A stretch of DNA of 64,000 bases from Roseateles sp. Its GTDB lineage: Bacteria > Pseudomonadota > Gammaproteobacteria > Burkholderiales > Burkholderiaceae_C. The notes below the pieces were generated by a model that ran no database searches, was not told the origin of the DNA, and worked only from the letters and a program-made list of their open reading frames with translations. Made by a program: the position numbers and the translations under genes. Positions within the stretch are counted from its first letter, which is position 1. Each line of letters begins with the position of its first letter. The DNA lies in contig NZ_JASGIV010000001.1 of NCBI RefSeq assembly GCF_047654805.1, forward strand, positions 5,217,259 through 5,281,258, given 5' to 3'. This document shows, one piece after another, positions 1-64,000 of this stretch.

Positions 1-126
1 GTGGAGGCGGTGGAGTCGGGCATCGATGCGCTGTCCGAGGCCGATGACTTCCATTCGGTGCTGGACATCGTGACAGCGCGCATGAGCGGCATCACGCCCC
101 TGCCCATCGTGGAGGAGAGGCCATGA
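1..126 (+). CDS. 3' end of a truncated hypothetical protein (gene starts left of the window)
   Basis: Frame 1 is open from the window edge to TGA at 124-126. G/C is preferred at codon position 3. I recognise no motif in the 41 visible residues (...SEADDFHSVLDIVTARMSGITPLPIVEERP). Confidence 0.5.
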   Translation: MEAVESGIDALSEADDFHSVLDIVTARMSGITPLPIVEERP

Positions 127-196
127 GCCCGGCACGAGCGCCCGAAGGGGTTCATTTCCGCTTGGAGGGGCAGGGCGCAGCGCGAAGGGAGCACCC

Positions 197-1489
197 ATGA
201 GCAGCCATGACATCTGGGCCGACGTGAGCACCCGGCTGGCACTCGACGAGGCGCCGAACCTGGTCAGCGCCTTGCCCATTGGTCAGCGCCGCCGGCGTGC
301 CGCTGCCCGCGATGCCGATGGCCGCGCCAAGGTCGAGCTGGTGCGTGACGAGGACGGCCTGCTGCGCTGGGTCTACTCGCCGCCGACCACGCCAGGCGGC
401 ACGGGGCGGCGGTCCTATCGGTCGATCCGCGTGGCGCCTGCCGACGTGGTGCAGAGCTTTCGCTTCAACGATTTCGGCGCCAACGCGGTCACCGACAAGC
501 TGATCGCGGCCGATGGCTGGCTGACGCCCGACCAACGCATGCAGCGCTGGCAGGACGGCCACCTGGTGGACGACGTCCAGCCCAGCATCGACAAGGGGCG
601 CGTTCTGCTGCTGGTGCATGGCACCTTCAGCAAGTCGCAGATGTGGTTCGACGAGCTGCAGGCAAGCGATGCCGGCAAGAAGCTGCTGGCCAGCTGGCAG
701 CAGAAGTACAGCGCCATCCTGGCCTTTGGCCACCCAACGCTGTCCGTGGCGGCCTGGTCCAACGCGCTGGACCTGCATCGCGCGCTGCTGAACGTGAGCG
801 CACCCATCGACGTGGTCTGCCACAGCCGTGGGGGCCTGGTGGTGGGCTGGCTGATGCGGCTGCGGGCCGTGCCGGTGGAGCGCGTGGTCTTCGTGGCGTC
901 GCCGCTGGTAGGCACCAGCCTGGCGGCGCCGGACAAGCTGCGCGCCGCGCTCGACATGATCGCCAGCTACGCCGATGCGGTGTCCAAGGTCAGCGCACAC
1001 GCCACGGGCATCGTGCCATTCGCCGAGGGCGTTTCGCTGCTGGCCAAGATCTTCGGCAAGGTGTTGCACCTGGGCAGCACCACGCCCATCGTCGACGCGG
1101 CGGTGGGGCTGGTGCCAGGGCTTGCGACGCAGCAATTGGTCAAGAACAACAGCGACGTGCGGCAGTTGTTTGCCGACCCCTGGCTCAGCACGCCCCAGAT
1201 GTCTGGCATTGGCGCGGCCTTCCAGCCCGACGAGAGCGCGCAGCCGATCTGGAAGTTCTGGAGGCGTTTCAGCCATATCGGCGACCAGATCAAGTACGGC
1301 GCAGCCGACATGGTGTTCCCCGGCCCCAATGACCTCGTGGTGGACGTGGACTCGATGTTCCGGCTGGGCGAGGGCGGCAACATCACGTTCGAGGCCCTGG
1401 GCGTGGGACCGACCACGCATCACACCAACTACTTTCGGGACGAGCGCGTGATCGGCTATCTGGGTGATCGGCTGTCGATCCAGAACTGA
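197..1489 (+). CDS. alpha/beta-hydrolase-fold protein with an uncharacterised ~130-aa N-terminal domain
   Basis: 430-aa ORF with GAAGGGAG 5 nt upstream of ATG197. The central region has LLLVHGTFS (oxyanion strand) and VVCHSRGG (GxSxG nucleophile elbow with first G->C). The N-terminal third has no motif I recognise. Confidence 0.8.
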   Translation: MSSHDIWADVSTRLALDEAPNLVSALPIGQRRRRAAARDADGRAKVELVRDEDGLLRWVYSPPTTPGGTGRRSYRSIRVAPADVVQSFRFNDFGANAVTDKLIAADGWLTPDQRMQRWQDGHLVDDVQPSIDKGRVLLLVHGTFSKSQMWFDELQASDAGKKLLASWQQKYSAILAFGHPTLSVAAWSNALDLHRALLNVSAPIDVVCHSRGGLVVGWLMRLRAVPVERVVFVASPLVGTSLAAPDKLRAALDMIASYADAVSKVSAHATGIVPFAEGVSLLAKIFGKVLHLGSTTPIVDAAVGLVPGLATQQLVKNNSDVRQLFADPWLSTPQMSGIGAAFQPDESAQPIWKFWRRFSHIGDQIKYGAADMVFPGPNDLVVDVDSMFRLGEGGNITFEALGVGPTTHHTNYFRDERVIGYLGDRLSIQN

Positions 1490-1507
1490 ACTCGCCGCTG
1501 TCGCAAT

Positions 1508-2131
1508 TCAAGGCGTCGCCAGCGACGCGAGCTGCCAGGCTGCGAATCCCGCGAGCAGCACCGCCGACCCGCGCCGTATCCAGCGCAGGTGTACTGCCTG
1601 CATGCGCTCGCGCAAGCGGCTCACCAAGCCCACCAGCACCAACCACCAGACCGCAGAGCCCAGGAAGACGCCGGCGATCATCCATGCTGGCGATGCCATC
1701 GTCAGGCCCGCAGCCAGCGACGAGAAAACCGCGATGAAGGACAGGATGGTTGCTGGGTTGGACAGCGTCAGCAAGAAGGTGCCGCCGAATGCATGCCAGC
1801 CCCTGACGCCGCCCTTGGCGGCGGCCGCCTGCCCGGCTTGTGCGCCATGCCAGGCGGTCCAGGCCAGCCACAACAGAAAGAGCGCTCCGCCCACCGCCAG
1901 CGGGGCGCGCGCCTCGGTCAGCAGCCGGATCACCGCCGTCACGCCGAAGGCACCGATCGCGCCGTAGAGGGCATCCGCGACGGCCGCGCCCAGGCCGGTG
2001 GCCAAGCCGACGCGCGCGCCATGGTCCAGCGTGCGCTGGATACATAGCAGGCCGATGGGGCCGACGGGTGCGGCAATGGACAGGCCGATCAGGGCCGATT
2101 TGAGGAGCAGGGGCAGGGGCGAAGCTTCCAT
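1508..2131 (-). CDS. LysE/ArgO-family amino-acid exporter
   Basis: 207 aa, polytopic and hydrophobic. The N-terminus (LIGLSIAAPVGPIGLLCIQRT) and the TLSNPATILSF motif are typical of LysE/RhtB translocators. It is divergent from an Lrp/AsnC regulator. Confidence 0.85.
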   Translation of the reverse strand: MEASPLPLLLKSALIGLSIAAPVGPIGLLCIQRTLDHGARVGLATGLGAAVADALYGAIGAFGVTAVIRLLTEARAPLAVGGALFLLWLAWTAWHGAQAGQAAAAKGGVRGWHAFGGTFLLTLSNPATILSFIAVFSSLAAGLTMASPAWMIAGVFLGSAVWWLVLVGLVSRLRERMQAVHLRWIRRGSAVLLAGFAAWQLASLATP

Positions 2132-2219
2132 GCCAGAAAGTCTATGCAGTAGAACCGCAACCTAGAATGCAGAATCTCAGGCAAGATAGATGAATTGTCT
2201 AAATATTTAAGGTGAATCA
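2132..2219. promoter_or_regulatory. AT-richer divergent promoter/operator region between the LysE exporter and the Lrp/AsnC regulator
   Basis: Local drop in GC. Direct repeat ATGCAGTAGAA / ATGCAGAATCT. AAGGTG lies 5 nt before GTG2220. No transcription start can be read from sequence alone. Confidence 0.35.
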
Positions 2220-2666
2220 GTGATTGGCATGGTGGATGAGAAGGCCTGGCGCATTCTGTCGGCGCTGCAGGAGGATGCTCGCGTGTCCCTGAAGACGCTG
2301 GCCGAGATCGCCGGGCTGTCACTGCCGGCCACGGCCGAACGGGTCCGGAAGATGGAGGCAGCCGGCCTCATCCGTGGGTATCACGCCGATATCGCGCCGG
2401 AAGCCCTAGGCTATGTCATCAAAGCCGTGGTGGCCATCACGACCCAGCATCCCTACAAGCAGAAGTTCATCGAGGTGCTGAGGGCCAAGCCGCAGGTGCT
2501 GGAGTGCCTGCACGTGACCGGGGCGGACTCCTGCCTGTTCACCGTGGTCGCGAAGGACATGCAGGACCTGGAGCAGTTCCTCGCCAGCATCAATCAGTAT
2601 GGCGAGACGCGCACATCCATCGTGATGTCATCGCAAATCCCGCGCCGTGGGGTGCAGCGGTTCTAG
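2220..2666 (+). CDS. Lrp/AsnC-family transcriptional regulator
   Basis: 148 aa. N-terminal HTH (WRILSALQEDARVSLKTLAEIAGLSLPATAERVRKMEAAGLI) plus a C-terminal RAM/AsnC_trans_reg-like half. The start is GTG2220, with ATG2229 as an alternative. Confidence 0.85.
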   Translation: MIGMVDEKAWRILSALQEDARVSLKTLAEIAGLSLPATAERVRKMEAAGLIRGYHADIAPEALGYVIKAVVAITTQHPYKQKFIEVLRAKPQVLECLHVTGADSCLFTVVAKDMQDLEQFLASINQYGETRTSIVMSSQIPRRGVQRF

Positions 2667-2678
2667 GAAGGCCGCGCG

Positions 2679-3701
2679 CTACTGCGCGACCAACTCCACG
2701 CGCCGGTTCCTCGCGCGCCCCGCCTCGTCTGCGTTGCCTGCCATGGGGGCCAAGCTGGCCAGCCCCCTGGGCACGAGCCGCTTCGCATCGACCTTGTAGG
2801 GCGCCGCGGTCAGCGACGCGACGACGGCCTGGGCGCGGGCGAGGCTGAGCTTCTCGTTGGCCTCGAAGCTGCCGACGTTGTCGGTGTGGCCGACGATCCA
2901 GGCCTTGAGCGCGGGCTGTGTCTTCAGCAACTCGGCCATCGCGTCGAGCTGGGGCCTGGATTCGGGCTTGAGCTCGGCCTTTCCGGTGTCAAAGAAGAGG
3001 CCGGTCAGCGTGACCCGTCCTTCCGCCGCCAGGCCGGCTTGCAGGCCAGCGGGGTCCACGCTGACCTGGCCGGTGGCCATGGCCCGGGGCTCGATGATCT
3101 GCAGGTAGGTGGCGACCAGCCCGGTGTTGGCATTGGCGGCAAGGGAGTTGTAGAGCAGCACCGTCGCCTCCTGGCCCGGCCGACCCAGCGTGCCGACCAG
3201 CATGCGCCCCTGGTCGTAGGTCAGGGCCGAGCTCAGGCTGTAGCGGCTGCCTGTGGGCGTTTCGATGGAACCCTGGGCCCAGGCGAAGCCCTTGGCGGGG
3301 TCGAGTTGGCGGGCCCAGGCGAAGTAGAGATCGCTGCAATCGCGTTCGCAGGCGAAACGCTTCTTGAAGCCGGCCTGGGCCAGCGCCTGCTCGTAGTTGC
3401 GCCACACCTCCAGTGCTGCCTTGCCGCGTGGTGCGATGTAGAGCAGCCGCGTGACCTTGCCTTCCAGCTCGACGAGGTCCTTGAACTTGTACCGGTCGGC
3501 CTTCTGCAGCTCGGGCGTTGCCGGCACGGTGGCGGAGTCCCATTCGGAGACACGCTGGCCCGCCAGCCAGGAGCCAGCGAAACGCCGGACGAGCGGATGG
3601 TCAGCTGCGCCGGCCACGTCGGCCTTGGGTTCTTCGGCCCGGGCGCTGGCGAGGCTCAGGGCGGCGACGATGGGAAGAAGGACGGCGCTGGCGTGGAGCA
3701 T
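2679..3701 (-). CDS. OmpA-family (OmpA_C-like peptidoglycan-binding) periplasmic protein
   Basis: The C-terminus (IVGHTDNVGSFEANEKLSLARAQAV...GRARNRRVELV) is the classical OmpA-like domain. I chose ATG3701 (MLHASAVLLPIVAALSLASARA signal peptide) rather than the track's upstream start at 3965. Confidence 0.8.
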   Translation of the reverse strand: MLHASAVLLPIVAALSLASARAEEPKADVAGAADHPLVRRFAGSWLAGQRVSEWDSATVPATPELQKADRYKFKDLVELEGKVTRLLYIAPRGKAALEVWRNYEQALAQAGFKKRFACERDCSDLYFAWARQLDPAKGFAWAQGSIETPTGSRYSLSSALTYDQGRMLVGTLGRPGQEATVLLYNSLAANANTGLVATYLQIIEPRAMATGQVSVDPAGLQAGLAAEGRVTLTGLFFDTGKAELKPESRPQLDAMAELLKTQPALKAWIVGHTDNVGSFEANEKLSLARAQAVVASLTAAPYKVDAKRLVPRGLASLAPMAGNADEAGRARNRRVELVAQ

Positions 3702-3805
3702 GAGGACGGCGTCTGTTGCAAAGGCACGATGTTGACGCAGCCAGTGCGCCCATCCGACGCACGGCCAGCCTGCAAATGTGGGAGCCGGAAGAGGCGACGC
3801 GGCGC

Positions 3806-4564
3806 TCAGCGCAGTTCGGGCTCGGGGCTGCGGTAGTGGTAGCGGTAGGCGAAGACGAAGCCCAGGCGCGCGTACAGCCGCTGTGCGATCGCGTTGTCGC
3901 TGCCGACCTGCAGATACGCCTGGCGCGCGCCCTGGCCATGGGCGAGGGCCAGCAGTGCTCGGCACAGGCGCTCGCCGTGGCCCTGGCGCGGCGCGGCCGA
4001 GGCGATGTCGTAGAGGCCAACGATGTCGCCGTCGACAACCATCTGGCCGCAGGCGAGCAACCGGTTGTCGGGGTCTTTCAGCGCGAAGCCCTGGTAGATG
4101 ACCGGCGCGTTGGCGATGCGCTCGGCGTGCGCGGCAATGGCGGTGTCGGATGAACCGCGCAGCGCACCGACCAGGGCCGCATAGGCGGATGCATCCAGGG
4201 CCTGGAGGGCGACTGGCGGGGCGGCGGGCGCGAGGGCGTGCAGCACCATCACGTCGGCGGCGTCGAAGGCGCCCCAGCCCCGGGCGGCGAGCAGCATGTC
4301 CAGGTCGGCCGGCTGGCTCCAGGGCGTCACGCGTACGGCCAGGGGCAGGCCGGCGGCGTCGTAGGCCTGCTGGCAGCGGGATAGCAGCTCGTCCAGCGGC
4401 AGCGAGCCCTGGCGCAGCGCGTTGATGCAGCGCGAGCGCTTGGCCTTGCCCGGCGACAGGCGGATCAGCCAGCCATCGATGTCAGCCTGCTGGGGTGGGG
4501 CGCTGGCGTCCAGTCCGGCCTGTTCGGCGCGCAGGGCGAGGGCCTGGAGGCGGGCGTCAGGCAT
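3806..4564 (-). CDS. GNAT-family N-acetyltransferase
   Basis: The C-terminal acetyl-CoA motif A (RQGHGERLCRALLALA) and ...AQRLYARLGF are GNAT hallmarks. ATG4564 overlaps the upstream GNAT stop by 8 nt. Confidence 0.7.
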   Translation of the reverse strand: MPDARLQALALRAEQAGLDASAPPQQADIDGWLIRLSPGKAKRSRCINALRQGSLPLDELLSRCQQAYDAAGLPLAVRVTPWSQPADLDMLLAARGWGAFDAADVMVLHALAPAAPPVALQALDASAYAALVGALRGSSDTAIAAHAERIANAPVIYQGFALKDPDNRLLACGQMVVDGDIVGLYDIASAAPRQGHGERLCRALLALAHGQGARQAYLQVGSDNAIAQRLYARLGFVFAYRYHYRSPEPELR

Positions 4565-5105
4565 CGCCGAGCAGGGCCGAGGGGCGGCGCCACACGCAGC
4601 GCCATACCGGGTGCTGCTGACCAGCGAGCGGCTCACTCAGCTGCCGGTCGCTGATCTCGGCACCCAGGCGCTCGTAGAAGCCCCGGGCGGCCCAGTTGAC
4701 GTCCAGCACCCAGAGATAGAGCGGGCGGGTGGAGCCTTCTCGCTGCAGTTGCGCTGCCACACCCTGCATCAGCCGACGGCCGATGCCGCCGCCCTTGAGA
4801 TCGGGGGCTACGTGCAGGTTGTCGATGTAGTCGCCCCAATCCGGGTCATGGTCGGGCATGACATAGGCGAAGCCCAGCAGGCGACCTGCTGAATCCTCCG
4901 CGATCAGGCCCCATTCGGCGCTGGCGGTGCCGGCCTGCAGGCGCGCGTGCCATGCCTGGCGGCGTTCGGCGGCGGCCTCATGGTCGAGGTACTGGTCCGT
5001 GAAGACACCACGGTAGGCACTGCGCCAGCTGGCAGCATGGAGGGCCGCGACGGCATCGGCGTCGGCCGGCGTCATTGGGCGGAGCGTGATGTCGGGCAGC
5101 GCCAT
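4557..5105 (-). CDS. GNAT-family N-acetyltransferase
   Basis: 182 aa. Motif A is HVAPDLKGGGIGRRLMQGV, followed by ARGFYERLG. Confidence 0.8.
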   Translation of the reverse strand: MALPDITLRPMTPADADAVAALHAASWRSAYRGVFTDQYLDHEAAAERRQAWHARLQAGTASAEWGLIAEDSAGRLLGFAYVMPDHDPDWGDYIDNLHVAPDLKGGGIGRRLMQGVAAQLQREGSTRPLYLWVLDVNWAARGFYERLGAEISDRQLSEPLAGQQHPVWRCVWRRPSALLGDA

Positions 5106-5111
5106 GGCGCG

Positions 5112-5888
5112 TCAGCGCATGGATTCGATCCGCCGCACCATCTCCTTGGCGAAGTCGACGAAGGCCTGCGCGCCCTTGGAGCTCGGATCGAAGACGACGC
5201 CGGGCAAGCCATAGCTGGGGGCCTCGGCCAGCCGCACGTTGCGCGGGATGACGGTGTCGAAGACCTTGTCGCCGAAATGGGACTTGAGCTGGTCGCTGAC
5301 CTGCTGCTGCAGCGTGATGCGCGGGTCGAACATGACGCGCAGCAGGCCGATGATCTCCAGGTCGCGGTTCAGGTTGGCGTGGATCTGCTTGATGGTGTTG
5401 ACCAGGTCGGTCAACCCTTCCAGTGCGAAGTACTCGCACTGCATGGGCACGATGACGCCGTGGGCGCTGCACAGACCGTTGAGTGTCAGCATGGACAGCG
5501 AGGGCGGGCAGTCGATCAGCACGAAGTCGTAGTCGGCGCCGGCCTGGGCCAGTGCCGACTTCAGGCGAGCCTCGCGGCGCTCCAGCTCCACGAGCTCGAC
5601 CTCGGCGCCGGCCAGTTCGCGGTTGGCGCCCAGCACGTCGTAACCGGCCTTCTCGGCGCGGGTCTTGGCCTCGGCGACGGTGGCTGACTCCAGCAGCACG
5701 TCATAGACCGTCATTTCCAGCTTGCGCTTGTCGATGCCCGAGCCCATGGTCGCGTTGCCCTGGGGATCCAGGTCGACGACGAGGACGCGCTGCCCGATCT
5801 GCGCCAGCCCGGCGGCGAGGTTGACGGTGGTGGTGGTCTTGCCAACGCCGCCCTTCTGGTTGGCGATACAGAAAATCTTGGATGCCAT
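5112..5888 (-). CDS. parA: ParA/Soj chromosome-partitioning ATPase
   Basis: 258 aa from ATG5888 (MASKIFCIANQKGGVGKTTTTVNLAAGLA, deviant Walker A). The remainder of the 410-aa track ORF runs through the neighbouring LysE gene in another frame. Confidence 0.92.
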   Translation of the reverse strand: MASKIFCIANQKGGVGKTTTTVNLAAGLAQIGQRVLVVDLDPQGNATMGSGIDKRKLEMTVYDVLLESATVAEAKTRAEKAGYDVLGANRELAGAEVELVELERREARLKSALAQAGADYDFVLIDCPPSLSMLTLNGLCSAHGVIVPMQCEYFALEGLTDLVNTIKQIHANLNRDLEIIGLLRVMFDPRITLQQQVSDQLKSHFGDKVFDTVIPRNVRLAEAPSYGLPGVVFDPSSKGAQAFVDFAKEMVRRIESMR

Positions 5889-5893
5889 GGGGT

Positions 5894-6508
5894 CTACCTG
5901 GACAGCGCCAGCCTGATGCCGAAGCCGAGCAGGCAGATGCCCGCGATCTTGTTGAGCAGGGTGGTGATCGAGGGCTTGGATCGCAGCCGCTCGGCGAGCT
6001 GATGGGTCAGCAGCACGGCCGCCAGGCCGTAGAGGAAAGTCAGCGCAGCGATGGTGGCGGCCATGGCGGCGAAGGTGGCCGTACCTTGGTGGCGGGCAGG
6101 GTCGACGAACAGCGGGAAGAAGGCCATGTAGAACACGATGGCCTTGGGGTTCAGCAGAGTGATGACCGCAGCCTGCCGGAAGTAGTGGCGGGGCTTGATG
6201 TCGAGCACCGGTCCTTGCCCCGGCTTGGCGGTCAGCATGCGCCAGCCCAGCCAGGCGAGGTAGGCAGCACCCGCCCACTGCACGGCGTTGAAGGCCGCCG
6301 GATAGGCCGCCAGCAGCGCCGCCACGCCCGCCACGGCCAACCACAGCAGCACCTGATCGCCAGCGATGATGCCGAAGGTGGCGGCCATGCCACCAGCGAT
6401 GCCGCCCTTGCTGGTGGAGGTGATCAGCGCCAGGTTGCCGGGGCCCGGAATGGCGAGAAACAGCACGATGGCGGCGACGAACGCGCCGTAGTCAGCGATG
6501 CCAAACAT
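5894..6508 (-). CDS. LysE/RhtB-family exporter
   Basis: 204 aa from ATG6508 (MFGIADYGAFVAAIVLFLAIPGPGNLALI...). The TLLNPKAIVFY motif is typical of RhtB/LysE. Confidence 0.85.
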   Translation of the reverse strand: MFGIADYGAFVAAIVLFLAIPGPGNLALITSTSKGGIAGGMAATFGIIAGDQVLLWLAVAGVAALLAAYPAAFNAVQWAGAAYLAWLGWRMLTAKPGQGPVLDIKPRHYFRQAAVITLLNPKAIVFYMAFFPLFVDPARHQGTATFAAMAATIAALTFLYGLAAVLLTHQLAERLRSKPSITTLLNKIAGICLLGFGIRLALSR

Positions 6509-6569
6509 AGGGGGCGGCAAGGGGAAGGGCAGCCAGTTTAAGCGACGCGCATCCAGCCAAGGTGGCGTG

Positions 6570-7202
6570 TTATCTCTGACGCATCCAGACCAGGCAGCGT
6601 TGAGCATCCAGGCCCGGGACGGTCAGTTGTTCCACGTGAAACACGTCCACGTCGGAGGGCAGGGCGGCGATCTCGTCGGCCGGATGCTGGCCCTTCATGG
6701 CCATCCAGGCCGCACCTTCGGCCAGGTGCTGGCGGGTCAGGCTGGTGAAGTCGAGCAACGAGGCGAAGGCGCGTGAGGTGATGACGCCGAAGGGCTCCGT
6801 CCCCAGGGCCTCGACGCGGCTGTGCACCCCGTGCAGATTGGGCAGCTTCAGTTCGGCGGCGACCTGCTGGATGAAGGTGGCCTTCTTGGCAACGGCATCC
6901 ACGCAGCTGACATCCGTATCCGGGCAGCAGATCGCGATGACCACGCCGGGCAGTCCGCCGCCAGCGCCGACGTCCATCAGGCGCGCGGGCGCACCGTGCC
7001 TGCGCAACGGCGCGATGACCGACAGGCTGTCGACCAGGTGGTGGCTCAGCATCTGCGCCGGATCACGCACGGCGGTCAGGTTGTAGACCTTGTTCCACTT
7101 TTGCAGCAGGGTCAGGTAGGCCAGCAGCTGCTCTTGCTGGTGCGGGCTGAGTTCAAGGCCCAGGGACGCCACGTCCTGGGCCAGTCGGTCTGCGAGGTTC
7201 AA
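6570..7202 (-). CDS. rsmG: 16S rRNA (guanine527-N7)-methyltransferase RsmG (GidB)
   Basis: SAM-binding MDVGAGGGLPGVVIAI and the conserved LLxKWNKVYNLTAV. There is no in-frame ATG near the expected N-terminus. TTG7202 gives 210 aa and overlaps the upstream stop (TTGA). The start is uncertain. Confidence 0.85.
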   Translation of the reverse strand: MNLADRLAQDVASLGLELSPHQQEQLLAYLTLLQKWNKVYNLTAVRDPAQMLSHHLVDSLSVIAPLRRHGAPARLMDVGAGGGLPGVVIAICCPDTDVSCVDAVAKKATFIQQVAAELKLPNLHGVHSRVEALGTEPFGVITSRAFASLLDFTSLTRQHLAEGAAWMAMKGQHPADEIAALPSDVDVFHVEQLTVPGLDAQRCLVWMRQR

Positions 7203-7705
7203 GCCAGCACCTCGGCCAGGGTCGTCAGTGGAATACCGGCCTCTCGAAGTTCGTGGTTCACGCGTTCGCGCACGGCGGCGGCGGTGAGGTTGTTCTGCGG
7301 CCAGGTATGGTGGGCGTCGGAAACCAGCGTCACCGGCAGGATGCGGCGCTGCCCGCCCAGGGCGGTGGCCTGGACACAGCAATCGCTCTGCAGCCCGGCG
7401 AGCAGGATGCGGTCGTGCCCGGCCAGCAGCTGGACGAGGGCGGCATTGCTGAAGGCATCCGCCTCCACCTTCACGATGCGTGGTTCGTCGGCGGCAGGCG
7501 CCAGCCGCGAGTCGATGGCGAAGCCGGCGCCGTCCATGGCACCGGCGGGTTCGTGGTGCTGCACCCACAACACAGACCAGCCTTGGGCTCGGGCATGGGC
7601 GACTGCACGCTGACAGGCAGCGATGAGTTCATCGCCATCGGGCATGGCCCAATCGCCGCTGAAGGCGCCTACCTGGGTGTCGATGATGACGAGGGCGGTG
7701 CTCAT
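7199..7705 (-). CDS. isochorismatase-family cysteine hydrolase
   Basis: 168 aa. It has LVIIDTQ (Asp), VKVEADAF (Lys) and [12 protein letters not shown] (catalytic Cys), the D-K-C triad pattern of isochorismatase-like hydrolases. Both junctions with mnmG and rsmG are 4-nt overlaps. Confidence 0.8.
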
Positions 7706-9651
7706 GCTGCTTCCGCTTCGGTGAAGCCCTTGAACTTGCCCTTCTTCAGGTGCACCAGCAGCAGCGAGATCGCGGCGGGTGTGATGCCGGAGATGCGCGA
7801 GGCCTGGCCCAGGGTCTCGGGCCGGTGGGTATTCAGCTTCTGGCGCGCTTCGAAGGAGAGGGCATGCACAAGGCTGTAGTCCAGATCCTCCGGCAGCCTC
7901 AGGTGCTCGAAGTGGGCGGCCCGGGCGACATCGTCGATCTGCTTGTTGATGTAGCCGGCGTACTTGATGCTGATCTCGACCTGCTCGGCGACAAGGTCCG
8001 CCAGACCACGGCCCAGCTCGGCGACCAGGGTTTCACGTGAAACGCCAACGTCGGGTCGTGCAATCGAAGCAACCTCGGCCACCGTGTCGAAGCCTACCCC
8101 CGGCCTGCGCAGCAGGTCGGCCAAGCTGTATTCACGCTCCAGCGCCTTGCCGACGAGGCGCTCGGCGTCAGCCGCCGGCAGGATGCCGGGATGCACCCAG
8201 GTACTCTTCAGCTTCTCGGTTTCACGTGAAACAGCATCGCGCTTGCGGTTGAAGGCGGTCCAGCGCTCGTCGTCCACCAGGCCCAGCAGGCGGCCTGTCT
8301 CGGTCAGCCGCGCATCCGCGTTGTCCTCGCGCAGCTGTAGCCGGAACTCGGCGCGGCTGGTGAACATGCGGTAGGGTTCGGTCACGCCCTTGGTGATGAG
8401 GTCGTCCACCAGCACGCCCAGGTAGGCCTGGTCGCGGGCCGGCGTCCACGGGCCGTCGCCGCGCACCTGCAGCGCGGCGTTCAGGCCGGCGAACAGGCCT
8501 TGCGCCGCCGCCTCCTCATAGCCCGTCGTGCCGTTGATCTGGCCGGCGAAGAACAGGCCCTGGATCACCTTGGTCTCGAAGTTGGCCTTCAGTCCGCGCG
8601 GATCGAAGTAGTCGTACTCGATGGCATAGCCGGGACGCAGAATGTCGGCGTTCTCCAGTCCGGGGATGCTGCGCACGGCGGCGAGCTGGATGTCGAAGGG
8701 CAGCGAGGTGGAGATGCCATTCGGATAGAACTCGTGCGTCGTCAGGCCTTCGGGCTCCAGAAAGATCTGGTGCGAGTCCTTGTCAGCGAAGCGGTTGACC
8801 TTGTCCTCGATGCTGGGGCAGTAGCGGGGGCCTACGCCCTCGATGACGCCGGTGAACATGGGGCTGCGGTCAAAGCCGCTGCGGATGATCTCGTGCGTAC
8901 GGGCATTGGTGTGCGTGATCCAGCACGGCACCTGCTGTGGGTGCATGGCCGTGTTGCCGATGAAGCTGAACACGGGCACCGGATCGAGGTCGCCCGGCTG
9001 CGCCTCGCACTTGGAAAAGTCGATGGTTCGGCCATCGATGCGTGGTGGCGTGCCCGTTTTCAGGCGCCCCTGCGGCAACTTCAGCTCCTTCAGCCGCGCC
9101 GACAGCGACACGGCCGGCGGGTCGCCAGCGCGGCCGGCGCTGTAGTTCTCCAGGCCGACGTGGATGCGGCCGTCCAGGAAGGTGCCTGCCGTCAGCACGA
9201 CGGCACGGGCACGGAAACGGATGCCGGCCTGTGTGATGGCGCCGACAACCCGGTCGCCGTCCACCATCAGGTCATCCACGGCCTGCTGGAACAGCATCAA
9301 GTTGGGCTGGTTCTCCAGCCGGCGGCGGATGGCGGCCTTGTACAGGATACGGTCGGCCTGCGCGCGCGTGGCGCGCACGGCCGGGCCCTTGCTGCCATTG
9401 AGGATGCGGAACTGGATGCCGCCCTCGTCGGTGGCCAGCGCCATCGCGCCGCCCAGTGCATCGACTTCCTTGACGAGGTGGCCCTTGCCAATGCCGCCGA
9501 TGCTCGGGTTGCAGCTCATCTGGCCCAGGGTCTCGATGTTGTGGGTCAGCAGCAGTGTCTGCGCGCCCATGCGCGCGGCCGCGAGCGCCGCCTCAGTGCC
9601 GGCATGGCCGCCACCGACGACGATGACATCGAATTCCTTGGGGTAGAGCAT
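7702..9651 (-). CDS. mnmG: tRNA uridine-5-carboxymethylaminomethyl synthesis enzyme MnmG (GidA)
   Basis: 649 aa. N-terminal FAD motif [22 protein letters not shown]. The sequence is full-length and highly characteristic of GidA throughout. Confidence 0.97.
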
Positions 9652-9717
9652 CTCGGTCCTGAAAGAACGTACAGCCTGCGCGAGCGCTGGGGCAAACCCC
9701 GAATTTTACGAAGCGGC

Positions 9718-9726
9718 TGTGGATAA
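9718..9726 (-). promoter_or_regulatory. perfect DnaA-box consensus (TTATCCACA on the minus strand)
   Basis: TGTGGATAA reads on the plus strand at 9718-9726, in the 115-bp mnmG / ykgJ-like intergenic region. I saw only one copy. Confidence 0.5.
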
Positions 9727-9766
9727 GTCACCCCGTCCGACATGGCGGCGCAGGGACAATTCGCCG

Positions 9767-10033
9767 ATGGAATGCCGTCCCCGCTGCGCCGCCTGCTGCA
9801 TCGCTCCGTCGATCAGCTCGCCCATCCCCGGCCACCCGAACGGCAAGCCTGCGGGCGTGCGCTGTACGCAGCTGGACGACGAGGATCGCTGCCGCATCTT
9901 CGGCCGACCCGAGCGTCCGGCCGTCTGCGGCTCGCTGCAACCCAGCGACATCATGTGCGGCGACAGCCGCGAGCAGGCGATGCGCTGGCTGGGCTGGATG
10001 GAGCGCGAGACCGCGCCGTCTCAGCTTGGCTGA
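9767..10033 (+). CDS. YkgJ-family cysteine-cluster protein (UPF0153-like)
   Basis: 88 aa from ATG9767 ([18 protein letters not shown]...[25 protein letters not shown]). This is the CxxCxxCC plus distal Cys pattern of the YkgJ/Fe-S-zinc cluster family. Confidence 0.7.
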
Positions 10034-10239
10034 GGCTGGGAGGGGCGGCCCAAGCGCGCCCGCCAGGCCCGGGCGCGCGGGTGGTCCCAGTATTTGTCGA
10101 AGAAGTAGTGCAGCACCGTGTTGGCCAGCGGTTCGATGAAGGTGACCGCGCCGGCCACGCTGAGGCTGCCGGTCAGCGCATAGGTGACGCTGAACGAGGT
10201 GCCGAGGTGGAGAACGCCGAAGCTGACGGTCTTGGCCAT
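10021..10239 (-). CDS. small membrane protein, DUF2061-like
   Basis: 72 aa with two hydrophobic helices ([21 protein letters not shown] / [23 protein letters not shown]). Its 3' end overlaps the convergent gene by 13 nt. Confidence 0.6.
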
Positions 10240-10350
10240 GGCTGATCTATCGACAAGAAGGCTTGGATAGTCAAATGCTAATCATTCTTGCCGCCGCGGG
10301 CCAATCACTTGCCTCAATCGCCGTGATGGGCGTTTAGGCTTCGCAGGATC

Positions 10351-10842
10351 ATGACGCCACAGAGCATGCCGTTGCCACCCACCAGCCTGCTGGCCCGGCT
10401 CGCTCGCGATCGTGGAGCCTTCGCCGATGCCTATGCGTTGCAGCTTCCGCGGACCGTGACGCTGGCCGAGTTCGTCGAGGCCTTCTATACGACGCGGCTC
10501 TTCAAGGCGGAGCGTGTGCTGCTGCGTCTGTTCGGCAAGCCGTCTACCGATGCGATGGCGCGGGCGGTGGCACGCGGCGAGGGCCCCCGACTGGCGATTT
10601 GGACCGTCGAGGCCCGCGAGGGCGACGAGTTGCTGATGCACGAGGACAGTGGTGCCACGCGCTCCTGGTTCCGGGCCGAATCCGGCGCGGGCGGCACGAC
10701 GCTGTGGTTCGGTTCCGCCGTTCTGCCACGCCGGCGCGTGGCCGGTGGCGAGCCCCGCTTTGGCGTCGTCTTCCATGCCCTGCTGGGGTTCCACCGCTGG
10801 TACTCGCGGGCACTGCTGACCGCGGCGGCCCGGCAGCTCTAG
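10351..10842 (+). CDS. conserved hypothetical protein
   Basis: 163 aa with high GC3. I recognise no catalytic motif. It overlaps the convergent lipoprotein gene by 4 nt. Confidence 0.6.
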   Translation: MTPQSMPLPPTSLLARLARDRGAFADAYALQLPRTVTLAEFVEAFYTTRLFKAERVLLRLFGKPSTDAMARAVARGEGPRLAIWTVEAREGDELLMHEDSGATRSWFRAESGAGGTTLWFGSAVLPRRRVAGGEPRFGVVFHALLGFHRWYSRALLTAAARQL

Positions 10843-11330
10843 GACCTGGTGCCCTTGCCGGTGATCCTGTCGGTTACCGGCTGCTTTGTGTCGCGGTCCT
10901 CGATCCACGCTTCGCAGGCCTCGGGCGCGATGCGCCCCGACACGCGGTAGGCCTTGCCCGCCTCTGGCGTGAAGGCCACCTCCCCCTGCACGCGGCAGGT
11001 TGGGCTGGTCATGGCGAGGATGGGGGCGGCGTACTGCGTCATGGCCTGCAGCTGCACGCGGGCCGGCCGCAACGGCAGCTCGTTGGTCAGCGCCACAGGA
11101 GATACGGCAAAGCCGCGACCCTGGTTGGCACTCACCGTGGCCCGGCTGGTGGTGGACAGGCGGCGCCCGTCCACCTGCGTCATCTCGAAGACGTGCAGCA
11201 GCCGGTCGTTGACCTGCTGGGCCTGGTCGGCCACGTTGACCGTGGGGCCGTCGTATCCGGGCGGCGTGGCGGCCTCGAAGCTCGCGCAGCCGGCGAGGGC
11301 CAGCGTGGCGGCCAGCGCCAGGGCTTTCAT
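10839..11330 (-). CDS. lipoprotein of unknown function (last gene of the hydrolase/ABC-2 operon)
   Basis: 163 aa from ATG11330. The lipobox is MKALALAATLALAGC. ATGA overlap with the upstream permease. Confidence 0.7.
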   Translation of the reverse strand: MKALALAATLALAGCASFEAATPPGYDGPTVNVADQAQQVNDRLLHVFEMTQVDGRRLSTTSRATVSANQGRGFAVSPVALTNELPLRPARVQLQAMTQYAAPILAMTSPTCRVQGEVAFTPEAGKAYRVSGRIAPEACEAWIEDRDTKQPVTDRITGKGTRS

Positions 11331-12505
11331 CGTGCCACCGCCGCACGCATCGAACGCGCCACGTACATCAGCGCCACGGCCGCCAGCGCGAAGCCGACGA
11401 CAACGCCGGGCAGCACTTGACTCCAGCGCAGCGCCTCGCCCTTGAGCACCGCCAGCATCAGCGTGTTCTGCGCCAGCCCCGGCACCCACAGATACCAGGG
11501 AGCATCGCCGCCAGGGTTGAGCAGGCTGACCATGGGCATCAGGCTGACGGCGGTAACGACCAGCGTGCTGCCGGCCTGCGCCTCCTTGAAGGTCTTGGAG
11601 CGTATGGCCAGCGCCATCAGCAGCGCCGACAGGCCGGCTGCCAGCGGGATCTGCAGCAGCCAGAAGGCCAGCACCTCGCCAGGCCCGAACTGGAACATGG
11701 CCTGCAGGCTGTCGCTTCGCAGCAGCCACTGCGCCGGCACGAAGCTCAGCGAGGACAGCAGGGCCACGGCCATGCCCAGCAGCGCGACGGCGCCCCACTT
11801 GCCGGCCACGATGGCGCCGTGCGGCGCGGGGTTCATCAACAGCGGCTCCAGCGAGCCGCGCTCGCGCTCGCCGGCCGTGCTGTCCAGTGCTGCGGTCAGC
11901 GCGCCATAGAGCACAGCCATGATGATGAACATCGGGATCATGGCCGTCAGCCGCGACGCACGGGCCTGGGCGTTGGCGAGGTCGCGCTCTGAGACGTCGA
12001 TGGGCTCAAGCAGCTCGGTGGAGACGCCGCGCAGGGCAAGGCTCAGCGTCGCGCGTTCCTGGCTGAAGCCGCGCAGCAGGCCGCGCAGCGCACCAGCGCC
12101 GGCGCTGGCCCGTTGGTTGGCGCTGTCCGTCACCAGCTCGACGACGGGCGATTCGCCATGCAGCAGCTTCTTCTCGAAGTCCGCCGGGATCACAAGCAGG
12201 GGCGCGAAGATCTTGCCCCGGCGCAGTGCAGCCTCGTAGTCCTCGCGCATCTTGGCATTCCCAAGCGTGATGACGGTGTAGGTCTGCCGCTGGATGAAGT
12301 TGACCAGCGAGGGTCCGTTCTGCGTGCCGTACACGACCACTGTGCGCTTCTCGGCCTGGGTCTCGAGCGATGCGATCAGGCTCGACAAGGCCATCAGCAG
12401 CAGCGGACCCATCAGCAGGGCGGGGATCAGCAAGCGCAGCAGGGTGCGGCGGTCGCGCAGCGCATCGGAGAGTTCCTTCGCGAAAACGATCAGGGCCTGT
12501 TTCAT
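11327..12505 (-). CDS. ABC-2-type transporter permease (NatB-like)
   Basis: 392 aa with one N-terminal TM, a large loop, then about five C-terminal TMs, which is the ABC-2/NatB topology. ATGA overlap with the ATPase gene. Confidence 0.85.
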   Translation of the reverse strand: MKQALIVFAKELSDALRDRRTLLRLLIPALLMGPLLLMALSSLIASLETQAEKRTVVVYGTQNGPSLVNFIQRQTYTVITLGNAKMREDYEAALRRGKIFAPLLVIPADFEKKLLHGESPVVELVTDSANQRASAGAGALRGLLRGFSQERATLSLALRGVSTELLEPIDVSERDLANAQARASRLTAMIPMFIIMAVLYGALTAALDSTAGERERGSLEPLLMNPAPHGAIVAGKWGAVALLGMAVALLSSLSFVPAQWLLRSDSLQAMFQFGPGEVLAFWLLQIPLAAGLSALLMALAIRSKTFKEAQAGSTLVVTAVSLMPMVSLLNPGGDAPWYLWVPGLAQNTLMLAVLKGEALRWSQVLPGVVVGFALAAVALMYVARSMRAAVAR

Positions 12506-13284
12506 GCGGCCACCTCTTCAGGGAATGCGAGTTTCACGAAAGCGTCCTCGAACCGGGCCTCGCCGGCCTGTTCCAGCAGGCCGGTCACGCTGCCATGGGC
12601 CACGCTGCGGCCCTTGGACACGACGACGACCTCGTCGCAGAGCTGTTCCACCTCCTGCATGATGTGCGTGGAGAAGACGATGCATTTGCCCCCGCCCTCG
12701 GCGCTGCGCAGCCAGCGCAGCGCCTCGCGCAGTGCACGCGTGGCCAGCACGTCCAGGCCGTTGGTGGGCTCGTCCAGCACGATGTTGGCGGGGTCGTGGA
12801 CCAGTGCGCGGGCGAGCGCCGTCTTCATGCGCTCGCCCTGGCTGAAGCCCTCGGCACGGCGGTCCAGGATGGCCTGCATCTCCAGCAGCCGGGCCAGTTC
12901 TTCGGCACGGGCGTTGGCGGCCTCGGGTGTCATGCCCTGCAGCCGACCGTAGTAGACGATGTTCTCGCGGGCGCTGAGGCGCGGATACAGGCCATGAGCG
13001 TCGCCGAGGATGCCCATGCGGGCGAGGGCCTTCAGCGGGGCGTCCTTCACGGCCAGGCCGTCGACCGTGATACGGCCGGCGTCCGGAGGGAAGAGCCCGC
13101 CCAGCATGCGCAGCGTGGTCGTCTTGCCCGCGCCGTTGGCACCCAGCAGGCCGGTGATGCGGCCGTCCTCGGCCCGCAGGCTCACGCCCTGCACGGCATG
13201 GACCACGCGCTTGCTGCCGCGCTTGAACAGGCTGCCTCCGGTCTGTGCCGTGAACTGCTTGTGAACGTCCTGGATGTCGATCAT
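12502..13284 (-). CDS. ABC transporter ATP-binding protein (NatA-like)
   Basis: Walker A GLLGANGAGKTTTLRML, signature FSQGERMKTALARAL, Walker B IVLDEPTNGLD. Confidence 0.92.
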   Translation of the reverse strand: MIDIQDVHKQFTAQTGGSLFKRGSKRVVHAVQGVSLRAEDGRITGLLGANGAGKTTTLRMLGGLFPPDAGRITVDGLAVKDAPLKALARMGILGDAHGLYPRLSARENIVYYGRLQGMTPEAANARAEELARLLEMQAILDRRAEGFSQGERMKTALARALVHDPANIVLDEPTNGLDVLATRALREALRWLRSAEGGGKCIVFSTHIMQEVEQLCDEVVVVSKGRSVAHGSVTGLLEQAGEARFEDAFVKLAFPEEVAA

Positions 13285-14756
13285 TGGGCCGTCCCTCCCT
13301 GGACGGGTTGGAACGCGGGGGGGCGTGGGATGCGGATCGCGCAGGCGGCGTCGTCCATGAGGGTCTTGGGCAGGGCGGTGGCGTCGGTCTTGGCGTCTAT
13401 GAACCGGAACATCAGGTCGCGCACGCAGCCCAAGGCCATGACGCCGTGGCCCGCCTCGGGCACGACGAGATGCTGCACGCGCTCCGGATGGCCGGCCCCC
13501 AGGGCCTGGGCGACACGTTCGCCATGGCGCGTCGGCGTGGCCGGGTCGGCACCGCCGCTCATCACCAGCACCGGGCTGGGTGCGGGCGGGACCTTGTAGA
13601 AGTCCGTCGGCACATCACCGCGCGGCCAGGTCTTGCAGACGCTGCTGTACATCTGTGCGTCCACGGCCTGGAAGTCGGCGCCGGGCGCGTCCTTGGCGCC
13701 CGCGAGGCGGGGCACGTCCTCCGCGCATATGACAGAGAAATGCATGCCCATGGCCAGGCGCGTTGCCGGGCTGCTGCCGAAGGCCGTGCTCAGCCCGAAC
13801 AGGCCGGTGAAGTTGCCGTCCACCGCGGCCGCATGGATGGCGGCGGGCAGGGCGGCGCCCAGCGAGGGCTGGTACAGCGGCACGCGCACGGTGCGTAGCA
13901 GCAGCTCGCGGGTCACCGTGAAGCGCTCGGGCACGCCGGTCAACGGCTGGGGCACGACCACCTCGCGGGGCAGTGAGGCGAGCAGTTTCTGCCAGTCGGC
14001 CCGCAGTTGGGGCCGGGTCTTCGCATGGGCCTCGAAGAGCTTGTCCAGCGCGGCCTGGCCGTCAGTGGAGAAGCTGGCCGGCAGCACCATGTCCGGTGGC
14101 GCCACGCCGTCGATGACGGTGCGTCGCACCTTGCTCGGGAACTGGCGCAGGTATTCCAGTGCGGCGCGTGTGCCGTAGCTGCCGCCGACGAGGTTCCACT
14201 GCGGCACGCCCAGGGCCTCGCGCACGGCCTCCATGTCCTGCATGGCGATGGTGGTCGTGAAGAAGCGCAGGCCGCCTTCCTTGCCATAGGGCAGCTTCTC
14301 CAGCGCCGAGCGGCATGCGTCCAGGCGGCGCAGCTGCGCCGCGCCGTCGATCTGCTCAGTGAGGGGCAACTGGCTGTCATCGGGGCATTCCAGCGGCGCG
14401 GACTGGCCTGTGCCGCGTTGATCGATGAAGACCAGATCGCGCCGGTTGTTCAGCCGCGAGAGCCGGGGCAGCATGTGCGGCGCGATCTTGATCGCGCTCT
14501 GGCCGGGCCCGCCGGCCAGCATCAGCACGGCGTCGGGCTGCTTGTTGCGCGCCATCGCCGGCACGACGAGGTAGTGGATGTCGACCTGGGCGCCGTCCGG
14601 CCGGGCCGGGTCTAGCGGGCGCTGCAGGCTGCCGCAACGCACCTCGGTGGGGATGCCGACAACGCGACAGGGCTTGAGCGGCTCGGCCTGCGCGACATTG
14701 CCGAGGCCCATCAGCAGGACTGGAAGAAGGAGAAGGCGCTGCCTGGATTCGCGCAT
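13281..14756 (-). CDS. secreted alpha/beta hydrolase (TAP-like/prolyl-aminopeptidase-type)
   Basis: 491 aa. Signal peptide LLLLPVLLMGLGNVAQA, nucleophile elbow LVGGSYGT, and a C-terminal ...VPEAGHGV His region. Confidence 0.85.
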   Translation of the reverse strand: MRESRQRLLLLPVLLMGLGNVAQAEPLKPCRVVGIPTEVRCGSLQRPLDPARPDGAQVDIHYLVVPAMARNKQPDAVLMLAGGPGQSAIKIAPHMLPRLSRLNNRRDLVFIDQRGTGQSAPLECPDDSQLPLTEQIDGAAQLRRLDACRSALEKLPYGKEGGLRFFTTTIAMQDMEAVREALGVPQWNLVGGSYGTRAALEYLRQFPSKVRRTVIDGVAPPDMVLPASFSTDGQAALDKLFEAHAKTRPQLRADWQKLLASLPREVVVPQPLTGVPERFTVTRELLLRTVRVPLYQPSLGAALPAAIHAAAVDGNFTGLFGLSTAFGSSPATRLAMGMHFSVICAEDVPRLAGAKDAPGADFQAVDAQMYSSVCKTWPRGDVPTDFYKVPPAPSPVLVMSGGADPATPTRHGERVAQALGAGHPERVQHLVVPEAGHGVMALGCVRDLMFRFIDAKTDATALPKTLMDDAACAIRIPRPPAFQPVQGGTAQ

Positions 14757-14956
14757 GCCGGGTCCGGGTTGTTGAAACGGCCCGCAGTATGGCGCCCACC
14801 CCTGGGCGAGATGGCGGCTCGCAGGATGAATGGCGGGGTCCGCAGCATGAATGGCAGCGGGGACTGTCCGAGGAGCGAAGACCTGTCCCGGGCAGGGATT
14901 TGGTGCGGTCGCTTAGCCTCGCGGCCCCGTCATTCGAACCTTCCCTGGAGACGCCC

Positions 14957-15565
14957 TTGAAGCTCTACTACAGCCCCGTTGCCTGCTCGCTGTCGCCCCA
15001 CATCGTGCTGGAGGAAGCCGGCCTGCCCTACGAGGCCGTGCTGGCCAGTACCAAGACCCACAAGCTGCAGGACGGCACCGACTACTACTCGATCAATCCC
15101 AAGGGCTATGTGCCGCTGCTCGAACTCGACAACGGCGAGCGGCTTTCCGAGGGGCCGGTCATCGTGCAGTACATCGCCGACCAGGTGCCCGGCCGCGGCC
15201 TGATCCCGCCTGCCGGCACGCTGGCCCGCTACCGCGTGCAGGAGTGGCTGAACTTCATCACCAGCGAGCTGCACAAGGGCTTCTCGCCGCTGTTCAACCC
15301 GGCAGTGCCTGAGGAGGCAAAGACGCTGTTCCGTGCCAAGCTGGTCGAGCGCTTCACGTGGGTGGACGGCCAACTGGCGGGCAAGCCCTATCTGATGGGC
15401 GAGGCCTTCTGCGTGGCCGACGCCTACCTGTTCACGGTGGCCAACTGGAGCCAGTTCGTCGGTGTGGACATCGCCGGCCTGGCCCAGCTGGGCGCCTTCA
15501 TGGAGCGGGTGCGCCAGCGCCCCGCCGTGCAGGCCGCGATGAAGGCCGAGGGCCTGATCAAGTAA
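14957..15565 (+). CDS. glutathione S-transferase (GstA-like, beta class)
   Basis: TTG14957 gives (M)KLYYSPVACSLSPHIVLEEAGLPYE..., collinear with enterobacterial GstA N-termini. GGAG lies 6 nt upstream. The track ORF's upstream extension has no support. Confidence 0.85.
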   Translation: MKLYYSPVACSLSPHIVLEEAGLPYEAVLASTKTHKLQDGTDYYSINPKGYVPLLELDNGERLSEGPVIVQYIADQVPGRGLIPPAGTLARYRVQEWLNFITSELHKGFSPLFNPAVPEEAKTLFRAKLVERFTWVDGQLAGKPYLMGEAFCVADAYLFTVANWSQFVGVDIAGLAQLGAFMERVRQRPAVQAAMKAEGLIK

Positions 15566-17099
15566 GCAGGGCGCGGCAGGCCGAGCGTGCCTTGGCGTCG
15601 CTCGCGTCCAGCTTTCCGCACACGCCGTCGAGCTGGGCCTTGAGCCGGCCGACGGCGGCGGTCTGCGCCGGCGTCTGGCCCCACTTCGCCAGCAGGCCGG
15701 TCACCTTCTTCAGCGAGCGCTCGCTGCGCTCGTAGAAGGCGCCGGGATCCTTGGCGGCCTCAGCGAAGAGTTGCGAAGCAGCCTTCTCGATGCGGGGCGT
15801 GTCCTCCGGTGCCAGCTCTACCAGCGCGCTGAAATAGTTCGAGCCCCATTGCAGCCGCGTGGCCGGGCCCTCGCTCTTGTCGAAGGCCTCCTCGTACCAG
15901 CGCAGCGCGTCAGCCTTCTTTCCCTGCTTCTTCGCGTTGCCGCCCAACTGGCTCATCAGGTAGTAGGGTGAGTGGCTGCGCGCCAGCGCGGACTTCAGCA
16001 GCTCGTCACTTTCCTTCCACAACCCGGCACGGCCCAGCAGGTAGGCGGCGCCGGTGACGACGGCCTGGCGCTCATAGCCGTCGGTGATCTCGCGGTTGGC
16101 CTTGCTGGCCTGATCGCGCGCCTCGCTCAGCAGTGCGGCGGGGATTCCCTTGGGCTGCGGATCGTCCTTGGCGGAGTCCAGGCGGGCCAGATCGATGCGG
16201 CCCTGCAGCGCGTTGAGGCGGTCGGCGCGCGACAGCGAGGCATCCTCGTTGAGGCGCTTCAGCGCGGCGTCGAACTCGGTGACCAGCGCATTGCGTGTCG
16301 CGCCGGGCTGGGGCGCGAAGGCCTTGGCGAGGTCGGGGGCCTCGTTCGTCAGCACGTCCATCTGCGCGCGCGACTGGGCGGCATCGGCCAGCACGGCGCG
16401 CAGGCGCGGCAACTGGGCCGGATCGGCGACCTTGCCGTCTGCCATCGCGCCAATGGACTTCAGCCACAGCCGCGTCGTCGTTTCGGCGTCTCCTCCTTCG
16501 CTGGCCTTGGCCAGCTGGGCGAGCGTCGCTGCGCGCTCGGCCATGGGCAGCAGTTGCTGCTCGTCGGTTTCCCAGCCATAGAAGCCCAGCAGCCTCCATT
16601 CGTTGGCGCTGAGTTTTTTGCCGGCCCTGGCGTCGGCCAGCACGGCCTTGACCGGGCGGCCGCTGGACAGGCCCAGCTGCAGCACCTTCATGACCTGGGC
16701 CGCGTCGGCCTCGCCGGGCAGGCGGGTGACCTCGCTGCCGTTGGGGTTGAACAGGATCAGCGTCGGGTAGCCGCGCACCTTGAAGCGCGTACCCAGCTTC
16801 TGGGCGCCGGGCGCGTCGCCGTCAATGCCCACCGCGACGAAGGACTTGCTCTGCTCGATGAAGTCCGCGCGGTTGAACAGCGTGGCCTTGAGCTGGTTGC
16901 AGGGCGGGCACCATTTGGCGCCCCAGTACAGCAGCACGGGCTTCTTCTCGACCCGGGCCTGGGCGAAATAGCGGTCGATGTCGGCGTCGGCGGCGGCAGC
17001 CTGCCAGCTCACGCCGGGGCCGGGCCCGGCGTGAGCCGCGGGTGCGCTGGACAGCAGCAGGGCGGCCGCGATGGCGGCGAACAGGGGGGAGAGCTTCAT
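15558..17099 (-). CDS. periplasmic thioredoxin-domain protein with a long helical C-terminal region
   Basis: 513 aa from ATG17099. Signal peptide MKLSPLFAAIAAALLLSSAPAAHA, redox motif WGAKWCPPCNQL, then about 380 aa of helical repeat-like sequence. Confidence 0.8.
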   Translation of the reverse strand: MKLSPLFAAIAAALLLSSAPAAHAGPGPGVSWQAAAADADIDRYFAQARVEKKPVLLYWGAKWCPPCNQLKATLFNRADFIEQSKSFVAVGIDGDAPGAQKLGTRFKVRGYPTLILFNPNGSEVTRLPGEADAAQVMKVLQLGLSSGRPVKAVLADARAGKKLSANEWRLLGFYGWETDEQQLLPMAERAATLAQLAKASEGGDAETTTRLWLKSIGAMADGKVADPAQLPRLRAVLADAAQSRAQMDVLTNEAPDLAKAFAPQPGATRNALVTEFDAALKRLNEDASLSRADRLNALQGRIDLARLDSAKDDPQPKGIPAALLSEARDQASKANREITDGYERQAVVTGAAYLLGRAGLWKESDELLKSALARSHSPYYLMSQLGGNAKKQGKKADALRWYEEAFDKSEGPATRLQWGSNYFSALVELAPEDTPRIEKAASQLFAEAAKDPGAFYERSERSLKKVTGLLAKWGQTPAQTAAVGRLKAQLDGVCGKLDASDAKARSACRALLT

Positions 17100-17171
17100 C
17101 GTGTGAAGAGGACCAGGCGCTCGTGGCGGAGTCCGGATTCTGCGTCGCCCGCGCCACTGCAGAATCTGCGC

Positions 17172-17849
17172 ATGCCGAATAAGCTCAATCGGCGCCTGGA
17201 TGAGGCGCTCCAGGCGCTGCGTTCGCAGGCCCGGCCCGACCAGCTTGATGCCATGGCCCGCTTCGGCCTGACCGGTGACGGCCGCCTGGGCCTGGCCGTG
17301 CCGACGCTGCGCACCCTGGCCCGCCAGCTGGGGCGCGACCATGAGCTGGCGCTGGCACTTTGGGACAGCGGCATTCCCGACGCGCAGATCCTCGCCGGCA
17401 TGGTGGCCGAACCGGCCAAGCTGACCATGGCGCAGATGGACCATTGGGTGGCCGGCATGCGCGCCTGGGACGTTTGTGACCAGGCCTGTCTCAACGCGTT
17501 CGTGAAGAGTCCGCTGGCATGGGACGCCATCATGCGCTGGGCGGCGCGCGAACCCGAGTTCGAGAAGCGTGCCGGCTTTGCGCTGCTTGCCGTGGTCGCG
17601 GTGCACCAGAAGACACGGCCGGATGCCGACTTCCTGGCCCGCCTGCCGCTCATCGAGGCCGCGGCGGGCGATGACCGCAACTTCGTCAGGAAGGCCGTCA
17701 ACTGGGCGCTGCGTCAGATCGGCAAGCGCAGTACCAGCCTGTGTGAGCAAGCGCTCGCTGTGGCAGAGCACCTGTGTCAGCGTAACGAGAAATCAGCACG
17801 CTGGATAGGTAACGACGCGCGGCGCGAGCTGAACCGACGTGCGGCGTGA
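17172..17849 (+). CDS. DNA alkylation repair protein (AlkC/AlkD-like HEAT-repeat family)
   Basis: 225 aa from ATG17172. Only the last third of the 625-aa track ORF looks real. It resembles the 'DNA alkylation repair enzyme' family (...EKRAGFALLAVVAVH...FVRKAVNWALRQIGKR). Confidence 0.8.
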   Translation: MPNKLNRRLDEALQALRSQARPDQLDAMARFGLTGDGRLGLAVPTLRTLARQLGRDHELALALWDSGIPDAQILAGMVAEPAKLTMAQMDHWVAGMRAWDVCDQACLNAFVKSPLAWDAIMRWAAREPEFEKRAGFALLAVVAVHQKTRPDADFLARLPLIEAAAGDDRNFVRKAVNWALRQIGKRSTSLCEQALAVAEHLCQRNEKSARWIGNDARRELNRRAA

Positions 17850-17856
17850 GCCGGGC

Positions 17857-17903
17857 GGGGCTGCGGGGCATCGGGAAGACAGGCTTCGCCGCCCCCCTTT
17901 TTT
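17857..17903 (+). terminator. rho-independent terminator after the alkylation-repair gene
   Basis: GGGGCTGCG (17857-65) pairs with CGCCGCCCC (17887-95) with one mismatch, followed by CCTTTTTT. Confidence 0.6.
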
Positions 17904-18051
17904 CATTCCCTCTTTGGAGGGGACTCGGGGGATGTCGCTGGCAGCCTCCCCCTCGGACCCACCCAAAGGGCGATGGCCCGGAGGCGGGCTGGCGTCGATG
18001 CTGATGGGGTGACGCCTTCGCGCAACCTCGAACATCTTCAGGACACCCGCC

Positions 18052-18258
18052 ATGCAAGCCTTCAGCACCTCCTGGCACTCCTGGTCCGGCCCCGGGCTGT
18101 CGCGCGTGGTACCGCCACGCACCCGCGATGCCGCCAGCGCTCGCGTGCCCGATTTCTGCGGCTGGTACGACTCCAGCTTCGATCTGGCCCAGGGCCTGCT
18201 GGTCGTCGAGCAGGACAGCGACAGCCTGTATCAGCTCTGGGAACTTTCCCTGAACTGA
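18052..18258 (+). CDS. small hypothetical protein (68 aa)
   Basis: ATG18052. GC3 is very high across the ORF (…GWYDSSFDLAQGLLVVEQDSDSLYQLWELSLN). I recognise no family, and it stands alone between two other transcription units. Confidence 0.45.
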   Translation: MQAFSTSWHSWSGPGLSRVVPPRTRDAASARVPDFCGWYDSSFDLAQGLLVVEQDSDSLYQLWELSLN

Positions 18259-18296
18259 GCCCGTCCCGACCGGCCTTGCGGAGGTCGGCTCGGGGC

Positions 18297-20459
<2,163 letters not shown>

Positions 20460-20534
20460 TCAGCTTGAGTTCTAATCACGAATCCGCGTTTTGGGAATTC
20501 AGCCCGGCGGTTTGGTTTTTTCGGAGAGTTTTCG

Positions 20535-21881
20535 ATGCGATTCACCCCCTGGGCCACGCGACTGGTCCTGACGCTGAGCCTGTCGGCCACTGCATTCCTG
20601 ACCGCATGCGGCGGCGGCGGCAGCAGCAGTAGCTCGACGCAGATCCGTCTGCTCAACGCCACCCAGTCTTATGCCAACCTCGACTTGGTGGTCAACGACA
20701 AGACCATCAACTCCAAGGTCGGTCAGACCACCGTCGGCAGCTACGGCGGCGTGGACACCGCCAACACGGCGACCCAGGTTCAGACCAGCGACGTCGGCAA
20801 CAGCGTCGCCGCGCTGGCGCCGTCGCTGGCCGGTGACAGCAGCTACACGCTGATCGCCTACGGCTTTGCCGGTGCCGTGCGCACCAGCCTGCTGCAGGAA
20901 GCCCAAGATGCGCCGGACTCCGGCAAGGTCAAGGTGCTGGCGCTCAACCTGGCTCCGGATGCGGGCCAGCTGGACATCTACATCACCACGGCCGACACGG
21001 CGCTGGTCGATGCCACGCCCTTCTCGACCGGCCTGGTCGGCGGCGCGGGCAGTGGCTACATCCAGCTCAACGCCGGTACCTACCGCGTGCGCGTCACCGG
21101 CTACAACAACAAGACCGACCTGCGTCTGGACATCCCGGCCGTCACGCTGGATTCCGCCAGCGTCAACTCGCTGATCCTGACCTCCACCAGCAGCGGCACC
21201 CTGGTCAACGGCTACAAGCTGATCCAGAAGGGTGCCGTGACCAGCTATCCCAACGCCCTGAGCCGCGTGCGCATGGTCAACGGCCTGGCCGGCGGCACCT
21301 ATGCCAGCTCGACCGTGCAGGGCAAGACGCTGCTGTTGAACTCGCCGTCGCCCAACCGGGCCGACTACATCAGCCTGCCCGCTGGCGCCAGCAACCTGGT
21401 GGTGAACGTCAATGGCACGGTGCAGAACTTTGCAGCCCCCAATCTGGTGGCCGGCACGGACTACACCCTGCTGCTGTACGGTACCCCGACCAGCCCGCTG
21501 TTCAATGTGCTGGTCGACGACAACCGCCTGCCGACCACCAGCGGTAGCGTGAAGATCCGCCTCATCAACGCGCTGTCGGGCAACAACCCGCTGGCCTCGC
21601 TGGTGGTGGATTACACGACGCTGGCCTCCAACGTGCTGACCGGCTCCAGCTCGGCCCCGGCGATGATCTCGTCCACCACGGGCTCGACGGTGCAGATCAC
21701 GTCGCCGCTGCTGGCCAATCCGCTGTACAACCCGGGCACCAACGGCAGCACTACCAGCCTGACCCCGCTGACGGCCAACGGCGTCTACACGGCGCTGATC
21801 ATGGGCGACTCCACCGTCAACACCGGCACGACGCCGCCCACCATGCCCGGCGCCACCGGCATGTTCATCAAGGACCGCTGA
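20535..21881 (+). CDS. DUF4397-like repeat lipoprotein
   Basis: 448 aa. Lipobox LSATAFLTACGGGG. It contains three or four repeats of a beta-rich module (…VRLLNA…LDLVVND…, …VKVLALNLAPDAGQLDIYI…, …VRMVNGLAGG…, …IRLINALSGN…). Confidence 0.8.
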   Translation: MRFTPWATRLVLTLSLSATAFLTACGGGGSSSSSTQIRLLNATQSYANLDLVVNDKTINSKVGQTTVGSYGGVDTANTATQVQTSDVGNSVAALAPSLAGDSSYTLIAYGFAGAVRTSLLQEAQDAPDSGKVKVLALNLAPDAGQLDIYITTADTALVDATPFSTGLVGGAGSGYIQLNAGTYRVRVTGYNNKTDLRLDIPAVTLDSASVNSLILTSTSSGTLVNGYKLIQKGAVTSYPNALSRVRMVNGLAGGTYASSTVQGKTLLLNSPSPNRADYISLPAGASNLVVNVNGTVQNFAAPNLVAGTDYTLLLYGTPTSPLFNVLVDDNRLPTTSGSVKIRLINALSGNNPLASLVVDYTTLASNVLTGSSSAPAMISSTTGSTVQITSPLLANPLYNPGTNGSTTSLTPLTANGVYTALIMGDSTVNTGTTPPTMPGATGMFIKDR

Positions 21882-21910
21882 TCCCGATCCGGATTCCGGC
21901 CTTCCTTCGA

Positions 21911-21950
21911 AGCCCCTCGCGCCCAAAGGCCCGAGGGGCTTAGTTTTTTT
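21911..21950 (+). terminator. strong rho-independent terminator
   Basis: AGCCCCTCG-cgcccaaaggc-CGAGGGGCT followed by TAGTTTTTTT. Confidence 0.8.
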
Positions 21951-22051
21951 GCTGGCCGGCAAGCCGGATTGCGGCGCTGCGGGCCTGCGCGCCGACAGGG
22001 CGCTTGCATCGGCCTGTCCTGTCCGAGCGGCATCGCGGGCATGATGACGTC

Positions 22052-22753
22052 ATGTCCGCACCCACCCGCATCCACCTGCAGCGACTGCGCCTGCTCTGGC
22101 GCAGCGCCGGCTGGCCGAGCCAGGACCTCGTCGAGGTGGAGCTGCTTGCGGCCGGCTGGGTGGAGCGCCTGCAGGAGGTCGATGGCCGCGAACGTCTGCG
22201 CGTGACCGATGCCGGGGTCGCCCATATCGCCGCCTCGCTGAACCGCAACCGGGCCGCGCGAGATGCGCATGAACTGCTGGTAGAGCGTGTCGCCATCGAG
22301 ATGCAGCGTGCCGGACGCATCGCCTGGCGCGGCCTTGCACTGCGTGCGGGGCTGCCCGCGCCGGACGCGGCGGAAGGTGGCAAGACGCTTTGGGTCAACG
22401 CGATGCCCGACGTCTATTCCCTGCGCAACAGCACCGTCGAGGACTATCTCGAACCTGCCATCCATGAGATCAAGGTCAGCCGCGCCGACCTGCTGGGCGA
22501 GCTGCGCCGCCCGGCCAAGTCCGCTGCCTACCGGGCGCTGTGCGGCCAGTGCTGGTTCGTCATCAAGGCCGGCATTGCCGAAGCTGAAGAGATCCCGCCC
22601 GAGTACGGCGTGCTGATCGGCCACGACAGCCACCTTGAGCTCGCCCGCCCGGCACCCAAGCGTGCTCACAAGCCCGACTTTGCAACCTGGATGGCACTGG
22701 CCCGCGCGACGCCGCTGGTGCCCGACGACGACACGCAAGCCGAGCTTTCCTGA
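22052..22753 (+). CDS. MmcB-like (DUF1052-type) PD-(D/E)XK nuclease-fold protein with an N-terminal extension
   Basis: The C-terminal half carries ...NAMPDVYSL... and ...AIHEIKVSRADLL...CGQCWFVIKAG...GVLIG, matching the D...E-x-K core and downstream pattern of MmcB-family proteins. The start is uncertain (ATG22052 or TTG22004). Confidence 0.65.
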   Translation: MSAPTRIHLQRLRLLWRSAGWPSQDLVEVELLAAGWVERLQEVDGRERLRVTDAGVAHIAASLNRNRAARDAHELLVERVAIEMQRAGRIAWRGLALRAGLPAPDAAEGGKTLWVNAMPDVYSLRNSTVEDYLEPAIHEIKVSRADLLGELRRPAKSAAYRALCGQCWFVIKAGIAEAEEIPPEYGVLIGHDSHLELARPAPKRAHKPDFATWMALARATPLVPDDDTQAELS

Positions 22754-22796
22754 GAAGCTGCCCATAATCGTCGCCACAAGACAAGGGAGGCGCCGG

Positions 22797-25418
22797 ATGA
22801 TGCGCAGATGGAGGGAATGGCTGTCCAGCGCTTGCCTGCTGTGCGGCCATGCGGCGGGTGCCAACGCTGCGCCGCCGAAGGGCCTGAGCTTCTCGCCAGT
22901 ACCGGCCTGGGTGGATTCGCAGACGGTGCCACTGGATGCCGTGGCGCCAGCCGATGGCCTGAGCCAGGGCCGGCATTACCTGCTGGCGGACCAACAGGTC
23001 CGTGTGGCCGGGGCGATGCTGGCTGACTACCGTCACGTGGCCGCGCGCGCGGTCAACGAGCGCGGTGTCGAGGACATCGCCAACGTGCAGATCAGTTTCG
23101 ACCCCAGCTACCAGACGCTGGCCATCCACCGCATCGAGGTGCGCCGTGACGGCAAGCACGTGTACAGCGCGCCACGCGACGCCGTGAAGCTGCTGCAGCG
23201 CGAGACCAGCCTCGAGTCGTTGATCTTCGATGGCCGGCTTACCGCGCACGTCGCGCTGCACGACGTGCGCGTGGGCGATGTGGTTGAGATGGTGTACACG
23301 GTGCAAGGCCGCAATCCTGTCTTCGGCGAACGGCTGTTCGGCGGTTTCGATCTTGAGTGGGGAGTGCCCGTCGCCTACCGCCATGCCCGGCTGCTGTGGC
23401 CGAAGGGGCGGCCGCTCTACTGGAAGCTGCACAACGCTGCTCAGCCTGCCAATGTCGCCGAGTTGAACGGGGAGCAAGACCATCGCTGGCGGCTGCGCAA
23501 TGTGCCGGCTCGTCTCGTGGATAGCGACGCTCCCGGCTGGTACGACCCCTATTCATGGGTCGAGTGGGGCGAGTTCGAGGATTGGGCTGCCGTTGCCCGC
23601 TGGGCTGTGCCGTTGTATCGCCTGCCCGCCAAACCGCTACCTGCAGTGCAGCGTGAGGTGGAGCGCATCGCCTCCACGACGACCGACCCCGAGCAACGCC
23701 TGCTTGCTGCGTTGCGATTCGTGCAGCGCGAAGTGCGCTACCTAGGCATCGAAATGGGCGCCAACTCCCACGCGCCCCATGCGCCCGACCTTGTGCTGCA
23801 GCGCCGTTTCGGCGACTGCAAGGACAAGACCCTGCTCAGCCTTGCGCTGCTGCGCGGCCTTGGCATTCCGGCGCGCGCTGCATTGGTGAATACCGCCCTG
23901 CGTCAGGCAGCGAGCGAGCGCTTGCCCACACCAGGTGCTTTCAATCACGTCCTTGTGCAGGCTGACCTCGGCAACCAACGTGTGTGGCTGGACCCCACGC
24001 GCGCGCCGCAGGCGGGCAGGGGTGTGGCGCAATGGGTGCAGGCCGATTTTGGGCGTGCGTTGCTTGTTGATTCCGCCACGCGTGAGTTCCTTCCCATGGC
24101 TGGCCCGGAAGTTCAGGCCGTCAAGCGCGAGTTGCACACCTTGCTGGATGCCAGTGCGGGCTTTGACAAGCCGGCTACGCTGACCATCACCACCCGGCTG
24201 CAAGGCCTGTCGGCCGAGGTTTTCCGCGGCGCGCTGGCCACCACTTCGCGCGACGACCTGCAGAAGCAGTACCTCGACTTCTACGCATCCAGCTACCCCG
24301 GCCTGGTCGTGGACCAGCCGTTCACGGTGCGTGACGACACCGACGCCAACGCGCTGCAGTTGGTGGAGTACTACCGCATGCCCACCTACTGGGTGCGCGA
24401 CGACAAGCGTGCCCGCTGGACCGGCGCAATGGAGGTCCCGGACCTGCACGAGTGGCTACGCCGCCCCAAGGGGGTGAACCGGCAAGGCCCGCTGGCATTG
24501 CGCCATCCGGTCGACTTCAAGCTGGTCAGTGAGTTTCGCCTGCCGCAGGCATGGTCCGTCAAGCCCGACGACCTGATTTACGAAGATGCCGCCTTCGTGC
24601 TGCGGCGCGAGGAATCCTGGCCCGACAGCAAGAAGCTGGTGCTCACAGACCACTATCAAAGTCGTGCCGATCACGTGCCCGCCGCCGACATTGCGCGCTA
24701 CGTGTCACAGCTCGACAAGGCCCGCACGGGCGTTGGCTACAACCTCTACTTGGAGGACGTCGCCGCACCTGTCGCCGGTGGTGATTCACCGCATTGGCTG
24801 CCGTTGCTGACAGGGCTGCTTGCCCTGGGCGGGTGGGTCTGGGTGGCTTTCCGGCTGTACCGCTGGGATCCTGAGCCCGAGGTGCCGGGGGCACCGGTCC
24901 ACGCAGCTATTGGCGGTTGGCTGTGGCTGCCGGTGATCGGCCTGCTGGCGTCCCTGGTGCGCGTGGCCAGCACGCTTGTCGAGTCGATCCCGGCGATGAC
25001 CGTGCAGGTCTGGAGCACGATTGCCCTGACCGGCTCGTCGGCCTATCACCCGCTGTGGGCTCCCACATTGTTGATGGAGATGGTGCTGAATCTCGCAATC
25101 TGCGTCGGTGCCGTGCTGCTGCTGCGGCTGATGATCAGCCGGCGCAGCAGCTTGCCCCGGCTCTACATCGGTTGGTGGGTGCTCGCCTGCACGACCATGC
25201 TGCTGGATGCGGCGGCGCATCAGCTGATTCCAGCCCTGTCGGACGAATGGACGGGCAAGGACACCGGAGAGCTCGTGCGCAGCTGCTTCTTCGGCGTGGT
25301 CTGGATTGCCTACTTCCTCCGCTCCGACCGCGTGCGCAGAACCTTTGTCTGCCGGCGCCTCACCCCTGCCGCTCCATCGCAGGTCGTCGCACAATCGGCA
25401 CCGGACCTGCCCGCCTGA
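22797..25418 (+). CDS. DUF3857-like / transglutaminase-core protein with a C-terminal polytopic membrane domain
   Basis: 873 aa from ATG22797, with AAGGGAGG 6 nt upstream. It has a signal peptide and a transglutaminase-like Cys-His-Asp core (RRFGDCKDKTLL ... AFNHVLVQ ... VWLDPT). The last ~190 aa form about four TM helices resembling DUF2569. Confidence 0.85.
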   Translation: MMRRWREWLSSACLLCGHAAGANAAPPKGLSFSPVPAWVDSQTVPLDAVAPADGLSQGRHYLLADQQVRVAGAMLADYRHVAARAVNERGVEDIANVQISFDPSYQTLAIHRIEVRRDGKHVYSAPRDAVKLLQRETSLESLIFDGRLTAHVALHDVRVGDVVEMVYTVQGRNPVFGERLFGGFDLEWGVPVAYRHARLLWPKGRPLYWKLHNAAQPANVAELNGEQDHRWRLRNVPARLVDSDAPGWYDPYSWVEWGEFEDWAAVARWAVPLYRLPAKPLPAVQREVERIASTTTDPEQRLLAALRFVQREVRYLGIEMGANSHAPHAPDLVLQRRFGDCKDKTLLSLALLRGLGIPARAALVNTALRQAASERLPTPGAFNHVLVQADLGNQRVWLDPTRAPQAGRGVAQWVQADFGRALLVDSATREFLPMAGPEVQAVKRELHTLLDASAGFDKPATLTITTRLQGLSAEVFRGALATTSRDDLQKQYLDFYASSYPGLVVDQPFTVRDDTDANALQLVEYYRMPTYWVRDDKRARWTGAMEVPDLHEWLRRPKGVNRQGPLALRHPVDFKLVSEFRLPQAWSVKPDDLIYEDAAFVLRREESWPDSKKLVLTDHYQSRADHVPAADIARYVSQLDKARTGVGYNLYLEDVAAPVAGGDSPHWLPLLTGLLALGGWVWVAFRLYRWDPEPEVPGAPVHAAIGGWLWLPVIGLLASLVRVASTLVESIPAMTVQVWSTIALTGSSAYHPLWAPTLLMEMVLNLAICVGAVLLLRLMISRRSSLPRLYIGWWVLACTTMLLDAAAHQLIPALSDEWTGKDTGELVRSCFFGVVWIAYFLRSDRVRRTFVCRRLTPAAPSQVVAQSAPDLPA

Positions 25419-25424
25419 GCCACC

Positions 25425-25805
25425 ATGGCCTGTGCCGTCGTCAAGAACGCTGTTTCCGCCGATGCCGACGCGTATTTCGTGGCGCAGCCTGAAACCTGCG
25501 TGGCAGGCTTATGGCCGCACCTGCGGGGCGGCATGGCTGGTTTCGGCCATCATCCCTATGTCCACGGCAGCTGCCGTGAGGGTGCCATTTTCGAAACCTG
25601 CCTCGCCAGCGATGTTGGCAACAGGGGCGACATCAGCATCTTCTGGAACGTGGGCGCCATCTCGGCGAAGTGCAAGCCGTTGCCGGCCATGTTCGGCGAG
25701 TGCCATCTTGGCAAGGATGGCGCCGTCGTGAAGGGCCGGGCCGATGCGGACCTTGAATCGCCCGGGCAGCTTTGCGGGCTGCCGATCCAGGGGCGACGCT
25801 CATGA
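25425..25805 (+). CDS. Cys/His-rich hypothetical protein (126 aa)
   Basis: It starts 6 nt after the previous stop, and its stop overlaps the next start (ATGA). Codon usage is coding-like. It has 8 Cys and 7 His. I could not assign a family with confidence. Confidence 0.5.
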   Translation: MACAVVKNAVSADADAYFVAQPETCVAGLWPHLRGGMAGFGHHPYVHGSCREGAIFETCLASDVGNRGDISIFWNVGAISAKCKPLPAMFGECHLGKDGAVVKGRADADLESPGQLCGLPIQGRRS

Positions 25806-26029
25806 CAGGCCCCATGCTCGACCTGCGCTGCCCGCGCTGTGGGGGTGACTTCGCATGTGGCGTCAACGCCGGCCATTGCGCCTGCTTCGGTATCCGCCTG
25901 ACCGATGCGCTGCGTGATGAGCTGGCTGCGAACTACCGCGGCTGCCTGTGTCTTCCCTGCCTGAATGAACTGATCGATGCAGACCAGGCGCGCCAGGCTG
26001 CTGTAAGGCCGGCCGGGGCTTCCGACTGA
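25802..26029 (+). CDS. cysteine-rich CWC-family-like miniprotein
   Basis: 75 aa from ATG25802 with the pattern CPRCGGDFACGV...CACFG...YRGCLCLPCLNEL. This matches the Cys spacing of 'Cys_rich_CWC' proteins, with CAC in place of CWC. Confidence 0.65.
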   Translation: MTGPMLDLRCPRCGGDFACGVNAGHCACFGIRLTDALRDELAANYRGCLCLPCLNELIDADQARQAAVRPAGASD

Positions 26030-26091
26030 CGCGAAGGGTTCCTGGGTGAGACGCGCGGGACCGCTCACCCAGCAGGCATGATGGCTGTCCA

Positions 26092-26964
26092 ATGACCGCA
26101 CTCGACCGCCTGGCCCCGCCGCTGTTCATCTTCATCTGGGCCACCGGCTACATCGTCGCCAAGCTGGCGGCGCCGCATGCCGATCCGCTGACCTTCCTGT
26201 GCTGGCGCTATGCCGGCGTCGTCGCGCTGATGCTCGCCCTCGCGCTGGCGGCCCGTGCACCGTGGCCCGCGCCGCGCGAGATGGCGCATCTGGCGCTGGC
26301 CGGCATCGGCATCCAGGCGCTGTACCTGGGCGGCGTGTGGGTGGCCATCCGGCAAGGCCTGCCGGCCGGCACTGCGGCACTGATCGTCAATCTGCAGCCG
26401 GTGCTGGTCGCCGCGCTGGCGCCGCTGATCGGCGAGCGCGTCGCGCCGCGGCAATGGGCGGGGGTGGCGCTGGGCCTGGTGGGCGTCATCCTCGTCATCT
26501 GGCACAAGCTGGCGTTGGGCGCGGGCTTCGGACTGCCGCTGTTGCTGAGCGTGATGGCCCTGCTCGCCATCACCGGCGGAACGCTGTACCAGAAGCGCTT
26601 CGTGCCGCACTTCGACCTGCGCACCGGTCAGGTCGTGCAGTTCGCCGCGGCGCTAGCGGTGACGCTGCCGGCGGCATGGATGCTGGAGCCCATGCGCATC
26701 GAATGGAATGCCGAGGTGTTGGTCGCCATGGCCTGGAGCGTGCTCGTGCTGACGGCCGGCGGCATCAGCCTGATGTTCTACATGCTGCGCCACGGCCGTG
26801 TGACGGCGGTTAGCAGCACCATGTATCTGGTGCCCTCTGTCACCTCGGTGATGGCATGGCTGCTGTTCGGCGAGACACTGGGCGCACAAGCCATCGCGGG
26901 CATGGGTGTGACGCTGCTGGGCGTCTACCTCGTCGTTGCGAAGAAACCGGAGACCCGTGCATGA
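26092..26964 (+). CDS. DMT-superfamily (EamA-like) transporter
   Basis: 290 aa with about 10 TM helices in two EamA-like halves. Confidence 0.88.
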   Translation: MTALDRLAPPLFIFIWATGYIVAKLAAPHADPLTFLCWRYAGVVALMLALALAARAPWPAPREMAHLALAGIGIQALYLGGVWVAIRQGLPAGTAALIVNLQPVLVAALAPLIGERVAPRQWAGVALGLVGVILVIWHKLALGAGFGLPLLLSVMALLAITGGTLYQKRFVPHFDLRTGQVVQFAAALAVTLPAAWMLEPMRIEWNAEVLVAMAWSVLVLTAGGISLMFYMLRHGRVTAVSSTMYLVPSVTSVMAWLLFGETLGAQAIAGMGVTLLGVYLVVAKKPETRA

Positions 26965-28628
26965 GCCCTCGTGCGCACTACAAATTCTGGCCGGCGCGCG
27001 TGCCGCATGCCATCGAGCCGCCCGCCACGGCGCTGCACGACAACCTGCTCGTCAGCGCGCGCCGCTTCCCGCATCGACCGGCACTGGTCTTCCTGGGCCA
27101 GGTGACGACCTATGCCGAGCTGGCCGGCCACGTCGAGCGCGTGGCCGCCTGGCTGGCGCAGCGGGGCATCGCCAAGGGCCAGCGCGTGCTGGTGGGCCTG
27201 CAGAACTGCCCGCAGCTCGTCATCGCCCATTACGCCATCCTGTGCCTGGGCGCCGTCGTGGTGCCCGTCAACCCGATGAACCGCGCCGCGGAGCTGAAGC
27301 ATCTCATCGAAGACAGCGGCGCCGTCCTTGCGGTCACCAGCGCCGACCTCAGCGCCGAATGGCTGGCCGCGGGCATGGCGGCGCGGGACCTGCTCGTCAC
27401 CCGCCTGGGCGAAGTGCTGCCCGGCGGCTGCGCCGACAACCCAGGCCTGCCTGCGGGCTGGGTCGACTGGCTCAATGCCGACGTGGCCTTGCCCGCCGGC
27501 TCCACGCCCTGGGGCGAGGCCCTGGCCTGCGCAGCTTCGCTGCCGGCTGTGGACGTGGGCGCAGAGGACCTCGCGCTGCTGCCCTACACCAGCGGCACCA
27601 CGGGCAATCCCAAGGGTTGCATGCACAAGCACCGCAGCCTGCAGCACAACGTTGTCGCCGGCGGCCTTTGGGCCAACGTGTGCCACGAGGACGTGGTGCT
27701 GGGCGTGGTGCCCATGTTCCACATCACCGGCATGGTGGTCGTCATGCATGGCACGCTGGCGGCGGGCGCGGCCCTCGTGCTGATGCCGCGCTGGCAGCGC
27801 GAGTACGCCGCCCGGCTCATCGCCGAGCACCGCGTGACGCGCTGGACAAACATCCCGACCATGGTCATCGACCTGCTCGCCAGTCCGCAGGTCGACAGCT
27901 TCGACATGAGCAGCATGGTCAGCATCGGCGGTGGCGGTGCCGCCATGCCGCAGGCCGTGGCCGAGCGGCTGCTGAGCCGCTGGGGCCTGCGCTACATGGA
28001 AGGCTACGGCCTTACCGAGACCGCCGCGCCCAGCCACAGCAACCCCTACGACGCGCCAAAGCAGCAATGCCTGGGCGTGCCCTACCTAAGCTGCGACGCC
28101 CGCGTCATCGACCCTGACACGCAGCGCGAGCTGCCCGCCGGCGAGGCCGGCGAGATCATCGTCAGCGGCCCCATGGTTTTCGACGGCTACTGGGGCCGGC
28201 CCGATGCCACCGCCGCTGCCTTCATCGAGGTCGGCGGCCGACGTTTCTTCCGCACCGGCGACATCGGCTACGTGGACGCCGACGGCTATTTCTTCATGAC
28301 CGACCGTCTCAAGCGCATGATCAACGCGAGCGGCTTCAAGGTCTGGCCGTCGGAGGTCGAGAACCTGATGCACGCTCACCCGGGTCTGGCCGAGGTCTGT
28401 GTCATCGCGGCCCCCGACGCCTATCGCGGCGAGACGGTCAAGGCCGTCGCTGTCAGGCGTACCGGCCACGAAGCGCTGACCGAGTCCGAACTGAGAGACT
28501 GGTGTCGCGCGCACATGGCTGCCTACAAGGTGCCTGCACGCATCGAGTTCGTCGACAGCCTGCCCAAGAGCGGTGCCGGCAAGGTGATGTGGCGGACATT
28601 GCAGGAGCGCGAGCGCACCAAGGCATGA
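26961..28628 (+). CDS. AMP-dependent synthetase/ligase (acyl-CoA synthetase family)
   Basis: 555 aa from ATG26961, with an ATGA overlap with the transporter. AMP-binding motif LLPYTSGTTGNPKGCMHKH, then ...TGDIGYVDADGYFFMTDRLKRMI... and a C-terminal ...LPKSGAGKV. Confidence 0.92.
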   Translation: MSPRAHYKFWPARVPHAIEPPATALHDNLLVSARRFPHRPALVFLGQVTTYAELAGHVERVAAWLAQRGIAKGQRVLVGLQNCPQLVIAHYAILCLGAVVVPVNPMNRAAELKHLIEDSGAVLAVTSADLSAEWLAAGMAARDLLVTRLGEVLPGGCADNPGLPAGWVDWLNADVALPAGSTPWGEALACAASLPAVDVGAEDLALLPYTSGTTGNPKGCMHKHRSLQHNVVAGGLWANVCHEDVVLGVVPMFHITGMVVVMHGTLAAGAALVLMPRWQREYAARLIAEHRVTRWTNIPTMVIDLLASPQVDSFDMSSMVSIGGGGAAMPQAVAERLLSRWGLRYMEGYGLTETAAPSHSNPYDAPKQQCLGVPYLSCDARVIDPDTQRELPAGEAGEIIVSGPMVFDGYWGRPDATAAAFIEVGGRRFFRTGDIGYVDADGYFFMTDRLKRMINASGFKVWPSEVENLMHAHPGLAEVCVIAAPDAYRGETVKAVAVRRTGHEALTESELRDWCRAHMAAYKVPARIEFVDSLPKSGAGKVMWRTLQERERTKA

Positions 28629-29197
28629 GCCACGACGAGGCGCGGCTGGCGGGACTGGTGCGCGCGGCACCAGGGTTCATGGAGGCGTTGCGGGCGGGCC
28701 GCGAGCTGGGACTTGCGCAGTGGTGCATCGGTGCCGGCGCGCTGCGCAACCTCGTCTGGGACGCGCTGCACGGCCACGCGCATCCGTCCGAGCCTGCCGA
28801 TGTCGACTTCGCCTACTTCTGCTCCCTGGATCTTGGCGCCGAACGTGATGCCGCATTGCAGCGTCGGTTGGGCGAGCGTCTTCCCGGCCTGCCCTGGGAG
28901 GTCACCAATCAGGCCGGCGTGCACCTGTGGTTCGAGCGCTGTTTCGGCCATGCCGTGGCCCCGCTGCACTCGCTGCATGAGGCCGTCGCCACCTGGCCCG
29001 AGCCGGCCACGGCCGTGGGTGTCTGGCTGGACGATACCGACGCGCTCCAGATCATCGCGCCGTACGGGCTCGGCGACCTGCTGGGTATGCGCATCCGCCG
29101 CAACCCGGTCCGTGCCAGCTTGGAGACCTACCGCCAGCGCTGCGCGAGCAAGCGCTACACCGAGCGCTGGCCGCGCGTCGTCGTGGAGCCGGCCTGA
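28625..29197 (+). CDS. nucleotidyltransferase-family protein (NTP_transf_6/DUF925-like)
   Basis: 190 aa from ATG28625, with an ATGA overlap with the ligase. ...WCIGAGALRNLVWD...DVDFAYF... is consistent with a pol-beta-type NTase G[SA]-x9-DxD region. The assignment is from memory of the family. Confidence 0.7.
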   Translation: MSHDEARLAGLVRAAPGFMEALRAGRELGLAQWCIGAGALRNLVWDALHGHAHPSEPADVDFAYFCSLDLGAERDAALQRRLGERLPGLPWEVTNQAGVHLWFERCFGHAVAPLHSLHEAVATWPEPATAVGVWLDDTDALQIIAPYGLGDLLGMRIRRNPVRASLETYRQRCASKRYTERWPRVVVEPA

Positions 29198-29242
29198 GCG
29201 CTAGAGTGCATGGCGCGGCGAACAAGCCTGCAGGAGAACCCC

Positions 29243-29590
29243 ATGCTTTACCAAGGAAGCTGTCACTGTGGACGCATCGCCTTTCATGTCGAAGGCGAGC
29301 TTGACGGCGTGATGAGCTGCAACTGCTCGATCTGCCAGCGCAAGGGAGCGCTGATGTGGTTCCTGCCGCGGGTGGCTCTGACGCTGCAGACGCCCGACGA
29401 GGCGGCCAGCAGCTACACCTTCAACAAGCACGTCATCCGCCACCGCTTCTGCCCCCACTGCGGCATGCATCCCTACGGCGAGGGCCGCGATCCCAAGGGC
29501 AATGAAATGGTGGCGGTGAACGTGCGTTGCCTGGAAGGAGTCGACCTCGACGTCCTTGCTGTGACACGCTACGACGGACGTGCGGCCTGA
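29243..29590 (+). CDS. GFA-family (glutathione-dependent formaldehyde-activating-like) zinc protein
   Basis: 115 aa with GSCHCGRIAF...CNCSICQRKG...RHRFCPHCG, the typical GFA/CENP-V Cys pattern. Confidence 0.8.
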   Translation: MLYQGSCHCGRIAFHVEGELDGVMSCNCSICQRKGALMWFLPRVALTLQTPDEAASSYTFNKHVIRHRFCPHCGMHPYGEGRDPKGNEMVAVNVRCLEGVDLDVLAVTRYDGRAA

Positions 29591-29605
29591 GCCCGTTCGA
29601 GGCGG

Positions 29606-29932
29606 CTAGCGGCCCGTGGCGCCGGTTGCGGCGCCGTGTGCCGCGAAGTCCGCGCGCTCCGAGGGCCTGAGCAACAGATACAGCAGCGGCCCGAACGCGC
29701 CTGTCGCAAGGGTGATGAGCGCGAACGGCCAGAACGTGCGGCCCGTGCGCTTCGCGTCGCGCCAGATGAAGCCCAGTGCGATGCATGACATGACGACCAG
29801 GTCGAGCAGCACCTGCCAGGCGCCGATGCTGCCCATGCCGGCCTGCCAGATGCCGAGATAGCCGACCTCCCACATCGCATAGCTCGAAAAGGCGCCGAAG
29901 GCGGCGAGGGCGAGGATCAGAACGGTTCGCAT
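29606..29932 (-). CDS. small membrane protein (DUF2834-like)
   Basis: 108 aa from ATG29932, with CAGGAG 6 nt upstream. It has three or four TM helices. Confidence 0.65.
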   Translation of the reverse strand: MRTVLILALAAFGAFSSYAMWEVGYLGIWQAGMGSIGAWQVLLDLVVMSCIALGFIWRDAKRTGRTFWPFALITLATGAFGPLLYLLLRPSERADFAAHGAATGATGR

Positions 29933-30042
29933 GGCAATCTCCTGCGGGTTGACGATGGCGCCATGCTCGACAGCCGCGTGCATCGCCGCAATGACCTCCG
30001 GGGTCATCGCGCCTGTGTCCGCCCGAGCCGCAGAATGGCTGC

Positions 30043-30849
30043 ATGACCGCCACCCTCGCCGCCCTGCGCAAGTCGCGCCGCGTCAGCCAGCTTGAGCTGT
30101 CGCTGCGCACCGGCGTCTCGCAACGCCACCTCAGCTGCATCGAGACCGGCCGTTCCCGAGCCGGCCGGGAGACGCTGTTCGCCCTGCTCGATGCCCTAGG
30201 CGCCACACTGGAGGAACGCAACCAGGCCCTGCTTGCCGCAGGCTATGCGCCGGCCCACGCCCAGCGCGCGCTTGACGCGCCCGAGATGGCGCCCGTGCGC
30301 GCCGCACTGGAGCAACTGATCCATGCCAATGGCGCGGCGCCGGCCCTGGTGCTGGACGGCGAGTACAACGTGGTCATGGCCAATGCCGGCCTCGCGCGAC
30401 TGCTGGCGCTGCTGGGACTACCGGCCGAGCAGCTGCTTGCCCAACCACTGAACCTGCTGCGCGCCGTCTTCGCACCGGGTGGCCTGCGTACGCTGTGCGT
30501 GGACGAGGCCTGGCTGTGCAACGAGATGTGGGCTCGGGCCAGCCGCGAGGCCGAGCACCTGCCGCGCCTGCGCGCGCTGCTCGACGAGCTGCGTCCCGAG
30601 CTGCAGCCTTGGGTCGCCACCGAGGCGGGCAACCTGCCCGTGCTGGCCTTTCGCCTGCAGGCGGCCGACGGGCGCGTGCTCAGCTTCTTCTCCACCATCA
30701 CCAGCTTCGGCACGCCGCTTGACATCACGCTGGCGTCGCTGAAGGTGGAGCACCTGTTTCCCGCCGACGAGGACACCCGATGTGCGCTGGCTGAGATTGC
30801 TGGTCCCGGCGAGCCTGAAGGATTTCCGCAACGATTTCCCTGGCCCTAG
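30043..30849 (+). CDS. XRE-family HTH regulator with an MmyB-like C-terminal domain
   Basis: The N-terminal HTH_31-like region is LRKSRRVSQLELSLRTGVSQRHLSCIETGRS. The remaining ~200 aa resemble the MmyB-like ligand-binding domain. Confidence 0.8.
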   Translation: MTATLAALRKSRRVSQLELSLRTGVSQRHLSCIETGRSRAGRETLFALLDALGATLEERNQALLAAGYAPAHAQRALDAPEMAPVRAALEQLIHANGAAPALVLDGEYNVVMANAGLARLLALLGLPAEQLLAQPLNLLRAVFAPGGLRTLCVDEAWLCNEMWARASREAEHLPRLRALLDELRPELQPWVATEAGNLPVLAFRLQAADGRVLSFFSTITSFGTPLDITLASLKVEHLFPADEDTRCALAEIAGPGEPEGFPQRFPWP

Positions 30850-31400
30850 AGGCCCGATGTGGGCATGTGCCGGAGTGCGGCGCCGACGAGATAGGTGCCG
30901 AACGCGCCCAGGGCGCACGGCAGGGGGCTTGGCCAGCGTGGACGAGCCCAGCATGCCGACCAGAAACAGATCGCGCGGCGCGGTGACTGAACGACGCTCC
31001 TGCCGGCCCATGATGCGGTCGTTTGCATCCCGGCGAGGTAGATCAGCGGTGCCAGCAATGCAACGTACTCGGCCGTGCCCGCAGCGTGCGCACATTGCGC
31101 TGACGTCGAGGTCGCTGAGGACGAGCGGGAACGCGCAGGACATCGTCCCGTCCCAGCCAGGAGGCGTGCTGCGGCGCGAACAGCTCGACGGTCAACCGGC
31201 AGTCCCCGTCGTTGTCGTGGGCGTGCCCGTCGGTCCGGGGCTCACCGGAATCTCGCAATGCACCTCTTCGTGGACGCCCGGGTGGAGGAAGGTGCAATCG
31301 AGCGCCTAGGCGCATGACTTGGCCATGGGGTTCGCTTTGCGGTGACGAATGCACTTGCCAAAACCGACGCGCCTCTCTGGAGCGCCAGGTCATCTAGGCA
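30850..31400 (-). pseudogene. degenerate region: probable frameshifted gene remnants (possible membrane-protein C-terminus)
   Basis: No intact ORF has a plausible composition. Minus-strand frames alternate between membrane-like snippets (GTAEYVALLAPLIYLAGMQT / DLFLVGMLGSSTLAK / ALGAFGTYLVGAAL), and each is interrupted by a frame change. Confidence 0.3.
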
Positions 31401-31417
31401 GTATCCCTGATGGTCAT

Positions 31418-31446
31418 CGATTTGTTAGTTGTAAACAATACTAATA
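31418..31446 (+). promoter_or_regulatory. AT-rich putative operator/promoter immediately upstream of the TrmB-like regulator
   Basis: This is the lowest-GC stretch I noticed in the window (cgatttgttagttgtaaacaatactaata). It contains TTAGT-N10-ACTAA (31425-31444) and TTGT-AA-ACAA inverted repeats that abut ATG31447. No Shine-Dalgarno is visible. Confidence 0.35.
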
Positions 31447-32280
31447 ATGAGTGATGACGATCTACAGGGCCGGGCGCTGCTTCCGTTCGGTTTCACCGAA
31501 CTGGAGTCGCGGGTGTACTGCGCCCTGCTGAGCCAATCGCCAGCGACGGGGTACAAGCTGGCACGCGCCGTCGGCAAGGCGGCCGCCAACACCTACCAGG
31601 CGCTCGCCGTGCTGGTTCAGAAGGGCGCGGTCATCGGCGATGAGTCCGAACCGCGCAGCTTCCGGCCCGTGCCGCCCGCCGAACTCTTCTCGCGCCTGCG
31701 GCATTCGTTCGACGAGCAGGCGCAGGTGGCCGAGCAGCGCCTGTCAGCGCTGTTCGCTCCATCGCCGGAGGACCGGCTCTATCAGCTGAAGAACCTGCCA
31801 CAGGCGCTGGAGCGCGCTCGCACGCTGATTGCCAGTGCCCGCGAGACCTTGCTGTTCGACTTGTTCCCTATGCCGCTAGCGCAGCTGCGCCCGGAACTGG
31901 ATGCGGCCCATGCGCGCGGCGTGCTGGTGGGCGGCACGACGTACGAGCCGCTGGGCGATGCGGGCTTCACGCACCTGTTGTCGCCGGGCGCCGGCTCAGT
32001 CGCCGAGCGCTGGCCGGGCCACCAGATCACGTTGATCGCAGACGGCCGCGAAGTCCTGCTGGCCTTGGTGGCGCCCAACGGGCTTTCGCTGCACCACGGT
32101 TTCTGGAGCGATTCGGCCTACTTGGCCTGCCTGCACCACTCCGGCCTGGCGGCCGAGATGCGGCTGTCGGCGACGCTGGCAGAAGGGGCGACAGACCCCT
32201 TGCGCCGCTTTGGCCTGCTGAGCGCGGCGCCTGACGGGTTGCGCGGGCTGGTGGGGCGCGAACCGGAGTCCGTTGCATGA
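31447..32280 (+). CDS. TrmB-family transcriptional regulator
   Basis: 277 aa. The N-terminal wHTH is FGFTELESRVYCALLSQSPATGYKLARAVGKAAANTYQALAVLVQKGAV, and the protein has a long C-terminal domain as in TrmB-type regulators. Confidence 0.8.
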   Translation: MSDDDLQGRALLPFGFTELESRVYCALLSQSPATGYKLARAVGKAAANTYQALAVLVQKGAVIGDESEPRSFRPVPPAELFSRLRHSFDEQAQVAEQRLSALFAPSPEDRLYQLKNLPQALERARTLIASARETLLFDLFPMPLAQLRPELDAAHARGVLVGGTTYEPLGDAGFTHLLSPGAGSVAERWPGHQITLIADGREVLLALVAPNGLSLHHGFWSDSAYLACLHHSGLAAEMRLSATLAEGATDPLRRFGLLSAAPDGLRGLVGREPESVA

Positions 32281-33548
32281 CCTCGCGATCGTCGCTTCTT
32301 CCGAAAGCCGCCGCGTCCTGGCGAGTGCTGCTGGTTGTCGCTGCACTGCACCTGGCGGGGACGGTACGGGCCGAGCCGCTGTCGTTGCAGCAGGCACTGA
32401 GCAGCAACGATGTGGAGCGCCTGGAACAGCTGGCCAAGTCCTCGGGGCTGCAGGCTGGCGTGGCCCGGGCAGTGGCCTTGTCGCTGCGCCACCGGGACAC
32501 GCAGGCACGGCCCGCGCTGGAGCTTGCTGTCGCATCTGTGGCCGCTCCAGAGGAGCGCTTCGCGGCGCTGCAGGAGCTTGCGGCCCTGAACACGCGCCAG
32601 GGGCGCTATCAGACGGCTGCGCAGGCGCTGGATGCTGCCGCCCGGCTCAAGCCGCTGGATCGGGAGAGCGAGCAGGCGCGCAGCTTCCTGCACGCGCTGG
32701 CAGCGGTGCCGCCAATGCGGGTAGAGGCTTCGCCCCGGGCGCGCTTGCCCGTGACGCGTGACGCGGCTGGCCTGGCCCGCGTCAATGGCAGTGTGGCGGG
32801 CGGGGCACAGGATTTCGTCGTCGACACCGGCGCGGCGTTCTCTACGGTGACCGTTTCGGCCGCAAAGCGGCTCGGTTTGCAGATGCTGGACACCGAGGCC
32901 AGCGTTGGCGGCGTCGCCCGCGATGCAGTGGCGACCCGCTTCGCGGTGGGGGCGGAGCTGCGGCTGGGCCAGGCAGTCCTGCACGACGTCGTATTCATCG
33001 TGCTGCCGGACGAAGCGCTCAGTTTCGCCGGCGGCGCCTACCGAATCGACGCGATCCTGGGCCTGCCGGTCTTCCTTCAGCTGGGGCGCCTGGCCATCGA
33101 GACGCGCGACGGGCAGGAGCAGCTGATGCTCGGGGCCGCCGCACCGACCACGACGCAGGCTCCGAACCTCATCCTGAGCGGGGTGCAGCCACTGTTGCTG
33201 GCGCGCAGCGAGGCGGCAGGGCAGACCTTGCGCCTGTTCGTGGACACCGGTGCACGCAGCAGCCAGCTGTTTCGCAATGCCGCCGACGAGTCGCCGTTGC
33301 TGATGAAGGGCGCAGCCGCTCGACCACACACGCTCAGCGGTGCCGGAGGCTCCAGCACCGACGACGAGGCGCGCGTGCTGCCGCGGCTGGATCTGCGGCT
33401 CGGCGACAGCGTCGTCGAACTGCACGATGTCGTGCTGCTGTCCAAGGCCGCCACCGACCGGCACGGCGCGGTGGGTCAGGATCTGCTGCGCCAGGGGCAT
33501 GGCTACGTGATGGACTTCGAGCGCATGTGCCTGATCCTGCTGCGCTAG
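32277..33548 (+). CDS. secreted retropepsin-like aspartic protease with two DTG motifs in one chain
   Basis: 423 aa with an ATGA overlap with the regulator. It has a signal peptide (WRVLLVVAALHLAGTVRAEP) and a helical N-terminal region. Two aspartyl-protease signatures follow: DFVVDTGAAFSTV and RLFVDTGARSSQL. Confidence 0.8.
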   Translation: MTSRSSLLPKAAASWRVLLVVAALHLAGTVRAEPLSLQQALSSNDVERLEQLAKSSGLQAGVARAVALSLRHRDTQARPALELAVASVAAPEERFAALQELAALNTRQGRYQTAAQALDAAARLKPLDRESEQARSFLHALAAVPPMRVEASPRARLPVTRDAAGLARVNGSVAGGAQDFVVDTGAAFSTVTVSAAKRLGLQMLDTEASVGGVARDAVATRFAVGAELRLGQAVLHDVVFIVLPDEALSFAGGAYRIDAILGLPVFLQLGRLAIETRDGQEQLMLGAAAPTTTQAPNLILSGVQPLLLARSEAAGQTLRLFVDTGARSSQLFRNAADESPLLMKGAAARPHTLSGAGGSSTDDEARVLPRLDLRLGDSVVELHDVVLLSKAATDRHGAVGQDLLRQGHGYVMDFERMCLILLR

Positions 33549-33636
33549 CGCGCGCCACGCCCACCCACCCAACATCACGACCGAGGCCCATGCAAGCCCC
33601 CAACGTCCTTGCTGCTGGGCAGCCCGGCATGCGGCT

Positions 33637-34476
33637 ATGAGTGCAAGGGTCCTGCATGCACCAGCCGGGTGGCGGGCTCGCATTCGCAGGCGCCCGGTGC
33701 TGTGCTTCTACTTGCTGACGCTCGGGCTGTCCTGGAGCTACTGGCTCGGCCTGCTGGCTATGGGGCAGCGGGTAGGGCCGGGCTCGCCAGCGACGCACTT
33801 CCCGGGGCTGCTCGGGCCACTGGTCGCGGCGCTGATCGTCGTAGCGCTCGAATCCGGGCCGCAGGGGGTGTGGCGCTGGATCGGTCTGGCCTTCCGGTGG
33901 CCAGGTCTGCCGCTCTGGTGGCAAGGGCTCTCGCCGCTGCTGCTCGGAGCGCTCGCCTTCAGCCTCCTGCGCCTTGCCGGACATGCCTGGCCGGAGGTGT
34001 CGGAGTTCACCCGCTTTCCCGGCCTGCCGCAAGGATGGCCGCTGGCGGCGGTGATGATCGTGATCCTGGTGGTGAACGGCCTCGGCGAGGAGGGCGGCTG
34101 GCGCGGCTTCGCCCTGCCGCGGCTGCTCCAGAGGCATGGCCGCTTTGGCGCGACCTGGCGCGTCTGGGCCCTCTGGGCGCTGTGGCACGCGCCGCTGTTC
34201 TGGCTCAATCAGAGCATGCACGCCATGCTCGGTCCGACCCTGCTGGGGTGGGCCCTCGGCCTGTTCTGCGGCGCCTTCGTGTTGGCTCAGCTGCAGTTGC
34301 GCAGCGCCGGCAGCGTGCTGCCTGTTGCCCTCTGGCATGCCAGCTACAACCTGATGGTGGCTTCCGGGGCCGGAGTGGGCAGCGCCGCCATGCTGTGCAG
34401 TGCGGCGGTGATGGCATGGGGGATGGTCGTGGCGCGCCTCTGGTGGCGGGACGAGCGTGGGGGCGCACACGTGTAG
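33637..34476 (+). CDS. CPBP-family (CAAX/Abi-type) intramembrane glutamic endopeptidase
   Basis: 279 aa, polytopic. Motif 1 is GLGEEGGWRGFALPRL, followed by FWLNQ and LWHASYN (HxxxN). Confidence 0.85.
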   Translation: MSARVLHAPAGWRARIRRRPVLCFYLLTLGLSWSYWLGLLAMGQRVGPGSPATHFPGLLGPLVAALIVVALESGPQGVWRWIGLAFRWPGLPLWWQGLSPLLLGALAFSLLRLAGHAWPEVSEFTRFPGLPQGWPLAAVMIVILVVNGLGEEGGWRGFALPRLLQRHGRFGATWRVWALWALWHAPLFWLNQSMHAMLGPTLLGWALGLFCGAFVLAQLQLRSAGSVLPVALWHASYNLMVASGAGVGSAAMLCSAAVMAWGMVVARLWWRDERGGAHV

Positions 34477-34556
34477 GCAAGGCGCCTGCAGTCTTGCGCC
34501 GGTATCTGTCGCAGGCGCGCTATCGTTGCCGCCCTTAGCAAGCCACGTCCTGACCC

Positions 34557-35078
34557 ATGCCCCGCTATGTCGCCCTGCTTCGCGGAGTCAGTCCGATGAA
34601 CTGCCGGATGGCGGTCCTCAAGCGCTGCCTGGAGGCGGCCGGCTTCACGGACGTGAAGACGCTGCTGAGCAGCGGCAATGTCGCCTTCAGCACGCCACGG
34701 GCGGCCTCGGCGGCGGCGCTTCAGAAGCGCGTCGAGACCGCAATGCTGGCAGGCGCTGGCTACCGATTCGCGACCATCGTGCGCAGCACCGCGCACCTGC
34801 AGCAGCTGCTCCACGCCCAACCGTTCGCGCGGCACGAGTTGCCGGCGGGCGGCAAGTGCGTCGTGACCTTCTTGCGCGAGCCCGATGCGGTGGTGGAGGT
34901 CGAGCTGCCCCTCACGCTGGACGATGCCACCGTGCTCGAGCGCAGCGGTGGCGAGGTTTTCTGCGTCTACGTGCCCAACGACAAGGGGCCGGCCTTCATG
35001 CGGCTGCTGGAGAAGGCCTTCGGCAAGTCCATCACGACGCGCACGCTGGACACCGTAGCCCGCTGCGCAGAGGCCTGA
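34557..35078 (+). CDS. DUF1697-family protein
   Basis: 173 aa. The N-terminus YVALLRGVSPMNCRMAVLKRCLEAAGFTDVKTLLSSGNVAF is characteristic of DUF1697. Confidence 0.75.
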   Translation: MPRYVALLRGVSPMNCRMAVLKRCLEAAGFTDVKTLLSSGNVAFSTPRAASAAALQKRVETAMLAGAGYRFATIVRSTAHLQQLLHAQPFARHELPAGGKCVVTFLREPDAVVEVELPLTLDDATVLERSGGEVFCVYVPNDKGPAFMRLLEKAFGKSITTRTLDTVARCAEA

Positions 35079-35100
35079 CGCTGCCGCCGTCCGCCGCGTC

Positions 35101-36405
35101 TCAGTCCTCGCCGGCCTCGGGAAGATGGATCAGCCCGGTGTGGAAGTCGTACTCGAAGACCTCGCCGTAGCGCGCCCATTCGATGGCCACGCGCAGCACG
35201 CGCTCCGCCTCGGCGGCGTCCATGCTGTCCATCAGCAGCTTCAGGAAGGGCTCTTCCTTCAACTCGCCGTGGGCCTCCTGCTCAAGGCTGTGGCGGATGA
35301 AGGTTGCCAGCGGCACATGTGCGAGCAACTGCTGGCCGAAGATCTCGCGACGGAACTCGTGGCTTCCCTCGACGTAGCGATGACCCAGCGGCGTCATCAG
35401 CAGATCGCCGCCGCTGAGCTGCGCCAGGCCCAGGCGATGCAGTGCATCGGCCAGCGGCAGCACGGCCTCGTCGGTGAGCTCGCTTTCCTCCACCAGTTGC
35501 GGCAGGTCGGCGCGGCCTTTGAAGGGGTCGTCGGCCAGCAGCTCCAGCAGGCTCTCCATGCGGCCCACCTCGGCTTCGGGCAGGCGATCGGACAGGTGCG
35601 GCTTTGCGGGCTCCCCGGCAGCGCCCGGGATGCCGCCAACAGGCGTGGCACTGGTCATCAGCTTGTAGACCTCGTCGATGAGCAGCCGCACCTCCGCACT
35701 GTCGGCGCGGCGCGGGCGTGGCAGCGTGATGGGAAGTTCGGCGCGCACGCGGCCCGGGTTGCTCGCGAAGATCAGCACGCGGTCGGCCATCATGACGGCC
35801 TCCTCGATGTTGTGCGAGACGACGAGCATCGCCTGCGTGGGCATCTGGCCGCCGTCCCACAGCTCCAGGATCTCGTTGCGCAGTCGCTCTCCGGTCAGCA
35901 CGTCCAGCGCCGAGAAGGCCTCGTCCATCAGCAGCACGGCCGGCTGCATGACCAGCGCCCGCGCCAGGCCCACGCGCTGGCGCATGCCGCCCGACAGCTC
36001 GCGCGGCAGGGCGCCCTCGAAGCCTGCGAGGCCGATCAGCTCGATGGCGGCTTCGGCGCGCTGTGCGCGTTCCGTCTCGCCGACGCCGGCCGCCTCCAGG
36101 CCCAGCTCGACGTTCTGCTGCACGGTCAGCCAGGGAAACAGGGCGAAGCTCTGGAACACCATCGCGATGCCATGGGCAGGGCCGAACAGCGGCTGGCCGC
36201 GGTAGTGCACGTCGCCGGCATCAGCCGGGATCAGGCCTGCCATGATGCGCAGCAGCGTGCTCTTGCCTGAGCCCGACTGGCCCAGCAGCGCGACGATCTC
36301 GCCCTTGGCCAGCGTGAAGTCCACGCGCTCCAGCACCGTGCGCAGGCTGCCGTCTGCGGACTTGAAGCCCTTGGCGACGTCCTTCAGTTCGATCAAGGTG
36401 TCCAT
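35101..36405 (-). CDS. ABC transporter ATP-binding protein (NitT/TauT-type) with a C-terminal accessory domain
   Basis: Walker A LLGQSGSGKSTLLRIM, signature LSGGMRQRVGLARAL, Walker B LLMDEAFSALD. A ~180-aa C-terminal extension follows. Confidence 0.9.
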   Translation of the reverse strand: MDTLIELKDVAKGFKSADGSLRTVLERVDFTLAKGEIVALLGQSGSGKSTLLRIMAGLIPADAGDVHYRGQPLFGPAHGIAMVFQSFALFPWLTVQQNVELGLEAAGVGETERAQRAEAAIELIGLAGFEGALPRELSGGMRQRVGLARALVMQPAVLLMDEAFSALDVLTGERLRNEILELWDGGQMPTQAMLVVSHNIEEAVMMADRVLIFASNPGRVRAELPITLPRPRRADSAEVRLLIDEVYKLMTSATPVGGIPGAAGEPAKPHLSDRLPEAEVGRMESLLELLADDPFKGRADLPQLVEESELTDEAVLPLADALHRLGLAQLSGGDLLMTPLGHRYVEGSHEFRREIFGQQLLAHVPLATFIRHSLEQEAHGELKEEPFLKLLMDSMDAAEAERVLRVAIEWARYGEVFEYDFHTGLIHLPEAGED

Positions 36406-38132
36406 CAGAAGTGCATCCTTTCTTCAGCGATGCGGTACAGCCTGCGCCAGACCCAGTGGTTGAGCGCCATCACGAAGATGCACATGACGCCGATGCCCAG
36501 CGCGATGCGCGGGAAGTCGCCCGCCGTCGTCATCTGCTGGATGTAGCTGCCCAGGCCCGCCGCCTGCAGCTTGGTGTCGCCCCAGGTCACGTACTCGGCC
36601 ACGATGCTGGCGTTCCAGGAACCGCCGCTGGCCGTGATGGCACCAGTGACGAAGCTCGGGAAGATGGCCGGCAGCAGGTAGCGCCGCCAGGCCAGCCAGC
36701 CCTTCAGCCCGAGGTTCTGCGCGGCCAGGCGCAGCTCGGTCGGGATGGTGGAGGCGCCCGCCACGACGTTGAAGAGCAGGTACCACTGCGTGCCGAGGAT
36801 GATGAGCGGTGACAGCCAGATGTCGGGGTCCAGCCGGTACTTGACGATGACGAGGACGGCCACCGGGAAGACCAGGTTGGACGGGAAGGCAGCGAGGAAC
36901 TGCGCGATGGCCTGCACACGGCCGGCGATGCGCGGATTCAGGCCAATCCACACGCCTATGGGCACCCAGATCAGCGACGCGACCGCGATCAGCAGCAGCA
37001 CGCGTGCCAGCGTGTGCAAGCCGAGGCGGAAGACATGCGCGGCTTCGCCCCAGCCGACTTCGGTGTGGATGAAGCTCACCAGGCGCCAGATCGCGAACAG
37101 CACGAGGGCGGCGACCACCGCATCCCAGGCACGTGCCCACAACGGGTTGGGCGCGCGCGGTCGGGCGCGGATGGAGCGACCGTCGTAGCGCCGCTTCAGC
37201 GGCGCGAAGCTGGCGGTGATCCAGCGTCCCGGCCAAGTCCCCAGCCTTTGCAGCAGCTCGGTGCGGCGCAGCCAGGTCAGCAGCCAGGACTGCGGTGCAT
37301 GCTCGCTGCCGGACTCCTCGAAGCGGAAGCGGTCGGCCCAGGCCAGCAGCGGCCTGAAGAACAGCTGGTCATACAGCAGGATGCCTATCAGCATGCCCAG
37401 GATGGCCCAGCCGATGGCGCCCAGGTCGCGGGCCTCGATGGCGACTGCGATGTAGGAGCCCACGCCGGGCAGCTTGATGTCCTGGCCCGCCACCGAGATG
37501 GCCTCTGCTGCGACGACGAAGAACCAGCCGCCGCTCATGCTCATCATCATGTTCCACAGCAGTCCCGGCATCGCGAACGGCAGCTCCAGCCGCCAGAAGC
37601 GCTGCCAGCCCGACAGCTGGAAGATGCGCGCTGCCTCCTGCAGCTCCGCAGGCACCGTGCGCAGCGACTGGTAGAGGCTGAAGGCCATGTTCCAGGCCTG
37701 CGACGTGAAGATCGCGAACAGCGCGGCCAGTTCCACCCCCAGCAGGTTGCCGGGAAACAGCGCGATGAAAGGCGCCACGGCAATTGCCTGGAAGCCCAGG
37801 ATGGGTATGGACTGCAGGATGTCCAGCAGCGGCACCAGCACCTTCTCGGCCGCGCGCACCTTGGCCGCCAGCACGGCGAACACGCAGGCGAACACGACAG
37901 ATGCCGCGAGCGCGATGAACATGCGCAGCGTCGTGCGCAGCAGGTAGTAGGGCAGCCAGGCGACGTCCAGTGTCAGCGGCAGCGGCTCGCCGAGGTGGAA
38001 GGGCCGGGTCATCTGGGAAGCAGCAAGTCCCAGCAGGCTTAGGACAGCGAGGACGAGCGGCAGCAACGCCCAATCCCAACGATTGAACGTGGCCTCGACG
38101 GCGGGGCGGGGGAAGAAGCGGCGGGCTGGCAT
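36405..38132 (-). CDS. ABC transporter permease, fused double BPD-type transmembrane domains
   Basis: 575 aa with about 12 TM helices in two halves. Its stop overlaps the ATPase start by 1 nt (TGATG). Confidence 0.88.
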   Translation of the reverse strand: MPARRFFPRPAVEATFNRWDWALLPLVLAVLSLLGLAASQMTRPFHLGEPLPLTLDVAWLPYYLLRTTLRMFIALAASVVFACVFAVLAAKVRAAEKVLVPLLDILQSIPILGFQAIAVAPFIALFPGNLLGVELAALFAIFTSQAWNMAFSLYQSLRTVPAELQEAARIFQLSGWQRFWRLELPFAMPGLLWNMMMSMSGGWFFVVAAEAISVAGQDIKLPGVGSYIAVAIEARDLGAIGWAILGMLIGILLYDQLFFRPLLAWADRFRFEESGSEHAPQSWLLTWLRRTELLQRLGTWPGRWITASFAPLKRRYDGRSIRARPRAPNPLWARAWDAVVAALVLFAIWRLVSFIHTEVGWGEAAHVFRLGLHTLARVLLLIAVASLIWVPIGVWIGLNPRIAGRVQAIAQFLAAFPSNLVFPVAVLVIVKYRLDPDIWLSPLIILGTQWYLLFNVVAGASTIPTELRLAAQNLGLKGWLAWRRYLLPAIFPSFVTGAITASGGSWNASIVAEYVTWGDTKLQAAGLGSYIQQMTTAGDFPRIALGIGVMCIFVMALNHWVWRRLYRIAEERMHF

Positions 38133-38390
38133 GGTGGGCTGCGCAGGCTAAGAGGCCAGTGTCACCGCAGCATGAAGCCCCGCTGTCGCCAGCCTTGCGG
38201 CGGACTGGCGCCCGGCCACGCCCGGTTTCAGATCAGGCGTCTTGAAGCCTAACGGCACGGCTTGTCGCCACGGCTTGCAATTCAACCACGCAGGCGGCGC
38301 CTTCTCCTACAGGCAGCTGCAGCCGGCGGCCTAGGGTTGGCAGTGTGGCGGTGCGCGGTGCGCCGTCGCATCTCTCGTCAAGGAACCCTC

Positions 38391-38594
38391 ATGTCCAACC
38401 AGCGTCAATCCAGCAACAAGCAGCAGCCAGGCGGTCAGCAGAACATTCAGCAGGGTGGTCACAGCCGCGACCCGAGCCCCGGCCAGCAGGGCCAGTCCGG
38501 CCCAGGTCGTGACACCCCGCAGCAGGGTGGAACGTCCGCCGGCCGCGACAACCCGAGCCCGCAAACCGGCCAGCAGGGCAGCAAGCCGCGCTGA
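38391..38594 (+). CDS. Gln/Gly-rich intrinsically disordered miniprotein (67 aa)
   Basis: ATG38391 has AAGGAA 6 nt upstream. The sequence is MSNQRQSSNKQQPGGQQNIQQGG... with three GRD/SRD-x-P...QQGG repeats. Confidence 0.55.
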   Translation: MSNQRQSSNKQQPGGQQNIQQGGHSRDPSPGQQGQSGPGRDTPQQGGTSAGRDNPSPQTGQQGSKPR

Positions 38595-38618
38595 CCGCAA
38601 GGTCCGGCACTCAACTCA

Positions 38619-38650
38619 CGCCCTGTCCGGCCTTGGCGCCGGGCAGGGCG
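38619..38650. terminator. strong intergenic hairpin between convergent genes
   Basis: CGCCCTGTCCGGC / GCCGGGCAGGGCG forms a 13-bp stem with one G-U pair around a small loop. Neither side has a clear U-tract. Confidence 0.45.
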
Positions 38651-38657
38651 TCTGCGC

Positions 38658-39272
38658 TCATTCGAAGAGATGGCCCAGGTCGTGGTGGCCCATGGACTCG
38701 GCCTTGGTGCGCAGGTAGCGTTCGTTCTCGGGGCCGGGGCGGGTCAGCGAGGCCTCCCGCTCCACCACCTCGATGCCGAACTCGGCCAGCGCCGCCATCT
38801 TCAGCGGGTTGTTCGTCAGCAACCGGATGCGGTGTACACCCAGGGCGCGAAGCATGCAGGCGGCGGCGTCGTAGCGGCGTGCGTCGATGGGCAGTCCCAG
38901 GGCGGCATTGGCCTCGATGGTGTCCTTGCCTGCGTCCTGCTCGGCGTAGGCGCGCAGCTTCTGCACCAGCCCGATGCCACGGCCCTCGTGTCCACGCATG
39001 TAGACGATGGCACCGCGCCCTTGGGCGGCAATGCGCTTCATCGCGCTCTCCAGCTGGGGCCGGCAGTCGCAGCGCAGCGAGCCGAAGACCTCGCCCGTCA
39101 TGCACTCGGAATGCACGCGCACCAGCGGCGGTTCCTCGCCAGGCGAGCCGGCCAGGTCGCCCAGGCTCAGCACCACATGCTCCTGGCCGCCGTCGCTCTC
39201 GCGAAAGCCGTGGATGACGAACTCCCCATAGGGCGTGGGCAGGCGGGTGGAAACGATGTGTTCGATCTTCAT
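38658..39272 (-). CDS. ribA: GTP cyclohydrolase II
   Basis: 204 aa from ATG39272. It has VRVHSECMTGEVFGSLRCDCRPQL (zinc site) and ...YMRGHEGRGIGLVQKLRAYAEQD. Confidence 0.9.
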   Translation of the reverse strand: MKIEHIVSTRLPTPYGEFVIHGFRESDGGQEHVVLSLGDLAGSPGEEPPLVRVHSECMTGEVFGSLRCDCRPQLESAMKRIAAQGRGAIVYMRGHEGRGIGLVQKLRAYAEQDAGKDTIEANAALGLPIDARRYDAAACMLRALGVHRIRLLTNNPLKMAALAEFGIEVVEREASLTRPGPENERYLRTKAESMGHHDLGHLFE

Positions 39273-39359
39273 GGCGAGCCCGCATTGTCCCCCTGAGCGG
39301 GAAAACCCCGGGCGAATGCGGCAGGATAGGCCTCCACAACACCGACATCGAGGAACACC

Positions 39360-40055
39360 ATGGCCCAGAACATCCACTTCCAGCGTCCTGATGGGGGCAG
39401 CCTGAGCGGCTACCTCGCAGAGGCCAACCGGCCGCTTGGCGCGGTGGTGGTCATCCAGGAGTGGTGGGGATTGAACGACCAGATCCGCGGTGTTGCCGAC
39501 CGCTTCGCGAGCGCCGGCTTCACGGCGCTGGTGCCCGACCTGTACCGTGGCAAGCGCACCGTCGAGGCCGAGGAGGCCCACCACCTGATGACGGGCTTGA
39601 ACTTCGGTGACGCCGCGTCGCAGGATGTGCGCGGCGCCGTGAACTACCTGAAGGGCCTGAGGCTGGGCACCGGCAAGGTGGGCATCACCGGCTACTGCAT
39701 GGGCGGCGCGCTGACGGTGCTGGCATCGACGCTGGTGCCCGAGGCCGACGCAGCCGTCGTCTGGTACGGCATGCCGCCGCTGGAGTACGTGGACGCCAGC
39801 AAGCTCAGGATCCCGCTGCAGGCCCACTGGGCCACTCAGGACGAATTCTTCGCCATCGCTGGCGTCGACAACCTGGAGGCCAGCTTTGCCCAGGCCGGCG
39901 TGAACTATGAAGGCCACCGTTACCTGGCCCACCACGCCTTTGCCAACGAGACAGCCCAGGGGCCGCACCGCATTCCGCAGACCCAGTACGACGCGGCCTG
40001 GGCGCAGCAGGCCTGGGACCGGTCTATGCGGTTCTTTGGCAAGCACCTGGGATGA
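39360..40055 (+). CDS. dienelactone hydrolase-family protein
   Basis: 231 aa. It has VVVIQEWWGLNDQIR, the nucleophile ITGYCMGGAL, and a C-terminal ...YLAHHAFANE. Confidence 0.88.
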   Translation: MAQNIHFQRPDGGSLSGYLAEANRPLGAVVVIQEWWGLNDQIRGVADRFASAGFTALVPDLYRGKRTVEAEEAHHLMTGLNFGDAASQDVRGAVNYLKGLRLGTGKVGITGYCMGGALTVLASTLVPEADAAVVWYGMPPLEYVDASKLRIPLQAHWATQDEFFAIAGVDNLEASFAQAGVNYEGHRYLAHHAFANETAQGPHRIPQTQYDAAWAQQAWDRSMRFFGKHLG

Positions 40056-40450
40056 GCCACTTTGAGCCATTCGGGGGCTGACACCTGGGACACGGCGATG
40101 GCTGGCACCCTGGCGGTTTCGGCGGAGCTCCTGGGTGCAGGCTGGACAGTGCCCGGCGCTCGGCCGGTGCATTTGCAGGCGATGCCAGATGGAGGTTGGT
40201 GCCGGGGCGCGATGCTCGGGGCTGCCGTACCGCCGGAGGTGAAGCGGAGCTGTTCGGTGCCGATACGTCGGCCTCTTCCGTTGTTGGCGCGGGTCGAGTC
40301 CGTGCAGCCCATGCCGCGCGCTGCGCCCCATGCGCTGCAGCGGGACTTGGTGGGCCATCCGGAGTTGCTTTGCGCGATGCAGCCCGCGCCTGCCTGGACA
40401 ACCTCACCCGTGTGAAAGCAGATTGCTCTTCAATCGTGGTGTTGCAGCGC

Positions 40451-41032
40451 ATGCTGCCTGAGCTGCGTGCCTGCACGGCCTGCGAACCGGCCCTGCCGCT
40501 GGGCGCCAAGCCCATCTTCCAGCTCGACCGGCGCGCGCGCATCCTCATCGCCAGCCAGGCACCGGGCCGTGTTGCGCACGAGAGGGGAAGGCCCTTCGAC
40601 GACGCCAGCGGCGACCGCCTGCGCCGATGGCTGGGCGTGTCGCGTGAGACCTTCTACGACCCGGCCTGCTTCGCCATCCTGCCGATGGGACTGTGCTTCC
40701 CAGGCAAGGGCGCATCGGGCGACCTGCCGCCGCGGCCGGAATGCGCGCCGCTGTGGCGCGAACGCGTGCTGAGCGCCCTGCCCGAGATCGCGCTGACGCT
40801 GGCCATCGGCCAGCATGCCCTGGCCTGGCATCTGCACAGCCGGGCGCCGGTGGACGCGCTCGTGTCGGGTTGGCGCGAGCGCCTGGCGCGCGGCCTGCTG
40901 CCCCTGCCCCACCCCAGCCCGCGCAACCAGAACTGGCTGAAGACCCGGCCCTGGTTCGAGGCCGACGTGCTGCCGGCGCTGCGCGAGGCCGTGACCACCG
41001 CCCTCAGGTCCGCCGGGCGCGAGCCGAGCTGA
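40451..41032 (+). CDS. uracil-DNA glycosylase superfamily protein
   Basis: 193 aa from ATG40451. It has ARILIASQAPG (motif-A-like) and LPHPSPRN (motif B). Confidence 0.8.
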   Translation: MLPELRACTACEPALPLGAKPIFQLDRRARILIASQAPGRVAHERGRPFDDASGDRLRRWLGVSRETFYDPACFAILPMGLCFPGKGASGDLPPRPECAPLWRERVLSALPEIALTLAIGQHALAWHLHSRAPVDALVSGWRERLARGLLPLPHPSPRNQNWLKTRPWFEADVLPALREAVTTALRSAGREPS

Positions 41033-41041
41033 CCGTTCCCG

Positions 41042-44000
41042 TCACCATGCCGGGGCGGATTCGGCAGTGCCCCGCACGCTGCGCCGGATCTGCAGGCGCG
41101 GCTCATCCGGCCAGCCATCGGCGTCCAGGTCCAGCTCGTCGGGCCGCAGACCGGTGGCGCGCAGGGCACCGACGTAGCCGTCGCGGCCCTGTTCCTTGGC
41201 GGCATACAGGGCGGCATCTGCCAGGCTCAGCGTGGCGTCCCAGTCCCAGACGCGCGGCGCGTCGGGGTCCAACGGGAAGACGGCAAAGCCGATGGACACG
41301 CTGACCGGCAGCGTGCGCCCGTCGGGAAGCGTGAAAGGCTGGTCGCGCACCGTGGCGCAGAAGCGCGCAGCTAGCTCGGTCGCGCCGCTGCGGGCGCCGC
41401 CGCGCGCCAGGGCCAGGAATTCCTCGCCCCCCCAGCGCACCAGCACGTCGCTCTCGCGGAAGACCGTGCGCAGCCGGCGCGCAAACTCCACCAGCACCTG
41501 GTCGCCTGCGGCGTGGCCGTAGCGGTCATTGATGCGCTTGAAGTGGTCGATGTCCATCAGCATGACGAGCAGGTCGGCCTCGTCGTCGGGGTTGCGGTGG
41601 CGCGGCTCCGTGTAGTGGCGCAGGCACAGCTGCAGGTCGGAGGCGACGCGCGAGTCCAGGTAGCGGCGGTTGCGCAGGCCGGTCAGCGGGTCGGTGGTGC
41701 TGGCCTCGCGCAGCTCTGCGGTGCGCTGCTCTACCAGGGCCTGCAGCGCCGTCTCGCGGCGCACCAGCTGGGCGGTGCGTCGCGCCACACCCCAACGCAG
41801 CAGCGCCCAGGCCGCGCCAAGCAGCGCCAGCAGTGCGCCGGCCTGGGCCCAGCGTGTCTGCCACCAGGCAGGGAGCAGCTCGACGTCGAGCAGCAGCGGC
41901 CGATCGCTCCACACGCCATGGTGGTTGGTGGCGTAAACCTCCAGCCGGTAGCGGCCCGGTGACAGGCCGCCGTAGCTCGCGAAGCGGGCACTGGCGTCGG
42001 TGAATGCCCAGCGCGCGTCCCAGCCGTCCAGCCGCATCATGTAATGGAGCTTGGCGGGGTCGATGTAGTCCAGCGCGGCGAATTCGACGGCGAAGCTGCG
42101 CGTGCCCGCCGGCAGCTTGAGGCCTTGGCTCAGATCCTGCTCTGGGCGAAAGGGCTGGCCGTCACGGCGCAGGCTGCTGACAACCACTGGTGGCGCGTAG
42201 CGCGACGGCGCGAAGGCCAGCGGCTCCACCACCAGCAGTCCGCGGCTGCCGGAGAAGAGCAGGCGGCCATCGGGCAGGGCGGCATCGGCGAAGAAGCGCG
42301 GCGTGCCCATGGGCGGACCTTCGGCGCCGCTGAGTTCGTCGAGGCGGTCGGCAGCCGGGTCGTAGACGGACTGCTGGCTCCACACCCGGCCCTTGCCGTC
42401 CTCGTGCAGGTTCACGCCGAAGGGCCGGCCCGGCGCGCCCAGGCGCTCGCTGATGCGCTCAAAGCGCGCGCGGCCCCGTTCGTCGTAGCCCTTGAGCCGG
42501 TGCAGGCCGCTAACGGCGGTGTCCACGTAGAGACTGCCGTCGCGCGTCTGCAGCAGGCCCAACACCGCGGGAAAGCCCAGCGCTTCGCCAGGGACCGTCT
42601 GCACCTCGGTCAGGCGCTGGCCGTCCCAGCGGAACAGGCCGGCTAGCGCGCCCACCCAGAGCCGACCGCCGGACTCAGCGCGCAGCGCATGCACTCCGCC
42701 GCGCAGCGGCTCGCCGTCGGCACGGCGGGCGCGTTCAACGCGTGGGGCCTGCGGTGATGGCAAGCGGTACAGCCCGTCCTGCATGCCGACCCAGACTTCG
42801 CCCCCCGCGTCGGTCGGCAGCACCAGCACACGGTGGGCGCGGCCGCCCTCCAGCGCCCAGCTGGCGAGCAGGCGGGCGCTGCGCGGCTCACGGCGCTCCA
42901 GACGCCCATTGGCCACCAGCCAGACGCTGCCGTCCGGCCCCTCGGCGAGGTTGTCCACCGGCGTGTCGGCCTCGCGCGGCCAGCGGCCCACTGTGTGCAG
43001 CTGCGCGTCCAGCAGCGCCACCGGGCCGCTGTGCGTGGCCACCATCAGCAGGCCATCGCGGCGGGGCAGCAGGCCGCGCAGGTCGCTGCTGGCCAGCGGG
43101 CTGCCCGGGTCGGCGTCGGGACCGCGCACGGCCAGGGCCGGATGCCGGTGATGGCGCTGCAGGCCTACTCCATAACCGCCAACCCACATGGAGCCGGTCT
43201 GGTCACGCAACAGCACGTTGACGTCGTTGCCGGCCAGGCCGCCGGGCAGGTAGGGGTTGTGGCGAAGCTGGCGCACCAGTGCGCCGCTTGACCCGTCCAG
43301 CCAGGCGATGCCGTCGGTCAGGCCAGCCCAGATCATGCCGTCCTCGCCCTGCGCAAGTGCCTGCACGCCGCCCTTGAAGCGCGCAGCCAGCCAGCGCGGC
43401 TGGCCGTCGATCTCGATACGGCCCACGCGGCCGTCCACGCTGCCGAACCAGAGTCGCCCGCTGCGGTCCTCCAGCAGCGTGCTGACGCCGACGGCACCTT
43501 CAGGCAGTACCAGCTGCGTCCAGCTGCCTTTTGCGTCACGATGCGCGAGACCCTGCCAATGGCCAGCCCACAGCGTGCCGTCGGTGCCCACGGCCAGCGC
43601 CAGCACGCGGCGCTCCGGCTCGCCGTCCACGACCAGTGGCTCGGCGTCGAAGCGGCCGGTCCTGGGCTCGAAGCGCAGCAGGCCCTGGCCCAGCGTGCCC
43701 ACCCAGACCCGGCCGGCGCGGTCCTCCGCCAGTGCGCGTATGGGCGTGGGGCGATCGCTGCCGCCGCCCAGCATGCGCACCCGGTCGAAGGCCGGCTCGT
43801 AGCGGGCCAGGCCATTGATCTCGGTGCCTATCCACATGCCGCCGTCGGCCGCCGACGCGAGCGAGCGTACCCAGCCTAGGTTGCGTTGCACGGGCGTGGC
43901 GCCCTCGCGCTCGATGGGGCGCAGGCGGTAGCCATCGAAGCGGGCCAGGCCGTCGCTGGTGCCTATCCAGATCAGGCCCTGCTTGTCCTGGGCCAGGCTG

Positions 44001-44143
44001 CCTACCACGTCGCGTGGCACCGCCACGGTGGCGAACTGCGGCTCCAGCGCATCGGTGAAGGGCCGCGCTGCGGCCAGCGGGGCCAGGGCGGCCAGCAGCA
44101 GCGCGGCCAGGCCGCGCCAATGCGTGGGACGGCGTGCTGTCAT
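41042..44143 (-). CDS. periplasmic beta-propeller/Y_Y_Y sensor diguanylate cyclase
   Basis: 1033 aa. After a signal peptide there are many two-component-regulator-propeller-like repeats (…WIGT..GL..), then one TM, a coiled coil and a GGDEF domain (RWGGEEFLAL). Confidence 0.9.
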   Translation of the reverse strand: MTARRPTHWRGLAALLLAALAPLAAARPFTDALEPQFATVAVPRDVVGSLAQDKQGLIWIGTSDGLARFDGYRLRPIEREGATPVQRNLGWVRSLASAADGGMWIGTEINGLARYEPAFDRVRMLGGGSDRPTPIRALAEDRAGRVWVGTLGQGLLRFEPRTGRFDAEPLVVDGEPERRVLALAVGTDGTLWAGHWQGLAHRDAKGSWTQLVLPEGAVGVSTLLEDRSGRLWFGSVDGRVGRIEIDGQPRWLAARFKGGVQALAQGEDGMIWAGLTDGIAWLDGSSGALVRQLRHNPYLPGGLAGNDVNVLLRDQTGSMWVGGYGVGLQRHHRHPALAVRGPDADPGSPLASSDLRGLLPRRDGLLMVATHSGPVALLDAQLHTVGRWPREADTPVDNLAEGPDGSVWLVANGRLERREPRSARLLASWALEGGRAHRVLVLPTDAGGEVWVGMQDGLYRLPSPQAPRVERARRADGEPLRGGVHALRAESGGRLWVGALAGLFRWDGQRLTEVQTVPGEALGFPAVLGLLQTRDGSLYVDTAVSGLHRLKGYDERGRARFERISERLGAPGRPFGVNLHEDGKGRVWSQQSVYDPAADRLDELSGAEGPPMGTPRFFADAALPDGRLLFSGSRGLLVVEPLAFAPSRYAPPVVVSSLRRDGQPFRPEQDLSQGLKLPAGTRSFAVEFAALDYIDPAKLHYMMRLDGWDARWAFTDASARFASYGGLSPGRYRLEVYATNHHGVWSDRPLLLDVELLPAWWQTRWAQAGALLALLGAAWALLRWGVARRTAQLVRRETALQALVEQRTAELREASTTDPLTGLRNRRYLDSRVASDLQLCLRHYTEPRHRNPDDEADLLVMLMDIDHFKRINDRYGHAAGDQVLVEFARRLRTVFRESDVLVRWGGEEFLALARGGARSGATELAARFCATVRDQPFTLPDGRTLPVSVSIGFAVFPLDPDAPRVWDWDATLSLADAALYAAKEQGRDGYVGALRATGLRPDELDLDADGWPDEPRLQIRRSVRGTAESAPAW

Positions 44144-44170
44144 GGGGCGGATTCCATCACAAGGCCGGCC

Positions 44171-44635
44171 TCAGAACGGCAGGGCATTCGTCGACTTGAC
44201 TTCCTCCATCACCGCATAGGTCCGCGTCTCCCGCACGCCCGGCAGCGACCAGATGACGCTCCCGATGAATTCCCTGTAGGCACCCATGTCGCGCACTCTC
44301 GTCTTCAGCAGGTAGTCGAAGCCGCCGGCGACGAGGTGGCACTCCAGGATCTCGGGCCGTGCCTGGACGGCCGCCTTGAAGGTGTCCATCACATCCTGCA
44401 CCGTGCGGTCCAGGTGTACCTCGATGAAGACCAGCATGGCCGCGCCCAGCTTGGCCGGATTCAGTCGCGCTTCGTAGCCCAGGATGTAGCCGTCGCGAGT
44501 CAGCCGCTTCACTCGCTCCAGTACGGCGGTGGGCGAGAGGTGCACCGCCTCGGCCAGCTTGAGGTTGGAGATGCGCCCGTCGGCCTGCAGCACGCGCAGG
44601 ATGCGTTCGTCGATCTTGTCCAGGTTGTCGATCAT
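44171..44635 (-). CDS. putR: Lrp/AsnC-family regulator, probable proline-utilisation activator
   Basis: 154 aa from ATG44635 (LDKIDERILRVLQADGRISNLKLAEAVHLSPTAVLERVKRLTRDGYI). It is divergent from putA. The symbol is inferred from synteny only. Confidence 0.8.
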   Translation of the reverse strand: MIDNLDKIDERILRVLQADGRISNLKLAEAVHLSPTAVLERVKRLTRDGYILGYEARLNPAKLGAAMLVFIEVHLDRTVQDVMDTFKAAVQARPEILECHLVAGGFDYLLKTRVRDMGAYREFIGSVIWSLPGVRETRTYAVMEEVKSTNALPF

Positions 44636-44723
44636 CTGGATTTTTAACTGTTGATGCGTTGATTCTCGGAATTTAATCCAAGGGAGCCCTGGATACATTG
44701 CCGTATCTCACCAGGAGTACGCC
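44636..44723. promoter_or_regulatory. divergent putR-putA control region
   Basis: 88-bp AT-richer spacer (ggatttttaactgttgatgcgttgattctcggaatttaatcc...). AGGAG lies 6 nt before ATG44724. Confidence 0.4.
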
Positions 44724-47700
44724 ATGTCCACGCCCTTCGTCGCCCCACCCGAACAGCCCCGGCTGCCTGATGCCTACCGGGCCGAGGCCGGCGTCGTGCA
44801 GGCCTTGGCCGAACGCGTCGGTGGTGCGCTGAACTGGCCTGGTGTCATCACGATGGCGGGCCCCTGGGTGGAGCAGGTGCGCAAGAACCCGGCGCCGTTC
44901 TGGGCCATGGAATCGCTGCTGCGCGAGTACCCGATCACGAGCGCCGAGGGCCTGGCCTTGATGCGCCTGGCCGAGGCGCTGCTGCGCGTGCCAGACGCAC
45001 CCACGGCCATCGCACTGACGGCCGACCAGCTCGGCCGGGCGGACTTTGACGGCGCCAGCGAGGGCAGCCCGCACAAGATGCTGGCCGCGCTGTCGGCTTC
45101 GGCCATCTCGTTGTCCAAGCGCTTCCTGCCCGGTGCCGACGATGACGGCGGCCTGTTCAAGCGCCTGGGCGCGCAGACGGTCGTGGCGGCCACCGTGCGT
45201 GCCATCCAGTTGCTGGGGCGGCAGTTCGTGCTCGGCCGCAACATCCAGGAAGCCATGGGCGAGGCCGATGCGGCGCGCAGGCAGCAAAAGCAGCTGCGTT
45301 TCAGCTACGACATGCTGGGCGAAGGCGCTCGCACCGAGCATGACGCCGAGCGCTACCAGGCCGCCTACGTCGGCGCCATCCAGGCCATCGCCGGCGGCCG
45401 CCGTGCCGAGTCGCCCGAGGGCTCCGACGGCATCTCCATCAAGCTCAGCGCGCTGTTCAGTCGCTACGAGGTGCTGCAGCGTGATCGCGTGTTCGCCGAG
45501 TTGCTGCCGCGCGTGTGGCGGCTCATCGAGCTGGCTGCCGAGGCCAACATCAACCTCACCATTGACGCCGAGGAGGTCGATCGCCTGGAGCTGTCGCTGG
45601 ACGTGCTGGACACGCTGGCCGCCAGGATCGCCATGGTCCACCCGCAGTGGCGCGGCTTCGGCCTCGCGGTGCAGGCCTACCAGACGCGCGCGCTGGCCGT
45701 CGTCGACGAGGTGGCGGCTATCGCCCGCAGGCACGGCCTGCGGTTCATGGTGCGCCTGGTCAAGGGTGCCTACTGGGACGGCGAGATCAAGCGCGCCCAG
45801 GAGCTGGGCCTGAATGCCTACCCGGTGTTCACGCACAAGCAGCACACCGACGTCAGCTATCTGGCCTGCGCCCGCGCGCTGATCCAGCATGCCGACGTCA
45901 TCTACCCGCAGTTCGCCAGCCACAACGCCGGCACCATTGCCGCCATCGTGCAGATGGCCCGCGCGACTGGCGCCCGCTTCGAGATGCAGCGCCTGCACGG
46001 CATGGGCGAAGGCGTCTACCGGGAGGTGCTGAAGGACGGCACCATCCCCTGCCGCGTCTACGCGCCGGTGGGCGAGCACCGCGACCTGCTGGCCTACCTC
46101 GTGCGCCGGTTGCTCGAGAACGGCGCCAACTCATCGTTCGTTCACCAGCTTGCCGACCCCAGCGTGCTGGTGCCCGAGTTGCTGGGTTCGCCGTTGGCCG
46201 AACTGCGCGACAGCAGCGCGCTGCCACTGCCGCCGGAGCTGTACCTCGATGAGCAGGGCCGCGGCCGCGCCAACTCCACGGGCGCCGACCTGACCGCGCC
46301 GGCCCAGCGCGTGCCGCTGCAGGCTGCGCTGCAGGCGTGCGAAATCCGTGCCGTCGCCGAAGCCACGGCGGCGGATGTCGACGCTGCCATGAGCCGCCTG
46401 CAGGCCGGCTTTGCCGGCTGGAACGCCACACCCGTCGTGCAGCGGGGCGCCATCCTGCGCCGCGCCGGCGACGCGCTGGACGCGCGCCTGCCCGAGTTCT
46501 GCGCGCTGTTGGTCAAGGAAGCCTTCAAGACCCAGGCCGATTGCGTTGCCGAGGTCCGCGAGGCCGTCGACTTCCTGCGTTACTACGCGGACCAGGCCGA
46601 GGCCGACGCGGCGCTGATGCAGGGCCGTGGTGTCTTCGTCTGCATCAGTCCGTGGAACTTCCCGCTGGCCATCTTTGCGGGCCAGGTCGTCGCGGCGCTC
46701 GTGGCGGGCAATACTGTGGCCGCCAAGCCCGCCGAGCAGACGCCCTATGTCGCGCTAAAACTAGTCGAGCTGCTGCACGAGGCCGGTGTGCCGGACGACG
46801 CGCTGGCGCTGCTGCACGGCGCGGGAGAGACGGTGGGCGCGGGCCTGGTGGCCCATGCCCATACGGCCGGCGTTTGCTTCACCGGCTCCACGGCTGTCGC
46901 GCAGATCATCAACAAGGCCCTGGCCGCCAAGCCCAACTCGCCCGTCCCGCTGATCGCCGAGACTGGCGGCCTGAATGCGATGGTCGTCGACTCGACGGCC
47001 CTGCCGGAGCAGGTCATCGATGCCGTCGTGCAGAGCGCTTTCCGCTCCGCCGGCCAGCGCTGCTCGGCCCTGCGCCTGCTGTGCGTTCAGTCGAGCATCG
47101 CCGACGGCGTTATCGAGATGCTCAAGGGTGCGCTGGCGCAGCTGCACGTCGGTCAGCCAGCCCGTCTCGCCACCGACGTCGGCCCCGTCATCGACGACGA
47201 GGCCCATGCCAGCATCAGCCAGCACGTCGAGCGCCTGAAGCGCGATGCCCGGCTGTTGGCCGAGGCCCCCGTGGCCGAATCCATGCCGCGCCAGATCCGT
47301 CCGGTCGCTTTCGAGCTGCCGCGCATCGCCCACCTGGGCGATGAGATCTTCGGCCCCGTGCTGCACGTCGTGCGCTTCGAGGATTCGGTCGACGAGGTCA
47401 TCCAGGAGATCAACGCGCTGGGCTATGGTCTGACGCTGGGCATCCAGACCCGTATCGACAGCCGAGCCCTTCGCCTGGCCGACGAGGCACGCATCGGCAA
47501 CGTCTACGTGAACCGCAACATCATCGGCGCGGTGGTGGGCGTGCAGCCCTTCGGCGGCGAAGGCCTGTCGGGCACCGGCCCCAAGGCTGGCGGGCCGGAC
47601 TACCTGCGCCGCTTCTGCGCTGAGCCGCAGCTCGACGCACCGCTGCCCACGCTCGCCATGGACGGCCGCGGCGAGGCGCTGGCCGTGGCCGCGGACGACG

Positions 47701-48281
47701 CCTGGCGCGACACGCCGCTGGCGGAGCGCATCGCCACGCTGCGCCGCGCCGCCGACACGCTGGATGCGTCGACAGCCCTCGCGTTGCGCGGCCTCTTCAC
47801 CGCGGCACAGGCGCAGTTCGCCGACATCACCCTGCCCGGCCCCACCGGCGAGAGCAACACGCTGCGCCATCACGCCCGGGGCGTCTTCGCCGTGCTGGGC
47901 CGCGGCGAAGCAGGCCTGGCGGCGGTCGTCAGCGCACTGCTGGCGGGCAACAGCGCCATCTGGCTGGGCGGCGACGAGCGTGCCCGCCAAGCCCTGCTGC
48001 GTGCCGGCTTGCCGGCCACTGCCCTAACGCTGCTGCCCGACACGACGCTGCCGGGCCTGATCGCCGCGCCGCATCTCGCTGGCATTGCGCTCGCATCCTC
48101 CGACGCGGCGGCGGCTCACGTGCTGTCCCAGGCCCTGGCTGCACGCCCCGGTGCCATCCTGCCGCTGGTGACGGCGGCCGGCCATACGCGCCAGCTCTAC
48201 CGTTTTGCGGCGGAGCAGACGCTGACCATCAACACGGCGGCGGCGGGCGGCAACGCCGCCCTGCTGGCCGGTGTGCATTGA
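44724..48281 (+). CDS. putA: bifunctional proline dehydrogenase / L-glutamate-gamma-semialdehyde dehydrogenase
   Basis: 1185 aa with a PRODH barrel followed by an ALDH domain (AETGGLNAMVVDSTA; FRSAGQRCSALR catalytic Cys). No N-terminal RHH DNA-binding domain is visible. Confidence 0.97.
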   Translation: MSTPFVAPPEQPRLPDAYRAEAGVVQALAERVGGALNWPGVITMAGPWVEQVRKNPAPFWAMESLLREYPITSAEGLALMRLAEALLRVPDAPTAIALTADQLGRADFDGASEGSPHKMLAALSASAISLSKRFLPGADDDGGLFKRLGAQTVVAATVRAIQLLGRQFVLGRNIQEAMGEADAARRQQKQLRFSYDMLGEGARTEHDAERYQAAYVGAIQAIAGGRRAESPEGSDGISIKLSALFSRYEVLQRDRVFAELLPRVWRLIELAAEANINLTIDAEEVDRLELSLDVLDTLAARIAMVHPQWRGFGLAVQAYQTRALAVVDEVAAIARRHGLRFMVRLVKGAYWDGEIKRAQELGLNAYPVFTHKQHTDVSYLACARALIQHADVIYPQFASHNAGTIAAIVQMARATGARFEMQRLHGMGEGVYREVLKDGTIPCRVYAPVGEHRDLLAYLVRRLLENGANSSFVHQLADPSVLVPELLGSPLAELRDSSALPLPPELYLDEQGRGRANSTGADLTAPAQRVPLQAALQACEIRAVAEATAADVDAAMSRLQAGFAGWNATPVVQRGAILRRAGDALDARLPEFCALLVKEAFKTQADCVAEVREAVDFLRYYADQAEADAALMQGRGVFVCISPWNFPLAIFAGQVVAALVAGNTVAAKPAEQTPYVALKLVELLHEAGVPDDALALLHGAGETVGAGLVAHAHTAGVCFTGSTAVAQIINKALAAKPNSPVPLIAETGGLNAMVVDSTALPEQVIDAVVQSAFRSAGQRCSALRLLCVQSSIADGVIEMLKGALAQLHVGQPARLATDVGPVIDDEAHASISQHVERLKRDARLLAEAPVAESMPRQIRPVAFELPRIAHLGDEIFGPVLHVVRFEDSVDEVIQEINALGYGLTLGIQTRIDSRALRLADEARIGNVYVNRNIIGAVVGVQPFGGEGLSGTGPKAGGPDYLRRFCAEPQLDAPLPTLAMDGRGEALAVAADDAWRDTPLAERIATLRRAADTLDASTALALRGLFTAAQAQFADITLPGPTGESNTLRHHARGVFAVLGRGEAGLAAVVSALLAGNSAIWLGGDERARQALLRAGLPATALTLLPDTTLPGLIAAPHLAGIALASSDAAAAHVLSQALAARPGAILPLVTAAGHTRQLYRFAAEQTLTINTAAAGGNAALLAGVH

Positions 48282-48304
48282 TGCACTGACAGCACACAAG
48301 AAAA

Positions 48305-48339
48305 GGCCCTCTGCAGGCGGCAAGCACCGGGAGAGGGCC
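48305..48339 (-). terminator. hairpin with a U-tract on the minus strand (terminator for a minus-strand transcript)
   Basis: GGCCCTCT (48305-12) pairs with AGAGGGCC (48332-39). On the minus strand the stem is followed by TTTTCTTGTGTG. On the plus strand it is followed only by AAAT. Confidence 0.5.
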
Positions 48340-48374
48340 AAATCCACCCAGGGGCGGTGGAGGAGACAAGCGGT

Positions 48375-48390
48375 ATTGCGACGTCGCAAT
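48375..48390. repeat. perfect 16-bp palindrome ATTGCGACGTCGCAAT
   Basis: Read directly. It is followed by a half-site-like GTTGCGATGC. Confidence 0.9.
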
Positions 48391-48613
48391 GTTGCGATGC
48401 AGCATAACCGAATCCGGGCCGGTTTGTGTGACAGAACGGAGTCACTTGCGGAATCACCTTCTGCGTCGTGGCGACCTTGACGGCGTCGGCCGGTTGCTGG
48501 TGACGCGCGGGCCCGGACGCTTCAACGCGTGGTTGACCTCCCGGGCAAGGTGAGCAACCACTCCGGTTGGCGTGCGTGGCGGTGCGACGGTAGCCGCGTG
48601 GGCGCCAGGCAGA

Positions 48614-49183
48614 TCAGGGTGAAACGACGCGTCGACGCAGGCCGGTGCCAGGCGCCACGACGTGCGCGAACATCCAGAAGTCGCCTGGCTGGCCCCGGAC
48701 CAGGCGGTAGCTGCGCAACAGGCCCTCACGCTCGAAGCCGCAGCGCTCCAGCACGTTCATGGACCTCAGGTTGGAGGCCAGGGCCGTCGCCTGCACGCGC
48801 AGCAGGCCGACATGGCCGTGCGCCCATTCGACGAGGGTGCGCGTCAAGTGGCTGGCGATGCCCTGCCCCCAGACGGCCGGTGACAGGTCGTACGCCAGTT
48901 CGGCCGTGCGGTGCTCAGGAGAGACGGTGTGAAAGCCGATGGAGCCCACCATGTGGCCGCCGGCCCGCTCGGCAATGGCCAGGCGCAGCGGGGATGAAGG
49001 CGTGCGCGGCGTGTGTTCGGCGGCGTAGGAATCAAGCTCGTTGGAGGCCTGCGGACTCCAGCTGGTGTGCTCCTGGACGGCGGGCAGGGACAGATAGTCG
49101 AACCAGACCGGAACGTCAGCCGCCGTGATGGGGCGCAGCCTCACGAGAGGATGACCGGACTCGGGCAGGGCGGTGAATTGCAT
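48614..49183 (-). CDS. GNAT-family N-acetyltransferase (RimJ/RimL-like)
   Basis: 189 aa from ATG49183. It has LRPITAADVPVWFDYL..., motif A VWGQGIASHLTRTLVEWA, and ...SMNVLERCGFEREG. Confidence 0.8.
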   Translation of the reverse strand: MQFTALPESGHPLVRLRPITAADVPVWFDYLSLPAVQEHTSWSPQASNELDSYAAEHTPRTPSSPLRLAIAERAGGHMVGSIGFHTVSPEHRTAELAYDLSPAVWGQGIASHLTRTLVEWAHGHVGLLRVQATALASNLRSMNVLERCGFEREGLLRSYRLVRGQPGDFWMFAHVVAPGTGLRRRVVSP

Positions 49184-49212
49184 GGAGGGGATTCTGCTCA
49201 CCCGCACAATCC

Positions 49213-49446
49213 ATGGCGATGCTGCCGATGACACCGCCCCCAGCGCCCGACGCGGATCCCATGCCCCAGCCGCCGCTCCAGCCCGACCTGGAGGCCTGCT
49301 GCGGCAACGGCTGCGACCCCTGCATCTTCGATCTCCATGACCTGGCGATGGACGAGTACCGCCGCGCGCTGCGCGAATGGCGGCAGCGCCAGCCGGCGAT
49401 TGCCTCCGGTGCCGATCAGGCCAGCCTGAACACCGCCACCGACTGA
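49213..49446 (+). CDS. oxidoreductase-like-domain miniprotein (CCxxGCxxC motif)
   Basis: 77 aa. It has a Pro-rich N-terminus and then [26 protein letters not shown], which resembles the 'Oxidored-like' N-terminal domain. Confidence 0.55.
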
Positions 49447-50969
49447 ACGAGCTGCTGGGCCTGTTGCTTCAGGCTTTCCGCGGCGGCGGCGGACTCCTCC
49501 ACCAGTGCGGCGTTCTCCTGCGTTGCGCGGTCCATCTGCGTGACGGCCTCGCCCACCTGGGCCACGCCGGAGCTCTGCTCGCGGCTGGCGGCGCTGATCT
49601 CGCCCATGATGTCGGTGACGCGGCGGATCGAGGAGACCACCTCGTTGATCGTTGCGCCCGCGCCATCCACCTGGCTGCTGCCCAGCTCCACGCGCTCGAC
49701 GCTGGCGGTGATCAGGGCCTTGATTTCCTTGGCGGCCTCGGCCGAGCGGCCGGCCAGCGTGCGCACCTCGCTGGCGACGACCGCGAAGCCGCGTCCCTGC
49801 TCGCCGGCCCGCGCTGCCTCCACCGCGGCATTCAGTGCCAGGATGTTGGTCTGGAAGGCGATGCCGTCGATGACGCCGATGATGTCGGCGATCTTGCGCG
49901 AGCTGTCGCTGATCTCGCGCATGGTCTGCACGACCTGACCCACCGCATCGCCGCCGCGCACAGCGACGCCCGATGCGGCCAGTGCCAGCTGGTTGGCCTG
50001 CTGCGCGTTGTCGGCATTGCCGCGCACGGTGCTGCCCAGCTCCTCCATCGATGCTGCCGTTTCCTCCAGCGCAGAAGCCTGCTGTTCGGTGCGTGCCGAC
50101 AGGTCGTGGTTGCCCGACGAGATCTCGGCCGAAGCCGTTGCCACGCCCTCGGCGCCCTCGCGCACCTCGCGCACGATGGACGCCAGGCGGCCCTGCATCT
50201 CGTGCAGCGCCGTCAGCAGCTTGCCCGTCTCGTTGCTGCCGCCGCTGGTGATATGCATCGCCAGGTCACCCGCGGCGACGCCGGTGGCTACCCGCACTGC
50301 CTCGTTCAGTGGTGCCGTCACCGTGCGGATCAGCCACCAGCTCATGAAGCCAGCCAGGCCCAGCGCCACCAGCACCAGCACGATGACCTGGGTGCGCGCG
50401 CTGCTCGCCTCGGCCTCGGCTGCCGCGGTGGACAGGGCCATCAGCTTGTCGCCCAGAGCGACCAGCTCGTCCACCGCGCCCATGTAGGCGGCCTGCTTGG
50501 GCGGCAGGTCCACCAGCAGGCCCTGCGTGGCGCCGGCGACGTCGCCGGCCTTGAGCTGCTTGATGATCTGGTCGCGCACGGTGCGGTAGCCGCCACGCGC
50601 ATCGTTGAGCTTGGCAAGGCCGGCCTTGCCAGCGTCGGTGGTCATGATCTTGCCGAGCTGCTCCAGCGTCTTGGCGGTGGACTTGGAGCCCGCGTCGATG
50701 ACGGCGTACTCCGCATCGATGGCAGCCTTGTCGCCATTGGGTCCCAGCAGCACCAGGTTGCGCAGCGCGCGCGCCACGTTGTTGTTCGTGTCGCGGATCG
50801 AACCGAAGGCCTTCACCTTGGGATATCGGTCTTCCATCGCCAGCTTGAACTGCGCGTCCATCGCACCCAGCCGCGCCAAGGCCAGCGCACCCATCAGCAC
50901 GATCAGCAGGCCCATCGCCGCGAAGCCCAGCATCAGCAAGGTCGCGATCTTGGTGTTTTTCAAGCTCAT
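49416..50969 (-). CDS. methyl-accepting chemotaxis protein
   Basis: 517 aa from ATG50969. The order is TM, periplasmic 4HB-like domain, TM, HAMP and the highly conserved signalling hairpin ([37 protein letters not shown]). Confidence 0.92.
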
Positions 50970-51112
50970 CCGGTCATCCTTCCCATGCCCCGGCCGGGGC
51001 GACCAAGAATTCTTCATCGCGGCGGTCGATTGCGACAGATGCCACCTGGGACGGGCATGCGATTTGCGGCAGGACTGCACAATCGCTGCTCCCGGATTCA
51101 ACGCCTTGTCTC

Positions 51113-51535
51113 ATGCGCCTGAAGCTCGCCCTGTCCTTCATCGCCCTGCTGCTGCTCGTGGCGGCCTGGTTCGCCTTCGCCTGGCGCTGGAGCTATGCGT
51201 CGGGCGAGCGCGCCGGCTGGGTGCAGAAGTTCTCGCGCAAGGGCTGGATCTGCAAGACCTGGGAGGGCGAGCAGGCGCTGGTGTCGCTGCCGGGCTCCAG
51301 TACCGTCGAGAAATTCCAGTTCACCGTGCATGACGAGGCCGCGGCCGATGCCATCAACAAGGTGATGGGCCGGCGCGTCAACCTCCACTACGAGGAGAAG
51401 GTAGGCCTGCCAACCTCCTGCTTCGGCGAGACCCGGCATTTCGTGACGGGCGTCACGCTGGTCGACGAGATCTCGCTGTCGCCCGGGGTCACGGTGCCCC
51501 AGCCGACCCAGCCGGCCTCGGCCGCCAGCCGCTGA
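51113..51535 (+). CDS. membrane-anchored conserved hypothetical protein
   Basis: 140 aa with one N-terminal TM (LALSFIALLLLVAAWFAFAW) and coding-like GC3. Confidence 0.65.
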   Translation: MRLKLALSFIALLLLVAAWFAFAWRWSYASGERAGWVQKFSRKGWICKTWEGEQALVSLPGSSTVEKFQFTVHDEAAADAINKVMGRRVNLHYEEKVGLPTSCFGETRHFVTGVTLVDEISLSPGVTVPQPTQPASAASR

Positions 51536-51545
51536 GGGCCTTGCC

Positions 51546-51821
51546 ATGGCCATCGAACTCGAGCGCGGCCAGCGCGACCAAGCCATCCAGTCGCTGACGC
51601 GCTATGTCGATCAGGAGCTGGAGCTGAGGCTGGGCAATGTCGCAGCCGGCGCGCTGCTGGGCTTCTTCCTTGAGGAGATCGCCCCGCTTGTCTACAACCA
51701 GGCGGTTGCCGACGTGCAGGAGCGGCTGGCGCAGCGGGTGGCCGAGGTGGACGTGGACGTGCATGAAGACGCCTTCCAGTACTGGGGCCGGCGGGACGCC
51801 AGGCGGCCAGGGCGACGCTGA
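51546..51821 (+). CDS. DUF2164-like protein
   Basis: 91 aa. ...LGNVAAGALLGFFLEEIAPLVYNQAVADVQ... resembles DUF2164. Confidence 0.65.
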   Translation: MAIELERGQRDQAIQSLTRYVDQELELRLGNVAAGALLGFFLEEIAPLVYNQAVADVQERLAQRVAEVDVDVHEDAFQYWGRRDARRPGRR

Positions 51822-51860
51822 TGCCATCAGCTGTCAACACAGTCCGGCGACACTAGCCGG

Positions 51861-53726
51861 ATGTCGTTGTTTCAGCCGCTGACCTCGCGCTTCGAGCGCC
51901 TTGTCGACCCTTATCCCGAGACCGCCGGCGTCGCCCCGCCGACGCGCTTCTTCGCCTTCCTGTGGCGCTGCGCCGACGGCGTGCGGCCGCACTTGTTCGC
52001 GGTCATGCTGTTCACGGCCGGCATCGCGGCAGCCGAGGCGCTGCTGTTCAGCCTGATGGCCTCACTGGTGGACTGGCTGTCCACGCTCAAGCCGGCCGAG
52101 CTCTGGAGCCAGCCGCAGCCCGTCGTGCTGATGCTGCTGGGAGTGCTGGCTGCCAGCATCGTGCTCGCGTCGGCCCAGGCCCTGCTGAAGTACCAGGGGG
52201 TGTTCGGCAACTTCCCGATGCGGCTGCGGTGGATCTTCCACCGCCGCATGCTGTCGCAGAGCCTGGCTTTCTTCGGCGACGAGTTCGCCGGCCGCATCGC
52301 CACCAAGGTCATGCAGACGGCGCTCGCCGTGCGCGACACCTGGCTCATCGTCGTCGATATCCTGGTCTACGTGGCCGTCTACTTCGGCACGTTGGTGGGC
52401 ATCGTCGCCAGCTTCGACGCCTGGCTGATACTGCCCTTCGCCGCCTGGCTGGGCCTGTACTTGCTCGCGCTGCGCTTCTTCGTGCCTCGGCTGGGCAAGA
52501 TCGCCCAGGCCCAGGCCGACGCGCGCAGCCTGATGACGGGCCGCATCACCGACGCGTACACCAACATCGCGACCGTCAAGTTGTTTGCCCATGGGCGGCG
52601 CGAGGCCAGCTATGCCAAGGCGGCCATGCAGGACTTCATGCTTACGGCTTACGGCCAGATGCGTCTGGTGACCGGCTTCGAGGTCGTCAATACGCTGCTG
52701 TCGGCGCTGCTGGTGGGCAGCACGGCACTGCTGGCGTTGTGGTTGTGGGGCGTGTCGGCCGTCGGTGTGGGCGCCGTCGCTGCGGCCACCGCGATGGCGA
52801 TGCGACTCAACGGCATCTCGCACTGGGTGATGTGGGAGATGGCCTCCCTCTTCGAGCACATCGGCACCGTGCAGGACGGGCTGGCCACGCTGTCCAAGCC
52901 GCAGGCCATCGCCGATGCACAAGGCGCTGCCGAGCTGACGGTAACGCATGGCGAGGTTCGCTTCGAGAACCTGCGGTTTGCTTACCCCAACGGCAAGGTC
53001 GTCGTCGACGGGCTGGACCTGACCATCAGGCCCGGCGAGAAGATCGGGCTCGTGGGCCGCAGCGGCGCGGGCAAGAGCACGCTGGTCAATCTGCTGCTGC
53101 GCCTGTACGACCTGCAGGACGTGAACGGGAAGAGCGGTGGTCGCATCACCATCGACGGTCAGGACATCGCCCACGTCACGCAGGACTCGCTGCGCCAGCA
53201 CATCGGCATGGTCACGCAGGACACCTCGCTGCTGCACCGCTCGGTAGCCGACAACATCCTCTACGGACGCCCGGGCGCCAGCCCCGCCGAGCTGGTGCGC
53301 GCCTCCGAGCGGGCGCATGCCGAAGAGTTCATTGCGGCGCTGTCCGATCCCAAGGGCCGCACTGGCTTCGAGGCTTTTGTCGGCGAGCGCGGCGTCAAGC
53401 TCAGCGGCGGCCAGCGCCAGCGCATCGCCATCGCTCGTGTGATGCTGAAGGACGCACCCATCCTGCTGCTGGACGAGGCGACGAGCGCGCTCGACAGCGA
53501 GGTCGAGGCCGCCATCCAGCAAAGCCTCTATACGCTGATGGAGGGCAAGACGGTGGTGGCCATCGCCCACCGCCTGTCAACCATCGCAGCGCTGGATCGC
53601 CTCATCGTCATGGACGCCGGCCGTATCGTCGAACAGGGCACACATGCGGAGCTGCTCGCTCAGAACGGCATCTATGCGAGGCTCTGGGCGCACCAGAGTG
53701 GCGGCTTCCTCGGGTTGGAGGACTGA
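51861..53726 (+). CDS. ABC transporter, fused permease/ATP-binding (type-1 exporter, MsbA-like)
   Basis: 621 aa with a 6-TM domain followed by an NBD. Walker A LVGRSGAGKSTLVNLL, signature LSGGQRQRIAIARVML, Walker B LLLDEATSALD. Confidence 0.92.
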   Translation: MSLFQPLTSRFERLVDPYPETAGVAPPTRFFAFLWRCADGVRPHLFAVMLFTAGIAAAEALLFSLMASLVDWLSTLKPAELWSQPQPVVLMLLGVLAASIVLASAQALLKYQGVFGNFPMRLRWIFHRRMLSQSLAFFGDEFAGRIATKVMQTALAVRDTWLIVVDILVYVAVYFGTLVGIVASFDAWLILPFAAWLGLYLLALRFFVPRLGKIAQAQADARSLMTGRITDAYTNIATVKLFAHGRREASYAKAAMQDFMLTAYGQMRLVTGFEVVNTLLSALLVGSTALLALWLWGVSAVGVGAVAAATAMAMRLNGISHWVMWEMASLFEHIGTVQDGLATLSKPQAIADAQGAAELTVTHGEVRFENLRFAYPNGKVVVDGLDLTIRPGEKIGLVGRSGAGKSTLVNLLLRLYDLQDVNGKSGGRITIDGQDIAHVTQDSLRQHIGMVTQDTSLLHRSVADNILYGRPGASPAELVRASERAHAEEFIAALSDPKGRTGFEAFVGERGVKLSGGQRQRIAIARVMLKDAPILLLDEATSALDSEVEAAIQQSLYTLMEGKTVVAIAHRLSTIAALDRLIVMDAGRIVEQGTHAELLAQNGIYARLWAHQSGGFLGLED

Positions 53727-53782
53727 GCACGGACCGAGGACAGCGCCTGCGCGTTGTCCAAGCGGCGTGCAGGCTGCTTGAC

Positions 53783-54790
53783 TTAGCGCGGTGTCAGCGA
53801 AGTGCTCTCAGGCATCGCTGCACCTCGCAGCTGTGCGTCCAGGAAGGCCGTGCTCAGCCGCATGGCCTCGTTCAGATCAGCCTGTGCGGCCTCCGTCGCG
53901 CTCCCGCTGCGCGGGCCGCGGGGCGAGCCGCCGGCCGGTCCCTGGTCGCCGCGTCCGCCGCCCATGCCGCTGCGCTGCCCGCCCATGGCCTCGCGGCCAT
54001 GGTGCTGGTCCTGGGTGTGCCAGCCCTCGGGCGCCAGCGTGCCGGACAGCGCGGCATGCGACGGGCCAGGCGGGCTCAACAGCCAGCCGGCGCCAGGGCG
54101 CAGGGTGTCGAAGGCGCGGCGACGCTCGGCAGGCTGCCTGACGAGGCCCAGCGCATCGCCGTCGGTGTCACTCGTGATCAGCATCGCGGGCGGCGTCGCG
54201 GCGGCCGCGGCCATCGGGGGCGGACTGATGGCGATGACGGCACGTGGCAGCCAGGCACCGGTGTCGCTCCCCAAATCCAGCACCGCCTGCGCGCCGGTCT
54301 CGTAGCCGGCCACGGCTGCGCGCTGCCAGTCCAGCTCCGCGCCGATGGCCAGTGGGGTGGCGTGCAGCGCCGCAAGCAGGCGCCGCAGCGCGTTCAGGCG
54401 GGCGGCACGCATCGTGTCGCCGTAGTGAAGCTCGCCCAGTTCGCGAAACTCGCCGGCGCGTGCGAGTGCCGATCGCCAGGCGGCGGCATCTTCTTCCAGC
54501 GGCTGCACGGCCAGTACGGCGTAGCCGGCCTTTGCCCATGTGGCGGCCCAGCGCTGGCCGGCCTCGCTGCCCTGGCCGATGCCGGGCAGGTAGACAACCA
54601 CCGGCAGAGGCCCGGAGACGACGGCACTGCGCGTGACCGTCACGCGCCGGCCCTGCAGCTCAAAGCTGGCAAGGGACAGGTTCAGCTCGCGCGCTGCAGT
54701 CTCGGCCCAGGGCTTCGGGGGCGGCGGTCCGCCAGCGCATGCGGTCAGGGCGAGAGTGGCGGCGAGGGCGAGGGCGCGGGCAGGCAGCAT
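53783..54790 (-). CDS. lipoprotein with an alpha/beta-hydrolase-like scaffold and a Gly/Arg-rich tail
   Basis: 335 aa from ATG54790. Lipobox LALAATLALTAC. It has PVVVYLPGIGQGSE, AVAGYETGAQAV at the expected nucleophile-elbow position, ITSDTDGD and PGPSHAAL. The tail is low-complexity (GGQRSGMGGGRGDQGPAGGSPRGPRSG). Confidence 0.65.
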   Translation of the reverse strand: MLPARALALAATLALTACAGGPPPPKPWAETAARELNLSLASFELQGRRVTVTRSAVVSGPLPVVVYLPGIGQGSEAGQRWAATWAKAGYAVLAVQPLEEDAAAWRSALARAGEFRELGELHYGDTMRAARLNALRRLLAALHATPLAIGAELDWQRAAVAGYETGAQAVLDLGSDTGAWLPRAVIAISPPPMAAAAATPPAMLITSDTDGDALGLVRQPAERRRAFDTLRPGAGWLLSPPGPSHAALSGTLAPEGWHTQDQHHGREAMGGQRSGMGGGRGDQGPAGGSPRGPRSGSATEAAQADLNEAMRLSTAFLDAQLRGAAMPESTSLTPR

Positions 54791-54845
54791 GCCCGGACGA
54801 TAACGCCCACGACGTGGCCGTGTGCGAACCTGTCGCTGCACTAGC

Positions 54846-56057
54846 ATGGCGCCGCTCATGCCTCTCGACCTTGCCACCACCTTCACCATCAGCGTCATCG
54901 TCCACGTGATGATGGGCGCCCTGCTCGGCCTGTTCTGGCGCAGCGCGCGGCGGCGGCAGACGGCGGGCATGGGCTGGTGGGTGCTCAACGAGGCGGCGCT
55001 GGGCGCGGGCGCGCTAATGCTGATGGTCAGCGCTGTCAATCCCGCCTGGCCCATCCTCGCAGCCGGCAATGCCGCCTTCCTCATCGGCATGCCCATGCTG
55101 GAGCTGGGCCTGCGGGTCTGGTTCGGCCGCCGCCTGTGGCCGGGCCTGGCCTGGCGCTGGGGTCTGGCTGCGCTGGGTTTCGCGGCATGGTGGTGGTCCT
55201 GGTCGCAGGGCTGGGACTATGCGGCCCGCTCGGTCGTCTTCACCGGCGTCAACACACTGCAGGCGCTGCTGTTCGCACAGTACCTGTACTCCCAACTGCG
55301 CGATACCGCCGATCGGCCTTCGCGCCTGGCGCTGCAGCTGATCGGCGGTGGGGCGCTGCTCATCATCTTCATGAGCCTGTGGCGGGCGATGCAGAACTGG
55401 CCCTATGCCGGCACGGGCATGTCGCCGCCGGGCCACCTGCTGGCCGTGCTGATGGTGGTGAACATCGCAGTGGCCGTGACGCGCGTGTCAGCCATGCTGC
55501 TGATGCTGCATGGCCGCGTGGAGGCTCGGCTGCAGCAGGCCAGTGCCGAGCTGGAGCGGCGCGCCAATGTCGACTCGCTGACCGAGGTGGCCAGTCGCGC
55601 CCATTTCGAGGCGGCCAGTGCCGTGCTGCTGCGGCAGGCGCGCGCGAGCCGGCTGCCGGCCTGTCTGATGCTGTGTGACATGGACGGCTTCAAGGCCGTC
55701 AATGACCAACTCGGTCACCCCGAGGGCGACGCGCTGCTGCAGCGCTTTGCCGACCAGCTGCGCGGCGCGCTGCGTCAGGGGGACCTGGCCGGCCGCATGG
55801 GCGGTGACGAGTTCGCCGTGCTGTTGTTCAACTGTTCGCTGCCGACTGCCTTGCGTATCGGCGGGCGGCTGCGCGAGGCGGTGGCTGGCCTGCGCGCCCG
55901 CGACGGCCGCGGCGTGACGCTCAGCGCCGGCCTGGCCGAGGCAGCGCCTGGCGAGGACTTTGCGGCCCTGTACCGGCGCGCCGACCAGGCGCTCTACGCG
56001 GCCAAGGCCGCCGGCCGCAACTGCGTCATGCCCGCTGGCGGAGTTGACAGGCCCTAG
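54846..56057 (+). CDS. membrane-bound GGDEF diguanylate cyclase
   Basis: About 6 TM helices in the N-terminus, then a GGDEF domain (DMDGFKAVNDQLGHPEGD; GRMGGDEFAVLLF). The start is ATG54846, or the track start at 54822. Confidence 0.85.
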   Translation: MAPLMPLDLATTFTISVIVHVMMGALLGLFWRSARRRQTAGMGWWVLNEAALGAGALMLMVSAVNPAWPILAAGNAAFLIGMPMLELGLRVWFGRRLWPGLAWRWGLAALGFAAWWWSWSQGWDYAARSVVFTGVNTLQALLFAQYLYSQLRDTADRPSRLALQLIGGGALLIIFMSLWRAMQNWPYAGTGMSPPGHLLAVLMVVNIAVAVTRVSAMLLMLHGRVEARLQQASAELERRANVDSLTEVASRAHFEAASAVLLRQARASRLPACLMLCDMDGFKAVNDQLGHPEGDALLQRFADQLRGALRQGDLAGRMGGDEFAVLLFNCSLPTALRIGGRLREAVAGLRARDGRGVTLSAGLAEAAPGEDFAALYRRADQALYAAKAAGRNCVMPAGGVDRP

Positions 56058-56067
56058 ACTCGTTCCC

Positions 56068-56880
56068 ATGAGTGCAGAACAGATCGCTTTCATCGGCGGC
56101 GGCAACATGGCCAGCGCCATCATCGGCGGGCTGTTGCGCGCCGGCATGAAGCCCGCCCAGTTCACCATCGTCGAGCCCCATGCGCCGCAGCGGGAGAAGC
56201 TCGTCGGCGAGTTCGGCGTCGCGGCCCTGGCGGCAGGCGACGCAGGCCTGGCGCGTGCCGGCGTCGTCGTCTGGGCCGTCAAGCCGCAGCTGTTCGGTGC
56301 GGCGTCGGAGCCCGTCAAGGACTGGGTGGGCGGTGCGCTGCACCTGTCGGTCATGGCCGGCATCCGCTCGGACGCGCTCGTTGCCGCTACCGGCAGCGAG
56401 CGCGTCGTGCGCGCCATGCCCAACACGCCGGCGCTGATCGGCCAGGGCATCGCCGGCCTGTTCGCGCGGCCGGCCGTGTCGGCCGACGAGCGTGCCACCG
56501 TCGAGCGCCTGCTCGCGCCCACCGGCCAGACGCTTTGGGTTGCCCGCGAGGATGATCTCGACGCTGTGACGGCGCTGTCGGGCTCGGGGCCGGCGTATTT
56601 CTTCTTCTTCGTCGAGGCCATGATGGCCGCCGCTGTGGAGATGGGCCTCACGGCCGAGCAGGGCCGGCGCCTAGCGCTGGCCACCTGTGCCGGTGCGGCC
56701 GCTCTGGGCCTTGCGTCGGACGAGTCGCCCACGACGCTGCGCGAGCGCGTGACCAGCAAGGGTGGCACGACGCACGCGGCTATCACCTCCCTTCAGGACG
56801 ATGCCGTCGATGCGACCATCCGCCGCGCGGTGCTGGCGGCGCACAAGCGTGCGGCGGAACTGGGTCGAGAATTCGGCTGA
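56068..56880 (+). CDS. proC: pyrroline-5-carboxylate reductase
   Basis: 270 aa from ATG56068. It has IAFIGGGNMASAIIGGL, ...RAMPNTPALIGQG... and ...SKGGTTHAAI. Confidence 0.92.
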   Translation: MSAEQIAFIGGGNMASAIIGGLLRAGMKPAQFTIVEPHAPQREKLVGEFGVAALAAGDAGLARAGVVVWAVKPQLFGAASEPVKDWVGGALHLSVMAGIRSDALVAATGSERVVRAMPNTPALIGQGIAGLFARPAVSADERATVERLLAPTGQTLWVAREDDLDAVTALSGSGPAYFFFFVEAMMAAAVEMGLTAEQGRRLALATCAGAAALGLASDESPTTLRERVTSKGGTTHAAITSLQDDAVDATIRRAVLAAHKRAAELGREFG

Positions 56881-57423
56881 ATGGGCATTGCGACGAGAGA
56901 CAGTCTGCGCGACTGGTTGCGCGCGCCGGGCTCGCTGAGCCGCCGTCTGGCCCGTCTCGGAGAGCGCTTCGAGGTCCAGGTGCTGCGCCAGGGCGTCGTG
57001 CCGTTCCGGGCACTGGAGCGTGCTGCGCTGGGCCTGCCGCCGCGCGGGCTGACGGTGGTGCGCGAGGTGATCCTGCGAGTGGACGGCGAGCCCCTGGTCT
57101 GGGCGCGTTCGGCCGTGCACCAGCGCGCCACCACCGGTCCCTGGCGGGCGCTGAAGGGCCTGGGCGCGCGGCCGCTGGCCCACCTGCTCTACGACGACCC
57201 GTTCATCAGCCGCAGCGAACTGCAGCCGCGCCGCCTGTCCCGCCAGGGACACACCCGCCGTCACGCGGCCCGCCAATGGCAGGAAGCCACGGGCGCTGCC
57301 ATGTCGTCGCAGATGCTGTGGTCGCGCAACTCGGTATTCAGCCGCGCCGGTACGCAGTTGCGAGTCATGGAGCTGTTCGCGCCAGCGCTGGCCGCTCACC
57401 GTCCGGGCCGGCCCGTCAGCTAG
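56881..57423 (+). CDS. ubiC: chorismate pyruvate-lyase
   Basis: 180 aa, starting at the nucleotide directly after the proC stop. WLRAPGSLSRRLARLG...VVREVILRVDGEPLVWARS... resembles UbiC. Confidence 0.78.
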   Translation: MGIATRDSLRDWLRAPGSLSRRLARLGERFEVQVLRQGVVPFRALERAALGLPPRGLTVVREVILRVDGEPLVWARSAVHQRATTGPWRALKGLGARPLAHLLYDDPFISRSELQPRRLSRQGHTRRHAARQWQEATGAAMSSQMLWSRNSVFSRAGTQLRVMELFAPALAAHRPGRPVS

Positions 57424-57462
57424 CTGTCGTAGAGCTGACGCCCCCATGATGGAAGTGTTTTC

Positions 57463-57505
57463 ATGACGTCATAAATTCGTGCTTCGCCCATAAACGCTCA
57501 TAAAC
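57463..57505 (+). promoter_or_regulatory. palindrome plus CATAAA(C) direct repeats upstream of the AP2-like gene
   Basis: ATGACGTCAT is a perfect 10-bp palindrome at 57463-72. CATAAA occurs at 57470, and CATAAAC at 57489 and 57499 (10-bp spacing). The repeats lie in a locally AT-richer spacer. Confidence 0.35.
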
Positions 57506-57588
57506 TTGGTCCGTACCAGAGGGGCGTTAGTAGACCGAGCCGTGCAGCGATGCACAGGCCGGCAGGGTGACTGGAATTGGGGGCAATC

Positions 57589-58137
57589 ATGAACACGCGA
57601 GACGTGGTGATCTTCAGCGGCGAACGCTTTGTCGTGCCGCAGTGCATTCAGAGAATCGACCATCTGTCGACGCACGGGTGGCAGCTGCGCTACGGCGGTA
57701 CCAAGCTGTTTTCCGACCACAGCCAGGATGGCAGCGGGGCAAGACGTGCGCTGGCGATGGCGACCAAGGAGTTGCTCAGGCGCATTGCGACGCTGCCCGC
57801 GCCGTCGCGGCTGCGCCGCACGCCCAGCCGCAAGAAGCAAAGCGACCTGCCTTCGGGCATCTCGGGTCCTATCGTGCGACAGCGTGCCGGCAGCCGCGTG
57901 CGTGACTGCAGTTTCGCCGTGACGCTGCCGCGCTTCGGCGAGACGCCGCTTGCGCGCAGCGTCTACATCGGCACGGAGAACACCTACACCGTCGAGCGCT
58001 ACCAGGAGGCGCTGCAGCGCGCCGTCGCGCTGCGCGAGAAGGCCGAGGCCGCCTACCAGCGCGCTGCGACCCGCGAGCGCCGTGCCCAGGCCCAGGCGCT
58101 GAAGCTGAAGATGGGCAGCCTGCTCGGCAAGGCCTGA
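57589..58137 (+). CDS. hypothetical protein with two AP2/integrase-type DNA-binding-like repeats and a basic coiled-coil tail
   Basis: 182 aa from ATG57589. The two repeats are ...HGWQLRYGGTKLFSDHSQDGSGARRALAMATKELLRRI... and ...FAVTLPRFGETPLARSVYIGTENTYTVERYQEALQRAVALREKAEAAY.... The family call is tentative. Confidence 0.55.
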   Translation: MNTRDVVIFSGERFVVPQCIQRIDHLSTHGWQLRYGGTKLFSDHSQDGSGARRALAMATKELLRRIATLPAPSRLRRTPSRKKQSDLPSGISGPIVRQRAGSRVRDCSFAVTLPRFGETPLARSVYIGTENTYTVERYQEALQRAVALREKAEAAYQRAATRERRAQAQALKLKMGSLLGKA

Positions 58138-58248
58138 CGCCCGGTTCAATTCACCGGGCGGTTCAGGCGGCTGAAACCCGCTTGAACCGACGCGGGTGCT
58201 GGCGGCGGACACAATCGGCGGCCCTGGCTCCGATGCCGCCTGCTGCCC

Positions 58249-59391
58249 ATGCCACCTGCCGCCTCCCTGCCCCACCGCGCGCTCGCGCTGCTGAACGCGT
58301 TGCGGCCTGCGCCGCAAGCCGTCAATGCGCGTGAGCGCCTGCGCGTGCTGCTGGGGGCCGGTATCGGCATCCTGCTGGCCGGAGCGCTCAGCCAGACGGC
58401 ACTGACGCCGGGCCTGCCCTGGCTGGTGGCGCCGCTGGGCGCGAGCGCGGTTCTGGTCTTCGGCCTGCCGGCCAGCCCGCTGGCCCAGCCCTGGGCCGTG
58501 CTGGGCGGCAACACGGCCTCGGCGTTGGTTGGCATCGCCTGCCTGCACTGGCTGCCGCTGCCGCCCATGGCGGTAGCCGCCGCCGCGGTGGCGCTTGCCA
58601 TCGGCACGATGTTCCTGCTGCGCTGCCTTCATCCGCCCGGCGGCGCTGCAGCGTTGCTGATGGTGCTGACCGCGACCCAGGACTGGCATTTCGCGCTACT
58701 GCCCGTGGCGCTGAACTCCTTGCTGCTGGTGCTGGCCGGCATGATCTACAACAGCCTGACCGGTCGCCGCTACCCGCATGCCCAGCAGGCGCCCGCGCCG
58801 GCCGGCGCGCAGGTGGCGCCGCCCCGCTTCGGTGATGCCGAACTGGATGCCGTGCTGGCCCGCTACAACCAGGTGCTGGACGTGCCGCGCGACGACCTTG
58901 CCGACCTGCTGCACGAGGCCGAGCTGCTGAGCTACCGCAACCGCATGGGGCGGCTGCGTTGCGCGGACATCATGTCCAGCCCGGTCATCACCGTCGAGTT
59001 CGGCACGCCACTGGCCGAAGCTTGGACTCTGCTGCAGGAGCACAACATCAAGGCCCTGCCGGTGGTGGACCGGGTGCAGCGCATTGTCGGCATCGTGACG
59101 AGGGCCGACTTCATGCGCGCCGCGCAAGGCCAGCGACGCGAGGGGCTGGGCGAGCGGTTGCAGGCGCTGCTGCGACCCTCGCCGTCCACGCATTCGACCA
59201 AGCCCGAAGTGGTGGGCCAGATCATGAGCCGCCAGGTGCGCGTGGCCAGTGCCGATCGACCCATCGCCGGGCTGGTGCCGCTCTTCTCGGACACCGGCCA
59301 CCACCACATCCCCATCGTCGGCGAGCAGGCCCGGCTCGTCGGCATCCTCACGCAATCCGACCTCGTGAAAGCGCTCAGCCATGGCCCATGA
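58249..59391 (+). CDS. HPP-family membrane protein fused to a CBS-domain pair
   Basis: 380 aa. It has the HPP motif LRCLHPPGGAAALL within about 4 TM helices, followed by two CBS repeats (IMSSPVITVEF...; IMSRQVRVASAD...HHIPIV). Confidence 0.85.
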   Translation: MPPAASLPHRALALLNALRPAPQAVNARERLRVLLGAGIGILLAGALSQTALTPGLPWLVAPLGASAVLVFGLPASPLAQPWAVLGGNTASALVGIACLHWLPLPPMAVAAAAVALAIGTMFLLRCLHPPGGAAALLMVLTATQDWHFALLPVALNSLLLVLAGMIYNSLTGRRYPHAQQAPAPAGAQVAPPRFGDAELDAVLARYNQVLDVPRDDLADLLHEAELLSYRNRMGRLRCADIMSSPVITVEFGTPLAEAWTLLQEHNIKALPVVDRVQRIVGIVTRADFMRAAQGQRREGLGERLQALLRPSPSTHSTKPEVVGQIMSRQVRVASADRPIAGLVPLFSDTGHHHIPIVGEQARLVGILTQSDLVKALSHGP

Positions 59392-60409
59392 CCACGACAT
59401 CTTCCGCTGGGGCGTCATCGGCCCCGGCGGCATCGCCAACCGTTTTGCCGCCGCGCTGGCCGGCGTGCCAGGTGCCCGCCTGGCCGCCGTGTTCGCGCGC
59501 GATGCCGCCAAAGGCAAGGCCTACGCGGCGCAGTGGCAGCGCGACGGCGAGGCGGCGCGCGTGACGACAGCGCTGCCAGACCTGCTGGCTGACCCGACCG
59601 TTGACGCCATCTATGTCGCCACGCCGCATTCCCACCACGGTGAGTACGTCCGGGCCGCGCTATCGGCAGCAAAGCCTGTGTTGTGCGAGAAGCCGCTGGT
59701 GACGACGCGGGCCGAGGGCCAGGCCCTTGTGGACCTGGCGCGCAAGCGGCAGGTCTTCCTGATGGAGGCGCTGTGGACGCGGTTCCTGCCCGCCTATGAA
59801 CTTGCCGGCCGTTTGCTGCGCGACGGTGCCATCGGGGAGCTGCGCGCGATGCAGTCGAGCTTTTGCTTCGCCGCGGAATACGACCCGCTGCACCGCCAGT
59901 GGAACCCGGCGTTGGCCGGCGGCGCGCTGTGGGACATCGGCATCTACAACTTGGCCGTCACGCGCTGGGTGCTGCAGCAGATGAACGATGGCGTCTGCCC
60001 GGAGCCGGTGGCGATGGACGTGCAGGCCAAGATGGCGCCCACCGGCGTGGATGCGGCCGTGACGGCGACGCTGCACTTCCCCGGCGGCGTCACGTCGCAG
60101 TTCCGCTGCGGCTTCGACGCGGCGTCGGTGAATTCCTTCGAGGCCATCGGTTCCAGGGCCGGGCTGCGCTTTCCGGTGGATTTCTGGGGCTCGGAGGCCG
60201 TCGAGCTGGTCACGCGCAAGGCACCGCCCGAGCGCTTCGCAGCGCCCTTTGCCGTCAATGGCTTCGAGGGCGAGATCGCCGAGGCCCAGGCCTGCATCCG
60301 CCAGGGCCTGGTCGAGAGCCCGCGCATGTCACACGCAGAGACGCTGGCCCTGCTGGGCTGGATGGACGCCATCCGCGCGCGCTTTCCCGGCGCTGGCAAC
60401 CAGTCCTAG
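59381..60409 (+). CDS. Gfo/Idh/MocA-family oxidoreductase
   Basis: 342 aa. N-terminal Rossmann motif FRWGVIGPGGIANRF, then ...VLCEKPL.... It overlaps the previous gene by 11 nt. Confidence 0.88.
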   Translation: MAHDHDIFRWGVIGPGGIANRFAAALAGVPGARLAAVFARDAAKGKAYAAQWQRDGEAARVTTALPDLLADPTVDAIYVATPHSHHGEYVRAALSAAKPVLCEKPLVTTRAEGQALVDLARKRQVFLMEALWTRFLPAYELAGRLLRDGAIGELRAMQSSFCFAAEYDPLHRQWNPALAGGALWDIGIYNLAVTRWVLQQMNDGVCPEPVAMDVQAKMAPTGVDAAVTATLHFPGGVTSQFRCGFDAASVNSFEAIGSRAGLRFPVDFWGSEAVELVTRKAPPERFAAPFAVNGFEGEIAEAQACIRQGLVESPRMSHAETLALLGWMDAIRARFPGAGNQS

Positions 60410-62001
60410 CGCGGCAGCCAGATGCGGTTGCTGCGTGCCGGATTGCGCTTGAGTGTCATGGCCACGCTGCCTTCTCCGGCCGCACCCTGCGTGCGCACTA
60501 CAGCTTCCGAGGAGGTCGCCCGCACGGTGCAGATGCCGCGGTCCACGTGGTCCAGCGCAGTGGCCAGCATGGCCTCGGTCGTGTCGCCCAGCGCGCGGCC
60601 GAAATCATCGGCAACGCTGCAGCCCTTGACGAAGCGCGTGCCGGCTGTGCCGCTGGCCGTGGGCTCGAAACCGTCCGCATAGTCGCCGAAGCCCTGGGCA
60701 TTCACGCCGGCGAACTCGATGGGGAAGTAGCTGAGACCGCAGTTGTCCTTGGCCGTGAAGCCATAGGGCTTGCCGCAGGTCTTGCCGCCGATCAGCACAA
60801 CCTCCACCCCCACGCCGCGCAGGCCGTTGATGACCGCCTCGCTGGCGGAGCAGGTACCCGACTGTGCCAGCACGTAGACGCGGCTCAGGTTCAGCGCCGG
60901 CAGCGCTTCTTCCTTGGTGCAACGGTTTCCGACGAGGATGCACGACGTGTTGTAGAAGGGCGTGACCTGGTTCTCGGCGCTGCGCTTGGCGCTGAAGCGC
61001 AGCGTTTCGAAGGCCTGGTTGCCGGTGCGTGAGGCGCCGGCGATCATGGTGGCCAGCTCGCTGGCGATGTAGAGGTAGCCGCCACCGTTGTAGCGCAGGT
61101 CCAGCACCAGCTCCTGCACGCCCTGGGCCTGGAAGCTGCGCACGGCCGTGATGAGCATGCCTTCCGCCGGCGCGACGTGGTCGTTGAAGAGCAGATAGCC
61201 TGCCCGGGTGCCCAGCGGAGTCGTCACGACGCGGGCGATGGGCACCGGCGTCTTGGTGACGACCGCGCTTGTCAGGCTGCGCGTGACGGTACTGCTGCCG
61301 GTGCGTGTGAACGTGAAGCTGCGCGGCGTGCCGGCCGTGCTGGGGTAGAGCGCCGCGTTCAGCAGATCGATGCCGGCGTTGTCGGTCGCGTCGGCGTTGA
61401 TGCCGTCCACGCTGTAGAGCTGGTCGCCGCGCACCACGCCCGCCAGATCCGCGGGGCTGCCGGGCTCGACATAGGCGACGCGGATCTGGCGCGGCGGCGT
61501 CGCGTTCGTCATCTTCCACTCGATGCCGTAGCCTGCCTCCATGCCGTCGGCGCTGAGCGCCCGCCACTCGTCCGTCGGGTAGGTGAAGCTGAAGCGGTCA
61601 CGCCGCTGGCCGGTGTCAGTCAGGTTGGGCGTCTTCAGCGCCTCGAAGTAGTTGTCCATCGCGGCATAGACGTCGCTGCCGCTGTAGCGCGCGCCGCTCG
61701 GGTCCACGCGCGGCACTTCGTCGCGCCACAGGTAGGCCTCGTCGAAATAGGCGCGCAGCCATTTCTTCTCTGTATCCAGCGTGCTGGTGCGCAGCCCGGC
61801 GGCGGCCATCGTGTTGTTGGCCGCGCATTGCTGGGCAAAGCTGGACGACGGGCCGGCCGGCTCGGTCGAAAGGCCGCCCGAGTTGCCGCCGGGATCCGTC
61901 GGACCCGACGAGCCGCTCCCACCTCCACCCCCGCCGCAGCCACTCAGGGCCAAGCCCAGAGCCAGGGTCAGCGCCGAGGCTCCGCGCAGTGCATTTGACA
62001 T
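60406..62001 (-). CDS. S41-family (C-terminal-processing-type) peptidase lipoprotein
   Basis: 531 aa from ATG62001, with GGAG upstream. Lipobox LGLALSGCGGGGGGS, a PDZ-like middle region, a catalytic Ser region LAQSGTCSASEAVINGL and a Lys region IGGKTCGKPYGF. Confidence 0.85.
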   Translation of the reverse strand: MSNALRGASALTLALGLALSGCGGGGGGSGSSGPTDPGGNSGGLSTEPAGPSSSFAQQCAANNTMAAAGLRTSTLDTEKKWLRAYFDEAYLWRDEVPRVDPSGARYSGSDVYAAMDNYFEALKTPNLTDTGQRRDRFSFTYPTDEWRALSADGMEAGYGIEWKMTNATPPRQIRVAYVEPGSPADLAGVVRGDQLYSVDGINADATDNAGIDLLNAALYPSTAGTPRSFTFTRTGSSTVTRSLTSAVVTKTPVPIARVVTTPLGTRAGYLLFNDHVAPAEGMLITAVRSFQAQGVQELVLDLRYNGGGYLYIASELATMIAGASRTGNQAFETLRFSAKRSAENQVTPFYNTSCILVGNRCTKEEALPALNLSRVYVLAQSGTCSASEAVINGLRGVGVEVVLIGGKTCGKPYGFTAKDNCGLSYFPIEFAGVNAQGFGDYADGFEPTASGTAGTRFVKGCSVADDFGRALGDTTEAMLATALDHVDRGICTVRATSSEAVVRTQGAAGEGSVAMTLKRNPARSNRIWLPR

Positions 62002-62093
62002 CGTTCTCACTCCCTGCAGATTCGCAGGGAATGTAAGCGCTATTTCATGCCATGGCGGCCTTGCCATGCCGCGCGAACCTGGCGTTATTCACC

Positions 62094-62993
62094 TCAGCGC
62101 AGGGCCAAGTCGACGACTGTGCCGACAAACACCGCGAAGCCCACCCAGTGATTGGCGCGGAAGGCACGGAAGCAGTCGTTGCGCTGGCGCTTGCGGATCA
62201 GCGTGAAGTGCCAGACGGCCTGCGCCGCCGCCGCCAAGATGCCGAGCAGGAACCAGCCGCCCAGGCCCAGGCGCAGGCTCAACGCCGTCCACAAGCCCAG
62301 GTAGATCGCGTAGAACGCCATGATGCCGGCCACGTCCCAGCGGCCCAGCGCGATGGCCGAGGAGCGCACGCCGATGCGCAGGTCGTCATCGCGATCCACC
62401 ATGGCGTACTCGGTGTCGTAGGCCAGCACCCAGAACAGGTTGGCCACCAGCAGCGCCCAGGCGGACAGAGGCACTGAATGCAGGTGCCATTCCATGCCAC
62501 CGAGCGCGGCCGCGAAGGCCATCGGGATGCCAAAGGAAAACGCGACGCCCAGCACCGCCTGCGGCATGGCCAGCACGCGTTTGGCGAAGGGGTAGACGAT
62601 GGCCACGGCCAGCGCCGCGAAACTCAGCAGGATGGCCGGCGGGTTGGTCGTCAGCACCAGGCCGAAGGACGCCAGCGACAGCGCCGCGCCGAGCAGCAGT
62701 GCCTCCTTCACAGTCACCGCGCCGGTCGTCACCGGTCGCTGGGCGGTGCGTTGCACATGGCGGTCGAAGTCCCGGTCAGCCACGTCGTTGATGCAGCAGC
62801 CGGCCGAGCGCATCAGCACGGTACCCAGCGTGAAGACGACCACCAGATGCAAGCCCGGCCAGCCGTCGGCGGCGATCCAGAGCGCCGACAGCGTCGGCCA
62901 CAGCAGCAGCAGCCAGCCGGCCGGGCGGTCCCAGCGGATCAGCTGAAGGTAGAGGGCCAGGCGCGAGGGCGCGGGCGCGGGAACAGAAGTCAT
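62094..62993 (-). CDS. ubiA: 4-hydroxybenzoate polyprenyltransferase
   Basis: 299 aa. It has the UbiA motif [17 protein letters not shown] and a second Asp-rich region [13 protein letters not shown]. Confidence 0.93.
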
Positions 62994-63048
62994 GGGGACA
63001 TTCTCTCAACTCCACAATCGCCGCTTCGCCCCTTGACCGCCTCGTCCC

Positions 63049-63753
63049 ATGACCGATCTCAGCGCCTTCCCCATCACGAAGAAATGGCCCGCCGTACACC
63101 CGGACCGTCTGCAGCTGTACTCGCTGCCCACGCCCAACGGCGTGAAGGTGTCCATCGCGCTGGAGGAGATCGGCCTGCCCTACGAGCCGCATCTGGTCCG
63201 GTTCGACACCAACGACCAGCTCAGCCCCGAGTTTCTGTCGCTGAACCCGAACAACAAGATCCCCGCCATCATCGACCCCGATGGCCCCGGGGGGCGGCCG
63301 CTGGCGCTGTTCGAGAGCGGCGCCATCCTGGTCTATCTTGCCGGCAAGACCGGCCAGCTGCTGCCTGCGGATCCGGCCGGTCGCTATGAAGCCCTGCAGT
63401 GGCTGATGTTCCAGATGGGCGGCATCGGGCCCATGTTCGGCCAGGTCGGCTTCTTCCACAAATTCGCCGGCAAGGACTTCGAGGACAAGCGCCCGCGCGA
63501 CCGCTACGTCGCCGAGGCGCGCCGCCTGCTGGCGGTACTGGACGGCCACCTGCAGGGCCGGGCCTGGTTGGCGGGCGACGAGTACGGCATCGCCGACATC
63601 GCCACTTTCCCCTGGATCAACAACCTGCTGGGCTTCTACGGCGCCGGTGAACTGGTCGGCTATGGCGACTTTCGCGAGGTGGACCGGGTGCTACAGGCCT
63701 TCCTTGCGCGGCCGGCCGTACAGCGAGGACTGAAGATCCCAGCGCGAGACTGA
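63049..63753 (+). CDS. Nu-class glutathione S-transferase (YfcG/YghU-like)
   Basis: 234 aa. LYSLPTPNGVKVSIALEEIGLPYE...LNPNNKIPAIIDP...LFESGAILVYLA...QWLMFQMGGIGPMFGQ is collinear with E. coli YfcG as I recall it. Confidence 0.88.
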   Translation: MTDLSAFPITKKWPAVHPDRLQLYSLPTPNGVKVSIALEEIGLPYEPHLVRFDTNDQLSPEFLSLNPNNKIPAIIDPDGPGGRPLALFESGAILVYLAGKTGQLLPADPAGRYEALQWLMFQMGGIGPMFGQVGFFHKFAGKDFEDKRPRDRYVAEARRLLAVLDGHLQGRAWLAGDEYGIADIATFPWINNLLGFYGAGELVGYGDFREVDRVLQAFLARPAVQRGLKIPARD

Positions 63754-63778
63754 CGTCGGCGCTCCCAAGACCGCAGTC

Positions 63779-64000
63779 TCAGCGGGCGGCGATGCGACGA
63801 GCCAGCTCTGCCTCGTCGCGGTAGAGCGCCGGCACGGTGTCGCCCCAGAGCGCCAGCGCCCGGGCGGCACTGGAGGCTGCCAGCGCCGAGTCACCGGCCT
63901 CCTGTTCGGCCTGGGCCTGCAGGCCCAGCGCGAGGGCCAGCATCCAGCGACGGCTGGCGTTGTCATCCGGCCCTGAGCCGACCTGCATCAACGCCCCGGC
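63779..64000 (-). CDS. hypothetical protein, probably truncated by the window edge (C-terminal part)
   Basis: The frame is open from the right edge to TGA at 63779-81, and GC3 is high. The sequence is Ala/Leu-rich and helical (…ALALGLQAQAEQEAGDSALAASSAARALALWGD…). ATG63988 is a possible internal start. Confidence 0.4.
   Translation of the reverse strand, partial: AGALMQVGSGPDDNASRRWMLALALGLQAQAEQEAGDSALAASSAARALALWGDTVPALYRDEAELARRIAAR

Follow-up and report, generated by a model that had tools for sequence, protein, structure and literature searches.

A TrmB-like regulator and an exported two-lobed aspartic protease are neighbours behind a conserved palindrome in distant bacterial lineages

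Three genes and the stretch upstream of them

The stretch of Roseateles DNA analysed here (64,000 nt with an overall GC of 0.69, hereafter the window) carries three open reading frames on its forward strand, at the coordinates that an original prediction, made from the letters alone, had given them. The first (31447–32280, 277 aa) encodes a TrmB-like regulator, the second (32277–33548, 423 aa) an exported aspartic protease and the third (33637–34476, 279 aa) a protein of the CPBP intramembrane protease kind. The TGA of the regulator gene (32278–32280) shares nucleotides with the ATG of the protease gene (32277–32279) in an ATGA overlap, and a Shine-Dalgarno GGAG for the protease gene can be read on the same strand at 32265–32268, within the regulator gene and 8 nt 5' of that ATG. 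The overlap had been thought unusual for a regulator and an exported enzyme; a 4-nt overlap is instead ordinary operon architecture. The protease gene is followed, after the predicted 88 nt (33549–33636), by the CPBP gene, and no terminator-like site was found on the forward strand between 30800 and 35200.

The spot singled out as the most AT-rich of the window proved to be just that: 31420–31449 is the lowest-GC 30-mer in the 64 kb (GC 0.20 vs 0.69), and it holds an inverted repeat, a palindrome at 31425–31444. The adjoining sequence had been described as about 550 bp of decayed DNA. This stretch (30850–31446, 597 nt) is indeed gene-less, with no credible ORF, and at most putatively decayed. 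Judging from frame-specific GC, its codon periodicity is weak and the frame shifts. Five ORFs gave no Pfam match at E values up to 5, word and HMMER searches with the concatenated minus-strand frames found no homologue of the conceptual translation, Rfam gave no match, and a six-frame reading yielded no identity. The sole tblastn/blastn match among the collected proteins and loci, to a PadR C-terminus, was composition-biased and was discounted.

Nor does composition give a sign of recent acquisition, as the notion of an acquired cassette would have it, the GC of the three-gene module being 0.70 vs 0.68 in the flanks. The genes that flank the regulator and protease differ in every relative, however, so the pair does change its genomic context. 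No plasmid copies of the regulator were found.

The regulator has a TrmBL2-like architecture

Assignment of the first gene to the TrmB type was borne out by Pfam, profile and fold matches. The protein matched the Pfam families TrmB (PF01978; 1e-14, 54.6 bits vs a cut-off of 25.6) and TrmB_EBD_N (PF11495; 3e-5, 23.8 bits vs 22.2), and its profile matches in the PDB were TrmB 3qph (1e-12, residues 8–163) and TrmBL2 (5e-10). An AF2 model (pLDDT 89.7) retrieved TrmBL2, TrmB and 2f5t (rmsd 2.8 over 139 columns) with Foldseek, together with the PLD nucleases NucT and Zucchini. On this model, the protein is a TrmB-like one-component regulator composed of a winged HTH, a long helix and a PLD-like sensor domain. 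The PLD-like C-terminal domain is strongly conserved (W189-P-G, D199, W220-S-D-S, H231 and E237); Cys228 is near-invariant and Cys25, in helix alpha-1, is mostly conserved.

Archaeal TrmB and TrmBL2 from Pyrococcus and Thermococcus share the winged HTH, the long dimerisation helix and the PLD-like first effector subdomain. The sugar-sensing members TrmB, TrmBL1 and Tgr carry a C-terminal sugar-binding subdomain, which is missing from the bacterial regulator: its last residue is 277, and past residue 224 the model shows only helices. Its architecture is thus TrmBL2-like. Its NCBIfam equivalog scores (18–31 bits vs cut-offs of 500–650) fall far under every cut-off, the best being 31 vs 650 bits.

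The protease is predicted to be an exported single-chain pseudo-dimer

The second protein matched Pfam Asp_protease_2 (PF13650) in two stretches (6e-19, 69 bits vs a cut-off of 24.3), with no Pfam match beyond PF13650, PF13975 and PF09668. A predicted signal peptide (aa 1–32, with cleavage between VRA and EP) is followed by a TPR-like helical domain (aa 37–140) and two lobes, of which lobe 1 (aa 154–290) carries D183-T-G-A (Asp codon at 32823–32825) and lobe 2 (aa 298–422) D323-T-G-A (33243–33245). In an alignment of 24 homologues, D183, G185 and A186 as well as D323 and G325 are invariant, as are the downstream motifs of the I-L-G / G-x-D type in each lobe (G262/P264 in lobe 1, G400-Q-D402 in lobe 2). 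The AF2 model (pLDDT 91, pTM 0.87) shows two beta-lobes; Foldseek matched it to 9iy9 (E 7e-26, TM 0.74) and then to plasmepsin and renin, and profile searches of the PDB returned 9iy9 (2e-30) and designed TPR proteins. Motifs and model together predict an aspartic endopeptidase that is exported and whose single chain forms two retropepsin-like lobes. The original reading, a secreted pseudo-dimeric enzyme whose active site has two Asp residues, thus agrees with the N-terminal signal peptide and its conserved AXA-type end, the invariant D-T-G-A pair, the model and the matches to 9iy9 and pepsin-like enzymes.

The nearest structure, 9iy9, is a “putative endopeptidase” released in 2025-08, an exported protein of Bacteroides fragilis for which a literature search found no paper or function. 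It is 420 aa long (vs 423 here) and likewise combines an N-terminal helical domain with two retropepsin-like lobes; the two proteins superpose over 421 columns and yet are only 18% identical.

Regulator and protease recur as a pair across distant bacteria

Genomic contexts could be read for 12 loci, eight reached via the protease and four via the regulator alone; a metagenome scan was built on an alignment of 16 closer sequences. The regulator and the protease lie side by side in 12/12 of these loci, which come from at least four bacterial lineages (Beta- and Alphaproteobacteria, Myxococcus and Gemmatimonadaceae). Adjacent, co-directional genes occur in the window, in L001, L002, L003, L011, L013 and L014, and in L007 from Asticcacaulis; the 4-nt overlap is usual, recurring beyond the window in L002, L011 and L013. 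Where the search was seeded with the regulator, an Asp_protease_2 gene adjoins in 4/4 loci. Three of these entries, L069 (Myxococcus stipitatus), L071 and L072/L073 (Gemmatimonadaceae), encode PDZ-bearing proteases of 606–609 aa, again with the 4-nt overlap, and in L070 the order is reversed, the protease gene preceding the TrmB gene. A DLH gene that follows TrmB in L070 showed no detectable relation to the hydrolase of Roseateles and was rejected as a shared partner.

The literature search found no paper on the pairing of a TrmB-type regulator with an aspartic protease and, as far as it showed, the pair has not been described previously. Judging from these comparisons, the conserved unit is the regulator-protease pair with its own putative operator (see below), held together across distant bacterial phyla.

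Strict adjacency with a stop/start overlap across phyla could also mean that the protease acts on the regulator, as in the anti-repressor pairs ImmA/ImmR, IrrE/DdrO and BlaR1/BlaI, co-translation then serving a relation between protease and substrate. The unusually high conservation of the regulator would fit such a relation; between Roseateles and Myxococcus it is ~50% identical and the protease only 26%. All protease homologues examined, however, begin with a signal peptide that closes in AXA and have no other membrane segment, so the catalytic domain should be beyond the cytoplasm and out of reach of a regulator bound to DNA. Moreover, related TPR-type proteases of the same clade stand beside unrelated regulators (a divergent PadR in 7 loci, DUF2975 with HTH_26 in 4–5) or have no adjacent regulator (L020, L022, L024 and L028). 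The protease thus has no specific requirement for TrmB, and its place beside PadR or HTH_26 fits a regulated gene better than a partner that cleaves its regulator. We consider proteolysis of the regulator highly improbable.

The CPBP gene is a lineage-specific neighbour

The third protein matched the Rce1-like/CPBP family (PF02517; 1e-11, 45 bits vs a cut-off of 22.4) and conserves its motifs, EEGGWR (E151-E152...R156), LWALWH and HASYN (H234), by which it is catalytically intact. These correspond to the EExxxR, FxxxH-like and HxxxN motifs of CPBP/Rce1-like proteases such as MmRce1, although the protein scores far under the equivalog cut-off (34 vs 425 bits). Abi proteins of the CPBP kind serve in bacteriocin immunity. 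Unlike bacteriocin or prenylation systems with CPBP proteins, the window has no bacteriocin or prenylated-substrate genes near the CPBP gene.

The original prediction had joined all three genes, the regulator, the periplasmic aspartic protease and the CPBP protein, into one module for peptide processing, signalling or immunity. In its favour, the genes share a strand with short gaps and no terminator-like site between them, the CPBP catalytic motifs are intact, a CPBP gene lies downstream of the pair in five loci, and in L011 the gene spacing is operon-like. Co-occurrence of the three families was checked by a genome scan, a metagenome scan, the 12 context look-ups and tblastn of the window's neighbours vs 73 loci. 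Recurrence of the trio is limited to those five loci (the window, L015, L003, L011 and L013), all of one Roseateles-like lineage with proteases at least 60% identical, where inherited synteny is a possible cause. Two or three unrelated genes (SnoaL_4, alpha/beta-hydrolase and sometimes AHSA1) separate CPBP from protease in 3/5 of them, and no CPBP gene follows the pair in L001, L002, L007, L014 or L069–L073. Rce1-like genes are, besides, very common; the L072 copy, with only 26% identity, belongs to a different gene cluster on the other strand. The proposed functions found no supporting sign either: no small precursor-peptide ORF was seen at the locus, and the PADLOC anti-phage defence models gave no match for any component (best E only 0.0086). 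A single three-part module is accordingly quite unlikely.

From this distribution the CPBP gene is best described as a local, lineage-specific neighbour and not as a conserved partner of the pair. It adjoins the protease gene in this strain because the SnoaL_4, hydrolase and AHSA1 genes of its relatives are absent here. In the window it may be co-transcribed with the pair, by read-through from the same promoter, as a downstream passenger outside the conserved mechanism. The CPBP gene should hence not be annotated as belonging to the regulator-protease system.

A conserved palindrome precedes the first gene

The putative operator at 31425–31444 is a 20-bp imperfect palindrome, TTAGTTGT-aaac-AATACTAA, recognised by conservation and dyad symmetry, and its 3' end lies 2 nt upstream of the regulator ATG. 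Across loci its general form is TTAGTW-N8-WACTAA. By chance, its exact core, TAGT-N10-ACTA, should turn up 0.01 times in a 64-kb window, and it was observed once; L001, L002, L003, L011 and L013 each carry a single copy in the corresponding position. Variants occur in L007, L014, L069, L070, L071 and L072, and the operator columns are invariant in an alignment of related loci (A2). Overall, a 20-bp dyad lies within ~45 nt of the first ATG of the operon in 12/12 loci, immediately upstream of it in most, and it fronts the first gene regardless of gene order: in L070, where the protease comes first, a perfect palindrome, TTAGCAGCTTAAGCTGCTAA, stands ahead of the protease gene.

These half-sites differ from the archaeal motifs TACT-N3-AGTA, TGM and TACT-N7-8-GAGTA, and the apparent target is a protease gene where archaeal TrmB controls sugar metabolism. 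Where characterised TrmB-family regulators act as repressors, the palindromes they bind lie at the promoter or after it, and autoregulation has been reported (PMC4158304). Given its conserved position in related loci, the palindrome is very probably the binding site of the regulator, as had been suspected of the inverted repeat within 31418–31446, and its placement points to autorepression.

One may object that the adjacency has no regulatory meaning, TrmB controlling other genes and the palindrome being an AT-rich promoter or translation-initiation region. The 64-kb window does contain only one copy of the operator, too few to gauge a wider regulon, and TrmBL2, the closest structural match, is described in PMC3031468 as a chromatin-like global repressor. 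Yet the dyad symmetry is kept across loci while the spacer and surrounding DNA diverge, the dyad moves ahead of the protease gene in the reversed L070, and the pairing holds in every context read. An adjacency devoid of regulatory meaning is therefore, in our view, very unlikely.

Promoter elements were read on the forward strand. A candidate -35 (TGGTCA, 31412–31417) aligns with a conserved CTTGCG of related loci in A2, and a candidate -10 (AACAAT, 31434–31439) lies inside the operator, 16 nt past the -35 and 7 nt ahead of the ATG, where relatives carry TACGCT or TAAGCT. Such spacing between -10 and ATG would imply a leaderless transcript, and the regulated mRNA is probably leaderless. Both elements are weak in the window (4/6 each), and a consensus promoter scan (threshold 9/12) called no promoter; the promoter could thus be situated 5' of this region, in which case the palindrome might serve as a roadblock or even as an activator site.

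A predicted autoregulated operon

Taken together, the functional unit is probably a two-gene autoregulated operon of the TrmB-like regulator and the exported protease, and we hold this reading with good, though not full, confidence. In this operon, a TrmB-like dimer would bind 31425–31444. Both the -10 region and the probable start of transcription overlap with the palindrome, so a bound dimer would repress the mRNA that encodes the regulator itself and is probably leaderless. A signal sensed via the PLD-like C-terminal domain, or possibly via the conserved cysteines, would release the repressor. The protease would be translated from the same mRNA via its own GGAG and the ATGA overlap, so that both proteins would be made together. 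Following export by Sec and cleavage after A32, it would fold, according to model and alignment, into a pseudo-dimer within one chain, each lobe supplying a catalytic Asp, while the TPR-like domain would most likely recruit protein substrates. The enzyme would then be an inducible endopeptidase, periplasmic or extracellular.

Possible roles and relation to other aspartic proteases

To our knowledge, work on TrmB regulators has been confined almost entirely to archaea, and few studies known to us characterise bacterial retropepsin-like proteases. For both, the locus is a defined setting in which tests are possible: the putative operator is conserved, one target gene stands out, and the protease family already has a solved structure in 9iy9. 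Should the pair answer a particular signal, this would reveal the role of two-lobed exported aspartic proteases in bacteria as well as the input of the highly conserved PLD-like sensor domain.

As a tentative and on balance doubtful proposal, the TrmBL2-like regulator and the periplasmic pseudo-dimeric protease, in its TPR and PDZ versions, might form a phylum-spanning one-component circuit for envelope stress or quality control, in which a cytoplasmic sensor detects a conserved metabolite or redox signal and switches on a protease that recognises its substrates via TPR or PDZ domains. The idea of a redox signal arises because Cys228 and Cys25 recall the thiol switch of OxsR, a TrmB-family protein (PMC9426492). 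Such a circuit, if true, would for the first time give single-chain retropepsin-like proteases a physiological role in bacteria, and its TrmB regulon would be the first from bacteria to be characterised.

The secreted retropepsin-like RloA proteases of Pseudomonas aeruginosa have envelope-related phenotypes and resemble the window protease in their bacterial retropepsin fold, N-terminal signal peptides and operon-encoded setting (PMC12239564). Rlo enzymes are RimB homologues, unlike the window protease, and share their operon with a transglutaminase-like membrane protein and an ATP-grasp protein instead of a TrmB regulator. They are also single-lobe enzymes that must dimerise.

Pepsin-like A1 enzymes (plasmepsin, renin, chymosin) resemble the window protease in being one chain with two homologous lobes and one catalytic Asp in each (Foldseek E ~1e-9, TM 0.44/0.55). 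The window protease, in contrast, lacks sequence-level membership of this family; its lobes are retropepsin-sized (Pfam clan AA, PF13650 and PF13975) and it has the extra TPR-like domain. The pseudo-dimer is also of interest for the question of how retropepsin-like lobes could give rise to pepsin-like enzymes.

The DTGA motif is shared with Rickettsia APRc (5c9b; a weak profile match, 1e-3) and with the TIGR02281 clan_AA_DTGA family, which we take to include Caulobacter PerP and for which the window protease scores 39 bits, under the cut-off of 57.95. Those enzymes are membrane-anchored single lobes acting as homodimers, whereas the window protease joins two lobes in a single chain.

Gene layout and composition

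The three predicted same-strand genes were confirmed by ORF positions in the window: a TrmB-like regulator gene (31447-32280, +; 277 aa; Pfam TrmB and TrmB_EBD_N), a gene for a predicted exported aspartic protease (32277-33548, +; 423 aa; Pfam Asp_protease_2 and gag-asp_proteas, matching in two stretches) and a gene for a CPBP intramembrane glutamic protease (33637-34476, +; 279 aa; Pfam Rce1-like). The regulator stop and the protease start do share ATGA at 32277-32280, a Shine-Dalgarno-type GGAG lies 8 nt upstream of the protease ATG, and the gap between the protease and CPBP genes measures 88 nt, as had been read from the sequence; no T-rich hairpin was found within it. Similarity of the three proteins to named NCBIfam equivalogs was sub-threshold only, and no Rfam family reached its gathering score anywhere in the window (1-64000). 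Next on this strand, 80 nt past the CPBP gene, is a DUF1697 gene (34557-35078); no such gene was found near the regulator-protease pair in the other loci compared.

With a GC content of 0.70, the module matches its flanks (0.68); the GC of the window is 0.69. The AT-rich spot noted at its start is genuine, 31420-31449 being the lowest-GC 30-mer (0.20) across all 64 kb. The 30-mer next lowest in GC (2187-2216, GC 0.23) falls in the intergenic stretch that separates the divergent ORFs 1508-2131 (-) and 2220-2666 (+), where it probably marks an ordinary promoter. Between an MmyB-like regulator gene (30043-30849) and the AT-rich spot lies a 597-bp stretch of high GC (30850-31446), which the original prediction had called decayed. 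The absence of a recognisable gene was borne out: codon periodicity is weak with a shifting frame, no credible gene was found, and the stretch has neither a Pfam nor an Rfam match, nor a homologue of its conceptual translation. Decay itself is, on these grounds, plausible. Several short inverted repeats (I3, I5, I8) join this stretch to the 3' end of the MmyB gene.

Conservation of the regulator-protease pair

Among loci found through the protease, a co-directional TrmB gene immediately precedes it in L001, L002, L003 (genome scan), L011, L013, L014 and the Asticcacaulis locus L007, with the 4-nt overlap present in L002, L011 and L013. When loci were found through the regulator alone, an Asp_protease_2 gene adjoined it in 4 of 4. 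In Myxococcus stipitatus (L069; protease 5831-7660, 609 aa), L071 (5825-7645, 606 aa) and Gemmatimonadaceae (L072/L073; 5834-7663 in L072, 609 aa), the protease carries a PDZ domain and overlaps the regulator gene by 4 nt, whereas in L070 a 440-aa protease comes first and TrmB second. Between Myxococcus and the window, the proteases share only 26% identity, yet they are collinear over both lobes. Further regulator and protease matches pair up on apparently shared contigs (e.g. P0046/P0016, P0041/P0013 and P0040/P0011). As a side observation, the PDZ-bearing proteases of L069, L071 and L072 have DSGA in lobe 1, and lobe 2 of the L069 and L071 sequences reads D-V/L-G-N, retaining the second catalytic Asp with the Thr/Ser replaced; the ~250-aa N-terminal domain of all three had no Pfam family in the context tables.

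More distant TPR-type proteases adjoin other regulators. A divergent PadR-family gene (163-175 aa) flanks the protease in at least seven loci (L008/L009, L012, L017, L019, L023, L027, L029), an arrangement also seen on the JGI contig of match P0019. A DUF2975 and HTH_26 pair is found beside the protease in L010, L016, L021 and L026; in L026 (3353-7437), L016 (241-2516) and L021 (3373-5900), the order on one strand is DUF2975 membrane protein, HTH_26 regulator and protease, with genes overlapping or abutting. L026 has two tandem protease paralogues, preceded by a 427-aa ORF without a Pfam match. Three or more unrelated small regulators have thus captured one and the same protease clade. No regulator adjoins the protease in L020, L022, L024 and L028. 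That the adjacency of TrmB regulator and protease carries no meaning we consider very unlikely.

The CPBP gene behaves differently. It stands directly downstream of the protease only in the window and in L015, where the two proteins are 94% and 91% identical to those of the window. In L003 and L013, a CPBP gene comes after SnoaL_4 and alpha/beta hydrolase genes, and in L011 after those two plus AHSA1; the array of L002 ends in a transposase gene, and L001 continues with an oppositely oriented chromate transporter gene. No CPBP gene follows the pair in L007 or L069-L073. The Rce1-like gene of L072 belongs to a separate, oppositely oriented cluster upstream of the pair, and its product is only 26% identical to the CPBP protein of the window. 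(That cluster, L072 1077-4607 (-), holds DinB_2/FGE-sulfatase, Methyltransf_33, Rce1-like and PadR genes, the Methyltransf_33 gene being presumably ergothioneine-like.) The original prediction of a three-part module of TrmB regulator, aspartic protease and CPBP protease was thus not upheld, and a true module including CPBP is unlikely. Judging from its motifs (EEGGWR, LWALWH and HASYN), the CPBP protein itself looks functional; the simplest reading is an operon extension of the Roseateles lineage whose downstream genes are being lost piecemeal.

All three gene families are already known. What is new is the undescribed pairing of a TrmB regulator with an aspartic protease, conserved across phyla and with a defined operator; no paper linking the two was found in the literature searched, where PF13650 appeared in eukaryotic and retroelement contexts only. 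The eye-catching idea of a three-part module falls, and the conservation of the pair is notable to a specialist and easy to test.

A predicted exported protease with two putative catalytic lobes

Only 30 homologues of the protease reach E 1e-5 or better; they come from Roseateles/Pelomonas, Asticcacaulis, Alkalicaulis, Sphingomonas and Luteimonas, and the databases call them 'retropepsin-like aspartic protease'. Across an alignment of 24 sequences, D183, G185, A186 and S189 as well as D323 and G325 are invariant, as are G262, P264 and G400, D402, the retropepsin ILG/GxD positions, one set per lobe. An AlphaFold2 model built on this alignment (pLDDT 91, pTM 0.87) begins with a low-confidence helix that corresponds to the signal peptide; eight helices follow (37-140), and then two lobes rich in beta structure (154-422). 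Foldseek matched the model over its full length to 9iy9, a putative endopeptidase of Bacteroides fragilis (E 7e-26, TM 0.74), followed by bilobal pepsin-like enzymes (E ~1e-9, TM 0.44/0.55). A PDB profile search likewise returned 9iy9 ('exported protein', 420 aa; 2e-30), with designed TPR proteins matching residues 81-132 and, weakly, DDI1, the Rickettsia ApRick protease and HIV protease. Given the invariant motifs, the model and the 9iy9 and pepsin-like matches, the predicted pseudo-dimeric fold stands as far as modelling and motifs can show.

The architecture has one solved structure, 9iy9, on which the literature searched gave no paper. Among secreted bacterial enzymes of retropepsin type, the closest that have been studied are the RloA proteases of P. 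aeruginosa, members of the RimB lineage whose operon partners differ from those of the window protease (PMC12239564).

An AXA-type signal-peptidase site closes the N-terminus of all 24 aligned proteases (VRA/EP in the window, after A32). Cleavage of its own regulator by the protease is disfavoured because the signal peptide is universal and because PadR and HTH_26 partners are interchangeable with TrmB; we regard it as highly improbable.

No protease paralogue was found within the window, and no protease entry at 100% identity was listed among the clustered homologues, the best being the cluster representative P0001 at 91%. Matches P0003 and P0031 comprise a regulator cluster at 100% identity and a protease cluster at 80% (Roseateles sp.), both with a longest contig of 6,126,353 bp; this may stem from an artefact of clustering or from another, diverged copy of the protease at a different site in that genome.

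A probable autorepressed operon

The AT-rich 30-mer contains a 20-bp imperfect palindrome, TTAGTTGT-aaac-AATACTAA (31425-31444), whose exact core TAGT-N10-ACTA turned up once in the window, against a chance expectation of 0.01. In the aligned DNA upstream of the regulator ATG, almost nothing is conserved but a -35-like CTTGCG and this dyad (TTAGTTGY-N4-RCTACTAA), which ends 0-2 nt before the ATG. The exact core occurs as a single copy per 13-kb locus, at the dyad position, in L001, L002, L003, L011 and L013. Variants elsewhere retain the symmetry: ATAGTA-N8-TACTAT abuts the ATG in L072, TAGT-N10-ACTA spans it in L071, TTATTA-N8-TAATAA lies 9 nt before it in L069, and in L070 a perfect TTAGCAGCTTAAGCTGCTAA precedes the protease gene, which is first there and has a normal GGAG leader.

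Inside the dyad is a -10-like hexamer, which reads AACAAT in the window; its counterpart in relatives is TACGCT or TAAGCT. It is located 16-17 nt downstream of the -35 and ~7 nt upstream of the ATG. Its position, together with the absence of a Shine-Dalgarno sequence before the regulator ATG, leads us to infer a leaderless autoregulated transcript. A consensus scan reported no promoter, and both candidate hexamers of the window match at 4/6 positions only. Characterised TrmB proteins recognise palindromes of other sequence and act as repressors where the site coincides with or follows the promoter (PMC4158304).

For the regulator, 324 homologues reach E 1e-10 or better (typically 50-60% identity, ~277 aa; Myxococcus, Brevundimonas, Gemmatimonadaceae, Steroidobacteraceae), and an exhaustive profile search with a limit of E 1e-30 gave 475 clusters at 50% identity. 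Its AF2 model (pLDDT 89.7) combines a winged HTH with a long helix (77-102) and an alpha/beta domain; Foldseek matched TrmBL2 (1e-11), TrmB (1e-10), PLD-fold nucleases and, across 139 columns at rmsd 2.8, the entry for the TrmB sugar domain, 2f5t. Unlike TrmB, the window's regulator is missing the sugar-binding C-terminal subdomain.

We therefore favour, as the probable arrangement, an autorepressed regulator-protease operon. The regulator would repress its own operon until relieved by a signal that its PLD-like domain senses; the protease would be co-translated with the regulator and then exported, acting as a single-chain two-Asp endopeptidase onto which the TPR domain, or PDZ in the other architecture, may dock protein substrates. 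The design is that of an ordinary repressor-target operon.

The C-terminal domain of the regulator is conserved throughout (LLFDLFP, RWPGxQ, WSDSxYLxCxxHxGLxxE and PxGL). Cys228 is nearly invariant, occurring in at least 90% of sequences, and most homologues also have Cys25, which lies in helix alpha-1. In OxsR, an archaeal TrmB-family protein, Cys24 of an N-terminal helix is a thiol switch (PMC9426492); the conserved Cys25 and Cys228 recall it, and a comparable role for them is a possible lead.
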